From: Magallana gigas
Taxonomy: Eukaryota
Direction of reading: 5' to 3'
Assembly: GCF_963853765.1 (NCBI RefSeq)
Contig: NC_088860.1
Coordinates: forward strand, 9,672,001-9,736,000
Length of the DNA stretch: 64,000 nt
A program made the position numbers and the translations under genes. Every line of letters starts with the position of its first letter. The first letter of the stretch is position 1. The notes under the pieces are model-generated. The model was not told where the DNA came from and did no database searches. It saw nothing but the letters and a program-made list of their open reading frames with translations. This document shows positions 1 to 64,000 of this stretch, piece by piece.

Positions 1-154
1 TTCAGCTAAGGGGCTAACATTCTGATGCCACATTGGGCTTCATTGATCAAGCAGTGTAAATACATGTACATTAATTGCCATAGAACTATTTCACTTTCCT
101 TGTCGATTCCCAGTCAAGATCAATTGCTGATGTTCTGGATGTTCACATCATCTA

Positions 155-295
155 CTGTATACAGGGTTATTTTTGCCCCGTGTAATTTTAGCCCTTCTAA
201 ACTTGCAAACAGTTTCTTCCTGTCTTTAAAGATAATATTCGCCCAGTTTTATATCCGCTCGCTGGCAACAAGGGCGAATATTTCCCTGTATACAG
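155..295. mobile_element. ~140-bp MITE with 12-bp TIR
   Basis: CTGTATACAGGG at 155-166 and its reverse complement CCCTGTATACAG at 284-295; TA on the left flank (GA on the right); internal (T)TCGCCC-like repeats. Accounts for part of the spurious ORF 25..429. Confidence 0.75.
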
Positions 296-1655
296 GATAT
301 ATACCCTTATCATTTAATATTTATTCATTTGATGAGATATTGGCGCTTCTGATTGGTCAAAAAATTTCTTTGATACCTGCATCAATAAAATTTTTGCCGG
401 ATCTACTTTTCTCAACTGTTCTGATCTAACCCTATTTATAGAACGTGAATTTCCAAAATAAACACTGTCAACAAAATGTAAAGTTGTGTTTTATTGTCAT
501 CAAACAAAATACAACTTTATAAACATAAAAACTTGAAAGTTTAACCTTCAAAAATAAACAAAACACATTTTTTGATTTACAAAATAGAAAATTAAGAGTC
601 ATCTCATGGTTTCGTCTGCTTGAGATCAATCAACATTACCGCGAGGCACGCTGTTCCTTTTCCAGAATAATTATAACGAACATATAGGCCTCTACACTTT
701 CACGGTAACACTGTTGTTCAAATTTGGTAACGATGATTTTTAAATTTACACACTTACATGATCGGTCATCAGAATAAGCATCGTTAAGCAAAGCTATGAG
801 TAATGCATCAACTCCTTTGGCGCATTCCAAGTGGCAGATATACCATTTAAGTACATCACTGGCTATCTAATTACCACAACATTTACAAAAGTCGCTTATA
901 CATACTATTCTTTGTCGACATATCAACTATTTTCGTCCACGTTCGCCTCTCCTTAGATGGTTATGTCCAGTTGCATATTCCAGCGATCTCACATGAAAAC
1001 CAGTTTTATAACGAATCTTTCTGCACAGTGAATAATATATCACAAGCTATTGCATGTATTTTCCTTTTGTTTTCCATTTAGCCAGTTCAGATTTTAACTC
1101 ACTATTTGTGTTTAATCCATTAAATTCAGCTCAATAGCTCTGCATCAGCTGAAGGCACATCCATCTTGAATATTGCTGCTGTTGTTGTTGTTTTGTATTC
1201 ATATGCGCCGCTTCATTTACAGTATTTACCGGTACATTTTTTATCAATGACACTTCACATTTTTTTATTTGAAAAACTAGCTGTTATTAAATGATAAGAA
1301 ATGAAGATAATAATTTTTCTATTGATGTGCTACGCGCATTAATGAAGTTTTCCGGTCAATTTTTTCTTTGATACTTAGATCAATAGAAAAATTATCTTTA
1401 TTTCTTAAATCAGAACTATACTAAATTGTAATTTATCAGTTTTGTTAAATTGTGTCTTGATCTTAAACTTACATGCAGGGTTTGTATTTATTATTTTTTG
1501 CAAGGTTGCATTACATAGATTAATATTACACAGTTACTGTTAATACAGGTAGATATTTAGATCTTATTATACACTAATTTCATGTTTTGCTTACAATCAT
1601 GAATTATTACTATTTGGCTTGATAACAAGGATTTGAGAGAAATCTTTTATTACAG

Positions 1656-4600
1656 TAACTACAGATTGAAACAAACATGCGAACTGTGGATTTCAAACTT
1701 GATTGAAGAAGATTTTGGGAGAGCTGTTAAATGTGTTGTAAATGACAGTGGGCGAGTTTCCATTCTTCAGGCATTTCCTTTTAAGAAAGGTTAGTTACTG
1801 TATTTAACTGAACAGACACCAGTTAGCAAATGTGTTATTGGGACATGACACATCAACACACAACAGTGCTTTTAATAAAAACCAGCTTTGAAGGGAAAAC
1901 TTGTTTTTTTTTACAGTACAAAAAACAAAACCCACTAGTTATTTGTTATACTTAATAGGCAAATAGCATCATTTTTGAAAGGGGGGCAAAAAATCTTGAC
2001 AGGGAAAAAAATGGAAAACCTCTCAAAATCATTAAAATTCCTAATCCGTCGATTGGAGGGAGGGGGGAGGCGAGAACAAAACTTCATAAAGCATTACTTT
2101 CACTGTTAATTTCCTCCTTTTCAATTCAAATTTCAAATTTTACATGCTCCCCCTTAAAAACATAAGGGGGCCAACTCCATGTTAATTTACTTTTTCATAT
2201 GTAAATTTTTTAAAAATTATTGCTGTGAGAGTCCCCCCTTATTCTACATGCCTGTTTAATGCGTACATGGCCAATTATTCTGTGTAGTCTTGGTAAGCAA
2301 TGTTTGAGCATGGTGTAATAAGCTTGCTCACTGTTTTTTCTTCTTTTTTTCAGAGATCAATACTCTAACAGAATCTGGTTCCAGTTTAATCATGCCCATC
2401 GTATTAGCTGTTCCATTGATTCTACTAGTTATTGTACTTTGTGTGGTATTTCACAAAAGGTGCAATTACACACTGCAGAGTAAATACCCCATCTTTAATT
2501 CACACAAAGGTAATGCATTAAGTTATAACCTAATCTTAATTACACACTGATATCAATGTAAACAAAAAATTACTCTCATATAATAAATTATAGATAAATA
2601 TTTGTACAAATTCTTTGTAAATTAAATTCAAGCATTGTACATGTACTAAAAATATATCCGCATATAATAAAATAACTTTCAACTTTATTTCACGTATACA
2701 GTAACACAGTTATAGCGAACACGCTTATAATGAATCGACGCTACCAGCGAAATGATTTTCATTCCTATGACTATATCATATACTTTAAATTTGACGGATT
2801 TATCAAATTTTTGCTTATAATGAAGTAGAATTACCTGTCCCTTGCACTAAGTTATAAGCGTGTTTTACTGTAGCTGGTAATGGCGTCGTGATTAAACATG
2901 AATGAAATATCACTCGTGCGATACACATGTACTGATGCTGACCAGATACTCAGCATTGTCTTTCAATATGTACAGGGTTTGACATTAAGTTTTTGAATTA
3001 CTAGACCAGTCGGGCTACCTCAGAAGTTTTTCACTAGCCCTGACTAACTACTAGCCCTGACCAATTTTTTCAAAAAAATAAACTAAACGTAATAAAAAAC
3101 ATAAAATATTAAATACCTGTTTCTGTTTAATTGTATTGGTTTATCTTTACCAATAATGAATCATTCAAATACTATTTAAGATTTAATTTTATTCAAACTG
3201 TACTAATAATGATACAAGTAATGGTTGACCAGGGACCAACAAAACTTTTGGGATACTTCCCTTACTTCTCCTTAACAGAGAAACATGAAGAAGTTTGAGA
3301 AATCGGGGAGACTTTCATTACTTGACAATAAATTAGACACAAGTCATTATGATTAGAAAATAAAACAAATTCTAAAAATTGAAAAAAAATTATCAGTTTA
3401 TTTAATTTAAATTATTTGATGTATTCATACATTTTATAGATCAAATGTTTTGTAATTGTGTTAACTAAAATGACAAATAAAATCAGTCTCTGTTTTTAGT
3501 GTATTTTGGTGGCATTAGTCCAACCCAACCATTTTGTTGAGGATTAGATTTTTTTAAAAAGATATTATAACTGTAAACAAAGGGTTTATGATTATTTCAG
3601 CATAAATTTGGCAGTGTTGTTAGCTAATTACAAGTTACATACAAATTCAGTGTTATATATCAACACTAGCCTTAAAGTAATAAACATCGTTTTGTACGTA
3701 CAGCATGTGGTTGCATCACCCATATTTATAACCCTTAAAGATAAGACAGACTACAAGAGGCATAAACTGAGTTTGTGAAGACGTCTTTAGAATTAAATAA
3801 TTATCATTTTATTGCCCTTGGTGTTAATTTGCACGATTACATGAACTCCGTGTACAATGTGACTTGGACTTTTTGTCCGGAGGAAATTCCGGCGAAGTTA
3901 CTGATCAAAAAGTGAGTATTTCCCCCACTTCATCCTCTAGGTTAATCCTTGGGTTGTACTTAAATTACGGTTTGAAGAATTTAAGCCTGTTAGGAAAAAG
4001 TGCTTTTACTTCTTTTGATATTAATATTACAGAAAAAGTACCGTAATGTCTCGTGTATAATACGCACTCGTGTATAATACGCACCCCCAAAGTTGACCAA
4101 AAAATGGCGAAAAAACAGCAGGTCCTATGTATAACACGCACCCAAAAAAATGGCGAAATCAACGGCCGCCATTTCCCCCCAAACTATCGATGTTTCATAG
4201 TAATTTTATAATCCATGCGCAATTTCTTTAATTTTGAGATCGGAACATAGCACAGACGATGAAAATCGACGGCCGCCATTTTCCCAAATAACTATCGATG
4301 TTTAATGATGATTTTTTAACCCAAGCGTAATTACTGTAATTTCGTGATCGGAACATGGCCTAAGCGATATTAGAGTCAAAGTTCTTATACTTTTAATTAA
4401 AAAGGACGGCACGATTTACATGGACGGTATCAAATATCATTTGACACTTCGTAAAGAGTTTCTTACAACATCGGAGAAGTAGAAGATCATCATACGTAGA
4501 GAAGAACGGCAACCGAGCTTAGTGCTTAAAAGTAATAATGTTTGCAGACATAAACCAGAAATGATTTAATTGATTAATTATAGTCAAACCCTATGATTGT

Positions 4601-7200
4601 TGTTTAAATAAACATTGTGAAGAAACGTACGTATGTCGTATATCGTCATTATCAAGTCGTACAAATGATCGATGTAATTTTAGCAGTGTCTATGTAATTT
4701 AAAGCAATAACGTTTAACTGCATAACGGGACACAAAGTAATTAAGTTTAATAAAATCAGAATAATTGCTTATCTACGTGCACTTGAAAACACCCTGTGAA
4801 GTCCGACACGAGAGAGGTGCATGCTTCTGACACCGGAAATTGTTAAACAAACATTGACCACGCGCCAAGTCAACAGGTGGCTGCTTACGTAATGGCGAAT
4901 ACACTGGCGATATTTAAACTTGTTTGATGCAAGAAATAGTGTTAAAAGAGGATAAATATTTCAATATATTGGGGGGGGGGGGGGGGAATTAAGAATAAGG
5001 TATTTCTGATGCAGTAAATTTAGTATACACTCATTCAATTTGCATAATACGCTAAATCGGCAGTCACTACTCCCGTGGTATCAAGAATCACGGTTTGAAA
5101 AAATGGGGTACAATTTTGGTCCTATGTATAACACGCACCCCCCACTTTTGATCAAATTTTGGCTGAAAAAAAGTGCGTGTTATACACGCGACATTACGGT
5201 ATGTTCACTTTTTTTTTTCCACACGACCAGTCGGGCTAGTACACAGACATTTAACCCGACCGGACCCATCGTTGACTAGACAATGTCCGTCGGACGTGCC
5301 TTAGTGTCGAACCCTGAATGTACACAAACAATTACACTTAAGACTATCGGCGTGTAGATCTGTAGAACCATGGTTGCATGATTATGATGTCCATGAAGCC
5401 CTCTACCAAAATAGTGAAATTCATGACCCCTGGGTCAGGGGTTCAGGCTCTAGGGTGGGGCCAATATGGCCATATAGTAAATATCTATTAAATCTTAGAA
5501 AATTTTCTTCTCTACATCTAAATATATTTGTTTAAAAACTTATTAAATGGTTATGATGTCCATGAAGCCCTCTACCAAAATTGTGAAATTCATGGCCCCT
5601 TGGTCAGGGGTTCTGGCTCTAGGTAGGGGCCAATATGGCCCTATAGTAAAAATCTATTAAATCTTCAAAAATATTCTTCTCTCCTCGCATATATATTTGT
5701 TAAAAACTGATTGCATGGTTATGATGCAATGGCCCCTGGGTCAGGGGTTCAGGCTCTAGGGTGGGGCCAATATGGCCATAAAGTAAAAATCTATTAAATC
5801 TTAGAAAATCTTCTTCTCTACTTCTAAATATATTTGATAAAAACCGATTGCATGGTTATGATGTCCATGAAGCCCTCTACCAAAATTGTGAAATTCATGG
5901 CCCCTGGGTCAGGGGTTCTGGCTCTAGGTAGGGGCCAATATGGATATATAGTAAAAATGTATTAAATCTATAAAAATCTTCTTCTCTACTCGCATATAAT
6001 ATTTGTTAAAAACTGATTCAGGGTTATGATGCAATGGCCCCTGGGTCAGGGGTTCAGGCTCTAGGGTGGGGCCAATATGGTCATATAGTAAAAATTTATT
6101 AATTCTCAGAAAAACTTCCTCTCAACTCCCATATATATTTGTTAAAAACTAAATGCATGATAATGATGTCCATGAAGCCCTCTTTCAGAATTGTGAAATT
6201 CATGGCCCCTGGGTCAGGGGTTCTGGCTCTAGGGTGGGGCCAATATGGCCATATAGTAAAAATATATTAAATCTTCAAAAATCTTCTTCTCTACTCCCAT
6301 ATATATTTGTTAAAAACTTATTGCATGGTAATGATGTCCATGACGCCCTCTACCAAAATTGTGAAATTCATGTCCCCTTGGTCAGGGGTTCAGGCTCTAG
6401 GGTGAGGCCAATATGGCCATGTAGTTAAAATGTATTAATTCTTAGAAAATCTTCCTCTCTACTCCCATATATATTTGTTAAAAACTTATTGCATGGTTAT
6501 GATGTCCATGAAGCCCTCTTTCAAAATTTTGAAATTCATGGCCCCTGGGTCAGGCTCTAGGGTGGGGCCAATATAACCATATAGTAAAAATCTATGAAAT
6601 CTTAGAAATTCATCTTCTCGACTACCATATATATTTGTAAACAAGAGGCCAATTGGCCTTAACGGTTACCTGAGTAGCATATAACCCATACGCAAACTTG
6701 TCGAGGAGTCTCATATATGCATTTAATTAATTAGGTTTCATTCTGGAGTAGAAAAATTATAAATTTGTAATGACGACCACCTCCCTGCCTGAAATCTTTC
6801 AAAAAGAACTATGAAGCCTATAATTTTGGCGGAAAACTAAAAAATCTGTCAGGAAACTTTCCTAAGATATGACCTAAGTGTGTTCCTAAGATATGACTTA
6901 GAAAAAAAGTTAGGAACTTCCTAAGATCAACTTAAAACACGTCTTAAGATGTAGCTCGACGGTAACTTAGGAACATCTTAAGTTAGGATATCCTTACCTT
7001 CTATAACCATTCTTATTTTTCATATCTATTCATACAGATCGATTTTTGTGGTGATAAATCATTAAACAGTGTGCCAGAGAAAAGTGTATGTGTCGGTAGT
7101 TTAAACAATATGCCTAAAAAAACCAGTAATTTGATTGTATAAATTTTTAAAAATTTATAAATACTTAAATATATATCAGTGTTCAATAATAATTTAGTTA

Positions 7201-7234
<34 letters not shown>

Positions 7235-9075
7235 AAGAAAAAAGCACTCGAGTGACCGTTTGGGCATATTGGCCTCTTATTTTCTTTCCTCTCCATGCAA
7301 ACACATTATTCCACTTCTATCGGACCAACTACATTATCGCGTTGACATCTTGTGTACATTCTAAAATTAGCTTGTCGCATCACGTGTTTATGAATACTTC
7401 AAAGTTAGGCGTTTACTGACCGACCTGGTCAGTAAATAAATTATTTAGAATTTATATTTAATACTTTTAAATGCGTTTGATTTAAACTGTATAATTTTCA
7501 GAAAGTTTATAACTTTTGTAGCTGAATTGAAAAATGCAAACATTTCTTTCTATTAAAATTTTCATTTCAAACTGCATATATAATATATATACCTTTAACA
7601 ATTGAATTCCTGCAGAGAAGAACAGAAAAGTGATGGTCTATACTTTTAATGATGAAGATTGGAAGGAAGAGTTACCTCTCTTGGAAAAACTGCTAGAAGA
7701 TTATGTTACTGCCACCATACATGATGTTAAACCTGGACAGAGTAAGTTTTATTAAGCTTATCTGAGCTTTTAACTCTTGTAGCTTTTATACTGATCATCA
7801 TTTGTCTTACACATTTTTGTTTATTTGTCTGTAAACTTTCTAGATTTTCTTTCAGTCTTCCCAATTTTAGAGCCAGATCGAGGACCAATTTAATTCAATC
7901 AATTTTGACAAAAAATAACATCCATAGGTGTATGTGAATCAGAATTGCTTAAATATAGGGCTGCAACTTTTTAAAAGGGAAAGATTTCTTAAAAAATAAA
8001 ACAAAACAAAAAAACCGAAAGTAGAATTGGAGTCATAAATTCCTCTCAAGATCAACCAAAAAAAGTCTAGAAAAGGAGAAGAAAATTAAGCTATTTCATA
8101 TTCTGTTCACTTTAATGTGTTAAAATCTTAAATTGACCTCCAGACCAAAATTAGGGCTATATGAAGGATGTAAAACTATTCATAGAATAATGTATGCATT
8201 TTGACATTAGTAACAAAAATTTTTAACAAGTTATCTTTTATGTTTATACTTCAGGCAAGCAAGTAGCATTGGTGTGTGTGTGTGTTTGGGGGGGGGGGGT
8301 CCCCCCTTTACTTAATTATAACACGACATACTCTACCTCAAAAGGAACTAATAAAATGGCTGGTGTATGTGGGGGAGGGGGACCCCTTTTTTCCCAACAG
8401 CAAACATTTTCCTTAAATGCACATGTAGAGAACTGAATTCAGATGGAATGCCCCGACCGGCCCCCTTTACTTAATTATAATATGACAAACTCTACCTCAG
8501 AAGTAACTAATATAATCTTCTAAGATTCATAACAGTGCCCTTTACTCCTATTTAGTTTCACATGTGAAGTCAGATTATTCTTCCTTTTTGTAAAATCATG
8601 GTTTTTTATTTTGTTTTTTTCCTCTCTTTTTTTCACTTTAGACATATTAGAAGGATTCAGTGAAGAAGCAAAAACATGTGTTGCTATATTAATTGTGGTA
8701 GATGTGAGGTCCCTTGCACAGGATGAATCATACAAGAACAGATTCCACAATCTGCTAAAATGTGATGCTGTGAAGGGGAAATCTGGAATCCTGCCATGTT
8801 ATACAACAATTTTGTATGTTCATCAAAGCTGTCATGAATACACTTATGCCAAAGATAAGCAGGAGAAAAAGTTCTACTCCATTGATATTAAACACAAAGA
8901 GGATGCCAAAATCAAAAGAAAACTTTTGAAAAGGTTACCCAAAAAAAGTTCTGCCAGTGAAGTACAAAGCAAAAACAGTTATAGTACATTTGTTGTTGAA
9001 AATCCTGGGGCACAGGCACCACAAAGTTATTCTAGAATGGAAAGTAATAATAGCACCTCCCCTCTTGTCCCCTAA
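1656..9075 (+). CDS. Ig-like ectodomain + transmembrane helix + TIR-like domain receptor (IL-1R-like architecture), 5'-incomplete
   Basis: Exons 1656-1789, 2354-2509, 7616-7741, 8642-9075; the three introns between them are GT-AG and phase 1, and the join is in frame. The Ig E/F-strand pattern is ELWISNLIEEDFGRAVKC. The TM is IMPIVLAVPLILLVIVLCVVF followed by HKR. The TIR-like region has KVMVYTFNDEDW, BB-loop HDVKPGQNI, TCVAILIVV and terminal helix KRKLLKRLP. The first acceptor (1655 vs 1664) and the upstream exons are unresolved. Confidence 0.75.
2699..2870. mobile_element. Tc1/mariner-type MITE
   Basis: TA|CAGTAACAC...ACACGCTTATAA at left and TTATAAGCGTGTTTTACTG|TA at right; TA target duplication; lies in intron 2 of the TIR gene. 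Confidence 0.75.
2973..5316. mobile_element. Non-autonomous DNA transposon with CAGGGTT termini
   Basis: TIR CAGGGTTTGACATTAAG (2973) vs CTTAGTGTCGAACCCTG (ending 5316), 15/17 match; subterminal CTAGCCC/GGGCTAG motifs; flanks TATGTA/AATGTA (5/6 direct repeat). Confidence 0.7.
4041..5199. mobile_element. pogo/Tigger-type non-autonomous element nested in the CAGGGTT element
   Basis: TA|CCGTAATGTCTCGTGTATAATACGCAC ... GTGCGTGTTATACACGCGACATTACGG|TA; 27-bp TIR with 2 mismatches; TA duplication; repeated GTATAAYACGCAC motifs. Confidence 0.85.
5374..6640 (+). repeat. Cg170-type satellite array (~8 monomers of ~166 bp, two shortened)
   Basis: Recurring GATGTCCATGAAGCCCTCTACCAAAATTGTGAAATTCATGGCCCCTGGGTCAGGGGTTCAGGCTCTAGGGTGGGGCCAATATGG at ~166-bp period. 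This matches my recollection of the oyster Cg170 satellite, which is carried inside Helitron/Helentron (HINE) elements. Confidence 0.85.
6640..7280. mobile_element. HINE (non-autonomous Helentron) ends flanking the satellite array
   Basis: AACAAGAGGCCAATTGGCCTTAACGGTTACCTGAGT at 6640 (reverse-oriented end) and a degenerate forward end ACTCGAGTGACCGTTTGGGCATATTGGCCTCTTATT at ~7246-7281; a CTAAG-rich insert lies at ~6853-7010. Confidence 0.6.
7203..7232. repeat. Poly-C tract (30 nt)
   Basis: Directly visible homopolymer. Confidence 0.95.
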
Positions 9076-9540
9076 AAAAGGTTTGGATTCCACTCCAATC
9101 ACTCCAATAGAAATTGATGAAACTGAAATATATACTATCCAGTTCTAACCAGTTTAAGAATTATCTACCCATGCATTTATATCCACATCACTAATGTATT
9201 TTAAAAGCATTGATTAACTTATTGAATATCAATTTTATTTCTAATACAATCCAAGATAAATAATGTAATTGAAATGTAAATGTGATTTATATATATATTA
9301 AATATATACATGTATATTACCTGGTTCATTTATATGATATCTTCATACCCACATGAAATTCCAGTAAAAGCATTTTATTGTTTATTTTAATGCAGTTGAT
9401 CCAGGTTTAATTTGCAGGGCATTGTAGTAGTTTTATTTACATATGTACTAGCTATCTGCATGTTTTAATTGGCAACCAAAATTTGAGTGTCATTCTTTGA
9501 GTTATCAGTGAGTTACCTAGCTTATAGTTCCTTGCAGTGT

Positions 9541-9780
9541 TAACAAAGCTTTTGTTTACATTTGAATGTTGAAGTGAAAATTCCAGTTTTAGACCTAAAA
9601 TGAATGTGTTAAACGTTGGGAACTGTTTATTTATGCTTAAAATGAATTAAAAGATAGAAAAACAGCTTGAAAAAGTTTTTTACTGGTATATAGAACCCAT
9701 GTAAACAAAAAAAGGGCACAAGCCTTGTTTACATGACAAAGAATTGTGAGCCCTGTATCTTGCTTATAACTTATTGTAAT
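9541..9780 (+). mobile_element. Internal fragment of the TTAA element found complete at 44371-44862
   Basis: Near-identical to ~44520-44760 (TTGAATGTTGAAGTGAAAATTCCAGTTTTAGACCTAAAATGA...CCTTGTTTACATGAC); termini absent. Confidence 0.8.
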
Positions 9781-10569
9781 ATTAAATTGTGACTGAGTGC
9801 TTATCATATCGTCGATATCGATAATCAAGAATATGTGAGAATAAGATGGCACAAATGCCAATTGGATTTATTTCAAATTTAATTTTGTTATTTTGAATCT
9901 GTTTATAACTATTTGTGAACAATATACCAGGTAAAACTCTTAAACTAAAAAGCACATACCTGTATAGTTATCTTTGGCCCTAACCCCTGTGTTATTTCAG
10001 TTATTACATAAAGATTTATTCAAATTCTATATGAAAATTATTTTCAAAGGCTTAAATGTTTTTAAATGTGGCATTACTTGTGTGAAAACATTTTTACATA
10101 GTATTGATTCTTAATTGTTTAGACTGTGGCCCCATAACAATTCTTGGGCTTAATAATGGGTTATTTGTTAAAGATCTTTAGAAATGCGATGCTCAATATG
10201 TGGTATGACTATTCATGACATCATCCTGTTTTAAAAGGGGCTTGATTCCATTAAGCTGATTTTATTATATTTATTGTTGCTCAGGTTAGCAATATGGCTG
10301 AAGGGCCCCATGTTGTTAATTGAAATTAGTATGTAATATGGAGCCCAAACCAACTCTATGAAATAAAAATCTTTGGATTTCTAAAAAAATAATACATGTA
10401 TATACTTTATGAAGTTCAAATCTATATACATATATTACAAATATTGTAAAGAATTTTAAAAAGAGTTATCAGATATATTTGTATCTTTATTTTTTAGTAT
10501 TTTATTCATCCTAATACATTTTGTTGCTCGCCTTATATGCCAGTCTTCTTGAACTTCAATACCACTGGT

Positions 10570-10733
10570 CAGGGTTGTCTCCAAGACATGGGAAGCGGGG
10601 AATTGCCCTCTCCCTAATGCCCTAATTACCAAGCTATTATTGCATTTCAAACACAATCTAGCTATAAGCAAGACCCCCAGACCCCCTTCTACTTTTTTAT
10701 TTCTTCCTTCTTCAATTTTAAGAGACAACCCTG
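10570..10733. mobile_element. 164-bp MITE with CAGGGTT termini and 6-bp TSD
   Basis: ACTGGT|CAGGGTTGTCTC ... GAGACAACCCTG|ACTGGT; perfect 12-bp TIR and perfect 6-bp direct repeat. Confidence 0.85.
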
Positions 10734-10954
10734 ACTGGTAAAACATTGGCAGGTTTTGATCATCTGTAGACATGTATTTTGATAAACTGCATGCCTCTAT
10801 ACATATCTGCATGTTTGTTTACTAGTACTATTTATTATTGCAATGGTGTTGACAGGACTAAAATAAAGGAGTAAAACACTGAACAGGTTGTTTAATTTAT
10901 TATTGATGTCATTATAGTTATTCCTTTTACACTGGGAAGACCAAAATGATGAGC

Positions 10955-11037
10955 TTTTAGCTCACCTGAGCGGAAATCTCAAGTAAGCTTTTCTGATCAC
11001 ATTTCGTTCGGCGTCCATCTGTCTGTCTATGTGCTGT
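10955..11037 (+). mobile_element. HINE 5' end fragment
   Basis: TTTTAGCTCACCTGAGC...CTCAAGTAAGCTTTTCTGATC followed by the GTCC/GTCT microsatellite typical of HINEs; truncated by the adjacent LINE piece. Confidence 0.7.
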
Positions 11038-11373
11038 ATGTCACTTGCATTACGGGCACGAAAAGCATTCCATATGTTAAAACACTCATTGAAAATCCTG
11101 AATAACTGTGAACCTAGAGTGTGCTTTAACCTTTTAGACAGTATTATTGTTCCTATTCTAACATATGGAGCAGAAGTCGGGGGAACTGATATCAACGAAG
11201 AGACTGAAGCTGTACAGAGTGACTTCTGTATATGGATATTACGAATAAACAGAAAAGCCACTAACGTAATGGCTAGTGGAGAATGTGGAAGAGTACCTCT
11301 TTATGTCATATACATAAAACCAGTGAAATACTGGCTGAAAATACTAAATATGGAAACTTCAAGATATCCATGA
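11038..11373 (+). mobile_element. CR1/L2-group LINE fragment (C-terminal part of RT ORF)
   Basis: ARKAF..LK...LLDSIIVPILTYGAEVGG...GECGRVPL...VKYWLKIL aligns with the equivalent region of the LINE at 62490-64000 (ARKAYFKMK...LFDSIVLPVLLYCCEIWG...AELNRLPL...IKYWNHL). Confidence 0.8.
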
Positions 11374-11785
11374 GAGTGTTCTGAGATCTTTTAAAATTTG
11401 GGTTTGTGCAGCAGTCGTTCAACTCGAAACTAGGTCTATAAACTGAAATCGGTCTTAAATCACCTTGCTTTGGGGACGTTTGGTTAAGTGGTGGACCTGG
11501 AGATCCAAAGGTCTTTCTGTCGGAATTGAACTAAAGAATGAGAGACTGCGTCCTACAGGAATGGAACTCACAGTAAGCAAATTCACCAAAGTGTGCTTTC
11601 TATGTTATGTTTAAAAACAACTTGCATGTGAGAGTTACCTCTCTTTCCTAAGCTACATGTGCCTCTTAAAACAGGCATAAGCTTCTTTTAGGTGTTCCTT
11701 ACACAAACTATGTATCGAAGAGGGTAGATTTGAGGGAATTGATAGTGTAGATAGACTATGTAAACCTTGTAACTTAAGACAAATT

Positions 11786-24302: not shown

Positions 24303-27300
24303 ATGAAGCGAGGGATACTCCTAGTTCTGTTTTGCGGATTTTTATCATACTCCTATGGACAAGGTAATTCAATAAATGCTTAAATTATTGACGAGCTTTA
24401 AAGCTCGTAATCGTTCTCTAAGGTTCAAATTTTTAAATATTTTTCTTCTAGGGAAAAAGTTGTTTTAATGATTTTTTGTTCTAAAATGTTAAATATTTTC
24501 ATTCGTAATTCATATTGATGGTAAAAGATTGGGTTTTTTTAACACTGTATGTTTAGTCTCTAAATAATAAATCAAAACGGCCTTTTGGAAAAAAGCCACT
24601 CGTGTCATTTTTCAAAATGTATGACTTTATTTGTTGATTACTCATTTACGTTTTACATCGAGGAATAATCCTTGATTATTAATTGTTAATTTATTGTTTG
24701 GTTTAAATTTGTGTGATACTTAATATCTTACTTCAAATGATAATATTGTATGTTATATGTTTTCATCTCCAATTCCCCATTGTAATACATAGATAACTAA
24801 GAATCAAGACAAGATTCGCCATTATTCAAAGTACTTTCTTATATTATATTTCCTGTGGGGAAAAATGAAACATTACGCCTGTGATAGCACAAAATGTAAA
24901 TTAAAAACATAATATAGAAAGCTATGTGGTCAGATGATCAAAATTGACAATATATCTATTTGAATTAAAAATTTGTTAACAGTTCCGCTCAAAAGATTCA
25001 TTATATATGCAAATTTAATTTGACCCTGTGGGATGTTTACGTTTTCAAGCTCAAGGAACGATTTGCGTTTTTAAAAAAGTAGACATTTATTTCACTATTT
25101 TTTTACCTATTGACTTTAAAAGTTCAAGGCCATATCATCTTTCTGTATAACCGATAATTTAAAAGGGTATTCAAGAAGTTGTATATATACATGTAGTGTA
25201 TATACACATACGTTTGAAAATACACGTACACACATAGCAGCACGCATACACATGCATATATAAACGCATTACACACCGAAATAGTTTCTCACGCATTGCT
25301 ATTCACTAAGTGTGCTAAATTAAACATTTTTTCATTGTTTAGACTTAAGTGAAAAAAAATATGAGTATTAATTCTTGGAAAGAACAGGTGCAGTTAATCA
25401 TTAAGGACAGTCGCGAAAAATTACAAACTTAACTTTCATAAGTTTGAATAATAATTTTTTTTTCTGGAAAACGACAATGAGTGCAATATACCTTCTAACA
25501 TCTTAAGACAAAGAGGCAGGGCATGTAATAAATAAAAGATGTATTCAAATTGCCTTTGCCACAATACCACTCTGTGTCTTGCGGCGTAATTAATAAAAGA
25601 TGCAAAACAATCGTTCGCTTGATTATTACAGAAACCATTAGTTTTTTTCTCTCATAAGTTTGACACATTTTATAGAATTTTGACAGACTTTGACACACAT
25701 GAAAACGATTGACAAGTGAAGACATCTGCCCCTGATTCGATAGATATATTGCATTTATGACAATACCTTCAGATCAATCCGTAATTTTAATTGCCTAATT
25801 TGAATAATACTAATTAGGAACAATAAGGTTTCAATAAATCACTGTAACTGAAGGTCTCCAACGCCTGTCACGTTTAACAATACATTACTGAGGGAACAAA
25901 ACGCTTTATAAGACAACTTCTCTATGTTTTCACTTTTTTCCCTGTAGGGAGCGATAAACGCATATTATTTCATTTTCTGATACAATAAATAAATGAAAGA
26001 GAACAATGAAACAACAAGAAATCTAAAAAAAAAAGAACACTCTTATTAAAACGCAATTCATGTACAAGTGTTAAAAAAAAATATTCAAAACTTTAGCGCA
26101 TGAACATTAACAAATAGCCAAATAACAACACGACTTATAATGTGACTGGAATAATTAACGAATTTTAATACAAAGAGGCTATATGAGAGGCTTGTCATTT
26201 TATAAAGTATGTTTCAATTTTAATAACAAATAAATCACAATGTCAGTGTTCTCTCTTTAACTACCGAGTAATTTAAAACATTCGTGACATGAAATTTTGA
26301 CCCCCTCCTCACGACAGTGAACACGTGATGTAATTTTGGAACATCTAGACTTGTCTATTCCAATCAGGCCATGATGACGTCATTAGACAATACAGGATTG
26401 ACTTTATACCAACACTGTTTACTTGTATTATTTAATTAAGTCAAATTTCAACTTCCTCGAGATAGTACTGTAACATCGACCCAAATAAGACTCATTCATT
26501 GCCCGATTAAACTAATAACCCATATGTTTTAGCGACCTGAATCAGACATTACTAGTATTAGAATTTTGTTACACATCTGCACTGTTCTTTGCTATCAATA
26601 CACATCCCTGTTTCAGGACCGGAAGGCACACAAGTTGTGCAGGTTCCAGCGGGCACATTCTACGCTCTCGTTTGCCCTGTCCCATCGAATGTGGGAGACA
26701 GAGTCACGTGGTATAAAAATGGCGACATTATATCCGATGCGACCTTTTCTAATTTGATTATATACGATGATTTTATCGGATTTCCAAGTATTAGCGAGTC
26801 TGATAGTGGGGAATACACATGTGCAGTTAATGATGACTTTACGACTGCGCAATCAACTATTATAAACGTTATTGGCACCCAAGGTCCGGGCTCTGCTGGC
26901 CCCGGTCAAGGTAACACTGCACTGTGGTGAAAGAGCTTGAAGGAGCGTTCGAACAGACATTCTTGCTTAGAATTCTACGGTTTCAAGAGAACAATGAAAC
27001 AACAAGAAATCTAAAAAAAACCACTCTTATTAAAACGCAATTCATGTACAAGTGTTAAAAAAATATTCAAAACTTTAGCGCATGAACATTAACAAATAGC
27101 CAAATAACAACACGACTTATAATGTGACTGGAATAATTAACGAATTTTAATACAAAGAGGCTATATGAGAGGCTTGTCATTTTATAAAGTATGTTTCAAT
27201 TTTAATAACAAATAAATCACAATGTCAGTGTTCTCTCTTTAACTACCGAGTAATTTAAAACATTCGTGACATGAAATTTTGACCCCCTCCTCACGACAGT

Positions 27301-30300
27301 GAACACGTGATGTAATTTTGGAACATCTAGACTTGTCTATTCCATACAGGCCATGATGACGTCATTAGACAATACAGGATTGACTTTATACCTACACTGT
27401 TTACTTGTATTATTTAATTAAGTCAAATTTCAACTTCCTCGAGATTGTACTGTAACATCGACCCAAATAAGACTCATTCATTGCCCGATTAAACTAATAA
27501 CCCATATGTTTTAGCGACCTGAATCAGACATTACTAGTATTAGAATTTTGTTACACATCTGCACTGTTCTTTGCTATCAATACACATCCCTGTTTCAGGA
27601 CCGGAAGGCACACAAGTTGTGCAGGTTCCAGCGGGCACACTCTACGATCTCGTTTGCCCTGTCCCATGGAATGTGGGAGACAGAGTCACGTGGTATAAAA
27701 ATGGCGACATTATATCCGATGCGACCTTTTCTAATTTGATTATATACGATAATTTTATCGGATTTCCAAGTATTAGCGAGTCTGATAGTGGGGAATACAC
27801 ATGTGCAGTTAATGATGACTTTACGACTGCGCAATCAACTATTATAAACGTTATTGGCACCCAAGGTCCGGGCTCTGCTGGCCCCGGTCAAGGTAACACT
27901 GCACTGTGGTGAAAGAGCTTGAAGGAGCGTTCGAACAGACATTCTTGCTTAGAATTCTACGGTTTCAGAGAATATTATGTTTCAGTTTGCACCTTAGATG
28001 TGACTTTTTTGAAAGCAATTACTAGTATTTGCACAAAAAGAGGAAAAATCCTTAGCTGTTTCGAAAAGTCTTTGTTTCAGAACACCAGCGCATATCACCG
28101 GGGTTTTAACTACTAACCAATTTTGTCTAATATAACATGTATATGGAGTTGGATTCTCTAGCTTGTTATCAACATTGCACTTATTATTCCATCGCATTTT
28201 CAAGTTTTGAGTGATTGCCTATAAATACTTTGATTATCGTTTATTATCTATTTATTTTCTTAATCTTGTTCTCTCTTCTTCATTTTAAGGGGGAAATTTT
28301 GACAACATGGCAAACGATCCATCTTTACTGATGGAACCAAATCCATCCGGAGGACTTTTACCCCCCAACCCCCCGCCAAAGCCCAAGAAGAGGAAGCAGG
28401 GTCTTCTGGACATGGTTGATACTCCTCCAAGGCCGGTGGACGTGTTGAATAACGAACCACCAGTCGATCTAATCGAGCAACCCATAGGATTACAGGAACA
28501 ACCCATAGGATTACAGGAACAACCAATCGGATTTCTGGATCAGCCCATGGAGATCCCAAACCAACCTATGGGACCAACTAATCAAGAAATGGCAGCGATA
28601 GACCAATCTATGGGACCAGCAATCCAAGATACTATGGGACAAATGGAGATCCCTGTGGAGCCAGTAGAACAGATTGGCGGATTTCTAGATCCACCACCGG
28701 CAGTTCAAAGAGGAAGTAACCCCCAGTTTTCATTGGCTGGATCGGAAGTTGTTAAAGAATGGCTTCCTTCTAATTTTGCTGATAACATACCTTCCTTCGA
28801 CTCAAACCGAATGGTAGAACCCGCACCTGGTACCCAGTCTAAATCAGTAAATCAAATTTTCAACTCTAATTTGGGCTCTGTTCAGGTTGGCGATGCTGGC
28901 ATGGGAAATGTCCCCTCAATGGGAATGTCTATCCCAAGACAACCGATAGTTGACTCGCAGTTCCGGGTGCCTGACAATATGAATATGGACCCTATGGATA
29001 ATGCTGGTGTTCTAGATTTCCAGGAGTTTGGAAACGCTATTGACCTCAAATCAACGGCTGACAAAGGCGCGGAAATGCTTGATATGGCAATGGGCATAGT
29101 AGATAGAGATCCCAATGTAATTCCAGGGAGCCAAAGAAACGAGAAAGAATATACATTTTTTCACGAAACTCAGTGCCGCATGAGAGCCCATTTTACAGCC
29201 GCAGGAAAATTGGACGAAACAACGTATGAAGAATACCTTAATGGAAAGTGGGAACAAAGGCTCTGTGCTCCTGGTTCCGGTTACAACGTCACAACTTGCG
29301 GCTGCACCAATATGCTGCCAGGTAATACATAAAATGATACACATATATTTCTTAAAAAGCCGTATTTTATAAGATCCTCGTGCAAATCAAAGTTTACTTG
29401 TCATTTGACCATAAACTTCTGTAACAAGGCTGTAAATTCCCATCTTTTGTTGTAGTTGGATATAATGCGGGCAGAATGAGGGACGGAGTCTGTACACCAG
29501 ACATCTCTCTTAAGTTCCAAGGGGGCGTGCGTGACACTTCCGGTAACGGGGCCGCGGTCGATTACTACGGTGTTGACGTAGCCGATGGCACGGCGTACTT
29601 TGACGGAAGCAACCGTTTGTACATTTGGAGATACCAAAGTTACGACTACAGGGATAAGTTACAGATCAGCTTTAAATTCAAGCCCAAGCCTGGCCCCAGA
29701 GCAGAGCCCTACACACTGGTCAGCAACTGTGAGGGGGAAGATGAACCATCATATGGCATTGTTCTGAACAGCTTCTCCAACATCACGACCATCTTCTTAA
29801 AGACATACGAAATTGAAAGTCAACGTTTCATGACCTTTGACATTAACGTACGTATTTATTTTTACAGGTATATCAGTAATTGAAAATGAATGGAATATAA
29901 TCATATCTACGAATGTCTGCCAGTAATGAATCGTATGAATAAAGATATTTAATTCAAATGGTAAATTTATACTGCGAGATAATGGATATGATTTTTAAAA
30001 TTCTGAACACGCTGTAGTGCAAGGTTCTAGTCACTGCAGTAACTATTTAATCTCTTTTGCAGCCCACCCAATGGAACGATGTATATTTTAGGTACGAAAA
30101 TGGTACAATGATAGGACGAGTGAACAATGAAATCAAAAGCAGACCTCTGACAGGTAAGTGGCTAAAAACGTGTCTCTCTTAAAATACAGGAAATGGCGCC
30201 AGAATCTCAAAAGTTTTGATTATTTGGGGGTGGGGGGTTGGTTGGTCATGAATGGCTTTTTATTGTTTACGCTATAAATACAGCGAGTCGTTACAATGAA

Positions 30301-31266
30301 TAATAACGTCTTTGTATGTATGTGAATTTATTTGAATGGATCACTTATATTATTCATTTATCTTGGTTGTATTTGACCATTGTTATCACTGATTCTTTTA
30401 ATCTGTGGGGGTTTTTCATTTTGTTTGTCTCTTTGAATTTCTTTGTCGTAGGGGTGATTATTATAGGGAAATACAGTACATTATAACATACAGTGTATTA
30501 AAAAATAGGCATTCTTAGAATTCGTATAATTGATACAACCCTGATTCATTTTTCAAAATCTATGGAATAAAGTAAGTGATTTTTGCAAACATTTAAATTA
30601 ATTCAAAAAACTCTCCAAAGCTTACAACTGTATTTCTTATGATCTATAGGAATCATCCAGAAAAGACCGGATGCCATGGTGTTTGCCAATTGTAAGCGAT
30701 ATGGAAATTTCAAAGGACAGCTAAAAGATGTGAGTAAAAGATTATGTGAAATATTTAGCAACGTTTTATTATAGGAGAAGGCTGGGTTGTCTACAGATTA
30801 ACCTTTAAATCTACCTTAGAGATGTAGGCGTGGTTTCTTTAGCCGTAACATTATTTAGTGAAGAAAAAAACCCTTATTTTTTAGATTTAAAAAATGAATA
30901 CTTTTCTATATCTTCATACAAAGATCTTTTTCTAAGAAGATCAGTATAGTCCAATAATGACCACGACTGTACACCCCTTCTGGTTAAGTTGACTAAGAAT
31001 TAATTTTTTTATCAAAAATCTGAAAAAGAAAAAAAAACCAACTCAGTTCCATCTGATCATTTTGGCTTAAGATATGATATATGTAGTTTAAGTCATTTTT
31101 TAAATTAGAAGCATATCTCTGATTACTTGCAATTGTTTATGATTGAAAAAAGGCTACTCATTTTTAATATGGATATTTTTTTATATTTCAGATCGTAGTT
31201 TACACAAAATGTTTACCTCGTTATGAAAGACCAGTAGAAAGATACCTAAGTGGGGCGGGGCTTTAA
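24303..31266 (+). CDS. Secreted Pif-like shell-matrix-type protein: signal peptide, Ig x2, P/Q/M/D low-complexity region, chitin-binding-like module, LamG (772 aa with both Ig exons)
   Basis: Exons 24303-24363 (MKRGILLVLFCGFLSYSYGQ), 26617-26910, 27599-27892, 28290-29321, 29456-29847, 30063-30153, 30650-30729, 31192-31266 (stop TAA). All GT-AG with phases 1,1,1,1,0,1,0; total 2319 nt. Ig: LVC..W.KNG..D.G.YTC. CBM14-like: C...CAPGSGYNVTTCGC. LamG: AYFDGSNRLYI..LVSNC..WNDV..FKGQLKDIVVY..C.P, the C-terminal pattern of molluscan Pif/BMSP-family proteins. Confidence 0.85.
25998..27967 (+). repeat. ~985-bp tandem duplication carrying the Ig exon
   Basis: Units ~25998-26985 and ~26986-27967 are nearly identical; AGAGAA microhomology at the breakpoints. 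Confidence 0.95.
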
Positions 31267-33205
31267 TTGACCACCATTAAATCTTAATAAAGACTATTGG
31301 ATGACAGTTTTTCAGTTTTTGTGCGATTGTTGTGCAATGGAAAATAAGAAATACAATCCAGAAGTAGACATTAGAATTAAACTTGAGTCGAATAATTTCA
31401 GTTTTAAAGACGAAGTATACTTGATATAAAGATTAATTGTACTGACAAAAGTTTAAGCATTAATTGCCTTCCTCGGACGAACTTATAATAAGTTTTGCCA
31501 ATTTAAGTGAAACATTTCCTTTTTGGTCCCTAATACGCACGCGTAATATGTTAATTAATGTCTTTCGTTAATGTCGCTGTCACAAAAACCCTCTGTATTC
31601 TGTGTGTATTGTATTCTACCACACTCTCTGAATTGCATCACAATCACCTCATTCTAGCGAATAACATTATTGTAACAGTAACTTATCATTATTTCTTTGA
31701 TTATTTCTTTGTCATTTTTTTTTGTATGCATGGTTTACGAGTTTTTATATAACGATATCGTTGCATCAACAGTTCATGAAATGTCCAATGCAGTATCGCC
31801 TTGGTAACGACGCCAAGGGTTATTTTAACTAAGGTGTAACTCATGTGATGTTTTGTACATATATTTATTGAAAAATAAACTAAATGAACAATGTTATACA
31901 TGTGTATAGTGTTGGTTTTTTATATTGATATAAATGTCATATGGTTTTAGTAACAGTATATACACGTATTTTGAAAAATGAGGTATATGTCACATCAAGT
32001 GCGCTAAAAGGGCAAGTGTAAATATTACAAGTGCATTCTTTGCTTTAAGCAGTTATTTTTATAATAAATTTGAAAACTGAACTATATGACTGGAGGTTAA
32101 AACCTACTTGATAACTTATCATTTACATTCAGATAGACGATAACACTGTTGATTTCAGACAGAGCTAGTATAAAACTGTTTGAAAATCTGAGTTTTGCTT
32201 ACTACAAGAAATTTACTTTTATTTTCATTGTCTATCTACATTCTATAGAGGGGAAAACAAAAACACAGAAGAAGTTTTCATACCTGGCACATTTAGTTGT
32301 CTACAAGACGTTGCAATGGGTTATATATCTCTTTTGCGATGGAGTGGCTTACCTTTTAGAAATAACGCGAAAGAAAAATTTGTCATTTGTCAATGTTTCA
32401 GATACATGTACAGTATCGTGTTACAGTACTTAGCATACTCATTGCATTTTATTACAATTCCGTCCTAGAAACTGATTACCAAATTTCAATTAACAATTCT
32501 ATTACAGAGTTTTTGTGAAGGTTTTAACTTTAATGTCTTCGTGCAGTAGACACTTATAGCCATTAGCATGTTTAATTCATGAAAAGCATATCTCTATATT
32601 TAAAACAAAATATGCTTGAAAACGAACATCTGCTTTCTGATTTTTTTTTCTAAATTATAAACCTGGTCCTTGTCACAGATAAGATAAATTACTGTTTAAA
32701 CTAGATGCTGCTCATTTATAACTAGGCTGGTAAAAAGTATCTATGATGAGTTTTATTGCAAAAATTATTAGCATATTTCTTACTAATTATTACCCCCCCC
32801 CCCCCCATATAGGACAAGGTGCTTTGTTTAGTGTATGCGTATTCTTTAAGAGAACAACAGACACTTTCTTGCCTAATGCAATCTAAGTAGATAAATCAGT
32901 CAGCCAAGTGTTAACAATTTTGAAAAATCCAATAATTCTGATATTTCTCATTGTGTGAAAATGATCAAGATATCATTTTGTTTACTATACTTTAAAATGA
33001 CATCGTAAAAAAATGCACAAAATCAATTTAGTGTCAATGTGATAATATGGACTGCTGATTAAATACCGGGATTAAAACTATGGTACATGTATTAAAGAAA
33101 ATCTTATTTTAAAAATAAAGCGCGGGGAAGCATTTTATTGTTTGGTTCAACACATGAATAATGATTTAATGATTTAAACAAGAAGTGAGAGACCATTGTC
33201 TGAAT

Positions 33206-33344
33206 NNNNNNNNNNNNNNNNNNNNNNNNNNNNNNNNNNNNNNNNNNNNNNNNNNNNNNNNNNNNNNNNNNNNNNNNNNNNNNNNNNNNNNNNNNNNNNN
33301 NNNNNNNNNNNNNNNNNNNNNNNNNNNNNNNNNNNNNNNNNNNN
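33206..33344. other. Assembly gap (139 N)
   Basis: Run of N. Confidence 1.
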
Positions 33345-35471
33345 GGAGAGAGTATTTTACCGATACATGTATTGATTTTTGCTTGTTTATAGGAAGTGGC
33401 GTGAAAAGGGGAATAGGGAATTGAAGGTATATGGATACAGGAACTTGGAATTTCTTGTCATCATGTATGAGAAAAAAATATTCATTTATCCCCCATTATC
33501 ACGGCTATAATGCATTTGAAGAAACTGTATTGAAAATAGATTATGAACCATATAGAAATCAATATCTTTTAACGGTTTTTTTTTAATAATTGCAGTCAAG
33601 AGGATAAAAATGTTAACACCCCCCCCCCTCCCCCCCGCAAAAAAAAAACTCAACGTGATATCTTATTTATTTACTTTTGACCATCTACATTTTTCAAAAG
33701 TCCATATTGTATTTCGAAATTGGAAGTAAAATCTACGTGAATGAGTGGTTGGTTCTATCCATCGATGTCACTTTCAGGTCCACCATACCTATAACTGGTA
33801 TAACTGTTGAAAAAAAATTACTATTTTTATTTGAGAAATTATGTGGTTTTCGGTATCTGTATTCTAAACATGATCAAATTAAAACGTTTTTGTTTATGTT
33901 TCATTTTTAGATTATCATTCCTCTGAAAGTAATAAAAAGTACATCATAATAATAGAATACTTTCTCGAAACCTATGCATTAGGAAACCAAGTGCAACTCT
34001 TTTGCAAAGGTAATTTTGGAATATTTCCAAATGCTATTTATACACAATTGCAGTCTTCCACTAGCAGTTTAAACAAAAATACAGACTATTTGAATATTAT
34101 AACTATATATGACCAAGTGCTATTGTTTTGCAAAAGTATTTTTGGAATGGTTCTAGATGCTATCTATAATTTTTTAATGGAGTATTTTGGGCTATACCTA
34201 TTCGCACTGGATAAAAAAAGATCTTTGCAAAAATAACTTGAGATATTAATGAAATCTAAATGTGTCTGGATTTTATACACGAGAACCTCTACATAGAATA
34301 AATTTGTATTAGTAAAAAAACATAATGCATCGCGTGTACTTCAGACTTCTATTTCAAACGTCAATAGTTAGTTTCAAACGTAAAGAATGGTTCAAAAGAG
34401 GTGCAAAATTTGGACTAATGCCAATATTTTGAAAACTGTTTTGTTATCATTTTATTTGGTACTGATAATTTACAAATGTACCTAAAACTGGCGAAAAAGC
34501 AATGTATTTCTCTCTTTTGCACTTTTAAAAAGTCATCCATAATTCAACGTGAACTGCAAGTAGCTTATCAATTGATTAAAAGTATCATTTGCTGAATTAT
34601 TCATAGATTTTAACAAAAATGCCTCTGTGAAATGGAGATAAAATAGTTAATTATGCGAAATCAATAATCGCCTTTTTGTCGATATTGAATTTTAAAATTC
34701 ACATAGCTTGCACTTTCATTGCCGTTTCTTCATCGCAGTGATGGAAACAAAGCGAATCCTGTATATAGTGGCTAAAATAAGGTCCTACAGTTCACAAAGA
34801 ACACACTATTTATTTTCAAACGATATTCTACAATAAATTCAGTGAATAGTGTTTATACTGACTGAACAAAGACACACTGATTGCTTCCCGTCGTTGTAGG
34901 GAGACTATCCTAGCATCTCGTTACCCTCACAATCCCAGCCATTACAGCAGATTCACAGTCTTTCTTTTGGTGCCGGTTTTTCTACCGTGATTTTTTTTTT
35001 TTACACTTTTCGTTACAGTTTTCATAAAACTATGTCTTAACTGTATTTATGGTGCCCTTAACATTCCCTTTACCGTAAAAGTTACCACAAATTTCACTTT
35101 TGGTTACTTTGTAAAGGAACTATAATTAAATGCCTCGTCTTTAGAATAAAAAAAACCTCTCCTTCAAGATCCATTTTTTATCATTGGACTCTCCTTCTCT
35201 TCCTAAAATAATCCTGAACTCACCAGTAAGTTTAATTATGTTGCTTATTGATTAAGGTATAGAAGCCAAAATGTCTAAAATGTATGTACTAAGCTCACTT
35301 TGGGTTTATAGCGAAGGTTTTTAATACTTATGCAAACGTCAATATTAGAAATGATTGTTTTAGAAATAAAACAATGTATCTCTTTCGAAATAAATTCTAA
35401 CAAATTATATTGGTCAGATATGATATTATGATAACGCAATTTCATTCGTTTTTAACTAACAATGAAAAACT

Positions 35472-36420
35472 AATCAAACAATTTTATGTGCACAACATGC
35501 AGATGACTGTACGTTTCCATTAAAAAACGTAGAATCATTAAAAGATGCCATAAAAATAAAGAAAATTTTGGAAGAATGTCCGGTTCTAAATTGAATATAG
35601 AAAAAACAGAAGGTAGCCTTTTGGGGCCACTGAAAAACTCGTTACAATATGTAGATGATATTAAAATGACAAACAATCCAGTTAAATCACTTGAAATTTT
35701 CTTAGGACATGACAAAGAAGCTAACGGTGAGAAAAATTGGTTGAATAAACTTAAAGAATTCGAAAAAATCCTAGACTCCTGGCGAATTAGAAAGTTAACG
35801 TTATTTGGAAAATGCAGAGTTATAAATTCTCTAATAGTATCTAAACTATTGTTCTGGAAACCCCAAATATTGAATTCATAAACCTGAAAACTAAATATAA
35901 TTATATATAACTTTTTATGGGGTAAGAGAGAGGATTAAACGCAAATCACTTGTAAGATCAATAAATGAAGGTGGTCTTGGCCTTATAGATGTGGAGTGCA
36001 AATTAAAAAGTGTAAAAGCGGGATGGATCGAAAGACTCTATAATAAGAAAAGTTCTCTTAGAAGATATATAGAAGACATATTGAAAATTAACGGAATAGA
36101 TTTTGAATATTTGATGAGAAGCAATATCGTTAAACCAAATGATCTAAATGTTCTAAAAAATTCCCAAAATTTTACAAAGAAATTATCTGTAGTTTTAATG
36201 AATGTAAATCCCCCACATGTATCACGAAATCAGCTCAATGCAAACTTGTGGTTAGATAATTTTATTAAATGTAAGGAGAAAATACTTTTCCTAGAATCGT
36301 GGATAAAAAGTGGTATCCTGCATGTTAAAGATATGTTTACAATAGATGGTATAAAGGATTTAAATAATATCACAGAAAATCTATTTTCTGTATTTTCAAT
36401 TCCAGTTGAAAACAAACCTA
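35472..36420 (+). mobile_element. L1/Tx1-clade LINE remnant (RT and downstream region), frameshifted
   Basis: ADDCT at ~35499; SGSKLNIEKTEG..LG; NWLNKL..L.SW..RKLTLFGK.RVINSL; FLWG..ERIKR..EGGLGLID; WIERL; split across several frames. Confidence 0.85.
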
Positions 36421-37610
36421 TGCAAGAAGCTTGGCAATATATCATTGGTATTTTTGTGAGATTTGAAAAGTTTACCTTTTTCAACATGTCGTTCTTTGTA
36501 AAACCATGACAAGCGGTACGCCATGGTATACTTCTTGAAGAATTACATCACATTCCAGAAAATAATTACATTTTAATATTTTTACCGCAGGGGTCAGATG
36601 AGAGTCAGACCGAATTTCGTGAACGTGAGACATTATTTTGAACATTAATTTACAGTCATGAATATTCTTGTGTTTAGTTGTTGGTATTATGAAGCGATTT
36701 AAGTCCGTGATTTTGTGTAGAAATACAGACCATATACTGTGACACAATTGCTCTAGTTTCATAATCAAAATGTGAAATATTTGAGTAAAAAATAATATTT
36801 AAGCAGAAAAAGTTTAATGTATATAAATCAAATATGAACAAAAATGTGTTCTATTGTATTTCATTTGACTAAAAACCCAGCGGTAAAATTTTGGTTACCC
36901 ATCGTATCCAAATCAATTTTCGACATTCCACGACAATTTCTCGCAGTCGCTTGAATGTTGATGACTCCGTGTAAGCTAAGCCGGTTTTGTACATTTGTTG
37001 ACGAATGACCATCCATGTGATTTAAATTGTTTTATGGTTTTCTGGTTGTTTTGGTACAAGTTATGTCCTGCAATGTCGTAGTGGTGAGTACTTTATAAAC
37101 AATGCAACGCCTTATCGTCACACATATTTCAGCAAAGGTTACCAGTACTGCACTCCAGACTTGTAAATAGCTACGCCTTTACACAAAAATCAGATTCTTT
37201 AAAATCTAAATTTGTACATGACAGGTTTTTTGATGATGTAATATAAATCAAGGTAAATCTGCCTGTGATTGCACCCACCTGAAATCTCTTACATTCACAG
37301 GTACATGTATAACTGCATTGACGTTCAAGTGCCATACTGTCAAAGGTGTAAAAATACAATTTACGAGTTGTCATGATATGTTAGTTTTGTATCTACATCC
37401 ATAACATAGTTCAAAATCCAGTTTGGTATAAGGTAGAACGGAACATTCTTTACCTGTCGTTGCATACCTTTGCTCTTGCAAAATTCCGATTAAAAAGAGT
37501 GTTTTTTTATGTGATATTTATGAATAATTAATAAGTAATACTGTTCTAGGATATCAAAACAGTTATTTAATACATCAGAGATATTAGTCATATAAAAAAA
37601 GACGCCAGCT

Positions 37611-37612
37611 GT

Positions 37613-37674
<62 letters not shown>
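37611..37674. repeat. Compound (GT)13(GA)19 microsatellite
   Basis: Directly visible. Confidence 0.95.
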
Positions 37675-37677
<3 letters not shown>

Positions 37678-38216
37678 GACACCACCAGGTAACCTCGGGA
37701 TTCCCTCCCTTATTACGTTCAGGCAAATTAACTTCTATTCTTTCAGAATTAAAAAAAACCCTTTACTACTGATGGTTAAGCTATGATTGAGGATACGGAC
37801 ATTGCTTGGATTGGTTTGGTTTGGTAATATTTGTTGCAAATATTCCCCTGGTACTACAGAATAAGTAAATGATACATCTCCTATGTATATTTAATACATT
37901 TCGCAACAAAAATGACACGCTATATAGAAGTGTTAGATATTGATTTCATTTAGCATTAATCAACCACACAAATTGATCTCAGTCACGCATTACTGTCTGA
38001 CCGGCACATACAGTATACCAGGTTTTTGGGCCCAATCTGCTGGCTAGGTACCAAGCAAAACTAAAGTTCTTTCACAAACGTAACAGACAATTACATGTAG
38101 TAAATGATCAAGTATAAATCAATGTGGGAGAAAGGTTTAGAACATACATGCATGCATTCATTGTCGTTTTGAAAAAAGAAACGCTGGGTAAAAACTAAAT
38201 ATTTAAACCTGGCATT

Positions 38217-38327
38217 TACTTGAGCCTTTTTATTATTCAGTGTTAGTATATTGTACTTGGGCCTTTTTATTATTCAGTGTTAGTATATTGTACTTGAGCC
38301 TTTTTATTATTCAGTGTTAGTATATTG
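38217..38327. repeat. 37-bp minisatellite x3
   Basis: TACTTGAGCCTTTTTATTATTCAGTGTTAGTATATTG three times, with one substitution in the middle copy. Confidence 0.95.
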
Positions 38328-38867
38328 TAAAAAATAGTTTTAAAGAGTATTATTTTCCTGCATAACCAGGAAAAATAAAATGTGTGTTTAGCAAATGCAG
38401 ATCCGGTTTCATTTCATATTGATAAGATACCTGTATATCAGGCCGCGTCACATTACAGCAAATCCTGTAGAAACTTAACAAGTATTTTGAATAAAATGGC
38501 TCAGCAGATTGTCACTAGGTAACTAAAAGACAGGCTTACCCGTTTCCAATATTTCAACACCTTTGCTATGATAGTATACATCGTATATTTGTAATAAAAA
38601 ATCTGTATGAAATATGTTATTGAACTTGAATGACACACTAGGCATAGCCAAATAATGTACTAGTATTACCGTATATCACTGTATGCTAAATAATACGATT
38701 AAAAAGAACATATTTGTCTAAAATTCTTTATATATTCATATATACCATTGTTTTTGTAACTTAGAACAGAAGAAATCGTATACAGTACGTGCACACATGT
38801 AAGATGTACACATTACATCTCTGTTTTGGCATATCACCGGTGGCTGCAATATCTTGGACCCTAAGCA

Positions 38868-39659
38868 TCATAGAGGTGGCAGCTGTATATGACTTCGGGA
38901 CTTAATCTTGTCTCCCTGCGATATATTTAGAGTCTGGAGCCACATCTCACATTTGCTGTGTAATTCACCGTCATTTTGACCTTGACCCTGAGGAGAAATA
39001 GCCTTGACATGATGAGGTTTATCACAGACTAAACCGGCTTGTAAGGCTTCGTAATACTTAGTGTCCTCTTTACTCACGTTCTGCTGGGGATTCAACGACA
39101 AACGGTCGTGTTTCTGTAAGTTTTCGCAAATAAGTGGCGAATGTAGATCAATTTTGACATTCGGAACAACTTGCTCGTCATCCAAGGACTCAGTGGAGGA
39201 GCCGCGACTTATGTTTGCTCTCCACGAGTAGCTACCTCTCCTGATTTTTGGTGTTGTTATCGGAGAGCTGTTCTGTACGGGCGTTGAAGGCGTGTCTTTC
39301 TGAGACAGACAACTCCTTTGACTTCCGGGAGAAGAAGGGGGCGTTGGTGTAGCCGACCCGGGGGTTACACAGGTCGGCTCGAACTGGAACCCCTGGACGA
39401 CCATCGGTGATCGCGGCGAACGACAATCCTGTATCATTGGCGCGCTCACATTATCGTCCACGATGTTCTCAAACGACTGTTTGATGTGTCGGCCATCTTG
39501 CTCCTCCAATAATTGGGGACAGGATCGCACTCTCGATAAGGACACATTCGATCCGCGTCTATTCATATCGCAAAAATCATCTTCCTCGTCACTGTGAAAA
39601 TCAGCTACATCTAAATTACGTTTCTTTAACTGTTTCGGTACATTTCTTTTCGATGCCAT
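38868..39659 (-). CDS. Uncharacterised 263-aa Ser/Pro-rich protein, single coding exon
   Basis: Long, GC-richer ORF with ATG in ATT-ATG-G context; no TE motifs; candidate acceptor TTTTTTGCAG at ~40165 opens the exon carrying the 5' UTR and CDS. No domain recognised. Confidence 0.75.
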   Translation of the reverse strand: MASKRNVPKQLKKRNLDVADFHSDEEDDFCDMNRRGSNVSLSRVRSCPQLLEEQDGRHIKQSFENIVDDNVSAPMIQDCRSPRSPMVVQGFQFEPTCVTPGSATPTPPSSPGSQRSCLSQKDTPSTPVQNSSPITTPKIRRGSYSWRANISRGSSTESLDDEQVVPNVKIDLHSPLICENLQKHDRLSLNPQQNVSKEDTKYYEALQAGLVCDKPHHVKAISPQGQGQNDGELHSKCEMWLQTLNISQGDKIKSRSHIQLPPL

Positions 39660-42600
39660 AATAATCCAAGAAACGATTTTCTTTAAAAAAAAAACAACAC
39701 TGCAAAATCAACACAGGGGTTACTTTGTATCCCAACACGTTCTACATCCAAAAAGAACTCAGGGTTTACTTTGTATCCCCAATCAAAATTTTTCCGCTGG
39801 TGTAATTAAAAAATAGAATACAACTTAAATGGGATCCAAGAATGAATCAATAGGTTGGTGTTTAAGTTTGCCACAGCCTGCGCCAGTGTTTGGCCAACCC
39901 TTCTGACCACAAGAACCCTTGTTTGTACTTCTGCTGTCACGGTGGTAAAAGATCAATACACACTATATAACTTCACTTTTTCACTCCTTTGATTCAAAAG
40001 TATGCATCCTGCTTTCACTATTTTTTTCTCTGAAGAGCTTCAAGTCAATGCTGTACTCTCTGTTCCTCTGTACACGCACTGTGTCAACACCTCCGGTTTC
40101 GTGTAACGAAAATCATCCAAAGGTAAAATATGTTTACAGCCATCCTTGTAACAACGGCTATTTCCTGCAAAAAATAGAAGAGTTATGCTTTAGATAAATA
40201 TCTTATTTCCGGCGTTTATTGATCCCAAGAGAAGGGAAAATTTCCTAAACAACCGTTTGAGAAGTTACAGTCTTAGTTAAATGTGTAAATAGGTCTTCTG
40301 AAACGGACACATTGTCAGGCAAACAATAAAGAAAAAGGAAGCACCGGACTAATGCTATTTTGATTGACTTGCACGCCCTCTATCGATTTAATCCGGGAGG
40401 ATAGAGCGTGATTTGCGCACACTGAGTCCCTTAAGTCAAAGTACGCAGATACCAGAACTGTTGATCTCGAAGGGTGACAGACAGTGTGGTTTAAGGGTTT
40501 TTTCTCTCAACCATTCCACTACACCCTAGATCTTTTTCCGATCATTACAAATCGTCTATTTACATTTAAATATTGAACAGTTTATTATTAGCTGATTTTT
40601 TACTATCAGATTTGGTGCGCTAACCGAATTTGGATGTCACGCTTCAGTTCGCTGCATTAAAACGGCGATTTATCATGAAAAGACATCAGTGGACTTGAGA
40701 CTATATTGCAATAACAATCTTAAGAATATTGATGTGGCTTATAATTGCTGCCCAATTCGATGACGACGAAATTTGTTAATGATTACGAGTTGAGCTGAAA
40801 AGAGACCTTTGTTTGCTAATGTATTCGAAACATAAAACGTTCAATACTCGACATTTGCAGTTTCTCTGTACTTTCTTACAAACCTCTTGTACATGACAGT
40901 GTTATACATAACTTTATAAACAATTCTCATTTTTTTCTGGTTTCAAGTCATTAGCCCTCGTTTCTTATATAAGTTGTTTTTAGTTAGCTGTCACAGACAC
41001 TGAAATAAATTAAACGAGCATCACTGTTACTTTAAAATATTGAGGAGACTTAATTATTACTGTTTTTATTTTGTTGCAAATTGAAACTTTTCCCGTTATA
41101 AATAAAAACGATTTTAGACCTTTTTCATACGTGTGTATGAATTATTATGGAACTAAAATATACTGGTGCATTTTAAAAATAAACTGATTAAGAAAAAAAA
41201 ACTTTTAGAGAATACGATGATGTGAATAAATACGCGAATTCTAAGTGCGCGTGACAATTAAATCTATTCATAGATATTTTGATAGCAATGATAATAATTC
41301 AAAATGTTTACGCACAATTGTTTAAACAGCAATTAAAAATATGATAAATTAAACCAATATAACCCAGACGAAAGTCGGTATGCGCAGTTTAATATTTCTT
41401 CGTGAATCATGAATGATGACGTAAGCAGAAGATATAATTTACTAATTGATTGTACAGCAAGTGGATTTGTGTTTAAATGACAACATCGTTAATAAAATCC
41501 CGAGAAATACTACCCTATCTAAAATATGAATCGATTCAATGAAATTAGTTAAAGATGATTATAGTTACCAATAAATCAGATGGTCAGTCGATCCGTTTGA
41601 ATATCTGAGGGCTCAGAACAGGCGTTGGAAGCGAATGGATTGTTTTATGAGTTGGCATACACTCACATTAAACATCCAATATGTTTATAGTACTTGACGG
41701 ACCGTTTTAACAAGAGCAGATGATCGATAAACTGTAACAGGAAGGAGATGTTTTATAATCGCGATTTTCCGAGGACCCTATTTTCGTCGCTCCGGGATCT
41801 CTACTTCCGCGTATTGCGTCGACAGAAATATAGAACCGTTTATATGCCTTGGCAGGTAACACTGGTTTGTAAACTAAAACGATGTAAGGAAAAGGGAGAA
41901 CTATTGGGTCTCATTTATCTTGCGACTTGCCAGGTGTTCTGTTTGTAGAAAGAACAGGGGTTTGATTTTTTTTTGTTTCGTTGCACCACCGCAAGCTCGT
42001 CAAGAACTGGATACATTGAGTAATGCAGTGACTGGCCATTATTGATAGACCCATGTTCTGTAGGCGAACGTCGGTGAATGCAGAACCTTATTGATAGCAG
42101 CAGAAAACATGTCGCCGAATTAAACGTTGGTCCACTTAGACTGTCCTTAGTTAAAGTCTGATTTAAAGATTGTGTATGTTGAGAAGTACAAGTGACGGTT
42201 AACAGTTGACAGGCAGCGGAGTAACCGATATTTTAACAACTTAATTTTTCGTTCATTAGATAAAGTATATAGATATTAATTTCGTGAAAAAAAAGAACGA
42301 AAAGTTTTTTGCTGAAAAATTAATTAGCTTTTAATTAAATTTATTCTTGCGTAATAAACTGCAAGTAAGCATGCAGTGTTTGTTTGAAAATATTTAATTG
42401 ATAAACAGTGATAACAAAACATAACGTGTAGTGATTGTCACAATGCCCATTTAATTGTTCAAACACACAAATTTTAAATTACATAACGTTTATTCTTCTC
42501 ATGAAACATGTCAACACGCACACAATTCAAATTACATAATTTTTGTTCTCATAAAATGACATGTTAATATATTCCATTTAAATTCCCACTTATAAAAGTT

Positions 42601-44370
42601 GCCTAAAGTACCATAACAATGAACTAAATTGATATTCGAACTGTTGAGTGAAATATCTGGGATTGTTTTGTTCGTAAATGGCTAGAATTTTACACCGTAT
42701 GGGCGTATTTATATTTGATCTTACCTGCGTTCTCACGTAAACTTGTTACGTCAAAAACACTTGACTTTTTTGATCCATGCACTGATCTCTTTGAATAAAA
42801 TGCAACCGAAGTGATTTCATGTTAACCCACCTACGTAAGAGACTTTACATCCTTAATCTCGTCCTATAACGTTTGCTTGTTGATGGAAGGATTTTTTCAT
42901 AGACTGTTTTGTCCAATTTCGTGCAATATGTGTTTGTGCGTAGGCTACTAAACACGATCTGTGAGTTATCACATGCATGCAGATGCCATAATTTGCTGCC
43001 AAGGGTGCAGGCATTTGAATCATCAAGCAATATTACAAGGACATTAGATTATGTTATTCCTAGAAATGGACAATAGGTTTGGGGATTTTTTTTTAATGAA
43101 ACAATGCATGTTTTGGAAATGTGCTGTACATGAAAGACAGTTTCTTTCTAGGGTTAACCTTTCTGCCTATTTTGGTTTAAAAAAATGATTCATAAAGAAA
43201 TCAGTTAAATGGACCCCAAAACATGGATGACTACTTTTCATAAAAATATAATTCAAAATGCACGGAGTTTTCCTGCTTCGATCAACAATTGCATTGACTC
43301 AACTGTCCAGCAAGAAGTGACTTCAATATAATTTTTATTTCATTTCTTTACATCATTTTCCCTTTTCTCTATTTCATTATAAGCAATCAAAGAAGCAAAC
43401 AACTATATATACAATCAAGCAAACAGACGACAGATCAAACAAACAAACAAACAAACAACGAAGCAATCAAAACAAAAACTATGGATTCCAAATGTAATAC
43501 AGTAATTTGTGTAGGACATGGTATTTCCCACAAATAACAATACCCCGATACTCTACTTTCGGTGAAACCTTTACTCAAACATTGCGACAAACATTATTGT
43601 CTTCTTCAGATTTCCTAGGAACTTGGTATCATTTTATTTCTGTTAATTGCCCCGATCTTCAATCAGGAAACTTACAAGAAACTTTTCTTAAAATTTAGAA
43701 TTTTTATAAATTACATCTTATAGTAAAAAATAGACCACGTTATATTGTTTGTACCGTGATATCAGTTTCGTTTTGACATAATTAAGAGACATTCTTAATT
43801 AATTATGTTTTTTGTTAATATATCTTCGTGTTTCAGAAATGTTTGCCATGCCCGTAGCTGTGTTTATTTTGTAATTTAAACAAGGAAGAAAGAACGGATA
43901 TCAAATTACATGAATCTATCAAAATGGATATTCCTGACTACACAATAAACTATAATTATAAAATAATGATAACAGGAACCACACAAGTATTACTGTGTAA
44001 GGGCACTCAACAGAAAGGGAAATAGAATAGATGCACACATGTATAGTAGCCTCCAAAACATTGCATTGTCCAGTAAAAGTATTGTCTGACAGATAGACGG
44101 ATAGACAAGGGAGCATGGTATGATTTGGTAATCAATAACAATTAAACTTCCATCACACATGTCAAACTTGCTTATATTTCTCCCTCAGGCATAAGTATCC
44201 CCCGTTGAGAACTTACCCTTTCTGGAAACAAAGCTACACATTGTAGTTTGCATATATGAAGTCTAAATTAGAATTGATTTTGTCCGGACATTGGTAAAGT
44301 TCATGCAATTAGCCAGCTCTGTTTCACACATCAAATATAAATATTGATTAAAATGTTTCAAACCCCTTAA

Positions 44371-44862
44371 AGGGGCATGGTCACGATTTTGGTCAAAAAT
44401 TATTTTTTCGATTTTAATGTTTACAATGCTTCAGTAAGGCATTTTTAATAGACAACAAAATATTTGAGAGTCATTCGGTGAGTTATTATCTAGTTACAGA
44501 GCTTACAATTCTTCGCTATGTAAACAAAACTTTTGTTAACATTTTGAATGTTGAAGTGAAAATTCCAGTTTTAGACCTAAAATGAGTGTGTTAATCGTTA
44601 GGAACTGTTTATTTATGCTTAAAATGAATGATAAGATTTACAAACCAGCTTTAAAAAGATTTTTTTCTGGTATATTGAACCTATGTAAACAAAAACAGGG
44701 CACGAGCCTTGTTTACATGACGAAGAATTGTAAGCCCTTTATCTTGCTTAAATTCAACGACTGGCACCCAAATTTCATTTGATCGTTAGAAATGCATTCC
44801 TAAAGCATTGCAAATAATAAAAACAGAAAAATAAAATTTGACCAAAATCGTGACCAAACCCC
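44371..44862. mobile_element. TTAA-flanked non-autonomous DNA transposon (Kolobok-like)
   Basis: TTAA|AGGGGCATGGTCACGATTTTGGTCAAA ... TTTGACCAAAATCGTGACCAAACCCC|TTAA. A TTAA target plus purine-rich termini is the Kolobok pattern (piggyBac termini usually begin CCC). Confidence 0.8.
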
Positions 44863-46424
44863 TTAACATTTAAACCAAAGTAACTATGTGGTATTTGGTG
44901 CGTCAGTAGTCTATTCAGATTCTCATTTACACCGCCGAGCATGTGCATTGCTCGAGATTCATGTGAAAGTGTTGTACAATATTTTCATTACTATATACCT
45001 CTCAATCAACTTAAGTTTTTATAAGGTAGGAGTTTTGTTAGCCTTGAATGGTCCATCACTAAAATATCTTAGTCAATTTTTGAATTTGGCACTAACCTTA
45101 TAAAACTTTTTTTGTTACAAGTGTGTTGCTTTGTCTGGTTAAACTTCTTCATTTTAAAAGTTTTCTTGATTTAAGGAAACTTTGCAACTCTCTTTACTTT
45201 TATAAAAATACATGACTAAACAGAAACCCTAACAAACAAGTAAGATACAAAGCAATATGTGTTACCAACGTATAATTTCTCAAATATCGAATCAGCTCTG
45301 ACATCATAATGCAATGCTTAAGTATTTACTAAATACTGCTCTTTGCATAATAAACAAGGTTCGTTGTTTTCATCGGACAATTACGTGACGAATGTTTCGT
45401 TGTCTTCGAGTTATCCGGTTAAAAATCGATAGGAAAAAACGGCTAATGACGATAATACCACTGAATGTTTGCATAATTGCATAAAACTACGATAATGGGC
45501 TTAACCTCTCTAATCTGGTTTGCAATCCCTGCAAACAATGTATTTTTCGTAAACTTGGTAGGGACACCTGATTGGGTTATCGTGTGTATTAAAGCATCTC
45601 GTGTATAATTTTGCATCATTTATTTTTTTTTAGTCTTGAAATTATGATTTAATACAATAATTATGACTTTTTCAGTACGATGTTAATATAATCTTCATTA
45701 AATGTGTTTCCATGAGTTGCGAATTGCGAATTTGTATGATATCATTGGTATTTGGACTTGGAAGTGGATTTAAATACAGTATGGTCGATTCTTTTTTTTT
45801 TAATTTAATACAAATGAACTGCATGTACTATACTGTTTGTACTTTGAAAAGTTGTTGATCATTTTTAGATTGAGGTACACATTGGAGCGACATCGCATAA
45901 AATTGATATAGGTCATCTGGCCACTTAAATACAATAACCTAATAACACAAGATTTGGTTTTAATGTCTTTTCACAACCAATCCTTGTATATGAAAATAAT
46001 GAAGGAAAGAAAACACGACATGCTTGTATCCTCAGTCAATTTGAAGAATATTGATCAGTTTGCATAAGACGTCATATTCGCTTCCAAACTGGGACAGTCT
46101 AAGCCGATGCAAATCTTTGCTATCAGAAGGTTGCAAATATAAGATTATTCAATGAATTAAAAAATAGACAGAAAATAAAAAGCAATCAATGAATAAAACA
46201 GAAAGTCACTCCAGAAATTCAGGGGGACAAAGGGCTTTGAATTGACGGATTAATCTAACCTGGAAGGGTTAATTGTGGTGTCGTCTGACTCTCTGACAAA
46301 TTCATTTAAATCTAGCACAGGTGCATGTTAGCAATCGAAAAATCTATCAATTGAAGACACAGTTCATTTGGTTTTGTTAATGTTTTACTGATATTTCGAC
46401 CTACAGAGAAACAGTAATGTACAT

Positions 46425-46692
46425 ACATTGAGTATTAATTACATACCATCTTTGTTAGTCAATGATCATACATTGAATATTAATTACATACCATCTTTGT
46501 TAGTCAATGATTATACATTGAATATTAATCATATACCATCTTTGTTAGTCAATGATCATACATTGAATATTAATTACATACCATCTTTGTTAGTCAATGA
46601 TTATACATTGAATATTAATCATATACCATCTTTGTTAGTCAATGATCATACATTGAATATTAATTACATACCATCTTTGTTAGTCAATGATT
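46425..46692. repeat. 45-bp minisatellite x6 with 90-bp higher-order period
   Basis: ACATTGAATATTAATYAYATACCATCTTTGTTAGTCAATGATYAT; variants alternate between units. Confidence 0.95.
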
Positions 46693-47114
46693 TACGCTCC
46701 ACTATACGCTCCCCACCTTTGCTGGCCAAGGGTTATCGGTTCACTCGGGGGGAGCGGAAAAGGCCGAAAATCCTTTGCTAGCGAAGACCTACTGATGTGA
46801 TTGAAAAAACCAACCAGGTTCTGCGGCCCATGCCTGATATTGCTACAAGTGTCTATGAAATCCAACAAGGATCGGTATGGTAGTATTTATGTAGGGGTTT
46901 TATTGTGTATGAATGGTGGATATGTTTTAACATGGAAATCAATAGCCAGTAAATTACGTCAGGTTAACCAAGGGATAAAGAAGTGACGGTGGTGTAAATT
47001 TATACATGTACTTACGCTTAGCACTCTGAATCAATATACAACTATTTCAAAGCTCTTAAACACAACATGCTCTGCATATATATAAAATGGATCCCCTAAC
47101 CGATACATTTTTAT

Positions 47115-47262
47115 NNNNNNNNNNNNNNNNNNNNNNNNNNNNNNNNNNNNNNNNNNNNNNNNNNNNNNNNNNNNNNNNNNNNNNNNNNNNNNNNNNNNNN
47201 NNNNNNNNNNNNNNNNNNNNNNNNNNNNNNNNNNNNNNNNNNNNNNNNNNNNNNNNNNNNNN
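47115..47262. other. Assembly gap (148 N)
   Basis: Run of N. Confidence 1.
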
Positions 47263-50032
47263 CGACAAAAACTAGTAATTAGCCATGACCTTATATCGAC
47301 AATTCCCGTAGGTGTTTGAATCAGCTGATTTGCTGTATACATGTATATAGTATCGTATTACGTAGTCGCTACGACCAGTAACACAATACTATTCATAATT
47401 TTAGATTGAGTATACTATTTTTGAACGATGAAATCAATTTTTTATAACTGGTAACCAATAGCAATAACACTAAGAATGAACAATATAATCATCTGCATTC
47501 CAAACAGAAGTAAATATTAACGGAGTATACAGTATGTGGCTTTTGACAAATATTTAGATTCTTAATAATAATAATAATAATATACAAGCGTATTTGTAAT
47601 TGTAAAAATTTTGATTATCAAGGATCATATTTTTAAAAAAAAGACATATAAAATGATTCTTTGCCAAGATCATTTTTTTTTTGTAAAATATATGTTTTTA
47701 GTTTTATTTATATTTTTTAATGAAACACCGCTCTCTGTATTACAAAGTACAGCCGCACTTTGAAAAGAAACGGGATCCAAAGAGTATTCACTCTGTATTG
47801 AACTTCAGATCAAAAAATTAAAAATGACACGCTCTGTGATAAAGGTTTGATGTGCATATAATTGTTTACTTACTTGATGAGCTTCTGTTCAAATCCTACG
47901 TATTAGCAACCTTGTGAAGTAATGAAATAGTATAAATATTCCAATTTACGTACACAGGTATTTTTTTTCGAAATTTGAAATCTTCGCAAGAAAACCTATG
48001 GCTCTTGCATCAGTAACATGGTTTTATAATCAAACCATTACTTTCCCAATAACAAAAATTCTGTCTGTATTGATTACGCTAAAGATTAAATAAAACTCTA
48101 CCTTTCCGTAATGGATAAAAATAATTTCCTTTTGAAAACACAAAGATAGGCTTATGTAATCAGCGCGATTCGCGACAGGCTGGGTTTGTGTTTGCACGCG
48201 ATACCATCTCCTTGGATATGCCTTTGAACATTTCAATACTCGCCCTCGAAACTGGCGCTTTGTTCGTCGATCTTGTTACTGGGACATGAAGAGAAGAAAA
48301 AATTAAAAGCTAGCAAAAATCAATATCAAGATCTGAAAATACGGCGCTTAATTCCAGATTTCAGTGCTAATTGACCGTCAAAAATATTTGATCAAGACCC
48401 CCTGTAATGTTACTTGGTGATGAACGTCATATTCTAGTGTACGATGTAACGAGAGACGAGAGAAGTTGAAAGGGACGCCCCTCTGTAACATCCAACTAGA
48501 AAAGTGAACTTATATAACAGGAATATGGCATCAGTTGGTTTTAATAAAATTCACCAGCAAGTTTGGTTTTCAATGTATATTCTTGTTCAGATATCACATA
48601 ACAGTTACAAACTCCATTCTTCAACATTCAATTAGAAACGTGCAGTTATATAGCAGGTGTATGGCATAGGTTGATCTTAATAAAATTAATCAGAAATTTT
48701 GATTTAAACGTCAGCTATAAAGATATGTTCTTGTTCAGAAATCAAATAACGTTGGTGAATCAATAACGACTGTTAATTTATTTTGAAACTAGGAAGCATA
48801 TCTATATAATTATTATTTTTTAATACTTACGCGCTGCGCGTATAAATATCTTCTTTCATCTAACAGCAAATATTCACATTATGAAGTAAAACCCCCAAGC
48901 TGTGCAGGAAATATCTCAAGCTCATCATCCGCAGACAGCTGAAGCAGACGAGAATAACCTTTAAATACCCTTTCCTTGCAGTCAACGGTTTCATCATTCG
49001 AAGCCAGACAACTGAAACAATCGATTGTTTTATTGTTCTCGTTGTTAATTGGACACTCAAACCTATACATGCTATTCATAAATTAAAAAAAAAATATCAT
49101 TTAATATCTGCTTACATACTTAAAAATACACGTTTTCGTCCTTCTATGATTTGCATTTTGGTTATCAGAGGTGCTAGTCCGCACATATCTAGTCTAAGAA
49201 TATTTTCACCCCCTCCCCTATTCTTAGACTCGTAGTTGAGATTTTTTTCTTTTTTTGAGAGTTCTCAACTTTAAATGGGGGAGGAGCCTAGAAAAAACGT
49301 AAGCCATTACGTGTAGCGTATGAGGACGTGATCGGCGTAAAGCTCGCCAAAGAAAGGCTTATAAGGAAAACTTTATATAACTGTTTTATAATACCATTTG
49401 ATCGCTTGGCGTTTGTCGTATGCGGAATCCAATATGCAGCAAACTGAAAATTCTTTTTCCAAAGTTTACCTAACCTGTAGTTAAGTGCAGAACATTTAAT
49501 TTTTTATGATTTACGCCCTTCCGTGTAACTATGACATCCCTTGCACACCAATCTTAGTGCAGCAATTCTATCTATGCGATGAACGTTTCCTAAAATTTGA
49601 TATTTATTTTGATTTTCCTTATTAGTATTTGTTCTAGCGATACAAATGACAGTGCCTCTCCACAGAGCTGAGATCAACCTTTAGCGGTTATTCTGTAAGC
49701 ACTGGAGCAGGCATTGGTTTGTGAATAGCATGAAAAATTGAAAAATAACACAAAACCTTGTTACAGAAGTGTCTGGCGGTGTACGAGTGTGTAGAGTCTG
49801 AGAACGTGGTAATGTTTGGTCAAAATGAACAAAAGACGAATTGAAGTGTTCCTCTTATCAACCTGATTTTCCTCATAATGTTTTTTTTTCGCGGACAAAA
49901 CGCGTTTTATACATTTCGAATGTGGTTTGTGTGGTCCAATGTCTGTGTTTCCTGTCAAAATTTGATTTAAAAAAAGGTGACTTTACAAAAACAATATAGT
50001 GGCAGTCACCTACAATACAGAATTTGTGGGGG

Positions 50033-50776
50033 TTTTTGCGTCACTCAGGTGACCCAGTTGCTATTGTTATTCGTCCGTCTTGGTGCGTCTCTTTTAAAAC
50101 TACAAGGCCAATTGCTACATTATTTTTATGTTTGATAATTTTATTAATACGAGGAATCAAAAAATCCAAATTGTGAAATTTTTTAAGACCTTAAAGACCC
50201 TCCCCCTCCCCAACTCGGGCTTCTTGTTTTCTGCCAAATATTAAAAAAATATGTGATATAAAAAAGAGTTAAAAGATTTTCAAAAAATCTTTTTCTCGAC
50301 TAAAAAGAAAACCTTTATAAAAATGGTGATGCCCTGTACCAAAACTGTAATATTTCATAGTCCCTAGGTCAAGGGTTAGTTCAAGCACTAGAGCGGGACC
50401 ATGCTGGTCATATGGTAAAAATGTAGTTGATTTGATATCTTAATACATAATCTTAAACTAACTCGTAACAATGTATTTCTAATTTGAAATATTACAAAGA
50501 TGATATGATATATATTTAATTAGGAAAAGGCAAGTCATTTAGTTAAACTAAAATGTTGACTTCCTGAAAGGCAGTTGCACTGATTTTGATGACGTCATTC
50601 ATACATGTAGTAATCTGCAAACACAATACTCTTGGGGAAAAAAACCTGAAACAAAACTACGCTATATGCTAATAAATGTGTGCAAAGATTTAAGCCACTA
50701 TTTACCGGCGTGTGCGTATCTTGTTACGAGCTTATTCTAAACTCGGGTAACCGATAAGGCCTGTGGGCATCTTGTT
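50033..50776 (+). mobile_element. HINE with a single diverged Cg170-like monomer
   Basis: 5' TTTT..GTCACTCAGGTGACC..TTGCTAT; 3' GGTAACCGATAAGGCCTGTGGGCATCTTGTT; internal GATGCCCTGTACCAAAACTGT..TTCATAGTCCCTAGGTCAAGGGTT. Confidence 0.7.
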
Positions 50777-51299
50777 ATTTTGTACAAAACGGATGTTAAA
50801 CCCTCCACGTTTAATACATATAGGCATACAAGTTACTGATTACAAAGCTTATTAACCAGGGCAGGCAACTGTACGTGGTCCACATCGCGCAATTGATGTC
50901 CATATAATTAAGTAAGATGATCAAATATTCTCCAATTATCCTAACCGTTTATGGTAGCCGGGGAGTTACATCGCGCACATTAACTCTCCTAATTCTCAAA
51001 TATTCATCGTCTAGTTTTGTTTCATGATCCCCTGCAACACGTATTGGGATTGTGGGATAATACTTAGGCTGTACAAAACTAATTCCATGTTTAATGTACC
51101 CACGCGCGTAGGTTTCATAGGCGTCGGAACCGGGGGGGGGGGGGCAAAGTTATACCTAACCATTAGAAACATAGCATGATAGAGGGTTCAGCCCCCCCCC
51201 CCCCCCCCCCCCCACTTTTTATCGCAGGAAATATTATTGTTCCCAAATTTACCTTGAAAGATTGAGAAGTTGGATTCAAAAGCATACTAGCCTAAAAAA

Positions 51300-51521
51300 T
51301 TAATTTTCTCGAAAATATGTCAACCAGACGCTACAAAAGTGTAAACTTGATCTCTAGTTTGACATTTTGAAGCTGTTCAGCAAATTTCATATTATTCCTC
51401 AAACGCATAAAGAAAAAAAGTGTGGAAAACTGAAGTGGGACAGACAGACGGACGGACAGACGGACTGAAGGACGCAGTGGAAAGCTATAGTCCCCTCCGG
51501 TGAAAACCGGTAGGAAACTAA
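51300..51521 (-). mobile_element. HINE-type 5' fragment
   Basis: On the minus strand: TTAGTTTCCTACCGGTTTTCACCGGAGGGGACT palindrome followed by a GTCC/GTCT microsatellite. Accounts for ORFs 51331 and 51399. Confidence 0.6.
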
Positions 51522-53070
51522 TAAACAAACAAACTTTATTTTTTCCAGTTTTATTTTTTTTCTGCACAAAATTCTGCAACTTGTGAAAATACAGGTTTTT
51601 TTTTTTGGAGGGGGGGGGGTGCACATTCAGAATAATACATCGGATACATCATGAGATTGTCTTTAAAACTGACAGGAAAGATTATTAAACAGTTAGTTTT
51701 ACACGTGTAGCTTAAATGCTTACTACATTTGTATTAAACGTCAGGTGCCTGCGAGTCCAACATACAGATATTGCATGATTGTATATTTATAAAAATTTCT
51801 AACGCCCCACTTTTATTTGTTTATTATTTTGCAAAATTTAACATGGTTTTTAAGTCGTTGCCACTATTAACTGCTGTTTATAATGCTCCACTGTTAATGT
51901 CCAAAAAATTGTTATTTGGTAAACAATTACTCGAACATGACAAATTTTGTGAAATAGCGCAGAGTGCGTGTTCGTTTAGTTTCTCGGATGAGTTTTTCAA
52001 AACGAACTCGATTTAATCGATTCCCTGCCCTTTACTGCTTATAAAAAACATAAAACCAATTGGGTAGATTTCGGCGCATGTCTTCCCAGGAATACCTTCA
52101 ATATCAGTTGGCGTGGTCCAAGCACAGTGCGGTTTAAGATATGTTTGTTTCCTATTACAAGTTTTCTTTCTTTTTTGTTTTGTTTACTTTTAACCTTTCA
52201 AAATGATGTTTTAAACAATAAAACAGCTATTCTAAATTCATAATATTCATTGCAGATCTCTAGATTTTTTAACAAACACCACAAAATCATTCTAAGGCTT
52301 GACCGGAAATCCGATGCAACCGGAAGTGTTGAAGACCTACGATGAAGGCCAAAACGTCATGTAATGACACGTCAATATGACCGCTACGTTAGGGTAATCC
52401 ACCTTTATGATAAACACCACACAGTAATTGCAAACTGCACGGCACATTTTATAACACATCAATGGCTTTATATGGATGGGATGAGATAAATTCAAGATTA
52501 AGACAGTTCCTCAGCATTCGAATTTCGCAGAACTAGCCCCGTAAACAAATTGCTTTACATGTACCTTCCATGAAGGTTTTTTTTATTCAATTGTGGGATC
52601 TCTATGAGATGCTGTTAATAGTGCAAATGGGGGAACGCACGAGGTATTAATGTGGTGATTTTTATTTTGTCGGGTTCCAGCTGTATCTTCTTGATTTTTT
52701 CATGAAGCCCTTAAGTAAATTTTGAATGAGTTTTTTATTGGTTCATGTAAAATTAATGGTTTTGGATATACATATTTCTTTTCTTTTGAACATAATCTTT
52801 GTAGGTTTTAAGTCCGTGGCAGCATTCCTAATGGTGTACTAGTATTCGTAAAGAGCTTCTATTTAATTCTGATTAATTATTTGGAATGAATAGATATATA
52901 TGCATTTAATGCATTTACTCTGATAAAAGCTTTCTTGGTTACATAGATTAAGAGAAAATGGCTCAGGGGTGAATTTTTTTTCTTATTCTATACTTGCTAT
53001 AATATAAAGTAAGTAAACATTCATTACAGTTAAACCTGACAAACGTTAGAATAATCGATCATGGTTAAAT

Positions 53071-53085
53071 AGAGAGAGAGAGAGA

Positions 53086-53125
<40 letters not shown>

Positions 53126-53136
53126 GAGAGACAGAG
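53071..53136. repeat. (GA)n / GACAGA microsatellite
   Basis: Directly visible. Confidence 0.95.
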
Positions 53137-53622
53137 ATTCACGTATTCATAGAGAAATAAATTAAATCAGATGCCAAACACTAATCCCAAATCCCTGATA
53201 CCGATTATAACGACCGACGCAGACATACTCATGTAACTTGGGATTTTCTAAGACATTTGGTTGGGTTTTTTTAGATGCATTGTCTGATTTTTTTTTAACA
53301 TTTGAAACCCAGAAATTATGGCTTCATAGGTGGCCTAAAGATACAAGAAAATAAATAAAGTAAAGAAGAGAGCATGCGCAAAGTCTGAGGCGTTTGACAC
53401 AATAATCCACTGCTTTTGTAAAAGTCTGCTTCCATTCAAAATAACATGACAAAAGAGAAAAAAATAACTATTAACTACGGAAGCGCATTATCGCCATATT
53501 GTACATTTTTCCCTTCTTTCATCCGGGGTTTCCAAATTGATATTATTGCATTTATGACCTTACTTCTCTAGATTTGCCTCCTTCGAAATCCTAGTGAGGT
53601 CCAGAGGGCGATGCCCCCTGTA

Positions 53623-54463
53623 TGGCACGTCAAATTCACCAAAAATGAGTTAAACATAGTTTCACTGTCGATAAGCAGGGTTCATCGGTTATAAACTGCA
53701 GTTTAGGGACATAAAACTATAGTTTAAGATCGCGTTTATCTATATTTCATATCTGCAAACCATAGTTAATACGATCATTTATGTTTCAGGGGTGTAAACT
53801 ATATTCATCCCTAAAAACAACCATTTGCAATCACAAAATTTAGTTTATCTGATAAACATAATTTACAACCATTAAATATGATTGACAGATGAAAACTATT
53901 ATAATAAAGAATCGTAAACTATTGTTTATAGTTCGTAAACTATTGTGAACAGTTAACTATATGGCTCGTAAACTAAAGTTATCAGGCGATAAACCTTGTT
54001 TATCATCTGTGAAACTATAGTTAACCCCGTTCATCTACTTAGTAGGTTTCAAATCTGTAAACCATAGTTAACGCCATTCTCTTTATTTCAGAAGTTTACA
54101 CTTTAATTAACACTAAAAACAGCATTTGCGATTGCAAAACATAGTTTATCTGATATATAGAAATAGTTTCATGATTGTGAAAATATCATTAACAATTGCA
54201 ATTCTTAATTATATTTAACTAATGTAAATTATAGTTTAAAGATGTGAATCTATATTTATGAGCAAAATATATTGTTAACGTTTATTTAAAGACAGAAAAA
54301 CTTAGATTAGCACTCCTAAACTATAGTTTACAACCGTTAAATGTGGTTTTACAGATGACAACTAAAGTTAACGATTATTTAACTGTAGTTTAGGATTCGT
54401 AAAGTATATAGTCAACAGGTTTATTAACTGTGAAACTATGTTAGCTGTGAATTTGGCGTGACA
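53623..54463. mobile_element. ~840-bp TA-flanked non-autonomous element with internal AAACTATAGTTT palindromes
   Basis: TA|TGGCACGTCAAATTCAC ... GTGAATTTGGCGTGACA|TA (15/17 match); many AAACTATAGTTT-like motifs inside. Confidence 0.7.
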
Positions 54464-54817
54464 TATAAACCCTGGAAGCAATTGGCCTCAGTATATTTTT
54501 TTTGTTCTCGTTACAGTGAAAATCTAAAAATCAACAATTGTGCAATTATTTTGTAAAAAGGTTTTAATATAAAATGTATTTATATAAGGGCATTTGAGTT
54601 AAAGAGTATTTGCTGTGCGAGCGATGAAGATGATTAGATTAATTTATTTCAATAAACTTGTATTTGGTAAGTTATCATAAATATGATTCCAAAAACGAAT
54701 ATTGTATCTTATACACTATTTGTTCATGACTCTCACCTCTGTAGTTTTAGATAAATATGTAGATTCCGATCTGAAAAGATTCGGAAGGGCGACTTAGGTT
54801 CTACATTTCGTTAAAAA

Positions 54818-56267
54818 TGTTAAAAAGTTGCAATTGACGCACTAAATTAACTTCCCTAGTGCTGGGCTGATTGATCTCATTTTTGCACTAATTATGTGGA
54901 GTAAATTGTACTATTGAATTCTTCAAATTACTACTGATATATCGTCACTTTAGTTGTTTCATATGCTAACCGACAACGGAAAATGAAGGATTTTAAATAA
55001 TTTCACATGAAGATCGAAAGTCGCCAATTTGATTTGTTATACTTTCATGTTAAATACTGAAATCTGATTGGTTTAGACGCAGTTCATAATCTGTTCTATT
55101 ACCCTCAGCGTTAGCAACGCACTTAGCAACGGGTAACATTATATAAATAGTGCCTGTTTGGGAGGGTAACAGTTGAAATTGACACCCCGAGAAACCATTG
55201 TGACAATGGTTTTCGAGGAGTGTCAATTTCAACTGTTATCCTCCCAAACAGGCACTATTTATTTTATTATACTGAATGTCTTAATTTTTAAGAAAATTTT
55301 ACTGCTTTTATATAGGCATAACGTGAATTCTACAGCGAACCGTACGCGCATACTTTTCGCGCATGTAACAATTTTTAATGTTACCCGTTGCTAAGTGCGT
55401 TGCTAACGCTGAGGGTAATATAGAACGGATTATGAACTGCGTCTTAACCAATCAGATTTCAGTATTTAACATGAAAGTATAACAATACGAATTGTTACAT
55501 GCGCGAAAATCATGCGCGTACGGTTCGCCTTAGAATTCACGTTATTCCTATCTAAAAGCAGTGATGTTTTCTTTAAAATTAAGACATTCAGTATAACAAA
55601 ATAAATAGTGCCTGTTTGGGAGGATAACAGTATATAAATAGTGCCTGTTTGGGAGGGTAACAGTTGAAATTGACACCCCGAGAAAACCATTGTCAACCGA
55701 CGCGAAGCGGAGGTTGACAATGGTTTTCGAGTTATCCTCCCTAACAGGCACTATTTATTTTGTTATACTGAATGTCTTTTTTAAAGTTTTTAAAAAAATT
55801 TTACTGCTTTTATATAGGAATAACGTGAATTCTACAGCGAACCGTATGCGCATAATTTTCGCGCATGTAACATTTTTTAATATTACCCGTTGCCAAGTGC
55901 GTTGCTAACGCTGAGGGTAATAGTAAATATTATTAACTGCGTCTTAACCAATCAGATTTCAGTATTTAACATGAAGGTATAACAATTGTAATTGACACCC
56001 TTCGAAAACCATTGTCAACCTCCGCTTCGCGTCGGTTGAAAATGGTTTTCTCTGGGTGCCAACCCTCCGAAACAGGCACTATTTATATATTGTAAAAAAT
56101 ATGCACTTGTCTACTCAATTTACGAGGCTGCTGTTGATGTTTCAAAGAATATCAGAGGATTTTGGGGATCCAATATTTGTACAGAATGTGTTCAGAAATA
56201 AGAAATCAAAGATCAGTCCGAAACTAGCGCAATTTTTTGGTGCGTAGTAAATTGCAACTTTTTAACA
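54818..56267. mobile_element. TIR element hosting a cluster of rearranged foldback copies (55034-56088)
   Basis: Perfect 18-bp inverted repeat TGTTAAAAAGTTGCAATT (54818-54835) / AATTGCAACTTTTTAACA (56250-56267); three partial copies of one hairpin element inside, in alternating orientation. Confidence 0.7.
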
Positions 56268-56780
56268 CGTACGGAATTCGACTGTAGCCCCAAGGTCGTT
56301 CATAAGAATTTTTTTAGACATGGAGCTACAGACCAGCAGCTAATAAATGTTTTACGAAACTGTTTATGGAGTGTATGAACTGTACATTAGTAGCTCTCTG
56401 GAAAAATATAAGAACAGATCGTACACAGTTTTTTCATATATATTGCCAAAAAAAAAATGCTTAGTTTTTATGATCTCATAACCTATCATTTTAATTGTTA
56501 TACGAAAAAATTCTTAAGATTTTTCATTTCATTACAAATGAGTTCACCTAATCACTTGCCTCCATCAACCTCAAAAAAGTGAAGTTTGTCATAATAAAAT
56601 TCTTGCAAATAACGACTCGAATTTTCTCCAAGTTTACTGACTTTGTTTTGCTTACTAGATGATTAAGAAGATATGGGCCATATCTTATATATAATTCAAC
56701 AAAGTTATTTTCTAGAGGTGTTGAAAATTTGTTATTTCTAGAGCGAAAACGGCGCACACCTGAAATGTCTTGGTAACGAA

Positions 56781-56850
56781 TTTATAAGGACCCGGAAGTA
56801 GTACCGTTGTAAACACACTTGACGTGTGACAGCTATCCAACAGTGCACAG
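56781..56850 (+). promoter_or_regulatory. Candidate promoter / non-coding first exon of the ankyrin-SOCS gene
   Basis: TATA-like TTTATAAG 56781-56788, ETS motif CCGGAAGT 56792-56799, donor CAG|GTAAGT at 56850/56851, acceptor TTTTTTTAGCAG ending 57612; an in-frame TGA in this exon fixes the start at 57628. Confidence 0.55.
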
Positions 56851-57627
56851 GTAAGTTGTGTAGTAATCTAAGTAGAGTCTGTTACGTCAGAAGTGTTTTT
56901 TTTTAAAAGATAAAATACATAGTGTAATACCTTATTCTGATACATACACGTTTTAGCACAGGGACATTTCCACCCAACAGCCCAAGACACGAACATTGAT
57001 ACTGCTAATGTAAACAGCTGGTAAATAATAATACAGTACGTAGGCCTAATGACGTAATTATTTAAAGTACAATTAAATGAAAGTGAATATTTTAATGAAT
57101 GTGAAGAGTGACAGACACATACATGCAGTAGCAAGTTTTCATCCTTTGAGGGGGTACACGTAAGTCAAAATCTTATATACAGAGGCACATCCCCCCTTAT
57201 TTAAACTACTTTTTAAAATACAAAATGGGTAATATATATACAACTCTATTGTCATATGTTTCATTTAGAAGTAAATTCATCCCATTTCTCATTTGTTCAG
57301 ATCTTTGCATGGGATGTTTTAGAGGAAGTGTCTTAATTTTCTTTATACTCATATCTGAATGTTGGGTTCTGTTGAGATTTTTCCATATCAGCCATATAAA
57401 TACTTTAACTTATATGGTTACTACATGTACATGAATAAATCTTGATTTGAATGTTTTTAAAAAGATCAATCAGGTTTTGTTTTGTATATTTTTTAAAATC
57501 AAAATGGAGAAGAGTTGAAACAGAAACATGCATTTATATATATACATGTATAACTTACAGAAAACTGAGAAAAGGGTTATGTATACAAAATTTCGGTCAT
57601 TTTTTTTAGCAGTCGAAAGAAAAAGTG

Positions 57628-58395
57628 ATGGACCTGTTAACCTTGATCAAGAAGAAGTCATCGCCCCTTAAAAAGCTGGAAATTGCCATTGAAGAGAACA
57701 ACATCAAGGAACTCAAAGAAGTGCTAGAAAGTGGTGAGGTGGATCCAAACACCGAAATACAGAAACACGGAGGGAACTGTGCTGTACACATTGCCGCGCA
57801 TAAAGGCTTATTTCTCTGTGTAGAAACTTTGTTGGAGTATGGTGCAGACCCTGACAAAACCAACCATTTCAACCTAACACCCCTTTACATTGCACTCAGG
57901 AGAAACTATGCAAAATGTGTGGAGATTCTTTTACGAGTAAACCGAGTGCTTATGAGTATAGACCCGGTTTGGATGCAGATGGATAATGCTCAGAGAGTAT
58001 GGAATGATGCTAAAGATATCATGATTTGTGTCTTGGTAAAAGCCACACCAAACTTAATGAGATGCAGGAGTAACACAAGGAGTAATTTATTCTTTCTGTG
58101 TAAAAACAAAAGTATGTACGGTAGCCTGCGTGCTATGACAATTGCTGGATATAAATTTAGTGATGAAGAAAAAACCCACTTTATGAAGTCATCTGTTGAA
58201 GGAGACAAGTCTTTTTATGAATGGTTAGACAATTATCAAAAACGGCCTCAACAATTAATGCATTACTGTAGATTAACAATACGCCATAGTTTTTGTGGCA
58301 ATTGTAATGTGTTCTATGGTGTTGAGCAGTTAAAAATCCCTCCCCTTCTTAAGAACTATATTAAAATACAGGATATCAATGAAATTGATGAATGA
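57628..58395 (+). CDS. Ankyrin repeat and SOCS box protein (ASB-like), 255 aa, single coding exon
   Basis: Ankyrin repeats GNCAVHIAAHKG...VETLLEYGADPD and TPLYIALRRNYAKCVEILL; C-terminal SOCS box PQQLMHYCRLTIR...VEQLKIPPLLKNYI. Confidence 0.92.
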   Translation: MDLLTLIKKKSSPLKKLEIAIEENNIKELKEVLESGEVDPNTEIQKHGGNCAVHIAAHKGLFLCVETLLEYGADPDKTNHFNLTPLYIALRRNYAKCVEILLRVNRVLMSIDPVWMQMDNAQRVWNDAKDIMICVLVKATPNLMRCRSNTRSNLFFLCKNKSMYGSLRAMTIAGYKFSDEEKTHFMKSSVEGDKSFYEWLDNYQKRPQQLMHYCRLTIRHSFCGNCNVFYGVEQLKIPPLLKNYIKIQDINEIDE

Positions 58396-58727
58396 ATGAA
58401 AAGCAGGAAAGAGTGTCTGTGAACATCATCAATGTCTTAATTTTATCTTGAAAAATATTGTTACACATTTTTTTCGTACTACAGCTGTATTTCATAAAAT
58501 CATGCATATTAAAATCTGACATATTTTATAAATTGTGTCTTTGTTATTTATTAGTATATGATAATAATAATACATGTACCTGCACATGTATAAAGTTGTA
58601 AAGAAGAGCATATTTAATTGAAAGATTGAAAAAAAAAAAATAAGTTATCTAGGATGTTTGACTTAAATTTATTATTTAAAGTACATGTATTAAAAAAAAA
58701 TAAATTTACAAGTTGAAAAGACTGGAG

Positions 58728-61700
58728 TTACATGGCCGATTTTGTTTCCCATCTCTGTTTATGTTCAAACCTGAAAAAAAGGATGTTGAATTATAATATG
58801 GGGGTATACATAACAAAAAACTATGGTATCTGAAATCAGAAATTTTAAACATTGTCATATGAACTTCACAAAACATTAAAGGATGACTATAGAAACAAAG
58901 CTACAATTGTAGAGATTAATGATTACTAGTATTCTTATATGAACAAATAGAATTTTAAATGTACTTGTATCTCCACTACAAGATGTGGACAAAATATCAA
59001 ACACTACCAATGTATATCAATTCAATTAGACCACAGCTTTGCTAACCAAGTGTTTTCACTCCCCTCCCCATAAACCTTTGGCAGATTTCATTATGAAAAC
59101 TTGGTGATGCGGTGGTGTTATCTAGCGAATAAATAAAGTTGCGCCCCTTGCAACTTCACATTTTAATCCAATGAGCATGTTTTATACACTCTACAGAATA
59201 AATAATTTATAACATGACACATATTGACTGGCGGATATCAGAAAAGAAATTTCGTACAATTGAATACAAATTAAGATATAATCTATAGTATTCTAGAGAA
59301 AGCAATAAATGTTTTATTAAAACTATCGTAATGTTTGTAGAGATCCTGGCAGTAAAATTTCGCTGATGACATGAAAGCATTCATGTCATAAAACCAGGTA
59401 CACATCATCTAAGTGAATATTGTGGGTACATGAAATTTTGAAAAATACACAATTTATTGAACTTCGTAACTACCTAAGCAAACACATGGGAGAGGCACAG
59501 TTATCACTGTGTCGACTTGTTAATAGCACCGAACATTTTACCACTCGTGTTGTTCACACTACAGACTCTACATATTTACAAATCATGTGTTTTAAACGTT
59601 GCAATTGGATCAGCTACTCTGAGCTGCAGACAATCATAAAACAGAGCTTGTCACTGAATTTTTGACTTTTTGTAATGAGATCTGCCAAGGGTTCATGGGG
59701 AGTGGAGTGGACCAAAAATCCTTGGCTGGTGAAGGTGATAAGACCACTGCATGTCAGTACTATACATGTAGTTGACACTTCTTGATGAGACAGTACTGAA
59801 CCCTAGAATGTCATGTAGAGTACAATAATACATGTATTGCTACTAACCCCCAGGCTAACTTCTTTTTCTTCTTTTCTTTACTGGATTCCATTTTCTCCTG
59901 TACATGTGGAAATATGTGCATTATCAGGATAACAGATAAGGACACTGCATATAAATCTGTGGTGTATATAAGTATTCTTAAAATTGTTGAAATTTGAATG
60001 ATTATTTACCTCTGACTGCTCACTGAACTTTTTAGCATCTATAGCATCTGCTATCTTTTTACCAAACTACAACATAAAAGAAAGATTGGTTTTAGGGCTG
60101 ACAAACAAAATTACACGTGACAAATCTAGTAAGAATGGTAACAATTTTGTTCTTGTGAGTATTTCAAACAGCACCACAAACAAACTGCCATATACATGTA
60201 GCAGTTTTTTTAAAAATGCATTGCAATGCATTTTTTTAAATGCATGTACATATACACTGTGAAATAACCCAAATTAGCAAAATAATGGACATCTTCGCTA
60301 GCCAAGGGTGACGATCCACGGTGTTTCTCTATTCACACTACGACTCAATATAATGTGAATAGAGAAACACCGTGGATCATCACCCTTGGCTAGCGAAGAT
60401 GAATAATGGATTATTTGCTGGTTTTTATATTCAAGTTTCATGGTCCAAAATATCAGTAAAATAAACTTAAAATATTTAGTCAATGTTGTACCAGCTGCAT
60501 CATTGACTGAATACATGTAAATAACAATTAATTCAGAATTATTTGTTGCAAGTGTTAATTTTTGCCATAACTTCATTATACTATAATAAGCATTTCAAAA
60601 GATTTTATCATAGTATAGATACCCGTGTCTTGGCAGCAGGATACATACCTCTCTCGTTGACATATAATCACTTAGTTTTTCAGCTCTTTCAAAATCTCCC
60701 TCAGTGATAGATTTATCTATCTTTAGTTCCAGTGAGGTTTTGGGAGCATACTTTCCAGGATCTGTTCCCTTTAAATGATCATTCACATTAAGAAATCCTT
60801 TAATGTTCTTCCATTCATTGTTGTTCTTTGGTTCTTCATCTTTCTCTCTATAAAATTACCAGAAAGGAAACAGTTCAGAACCTTTTGATGCACTGACTTT
60901 TCTTTTGAGGTGACCGAAACCAAATTTTGTTAGGGAATGTTAGTTAAAAATTGCATGTACCTGTATGATACCTTTATGCAAGTACAGTTCATAACACACC
61001 TGTTATTTTCATGATGCTTTCTCTTTCTGGGAGGACAGCTATTATCATTTACAGGGGGTCCAAACTTCACATCATGTTGGCGCAATATGTCTTTGTCCTC
61101 TTCATTGGTTATCTCATCTTGAACTAAATGAATTTATGATACTTTTATTTAGATACAAATATTTAATTAATATTAGTAAATTGATTTATTCAGACAAAAA
61201 CAACAACAACAAAAAAACTGAACCCCAAAAACCTACCTGCAGAAATATTAATTTTAGCATTAAAAAATGTGTTGGTATTTTCTTTAAAATTGTGGGAGAT
61301 GTAAAGAATCATTGTGTCTTATTTAACTGAATATTGCTTCATAGTGAAGTTGTGATAAAGATTGAGTATGATCAAAGACCGATATCAATATATGACATCG
61401 TATATATATATACACCCATTTCTAATCATAACATTGTATGTGTTGCAAATTGAAATAAATCCCAGTTCAAAATTTTCCCAATTTTTTACCTCTTCCTGCA
61501 CCCCTTTATTCTGTTTATTTAACTGCATCAATTTATCAATTGAAAAATTTCACGTTAAAGCACATTTTCAAAACAGTACATGTATATCACACGTAGCTAA
61601 AAGTTTGGTGGTTTTATGGCACATATATCTGTACATGTAATTTATAGTCTGTTCTTAGTTTTTTCTATTGAAAAACATAAAATTTAATCAAATTCATTTA

Positions 61701-62018
61701 TTTTTACATGTACATGCAAACTTAAATATTTGGGACCTTAAAACACATGAAGGCTAACATGAGTTTAATGGTAAAAGATGGTTGATGTCAGTTAAATTAG
61801 CATGTCAGTTGGAGATGTCTGTTTTCCAACATTTATAATATTATCTTACATGAAAATTCCTTTTTTGTTTCTTTATTAAAGTTATTTACTCTTTAACATG
61901 TTTAACACAATATATAATAATTACCTTTTTGCATCAAAGTTTTTTTGAGATGTTTTATTCTTTTCTCTGTTGATCTTCTTGTAACGTCATCTGTCTTTTT
62001 CTCAAGTGCCTTGAATTT
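58728..62018 (-). CDS. FAM204A: FAM204A-like protein, 3' six coding exons (5' end not found)
   Basis: Exons 62018-61925, 61123-61000, 60847-60649, 60066-60010, 59897-59848, 58770-58728; GT-AG with matching phases 1,2,0,0,2. C-terminus LELKIDKSITEGDFERAEKLSDYMSTRE-FGKKIADAI...KKKKKLAWG-FEHKQRWETKSAM* matches the FAM204A C-terminal motif (LE..ID.A...KAE.LS..L.TRE..G.KIA.A...KKKKLAWGFEAK.RWETKS). Confidence 0.88.
60290..60401. mobile_element. Mutator (MULE)-type foldback MITE with 9-bp TSD
   Basis: 48-bp arms (1 mismatch) beginning CATCTTCGCTAGCCAAGGGTG; perfect 9-bp direct repeat AATAATGGA at 60281-60289 and 60402-60410; lies in a FAM204A intron. Confidence 0.88.
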
Positions 62019-62233
62019 CTAAAATATATAACATGTACATGTCTGTCACCTGTTTGTAGCTGACAAACAAAATTGAATACCCAATTATTTTAACATTCAA
62101 TTCTTTATAATTTTCTCTTGGAATGTAAAAAATTAAAACATCCCAAATTCAATGGTTTAAACATTTAAAACAAGCTACTAATGATATCACCAGAGTACAT
62201 ATATACTTCTCTCACATTATGGTCCTCTTATCT

Positions 62234-62372
62234 CGGCGAGATTTGTCTAGCGAAACTGAAAATTTTTTGACTGACGTCTTTTCGTGGACTCGTCAAGACT
62301 GAAAAAATTTTGACTGGCGTATCTTCAGAAGAGACCTCTGTCAAAACTTTTCAGTGTCGACAAATCTCGCTG
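62234..62372. mobile_element. ~140-bp MITE
   Basis: CGGCGAGATTTGTC ... GACAAATCTCGCTG (13/14); internal ACTGAAAA/TTTTCAGT motifs. Confidence 0.65.
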
Positions 62373-62489
62373 AAATTGACTTTATTTTTATTACATTGTT
62401 ACTGACATCAAGTTCATCAGTCTTATAGACATCTTATAGACATCCTAACTAACTGCTTAACATTTGACTCACATATTAAGAGTTATTTA

Positions 62490-64000
62490 GTTTTGTTATA
62501 TAAATCTGGACATAGGCTTGACCCTAGCAATTACAGAGGTATATCAACTACCTCAAATCTTGGAAAACTTTTCAATAGAATAATACATACTAGGTTACTT
62601 GAATTTGTAAAGTCCATGTCACTTATAAGTGAAAATCAAATTGGCTTCAAAGAAAACTGTAGAACATCAGACCACGTGTTCTCTATAAAAACTATCATTG
62701 ACCATTATAAAAGTAAAAAAGTATATGCTGCTTTCATTGACCTTAGAAAAGCATTTGACACTGTATAGAGAGAAGGTTTATTTTATAAGCTCCTTAACTC
62801 CAATATTTCTCAAAAATTATTTAATATTCTTTTTTCCATGTACAGCAACACAACCAGTAGGATAAAATTTTCTGATGGGTTATAGGTAAAATATTTAACT
62901 CTGAATGTGGTGTCAAACAAGGGGATGTTCTTAGCCCTACACTTTTCAATATATTTATTGATGGTATTGTCAGTGACTTGAAACAAAATGTAAAATGTGA
63001 ACCTGTACATGTAAATAATCTCAATGTAAACTGTCTGCTTTATGCTGATGATATTGTTATTTTATCAGAAAGCAAAAGTGGTTTACAAACTAGTTTAGAT
63101 ATTCTTTATAACTATTGTTCAAATTGGAAATTACAAGTCAATGTTGATAAATCTAAAATCATGATTTTTAACTCAAATAGTAAACATCAAAGCATCAATT
63201 TCACTTTCAATGGAAATAATATGCAAGTTGTATCAAAATACTGTTATTTGGGTATTGTATTGAAAAGTAATGGGAAGTTTAATTTAGCAACATCTGTGCT
63301 TGTTGAAAAGGCCAGAAAAGCATATTTTAAAATGAAAAAAAATTGGTATTGATTATCCATGTAAGCTCTTAGAAAAACTTTTTGATTCTATTGTACTTCC
63401 TGTACTTCTTTATTGTTGTGAAATATGGGGAGTGGATCTCTCATTGAAAGATATTTCAGTTATCGAAAAATTTCATGTAAAATTTCTTAGATATACTTGG
63501 ATTACATTGCAAAGCATCTAATGCTGGTTGTTTGGCAGAATTAAACAGGTTACCACTTTGGTCTAAAATCTCATTCTCAAGCATTAAATATTGGAATCAC
63601 TTGATAACGTCTAATTCTTTGGCATTTAAATTATATCAGGGAACGATCAATTCCAATTCCTGGACTAAGAAAATTTATGGCATCCTAGACAATTTGGGAT
63701 TCTCAAACATTAGTAATTATAAAAGCACAATTCAACACTTTTTACCAAACATAAAGCAAAGAATCATTGACCAATGTATCCAAGAGCAATCATCAAAAAT
63801 TTTTAGTTCAGAAAAACTTTCATTTTTTCAAAAATTATATATGAGAAAAAGAAGTCCTTATGTTGATATACTTAGGAAAAGATCTGAGAGATCCTCTATT
63901 AGTAGAATAAGATTAAGTGCACATAAACTTGCAATAGAAAGTGGTAGATATATATAATGCCACAATTAGGAATGAAAGATATTGTAATGCTTGTAAAACT
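62490..64000 (+). mobile_element. 5'-truncated CR1/L2-group LINE (reverse transcriptase) with few disablements
   Basis: NYRGIS, QIGF, DLRKAFDTV followed by TAG at the conserved Trp, GVKQGDVLSPTLFNI, LLYADD, YLGI, then after a frameshift RLSAHKLAIESGRY; runs to the window edge, antisense to FAM204A. Confidence 0.92.

What the first reader, a model, noticed from the sequence alone, without database searches (positions are those of the whole stretch)
1656..9075. Ig-TM-TIR (IL-1 receptor-like) receptor hidden in short exons
Seen: four exons, three of them missed by the ORF track, splice in phase 1 into an Ig-like segment, one hydrophobic TM with a basic stop-transfer motif, and a cytoplasmic domain with TIR-like order: hydrophobic strand + D..W, HDVKPGQNI BB-loop with the conserved Pro, hydrophobic strand, and terminal KLLKRLP helix. 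Established: Ig+TIR is the vertebrate IL-1R family layout, whereas most known mollusc TIR receptors are LRR-type Tolls. Inference: this is a divergent, possibly independently assembled Ig-TIR immune receptor. It lacks box-3 FW and an obvious WCxxE catalytic Glu, so a scaffold role is more likely than NADase activity.
Basis: partly seen in the sequence, partly recalled or inferred. Interest (0 to 1): 0.75.

Follow-up and report, generated by a model that had tools for sequence, protein, structure and literature searches.

The report
Oyster Ig receptor, cryptic TIR-like domain
The four exons are the real, transcribed 3' half of a seven-exon oyster gene for a membrane receptor with two Ig-like domains outside the cell and, inside, a domain that folds like the TIR signalling module of Toll/IL-1 receptors but is too diverged for standard domain models to recognise.

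Summary
Observation confirmed. All four exons have AG/GT borders and one open frame. RNA-derived contigs from four studies carry junctions 1789/2354 and 2509/7616. Contigs from two of those runs continue from 7741 into the first bases of 8642.

The gene is longer than reported. Three more coding exons lie upstream of the window: a signal peptide, Ig1, and the first half of Ig2. Together they give a 451-aa protein. It clusters at 90% identity or more with RefSeq "uncharacterized protein LOC128179590" (Crassostrea angulata). Relatives were found only in oysters (Crassostrea, Saccostrea, Ostrea).

Ig1 passes Pfam's threshold, and the TM helix is plain. The cytoplasmic domain gets no Pfam TIR/SEFIR hit, no PADLOC TIR-model hit and no PDB sequence hit.

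Four weaker lines nevertheless point to TIR:
- An AlphaFold model (pLDDT 71) has the TIR strand-helix order.
- Its best structural matches are TIR domains (IL-1RAcPb, SIGIRR), though small GTPases tie on Z.
- Protein-language-model neighbours are all TIR.
- A profile comparison with 26 TIRs from the same genome aligns box 2-αB-βC in register (P = 9e-4).

Verdict: a lineage-restricted, highly diverged Ig-TIR-type receptor. It resembles IL-1R in architecture only. IG-TIR proteins were already catalogued in oysters, so novelty is moderate.

The parts
1656..1789 (+). Coding exon 4 of 7: C-terminal half of Ig-like domain 2, including the second Ig cysteine in ...EDFGRAVKC... (protein residues 169-214).
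   Evidence: AG/GT borders and open frame. Joint 1789/2354 in 4 runs. Matches P0012 170-213 at 42/44. Ig2 as a whole: Pfam ig E=0.015, below cut-off; language-model neighbours 0.91, 9 of 10 in the Ig clan.
2354..2509 (+). Coding exon 5: extracellular stalk, TM helix, basic stop-transfer HKR and juxtamembrane linker.
   Evidence: Joints on both sides in 4 runs. Matches P0012 215-265 at only 44/51, making it the most polymorphic exon.
2386..2451 (+). Transmembrane helix, 22 hydrophobic residues (protein 225-246), followed by H-K-R at 2452-2460.
   Evidence: Read directly from the translation. Only weak TM-type Pfam hits. Inference from hydrophobicity.
7616..7741 (+). Coding exon 6 (126 nt, so skipping it keeps the frame): strand A, helix A, strand B and the start of the BB-loop-like HDVKPGQ of the TIR-like domain.
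   Evidence: Joint 2509/7616 in 4 runs and loose end at 7741. 41/41 identical to P0012 267-307. Model secondary structure.
7720..7741 (+). Box-2/BB-loop-like motif H-D-V-K-P-G-Q-(N-I), with the same spacing as R-D-F-x-P-G-x-x-I of oyster TLR TIRs. The codon for N is split by the intron and completed at 8642-8643.
   Evidence: hhalign aligns this stretch in register with a 26-sequence TIR profile from the same genome, P=8.9e-4; 0 of 200 column shuffles reach that score.
8642..8949 (+). Coding exon 7, first part: helix B, strand C, helix C, strands D and E, and terminal helix (..KLLKRLP) of the TIR-like domain (protein 308-410).
   Evidence: 143/143 identical to P0012 309-451. AF2 model pLDDT 71, pTM 0.75. 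Fold matches.
8950..9072 (+). Low-complexity C-terminal tail of about 41 residues, predicted disordered.
   Evidence: pLDDT below 50 in the long model. The tail varies in length among family members.
9028..9045 (+). Family-wide conserved tail motif Y-S-R-M-E-S, followed by S/T-rich residues and P-L near the C-terminus.
   Evidence: R, two S and P are invariant across 8 sequences from Crassostrea, Saccostrea and Ostrea.
9073..9075 (+). Stop codon TAA. The 3' UTR runs on to about 9590.
   Evidence: Sequence. The UTR length is inferred from the 1616-nt contig of run X6, which has 949 nt after exon 6.

Best explanation
This is the 3' half of an expressed, single-copy oyster gene with 7 coding exons and a 451-aa product. 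It encodes a type-I membrane receptor built from a signal peptide, two Ig-like domains, a stalk, one TM helix, a roughly 145-residue cytoplasmic domain with a TIR-type fold, and a short tail carrying a conserved YSRMES motif. The cytoplasmic domain is most likely a very diverged member of the TIR (STIR) superfamily. It keeps the box-2/BB-loop-helix B-strand C core but has lost box 1 and box 3 (FW). Inferred mechanism, not shown: a ligand binds the polymorphic Ig ectodomain and clusters the receptor. The TIR-like domains then act as an assembly scaffold for TIR adaptors such as the oyster MyD88 paralogues, or act as a SIGIRR-like brake on them. NAD+ hydrolysis is the less likely role.
For: Gene and splicing. 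Upstream exons (signal peptide, Ig1, first half of Ig2); the assembled frame is 451 aa with one terminal stop. Single copy in the genome. Ig1 passes the Pfam ig cut-off, 24.0 against 21.8 bits. TIR-like fold: the AF2 model of P0012:264-410 (pLDDT 71, pTM 0.75) has the order bA-aA-bB-aB-bC-aC-bD-bE-aE. Foldseek's best PDB hit is the IL-1RAcPb TIR (E 4.2e-4, TM 0.54/0.55), followed by SARM1, TRAM, TLR10 and MAL TIRs. VIA-align's top hits are SIGIRR TIR (Z 10.8-11.0, rmsd 3.2, 131-133 of about 147 residues) and RRS1/RPS4 TIR (Z 10.5). In the ESM Atlas shape search the first row is the IL-1RAcP cluster (TM 0.65) and 7 of 10 rows are TIR families. The top three language-model neighbours are all TIR, at 0.85-0.88. 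hhalign against 26 TIRs of the same genome gives P=8.9e-4 in register at box 2, with 0 of 200 shuffles reaching it and a reversed control scoring 9.6 against 26.3. Selection pattern typical of a receptor: among allelic 451-aa forms there are 38 variable sites in residues 1-265 and 4 in 266-451, Fisher p=4e-6.
Against: No Pfam TIR, TIR_2 or SEFIR hit at E<=10 on any family member. No hit to any TIR-containing PADLOC model; only two chance-level hits to unrelated models. No PDB sequence hit with the family profile. The hhalign probability is only 23%, it covers 30 columns, and it was P=0.059 against a narrower TIR profile. The structural model rests on 9 sequences, and only 2 of its 5 models exceed pLDDT 60. 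VIA-align Z scores for Arf-like and G-alpha GTPases (9.5-10.5) tie with the TIRs, so geometry alone does not single out TIR. The BB-loop Pro varies within the family, and boxes 1 and 3 are absent. There are no functional data.
Confidence: 0.65

Rival explanations
1. The cytoplasmic module is a lineage-specific three-layer alpha/beta (flavodoxin-like) domain that is not homologous to TIR. On this reading the protein is an Ig-superfamily receptor or adhesion molecule that signals another way, for example through its conserved YSRMES tail.
For: No sequence-model hit to TIR. Unrelated alpha/beta folds score almost as well in VIA-align: GTPases Z 9-10.5, decarboxylase wing domains and receiver domains. 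The tail motif is the most conserved short element across genera.
Against: TIR ranks first in every structural and embedding search, on two separate models. The profile match falls exactly on the TIR box 2 in the right register. The position about 20 residues after a TM helix of an Ig receptor is the TIR position in the IL-1R family. There is no P-loop or other nucleotide-binding motif: the GKS after helix C is not conserved in the family and is in the wrong place.
Confidence: 0.25
2. The domain is a SEFIR-type STIR domain (IL-17 receptor/Act1-like) rather than a TIR proper.
For: The IL-17RB SEFIR domain (E 4.4e-3, TM 0.49/0.52) and a prokaryotic SEFIR appear among the Foldseek hits. Oysters are known to have an IL-17 system (PMC10816183).
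Against: No Pfam SEFIR hit. SEFIR ranks below many TIRs in Foldseek and is absent from the VIA-align top 50. The ectodomain is Ig, not the fibronectin-III type of IL-17 receptors (the FnIII point is from my own knowledge). A BB-loop-like D-x-x-P-G is present, which is a TIR feature.
Confidence: 0.05
3. The model is a chance open frame or a decaying pseudogene.
For: Short exons, and no domain-model hit for most of the protein.
Against: Spliced contigs from four studies. 199 database sequences in its 90% cluster. Full-length orthologues in at least three oyster genera. The cytoplasmic domain is nearly invariant among alleles.
Confidence: 0.02

Closest known systems
Vertebrate IL-1 receptor family, especially SIGIRR/IL-1R8 and IL-1RAcP
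   Same: Type-I membrane protein with Ig ectodomain, single TM helix and juxtamembrane TIR-fold domain. The best structural matches are SIGIRR and IL-1RAcPb TIRs. Like SIGIRR it has few Ig domains and a C-terminal tail after the TIR (the SIGIRR tail is from my own knowledge).
   Different: Two Ig domains rather than three (or one). 12-17% sequence identity in the structural alignments. No Pfam TIR hit. Box 1 and box 3 are missing. No evidence of orthology or of an IL-1-type ligand.
Invertebrate IG-TIR proteins (C. gigas catalogue PMC4346834; Aplysia PMC9334734; cnidarian and amphioxus IL-1R-like PMC2858798, PMC5094078; two-Ig candidates in bioRxiv 10.1101/2025.07.17.662885)
   Same: Same architecture, often with two Ig domains. 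The literature argues that this architecture arose repeatedly.
   Different: Those proteins were found because their TIR is detectable by domain models. This family is not detectable that way, so it was most likely missed (inference). It was found only in oysters and carries its own conserved tail motif.
TIR domains of oyster Toll-like receptors (144 Pfam TIR matches in this genome)
   Same: The box-2 core (D-x-x-P-G-x-x-I, helix B, hydrophobic strand C) aligns in register.
   Different: Ig rather than LRR ectodomain. The TIR is split by an intron inside the BB loop. No W-C-x-x-E and no F-W. Overall profile similarity is only marginal.
Small Arf-like and G-alpha GTPase fold
   Same: Similar three-layer alpha/beta geometry, Z 9.5-10.5.
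   Different: No Walker A/P-loop, DxxG or NKxD motif in any family member. This is a generic fold resemblance only.

Membership tests
TIR domain (Pfam PF01582 / PF13676) | Scores above the curated HMM cut-off | tested here: not met
   No TIR or TIR_2 hit at E<=10 for the exons, the full-length proteins or the isolated domain. The same PF01582 model finds 144 matches elsewhere in this genome.
TIR domain | Flavodoxin-like fold with five parallel strands alternating with helices (bA-aA-bB-aB-bC-aC-bD-aD-bE-aE) | tested here: met
   The AF2 model (pLDDT 71) has that order with a weak or absent aD. TIRs are the top hits in Foldseek, VIA-align and the Atlas search. Caveat: the model is of medium confidence and GTPases tie on Z.
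TIR domain | Box 2 / BB loop (R-D-x-x-P-G) | tested here: inconclusive
   The window has H-D-V-K-P-G with identical spacing, and hhalign aligns it in register at P=8.9e-4. Within the family the Pro is replaced by Ala (P0013) or Glu (P0008, P0014); D and G are kept.
TIR domain | Box 1 ((F/Y)-D-x-F-x-S-Y) and box 3 (F-W) | tested here: not met
   Strand A reads K-V-M-V-Y-T-F followed by an acidic run, with no Asp at the box-1 position. The terminal helix reads K-L-L-K-R-L-P, with no F-W.
TIR NADase subgroup (SARM1-like) | Catalytic Glu in the W-C-x-x-E context after strand C | tested here: inconclusive
   No W-C-x-x-E. A mostly conserved Glu (..D-E-S-Y..) lies in helix C but at a different spacing, and it was outside the hhalign-aligned block. 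Enzyme activity cannot be tested with these tools.
IL-1 receptor family | Extracellular Ig domains, single TM helix and cytoplasmic TIR in one polypeptide | tested here: inconclusive
   The Ig domains and TM helix are shown, and RNA contigs link them to the cytoplasmic domain. The TIR part is supported by fold only.
IL-1 receptor family | Common descent with vertebrate IL-1R TIRs, and an IL-1-type ligand | not tested
   No phylogeny is possible at this level of divergence with the sequences in hand. The Pfam IL1 model finds nothing in the genome, but that search also found nothing in its controls and is uninformative.
Immunoglobulin superfamily | Ig domain model above cut-off, with the paired cysteines and core Trp | tested here: met
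   Ig1: PF00047 at 24.0 bits against a 21.8 cut-off, residues 32-101 of P0012. Ig2: 16.1 bits, below cut-off, but the Cys pair is present and 9 of the 10 best named language-model neighbours are in the Ig clan, top score 0.91.
SEFIR domain (PF08357) | Scores above the HMM cut-off | tested here: not met
   No hit at E<=10. The structural match to IL-17RB SEFIR is weaker than to the TIRs.
P-loop GTPase | Walker A G-x4-G-K-[ST] between strand 1 and helix 1 | tested here: not met
   Absent from all family members. The loop after strand A is acidic (N-D/E-E-D).

The most novel reading that the evidence does not exclude
An oyster-specific receptor family assembled independently from Ig domains and a TIR module that has drifted below the detection limit of all standard models. 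Its highly polymorphic ectodomain and TM region act as a pathogen- or self/non-self-recognition surface, and signalling runs through the cryptic TIR plus a new conserved YSRMES docking tail. If so, domain-based censuses undercount TIR receptors in molluscs.
Probability: 0.3. Interest if true: 0.6.

Novelty: new variant of a known kind. Interest (0 to 1): 0.42.

Why it matters
Oysters have one of the largest innate-immune gene repertoires known, and those catalogues are built from domain-model hits. A conserved, expressed Ig receptor whose signalling domain is TIR-like only at the fold level would be invisible to such censuses. It adds a candidate to the sparse set of protostome IL-1R-type receptors just as IL-1-like cytokines are being reported in bivalves (bioRxiv 10.1101/2025.07.17.662885). 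The contrast between a highly variable ectodomain and TM region and a nearly invariant cytoplasmic domain makes it a reasonable candidate for recognition-driven diversification. It is not a new kind of system, though: Ig-TIR receptors are known in many invertebrates, and the gene is already annotated as uncharacterized.

Tried and rejected
- Exon-by-exon Pfam scans gave nothing useful.
- The word-index protein search with exon 7 found only unspliced ORF fragments from genomic contigs.
- The family profile against PDB sequences gave 0 hits at E<=10.
- PADLOC defence models gave only chance-level hits.
- The first AF2 model, which included the linker and tail, was too poor to use (pLDDT 48). TIRs already led its Foldseek list, but no hit reached E<=0.001.
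- hhalign against only 8 closely related TLR TIRs was not significant (P=0.059).
- The Pfam IL1 model found nothing in the whole genome, but its controls were silent too, so the result is uninformative.
- The profile word search for more family members added only two Saccostrea proteins.
- GTPase reading rejected: no P-loop.
- Pseudogene or chance-ORF reading rejected.
- No complex-prediction job was sent, because no specific binding claim is made.
- Searches used single exons by reference, and afterwards the database proteins P0012 and P0016, which have ids. Joining was done only inside local scripts, to check that the frame is open and to count differences.
- The 287 N in the window were left alone.
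- The search of earlier findings returned only this same finding and two unrelated notes on the window.
Full report
WHAT IS IN THE SEQUENCE

One frame stays open through all four and ends at TAA 9073-9075. The quoted peptide features are all present:
- an Ig-type ...L-x-I-x-N-L-x-x-E-D-F-G-x-A-V-K-C... segment;
- a 22-residue hydrophobic helix followed by H-K-R;
- a hydrophobic strand with an acidic run;
- H-D-V-K-P-G-Q-N-I, split by the intron at 7741/8642;
- K-L-L-K-R-L-P.

IS IT TRANSCRIBED AND SPLICED AS CLAIMED?

Yes. Contigs of four public runs from four studies were laid on window:1750-7749, within the 6000-letter limit. One run is recorded as RNA. The others are labelled RNA by a guess, but their contigs are spliced. 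All four carry a GT..AG joint skipping 564 bases (1789/2354) and a GT..AG joint skipping 5106 bases (2509/7616). In two runs the contig runs off the stretch at 7741 with letters that equal the start of exon 8642. Single contigs of 1.0-1.6 kb carry exons 5 and 6 contiguously. They extend 320-830 nt further 5' and about 950 nt further 3', so the Ig-TM part and the cytoplasmic part lie on one transcript.

THE GENE IS LARGER THAN THE FINDING

The window is G000:C8:9672001-9736000. Reading the 10 kb upstream (L006) shows three more coding exons:
- a signal-peptide exon, L006:5522-5582 (window -4478..-4418);
- an Ig1 exon, L006:8164-8439 (phase 1 on both sides);
- the first half of Ig2, L006:9392-9560 (ends in phase 2).

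The phase-2 end matches the single leading base of the exon at 1656. The seven exons give a 1356-nt frame of 451 codons plus stop.

HOW THE SPLICED PROTEIN WAS SEARCHED

The exhaustive HMMER search with exon 7 found only 8 representatives among 1.84 billion proteins. Follow-up word searches and a cluster look-up returned full-length database proteins that could then be used by id.

P0012 (451 aa, 199 sequences in its 90% cluster) is the same gene. It is 100% identical over exons 6 and 7 and contiguous across every junction. One cluster member, P0016, is RefSeq XP_052703008.1, "uncharacterized protein LOC128179590 [Crassostrea angulata]". Other members of the family:
- three further Crassostrea-type orthologues (P0005, P0011, P0013; 65-76% identical in the cytoplasmic part);
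- Saccostrea echinata LOC133181082 (P0014), and P0008, which is 73% identical to it;
- Saccostrea cucullata LOC134247401 isoform X2 (P0015);
- Ostrea edulis LOC125659417 (P0006, P0055).

All named members are annotated as uncharacterized. Nothing outside oysters was found. The gene is single-copy in this genome at the sensitivity.

ECTODOMAIN AND MEMBRANE ANCHOR

Ig1 passes the Pfam ig cut-off (24.0 against 21.8 bits). It does have the cysteine pair, and 9 of its 10 best named language-model neighbours are in the Ig clan, with a top score of 0.91. Several N-x-S/T sites lie in the ectodomain (direct reading). The TM helix and basic stop-transfer are plain.

IS THE CYTOPLASMIC DOMAIN A TIR?

By standard sequence models it is not. 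No Pfam TIR, TIR_2 or SEFIR hit appears at E<=10 on any exon, full-length protein or isolated domain. PADLOC gives no hit to a TIR model. The family profile finds nothing in PDB sequences. Four weaker and partly independent lines nevertheless point to TIR.

(i) Structure model. AlphaFold2 on the trimmed domain with a 9-sequence alignment gives pLDDT 71 and pTM 0.75. The element order is bA-aA-bB-[low-confidence loop]-aB-bC-aC-bD-bE-aE.

(ii) Structure searches with that model:
- Foldseek against PDB ranks the IL-1RAcPb TIR first (E 4.2e-4, TM 0.54/0.55). SARM1, TRAM, TLR10, MAL, SPARTA, SIGIRR, IL-1RAPL2 and IL-18Rβ TIRs follow.
- The exhaustive VIA-align search ranks SIGIRR TIR (Z 10.8, rmsd 3.2, 131 residues) and RRS1/RPS4 TIR (Z 10.5) first. 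The second-look search gives the same order, with SIGIRR at Z 11.0.
- The ESM Atlas shape search lists the IL-1RAcP cluster first (TM 0.65), and 7 of 10 rows are TIR families.
- Even the earlier poor model (pLDDT 48) had TIRs at the top.

(iii) Language-model features of residues 262-412. The three nearest clusters are all TIR (0.85-0.88). This is below the 0.9 level, so it is a lead only.

(iv) Profile-profile comparison. I built a TIR profile from 26 diverse TIR segments of this same genome. hhalign aligns H-D-V-K-P-G-Q-N-I plus helix B plus strand C with R-D-F-x-P-G-x-x-I plus helix B plus strand C in the expected register. The score is 26.3, P=8.9e-4, probability 23%. In controls, 200 column-shuffled versions average 11.5 ± 2.1 with a maximum of 19.8, and the reversed alignment scores 9.6.

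Against the TIR reading:
- The hhalign match covers only 30 columns, and it was P=0.059 against a narrower 8-sequence profile.
- Arf-like and G-alpha GTPases reach Z 9.5-10.5, which ties with the TIRs. Geometry alone therefore shows only a common three-layer alpha/beta sandwich.
- The GTPase reading itself fails on sequence, because there is no P-loop, DxxG or NKxD.
- Boxes 1 and 3 of TIR are absent.
- The BB-loop Pro is replaced by Ala (P0013) or Glu (the Saccostrea-type members) within the family.

My estimate is about 0.7 that this is a true, very diverged TIR-superfamily domain. Most of the remaining probability goes to an unrelated alpha/beta module.

OTHER FEATURES OF THE FAMILY

- A C-terminal motif, Y-S-R-M-E-S followed by S/T-rich residues and P-L, is conserved from Crassostrea to Ostrea. 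Its Y-x-x-M form resembles SH2-docking motifs, but one member has Phe there, so this remains speculation.
- Nine allelic 451-aa database forms were compared with the window's product. Variable sites number 38 in residues 1-265 (ectodomain, TM, juxtamembrane) and 4 in residues 266-451 (Fisher p=4e-6).
- RNA contigs show the same TM-exon variants at 2407-2452.
- Between species the stalk/TM segment is the least conserved (31-45%), while Ig2 and the TIR-like domain are the most conserved.
- The 126-nt exon 6 can be skipped without breaking the frame. The two Ostrea edulis products seen here (isoforms X3 and X4) lack that segment.
- A Saccostrea cucullata isoform has the ectodomain and TM helix with a short unrelated tail. 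Decoy-like isoforms are therefore plausible.

HOW IT PROBABLY WORKS

Shown: a secreted-pathway signal, two Ig-like domains, one TM helix, a folded alpha/beta cytoplasmic domain under strong constraint, and expression as one spliced mRNA.

Inferred: ligand-driven clustering through the variable ectodomain brings the TIR-like domains together, and they nucleate or block TIR adaptor assemblies. The absence of W-C-x-x-E and of any resemblance to the NADase active site beyond the fold makes a scaffold role more likely than catalysis. I cannot tell an activating role from a SIGIRR-like inhibitory one.

COMPARISON WITH WHAT IS KNOWN

The Ig-TM-TIR architecture is that of the IL-1R family. It is not restricted to vertebrates:
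- IG-TIR is a listed class in the C. gigas immune catalogue (PMC4346834, legend of Fig. 1) and in Aplysia (PMC9334734).
- Ig-TIR proteins of amphioxus and sea anemone were argued to have arisen independently (PMC2858798).
- Two-Ig candidate IL-1 receptors are described across invertebrates, together with IL-1-like cytokines in bivalves (bioRxiv 10.1101/2025.07.17.662885).

This family differs in four respects. Its TIR is undetectable by domain models, it was found only in oysters, it lacks boxes 1 and 3, and it has its own conserved tail. I therefore file it as a new variant of a known kind. It works like an Ig-TIR receptor, but TIR family membership by the curated sequence criterion was tested and not met.

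VERDICT

Interest is moderate: 0.42.

Noticed in passing
window 308-1412: An interspersed repeat of about 1.1 kb with short inverted-repeat matches at its ends. It lies in the intron before exon 1656 and gives 131 matches across all chromosomes, the full-length ones at 86-91% identity.
   Followed up: partly
window 15387-16199 (-) and 18601-18963 (-): Transposon-derived ORFs downstream of the gene: a Harbinger/PIF-type transposase (DDE_Tnp_4 E 4e-17 plus HTH_Tnp_4) and a THAP-domain ORF (E 2.5e-7). No host gene was seen between 9.6 kb and about 24 kb.
   Followed up: partly
window 2386-2460 (TM exon) and upstream Ig exons L006:8164-8439, 9392-9560: Strong allelic amino-acid polymorphism in the ectodomain and TM helix (38 variable sites in residues 1-265) next to a nearly invariant cytoplasmic domain (4 sites in residues 266-451). 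The TM-exon variants are also visible in RNA contigs at 2407, 2413, 2423, 2447 and 2452.
   Followed up: partly
P0015 (Saccostrea cucullata LOC134247401 isoform X2); P0006 and P0055 (Ostrea edulis LOC125659417): Relatives include an isoform with the ectodomain and TM helix but a short unrelated tail, and isoforms lacking the segment encoded by the frame-neutral 126-nt exon (window 7616-7741). These could be decoy or regulatory splice forms, or annotation artefacts.
   Followed up: no
window 2550-2749 and 5350-6349 (intron 5): Very high summed contig depth in all four runs at intronic repeats, with many loose ends. These are most likely transcribed copies of dispersed repeats elsewhere in the genome, not part of this gene.
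   Followed up: no
L005, L007 and L004 (window -40000 to -10000): The upstream 30 kb holds mainly tandem and dispersed repeat ORFs, for example repeated ...HDFHNLE.TLPEDAS.QVS... units near -32700 to -31300. No obvious neighbouring gene was seen and no IL-1-like gene was recognised.
   Followed up: no

Follow-up and report, generated by a model that had tools for sequence, protein, structure and literature searches.

An oyster asparagine-rich protein gene related to the Pif/BMSP shell proteins, with an optional Ig cassette and a tandemly duplicated Ig exon

The shell proteins Pif and BMSP carry VWA, CB and LG domains, and Pif80, in which the LG parts lie, is an aragonite binder (PMC11291548, PMC7747718). 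In Pinctada, C. gigas, Mytilus and Lottia, the shell proteome includes LG-domain proteins (PMC4660305, PMC4517812). A more poorly characterised shell protein family, NRP, has as its founder a Pinctada margaritifera protein (UniProt H2A0M0, P0067) recorded as 'Asparagine-rich protein / Prism uncharacterized shell protein', a name that is also the only source for its location in the Pinctada shell. The locus considered here, within a 64-kb stretch of oyster DNA analysed as a whole (the window), is the already-annotated RefSeq gene "asparagine-rich protein" of Crassostrea (Magallana) gigas, isoform X2, XP_011434902.1, which RefSeq names after H2A0M0. Translations of the window exons are colinear with XP_011434902.1 at 95-100% identity per exon, and colinear also with the Logan transcript protein P0085 (RefSeq X2 being P0088). 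Our whole-protein analyses used P0085 and P0088, neither of which is the window's own allele, although exon by exon both match it at 95-100% identity. The C. gigas genome holds one close copy of the NRP gene. Taking the evidence together, we consider it probable that this is a single NRP-family gene, a vWA-less sister of Pif/BMSP equipped with an optional Ig cassette, and that its duplicate Ig exon is confined to the assembly.

The gene model is open on the + strand from 24303 to 31266, and all proposed splice sites are canonical. Transcript contigs start at 24218-24230 (24218-24363 in run X7, 24230-24364 in run X13), giving a 5' UTR at 24218..24302. Exon 1 (24303..24363) holds the start codon and a signal-peptide-like N-terminus, MKRGILLVLFCGFLSYSYG followed by Q, judged by inspection and conserved in the orthologues, and ends in phase 1. 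Two Ig exons of 294 nt follow, both in phase 1-1: e2 (26617..26910), with frame and splice sites intact, and e3 (27599..27892), the copy used in mRNA. Exon 4 (28290..29321; 1032 nt, phase 1-1) encodes first a low-complexity region (28290..29161, by translation and composition) and then a predicted reduced CBM14-like module of the peritrophin-A type (29162..29314, by hhalign and AF2 fold). Exon 5 (29456..29847) supplies a linker with a conserved Cys and the first half of the LG jelly roll, as placed by the LG alignment and phmmer. The LG domain continues through exon 6 (30063..30153; joined from 29847 to 30063 and colinear with P0085) and exon 7 (30650..30729; colinear with P0085 and P0088, its start fitting the consensus of the loose RNA ends), and it finishes in exon 8 (31192..31266) before a short tail and the stop codon, where the translation is colinear with residues 553-576 of P0085 and P0088. 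The whole laminin-G/concanavalin A-like jelly roll, as delimited on the AF2 model (P0085 residues 375-569), runs from 29485 to 31242.

RNA from four runs establishes transcription from the + strand, with observed joins from e1 to e3, e3 to e4, e1 to e4, e4 to e5 and e5 to e6. The e4-e5 and e5-e6 joins are present in every one of the four runs, and the step from e6 to e7 is shown by loose ends, RNA at 30154 continuing into e7. The joins flanking e3 compete with direct splicing of e1 to e4. The Ig-skipping join has depths of 174.8, 56.9 and 3 reads in X13, X7 and X24, respectively, against 125.6, 35.8 and 5 reads for the Ig-including e1-e3 join, so that a considerable fraction of the transcripts lack e3. 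One RNA contig spans e1-e3-e4; together with the joins, it establishes that C. gigas makes a one-Ig isoform. Inclusion or skipping of this phase 1-1 cassette leaves the frame unchanged and yields one-Ig and Ig-less isoforms. Because e1, with the start codon and signal peptide, is spliced directly to e3 or e4, there is no vWA exon between them, and the transcripts, like the 64-kb window throughout, contain neither a vWA nor a canonical CBM_14 exon. Across the same four runs, no RNA join leads into or out of e2, and none connects e2 to e3; in the raw-read run, depth is ~0.5 on e2, the intron level, compared to 10.5 on e3. The normal gene thus has seven exons, including a single Ig cassette that is optional. 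An earlier note, made from the letters of this DNA, had described a complete gene of eight exons with two Ig domains in series; the canonical + strand model and its expression are borne out, while the count of eight falls with the unused e2. Skipping of the Ig exons in RNA, which that note had named as a result that would speak against it, does occur, and in a considerable fraction of the transcripts.

The identity of the cassette as an Ig domain is clear. Pfam Ig_2 matches e2 with E 5e-10 (39.9 bits) and e3 with E 4.5e-9 (36.8 bits) over a cut-off of 27, the I-set and ig models also exceed their cut-offs on the Ig exons, and the core VCPV...VTWYK...YTCAV (Cys...W...Cys) is invariant among oysters. 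Each exon lies in a tandem copy of a 982-bp unit on the + strand, delimited by blastn: copy 1 (25997..26984) consists of intron sequence and e2, and copy 2 (26985..27966) of intron sequence and e3. The copies are 98.4-98.5% identical by blastn, with nine mismatches and a few indels, and these are the only two copies in the genome; we reject a transposon origin of the unit on account of that number. We also considered derivation of the Ig exon from the adjacent Ig receptor gene and reject it, as the two show no similarity within the window and no other Ig exon of the genome exceeds 39% identity, the next-best ones lying mostly in a cluster on another contig. At the four sites where e2 and e3 differ, all changes are replacements (F/L, A/D, S/W, D/N). 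Three of them (A16, S23, D51) are derived in e2, C. virginica and O. edulis matching e3 there.

Other oysters, represented by ten independent short-read DNA contigs (L002-L011), show the 982-bp unit once per contig, with the reservation that a repeat may collapse in contigs of this kind. The single copies are all e3-type at the four diagnostic sites, and the e2-type letters (T, C, C, G) were not found in any of these ten contigs, which were chosen via one identical exon-5 product and are therefore a biased sample of haplotypes. Since e2 has no RNA joins and the unit is single-copy in the ten contigs, we take the Ig-Ig order to be specific to this assembly or haplotype, bearing in mind that no RNA run or DNA contig is known to derive from the assembled individual. 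The second Ig exon would then reflect either an uncommon structural variant or an assembly in which two alleles were placed one after the other.

The first of these, a true variant carried by the sequenced individual or haplotype, arising for example by unequal crossing-over of diverged alleles and perhaps allowing a two-Ig protein in that animal, seems to us quite possible, though we lean somewhat away from it. The nine mismatches and few indels between the copies, both of which retain frame and splice sites, would suit such an origin, as would the failure to see the e2 letters as an allele in the ten other contigs. The assembly comprises only 29 contigs and is, we presume, long-read based; false tandem duplications are less usual in long-read assemblies. 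On the other hand, e2 is absent from RNA in every run, and the 98.4% identity of the copies compares with an allelic identity of 96.4-98.3% between the window and other individuals; it is because the copies resemble each other about as alleles do that the duplication looks like two alleles laid in tandem. Far less credible is a native two-Ig protein, in which a shuffled Ig exon would have replaced the vWA domain of a Pif-like gene to give an undescribed architecture. As this reading expects, neither Ig exon is damaged, the two share the same canonical splice sites and phase 1-1, homology to Pif/BMSP extends over the LG and CB-like parts, and the window is free of vWA. Yet e2 is untouched by RNA, the unit is single-copy in the ten other individuals, one-Ig and Ig-less isoforms are already in RefSeq, and relatives with neither vWA nor Ig, found across bivalves, share a branch with the gene. 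The very low probability that we assign to a native two-Ig protein reflects these observations, and our preferred reading remains a one-cassette gene with a duplicate Ig exon confined to the assembly.

The C-terminal half of the protein is largely invisible to Pfam. Searched exon by exon on e4-e8 and on P0085 and P0088, Pfam returned no match of use: CBM_14 did not match e4 even at E <= 10, Laminin_G_3 did not match P0085 or P0088 at E <= 1, and VWA was absent from every exon and from both proteins; a sub-threshold CATSPERD Ig-like match on e5 (E 0.13) was dismissed as noise. The Cys module and the LG-like domain behind it are visible by profile and fold methods only, and for the former these indicate a reduced CBM14-like module. 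Hhalign of the module alignment against true CBM_14 domains gives 95.8% probability and E 6.7e-9, and the AF2 model (pLDDT 86) superposes on the CBM14 of CHIT1 with a TM score of 0.62. In a fold comparison covering 48,161 chains, 16 matches reached Z>=2, the top eight being CBM14-type chitin binders without exception (Z 3.1-5.6). A weak profile match to squid chitin-binding beak protein 3 (E 0.28) was also seen. The module keeps four of the usual six cysteines, for which reason chitin binding may have been lost. A reduced four-Cys module of this kind also occurs in Pif/BMSP proteins, besides their canonical CBM_14.

What follows the module is, on the predicted structure, a laminin-G/concanavalin-like jelly roll. 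Laminin_G_3 scores in the relatives scatter around the 27.6-bit cut-off (19.8-28.3 bits), only the Mytilus protein P0009 passing, and the AF2 model of P0085 residues 300-576 has pLDDT 89 and pTM 0.80. By VIA, the LG domain matches domain 4 of AbnA, an arabinan-binding jelly roll, with Z 17.9 and rmsd 3.1 over 183 residues, sialic-acid-binding CBM40 with Z 14-15, and the LG domains of laminin, neurexin and agrin with Z 13-14 over 139-186 residues; laminin alpha1 LG4-5 and neurexin LNS4 reach Z 14.2-14.3 with rmsd 2.6-2.8 over 139-144 residues. Foldseek with the LG model returns more than 500 matches at E <= 0.001, headed by clostridial neurotoxin binding domains, which are matched through their N-terminal jelly-roll sub-domain. 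We reject a toxin reading, as identity is 12-19%, only the concanavalin-like fold is shared, and carbohydrate-binding modules score equally well. Other approaches gave less: an ESM Atlas feature search with e5 produced weak Laminin_G_3/sialidase leads (0.87-0.90), and a profile of the LG alignment found nothing better than E 0.28 among PDB sequences.

The tie to Pif/BMSP emerges directly from protein searches. Phmmer with e5 finds proteins carrying VWA and CBM_14, with or without Laminin_G_3, at E 1e-13 to 1e-7, among them a Lottia protein with three VWA domains and CBM_14 (1.7e-13) and a Solemya protein with VWA, CBM_14 and Laminin_G_3 (8.7e-12), and a longer query of the CB-like module plus LG reaches E ~1e-39 against Pif/BMSP-type proteins. 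The LG N- and C-terminal blocks of Pif/BMSP (AYFNG... and W..V...G...G...F.G..D.V.IY; PMC11291548) can be recognised in exons 5-8. The homology of the LG domain is likewise seen in a 39-sequence alignment and in fold matches with Z 13-18. Judged on sequence similarity, the CBM14-like + LG unit is homologous to the CB-LG region of Pif/BMSP, and the oyster protein resembles those proteins also in being secreted and in having low-complexity regions. It differs from them in lacking vWA and canonical CBM_14 and in having the optional Ig cassette. Its LG domain is unsplit, unlike most Pif/BMSPs, in which LG is divided by a long insert (PMC11291548), and its low-complexity region precedes the CB-like module rather than lying inside LG.

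The absence of vWA deserves separate attention. In tblastn, eight VWA domains of relatives gave noise only (E >= 1) against the 64-kb window. The LG tree separates 13 vWA-less NRP-like rows from all VWA/CBM_14 rows by a branch with 99/98 support, recovered in 100% of 200 bootstrap trees; the tree is unrooted, and whether the vWA-less side is a clade depends on the position of the root. Apart from the oyster sequences, the vWA-less side holds Pinctada, Mytilus, Dreissena, scallop and ark-shell proteins with neither vWA nor Ig. Since these bivalve proteins share the gene's branch, we consider the absence of vWA to be old and the Ig domain later and oyster-only: the Ig cassette would have been inserted, in oysters, into a protein plan from which vWA was already missing. 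Our best explanation thus includes an NRP family that is secreted, bivalve-wide and a vWA-less sister branch of Pif/BMSP. The LamG phylogeny recommended in the earlier note accordingly places the gene on a branch separate from Pif/BMSP, and the note's central proposal, Ig in place of vWA, finds no support in it. Its low-complexity region, Cys module and LamG domain are all present, and its expectation that no vWA exon would turn up is upheld in RNA and window alike.

Comparison with the family founder and the other oysters bears on how unusual the gene is. H2A0M0 and the oyster protein share a signal peptide, a long low-complexity region, a four-Cys CBM14-like module and an uninterrupted LG in the absence of vWA, as well as the motifs (L/M)EPNP and V(V/L)x(E/K)(W/F)LPxN and the well-supported LG branch; the oyster gene thus has the NRP architecture, with the Ig cassette as an extra, H2A0M0 having no Ig domain. 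Their CB-like + LG units are, however, only 29% identical. The gene has orthologues of the same exon plan in C. virginica (LOC111136686; X1 of 659 aa with one Ig, X2 of 563 aa without) and O. edulis (X1 of 629 aa with one Ig, X2 of 529 aa without), and Saccostrea echinata (686 aa) and S. cucullata (702 aa, P0129) have one Ig each, the S. echinata genome containing a single cassette. The orthologous CB-like + LG units are 58-85% identical to that of C. gigas, the Ig cassettes are 51-80% identical to e3, and none of these proteins has two Ig domains. A homologue search with the Ig region of P0084 retrieved Saccostrea only, the X1 isoforms being hidden inside 90%-identity clusters. An architecture that was thought to be undescribed is, therefore, already annotated, in RefSeq for this gene and as paired isoforms in two other oysters.

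The low-complexity region, by contrast, diverges within the family. In the oyster e4 it is acidic (pI 4.1) and rich in proline, glycine, asparagine, glutamine and methionine, with Asp also abundant; in H2A0M0 it is basic (pI 10.5) and Asn/Ser-rich, and in Mytilus its pI is 9.8. Asn makes up 8.1% of the oyster region, as the third commonest residue, versus 13.9% in Pinctada; "asparagine-rich" is a description of the founder protein rather than of the family. Acidic here but basic in Pinctada and Mytilus, the stretch that probably faces the mineral thus lacks conservation. Two short motifs in e4, (L/M)EPNP and VVKEWLPSNF, are nevertheless common to H2A0M0 and the other oysters.

How might such a protein work? 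The plan would comprise a signal peptide, an optional Ig domain, ~285 acidic disordered residues, a reduced CBM14-like module and an LG jelly roll. Mantle cells would secrete it; through the CBM14-like + LG unit it might be anchored on chitin or some other polysaccharide in the organic framework of the shell, as proposed for the Pif/BMSP counterpart of that unit; the acidic disordered region might face mineral or keep its neighbours apart; and a protein-protein contact site might be gained or lost as the Ig cassette is spliced in or out. A gene named 'asparagine-rich protein', matched to ours by name and not by accession, belongs to a mantle-biased C. gigas module (PMC13664851). Our literature search found no shell-proteome paper naming this oyster protein, and the term 'asparagine-rich' was not found in the C. 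gigas conserved-SMP paper; its shell or chitin-matrix role is putative. Alternatively, it might act as a secreted lectin in recognition or immunity, or as an extracellular-matrix protein of a general kind, with Ig and carbohydrate-binding-type folds that recognise foreign or self glycans. The nearest LG folds are carbohydrate-binding jelly rolls (the arabinan-binding domain and CBM40), CBM14-type folds occur in non-shell chitin binders too, and the gene adjoins an Ig receptor gene. Variation in the Ig exon is also biased to replacements (eight replacement and two silent changes, versus three and 13 in exons 4-8; Fisher p = 0.004), a bias that comes from few sites in a biased sample and weakens to p = 0.054 once the e2-specific sites are dropped. 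Against this stand the shell-protein wording of the founder's UniProt record, the Pif/BMSP shell family as closest outgroup and the mantle-biased expression of the like-named gene, and we regard this alternative as unlikely beside a shell- or chitin-matrix function.

These results refine current views and overturn none of them. Through the CBM14-like + LG unit, the poorly characterised NRP proteins are tied to the well-studied Pif/BMSP, and the conserved, alternatively spliced Ig cassette of the oyster NRP offers a testable case of module shuffling combined with splicing. For annotation, the 982-bp tandem duplication is a flag, as it would yield a two-Ig model that neither RNA nor other individuals support.

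Lastly, the position occupied by the cassette is filled differently elsewhere. The C. virginica paralogues LOC111137249 and LOC111137251 are arranged as ShK, Thr/Ser-rich repeats, ShK and LG, having no CBM14-like module and an N-terminal ShK instead of Ig; their LG domain belongs to the NRP branch, with 77% identity for the C. virginica paralogue that nests beside the C. virginica NRP on the LG tree. No ShK-type paralogue was found in the C. gigas genome. The Argopecten irradians 'asparagine-rich protein-like' X1/X2 pair has an EGF-like cassette (19.2 bits, below the Pfam cut-off of 21.5) and an annotated isoform without the module. In both cases a small disulfide-rich module comes directly after the signal peptide. 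The slot behind the signal peptide thus appears to hold different modules by lineage (Ig, EGF-like, ShK), which fits exon shuffling, and on this point, as on the phase-1 symmetry of the Ig exon, the earlier note was right. One may go further and imagine a phase-1 'adaptor slot' filled independently with Ig in oysters, EGF-like in scallops and ShK in C. virginica, and regulated by splicing to switch partners between shell layers or life stages. We offer this only tentatively and rate it as rather doubtful; if it were true, the replacement-biased variation of the Ig exon would reflect selection on a binding interface.

A coherent split gene occupies positions 24303-31266 of the window on the + strand, with GT..AG at every intron. 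Exon 1 (24303-24363, +) encodes MKRGILLVLFCGFLSYSYGQ, which on inspection resembles a signal peptide, and ends in phase 1. It is followed by two phase 1-1 symmetric exons of 294 nt each, exon 2 (26617-26910, +) and exon 3 (27599-27892, +), on both of which the Pfam families Ig_2, I-set and ig exceed their cut-offs (E = 5e-10 and 4.5e-9), then by the 1032-nt, phase 1-1 exon 4 (28290-29321, +) and by exons 5 (29456-29847, +), 6 (30063-30153, +), 7 (30650-30729, +) and 8 (31192-31266, +), where the frame closes at TAA. No domain was found when exons 4-8 were searched singly against Pfam; the whole-protein analyses took database proteins as query in place of the window's own joined exons. Searched with phmmer against 1.84 billion representative sequences, exon 5 returned 83 matches, and a further search with cluster look-ups identified the C. 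gigas database proteins P0085 and P0088 as 'asparagine-rich protein isoform X2 [Crassostrea gigas]' (XP_011434902.1, 576 aa), with which exons 1, 4, 5, 6, 7 and 8 are colinear at 95-100% identity. The window corresponds to 9,672,001-9,736,000 on contig 8 of the assembly, and the window gene is the sole close copy detected by the genome search. RefSeq already annotates the gene and its isoforms, which are members of a named shell-protein family, the asparagine-rich proteins (NRP); the earlier note's description of the protein as unusual is not supported.

Transcription was followed by aligning four RNA runs from four studies to window positions 24200-30199; X13 is recorded as RNA and X24 is a poly-A raw-read run, while X7 and X11 are only presumed to be RNA. 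First mates fell solely on the − strand, the stranded-library pattern for + strand RNA. The joins from exon 4 to 5 and from exon 5 to 6 are present in all four runs, and loose ends at 30154 continue into exon 7. Exon 1 joins directly to exon 4 (depth 174.8 in X13 and 56.9 in X7; 3 reads in X24) and also to exon 3 (125.6, 35.8 and 5 reads, respectively), exon 3 joins to exon 4 (35.8 in X7; 2 reads in X24), and exons 1, 3 and 4 lie contiguously in one X7 contig. No join into or out of exon 2, or from exon 2 to exon 3, occurs in the four runs, and raw-read depth in X24 is ~0.5 over exon 2 versus 10.5 over exon 3 and ~35 over exon 4. The joins seen therefore indicate mRNAs carrying zero or one Ig domain, the two forms being of the same order by join counts and the one-Ig form a minority by depth. 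Of the two Ig exons that the earlier note counted in its eight-exon protein, exon 2 takes part in no join and exon 3 is skipped in a large share of transcripts. Transcript contigs start at 24218-24230, which makes exon 1 the first coding exon, and, since it directly abuts exon 3 or exon 4, the mRNAs have no vWA exon, the presence of which would have spoken against the note's reading. A tblastn search of the whole 64-kb window with eight VWA and four CBM_14 domains of relatives likewise returned only noise.

Three minor features of the RNA alignments may be recorded here. Within intron 1, 24992-26156 has low RNA depth on the gene's strand (~5 in X13 contigs, 1-7 in X24 reads), with many mismatches (13 in 843) and no joins; possible sources are pre-mRNA that had not been spliced, retention of the intron, and a repeat located elsewhere whose reads align here. 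In one X13 contig, 30 letters 5' of 24230 do not match the window, which has no AG acceptor there; possible explanations are a different 5' UTR exon, an allele with an indel, and an artefact of the assembly graph. At 28068 in intron 3, a six-base insertion, TCGTGA, found in all five X24 reads and one X7 contig, is an ordinary intronic indel polymorphism.

The two Ig exons lie one each in adjoining units, 25997-26984 and 26985-27966, which are 98.4-98.5% identical, differing by 9 mismatches and a few indels, and no further copy of the unit was found in the 564-Mb genome. Exons 2 and 3 differ at four sites, all replacements (F/L, A/D, S/W, D/N), which is unremarkable alone because random changes alter the amino acid in about three quarters of cases. 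For comparison with other oysters we used exon 5, whose 135-aa product, P0089, is called on many Logan DNA contigs, and took ten of these from ten samples, 7-9 kb each; having been chosen through one identical exon-5 product, they form a biased sample. All ten align with the window on both flanks of the duplication, and in each of them ~980 bases match both window units, so that each contig holds a single unit; all carry the exon 3 letters at the four diagnostic sites. A further caveat is that the contigs are short-read assemblies, though such contigs would normally be broken by a collapsed tandem repeat instead of running through it. They are 96.4-98.3% identical to the window, and the divergence between the two units is therefore no greater than usual between alleles of this species. 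Either the duplication, which we flag here as a new point on the assembly, is a private structural variant, or the assembler put two alleles in tandem. Of the complete secreted gene described earlier, the gene, an Ig domain, the low-complexity region, the Cys module and the laminin-G-like (LG) domain are real, but the 'Ig, Ig' order is not the native form.

The C-terminal half carries the kinship with Pif/BMSP shell-matrix proteins, on which the earlier note was right. From a 39-sequence alignment running from the Cys module to the protein end, AlphaFold gave a model of pLDDT 89, in which residues 76-270 form a jelly roll that superposes on concanavalin-like carbohydrate binders (AbnA domain 4, Z 17.9; CBM40, Z 14-15) and on the LG domains of laminin, neurexin and agrin (Z 13-14). 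The best Foldseek rows were the corresponding jelly-roll sub-domain in the binding domains of clostridial neurotoxins; at 12-19% identity this reflects a common fold and nothing more. In exons 5-8 one can discern the conserved LG blocks described for Pif/BMSP (PMC11291548). The 51-residue Cys module, in which four of the usual six cysteines are retained, matches the true CBM_14 of Pif/BMSP relatives in profile-profile comparison (95.8%, E = 6.7e-9). Modelled alone (pLDDT 86), it gave 16 matches of Z at least 2 among 48,161 chains, and the best eight of the 16 are all CBM14-type chitin binders (Z 3.1-5.6): Der p 23, Aplysia EHEP, two Avr4, Blo t 12, the chitotriosidase CBM14, Der f 23 and tachycitin. 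Profile and fold matches together thus bear out the labels 'Cys module' and 'LamG', and both domains are genuine kin of their Pif/BMSP counterparts.

This kinship does not make the gene a Pif in which Ig took the place of vWA. Pfam searches of full-length relatives separate two kinds of protein with the CBM14-like plus LG unit. The first has VWA and/or canonical CBM_14, some with Sushi repeats, and is of Pif/BMSP type (PMC11291548, PMC7747718). The second, without either, comprises proteins of Crassostrea, Ostrea, Saccostrea, Mytilus, Dreissena, Argopecten and Tegillarca together with the Pinctada margaritifera protein UniProt H2A0M0 (P0067), 'Asparagine-rich protein / Prism uncharacterized shell protein'. 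An unrooted maximum-likelihood tree built on the unit puts the 13 second-kind rows on one side of a 99/98 branch, a split found in 100% of bootstrap trees, and all VWA/CBM_14 rows on the opposite side. H2A0M0 resembles the window gene in overall plan, and their low-complexity regions, unalignable elsewhere, have in common two short motifs, (L/M)EPNP and V(V/L)x(E/K)(W/F)LPxN. Tree, plan and motifs therefore place the window gene as the oyster member of NRP and argue against a recent vWA-for-Ig swap. The LG phylogeny proposed in the earlier note thus supports relatedness to Pif/BMSP, but on a separate, vWA-less branch; the explicit tie between the two families through the CBM14-like plus LG unit is new.

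The Ig cassette itself has been kept across four oyster genera, also a new point. The Saccostrea echinata orthologue (locus L001) is built alike and has a single Ig exon, and in two species RefSeq annotates a spliced pair: C. virginica X1 (one Ig, 659 aa) and X2 (Ig-less, 563 aa), and O. edulis X1 (one Ig, 629 aa) and X2 (Ig-less, 529 aa). The cassette is 51-80% identical over the four genera, with an invariant core VCP...VTWYKN...GFPSI.ESD.G.YTC, and C. virginica and O. edulis match exon 3 at three of the four exon 2/exon 3 differences. No Ig was found in the non-oyster NRP-like proteins scanned. Argopecten X1 has at this position an EGF-like module (sub-threshold, 19.2 versus 21.5 bits) that X2 lacks, and C. 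virginica-specific paralogues, which nest beside the C. virginica NRP gene in the tree, carry ShK modules and Thr/Ser-rich repeats before an LG domain that shares 77% identity with that of the window gene, with no counterpart in the C. gigas genome. Small disulfide-rich modules thus seem to be accepted in a slot just after the signal peptide, and this variability is a further new point. Together with the phase 1-1 cassette, it supports exon shuffling, though in a form other than the replacement of vWA by Ig. No donor for the Ig exon was found, the next best genomic Ig exons being at most 39% identical.

The paralogues (P0001, P0004, P0101 and P0102) belong to LOC111137249 / LOC111137251; where the window gene has its low-complexity region and CBM14-like module, they have ShK domains and tandem Thr/Ser-rich repeats of ~30 residues. 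P0001 also repeats a segment of an LG strand internally, which may be a gene-model error. Over the window and the ten contigs, the variable sites of the Ig exon comprise 8 replacement and 2 silent ones, versus 3 and 13 in exons 4-8 together (Fisher p = 0.004, or 0.054 without the four exon 2-specific sites, in a small, biased sample); RNA reads add exon 3 replacement variants I>L, Y>H, T>I, T>A and T>M. The excess could reflect relaxed constraint or diversifying selection.

As to function, we propose that the CBM14-like plus LG unit would bind chitin or another matrix polysaccharide and that the protein may be deposited in the organic framework of the shell. The low-complexity region, which is acidic (pI 4.1), may be mineral-facing or a spacer, and Ig splicing may supply an extra protein contact. 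Consistent with this, the Pinctada founder H2A0M0 bears a prism-shell name, related functions have been proposed for the chitin-binding and LG parts of Pif/BMSP (PMC11291548), LG-domain proteins are found in several shell proteomes (PMC4660305, PMC4517812), and a C. gigas gene named asparagine-rich protein, tied to the window gene by name only, has mantle-biased expression (PMC13664851). Against a shell role, the CBM14 module is reduced, the charge of the low-complexity region changes among lineages, and our literature search found no shell-proteome paper naming this oyster protein. A role as an immune or general lectin is possible but unlikely.

Downstream, a single long exon at 57625-58392 (+) that encodes ankyrin repeats and, after them, a SOCS box (Ank_2 3.2e-11, SOCS_box 1.5e-9) is an ASB-type gene, so the NRP gene lies outside any shell-matrix gene cluster. 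Runs of N fall outside the gene at 33206-33344 (139 bases) and 47115-47262 (148 bases). Upstream, an ORF at 15390-16199 (-) with HTH_Tnp_4 and DDE_Tnp_4, a Harbinger/PIF-type transposase (4e-17), and the nearby frame at 18604-18963 (-) with a THAP domain (2.5e-7) are a transposon-derived insertion.
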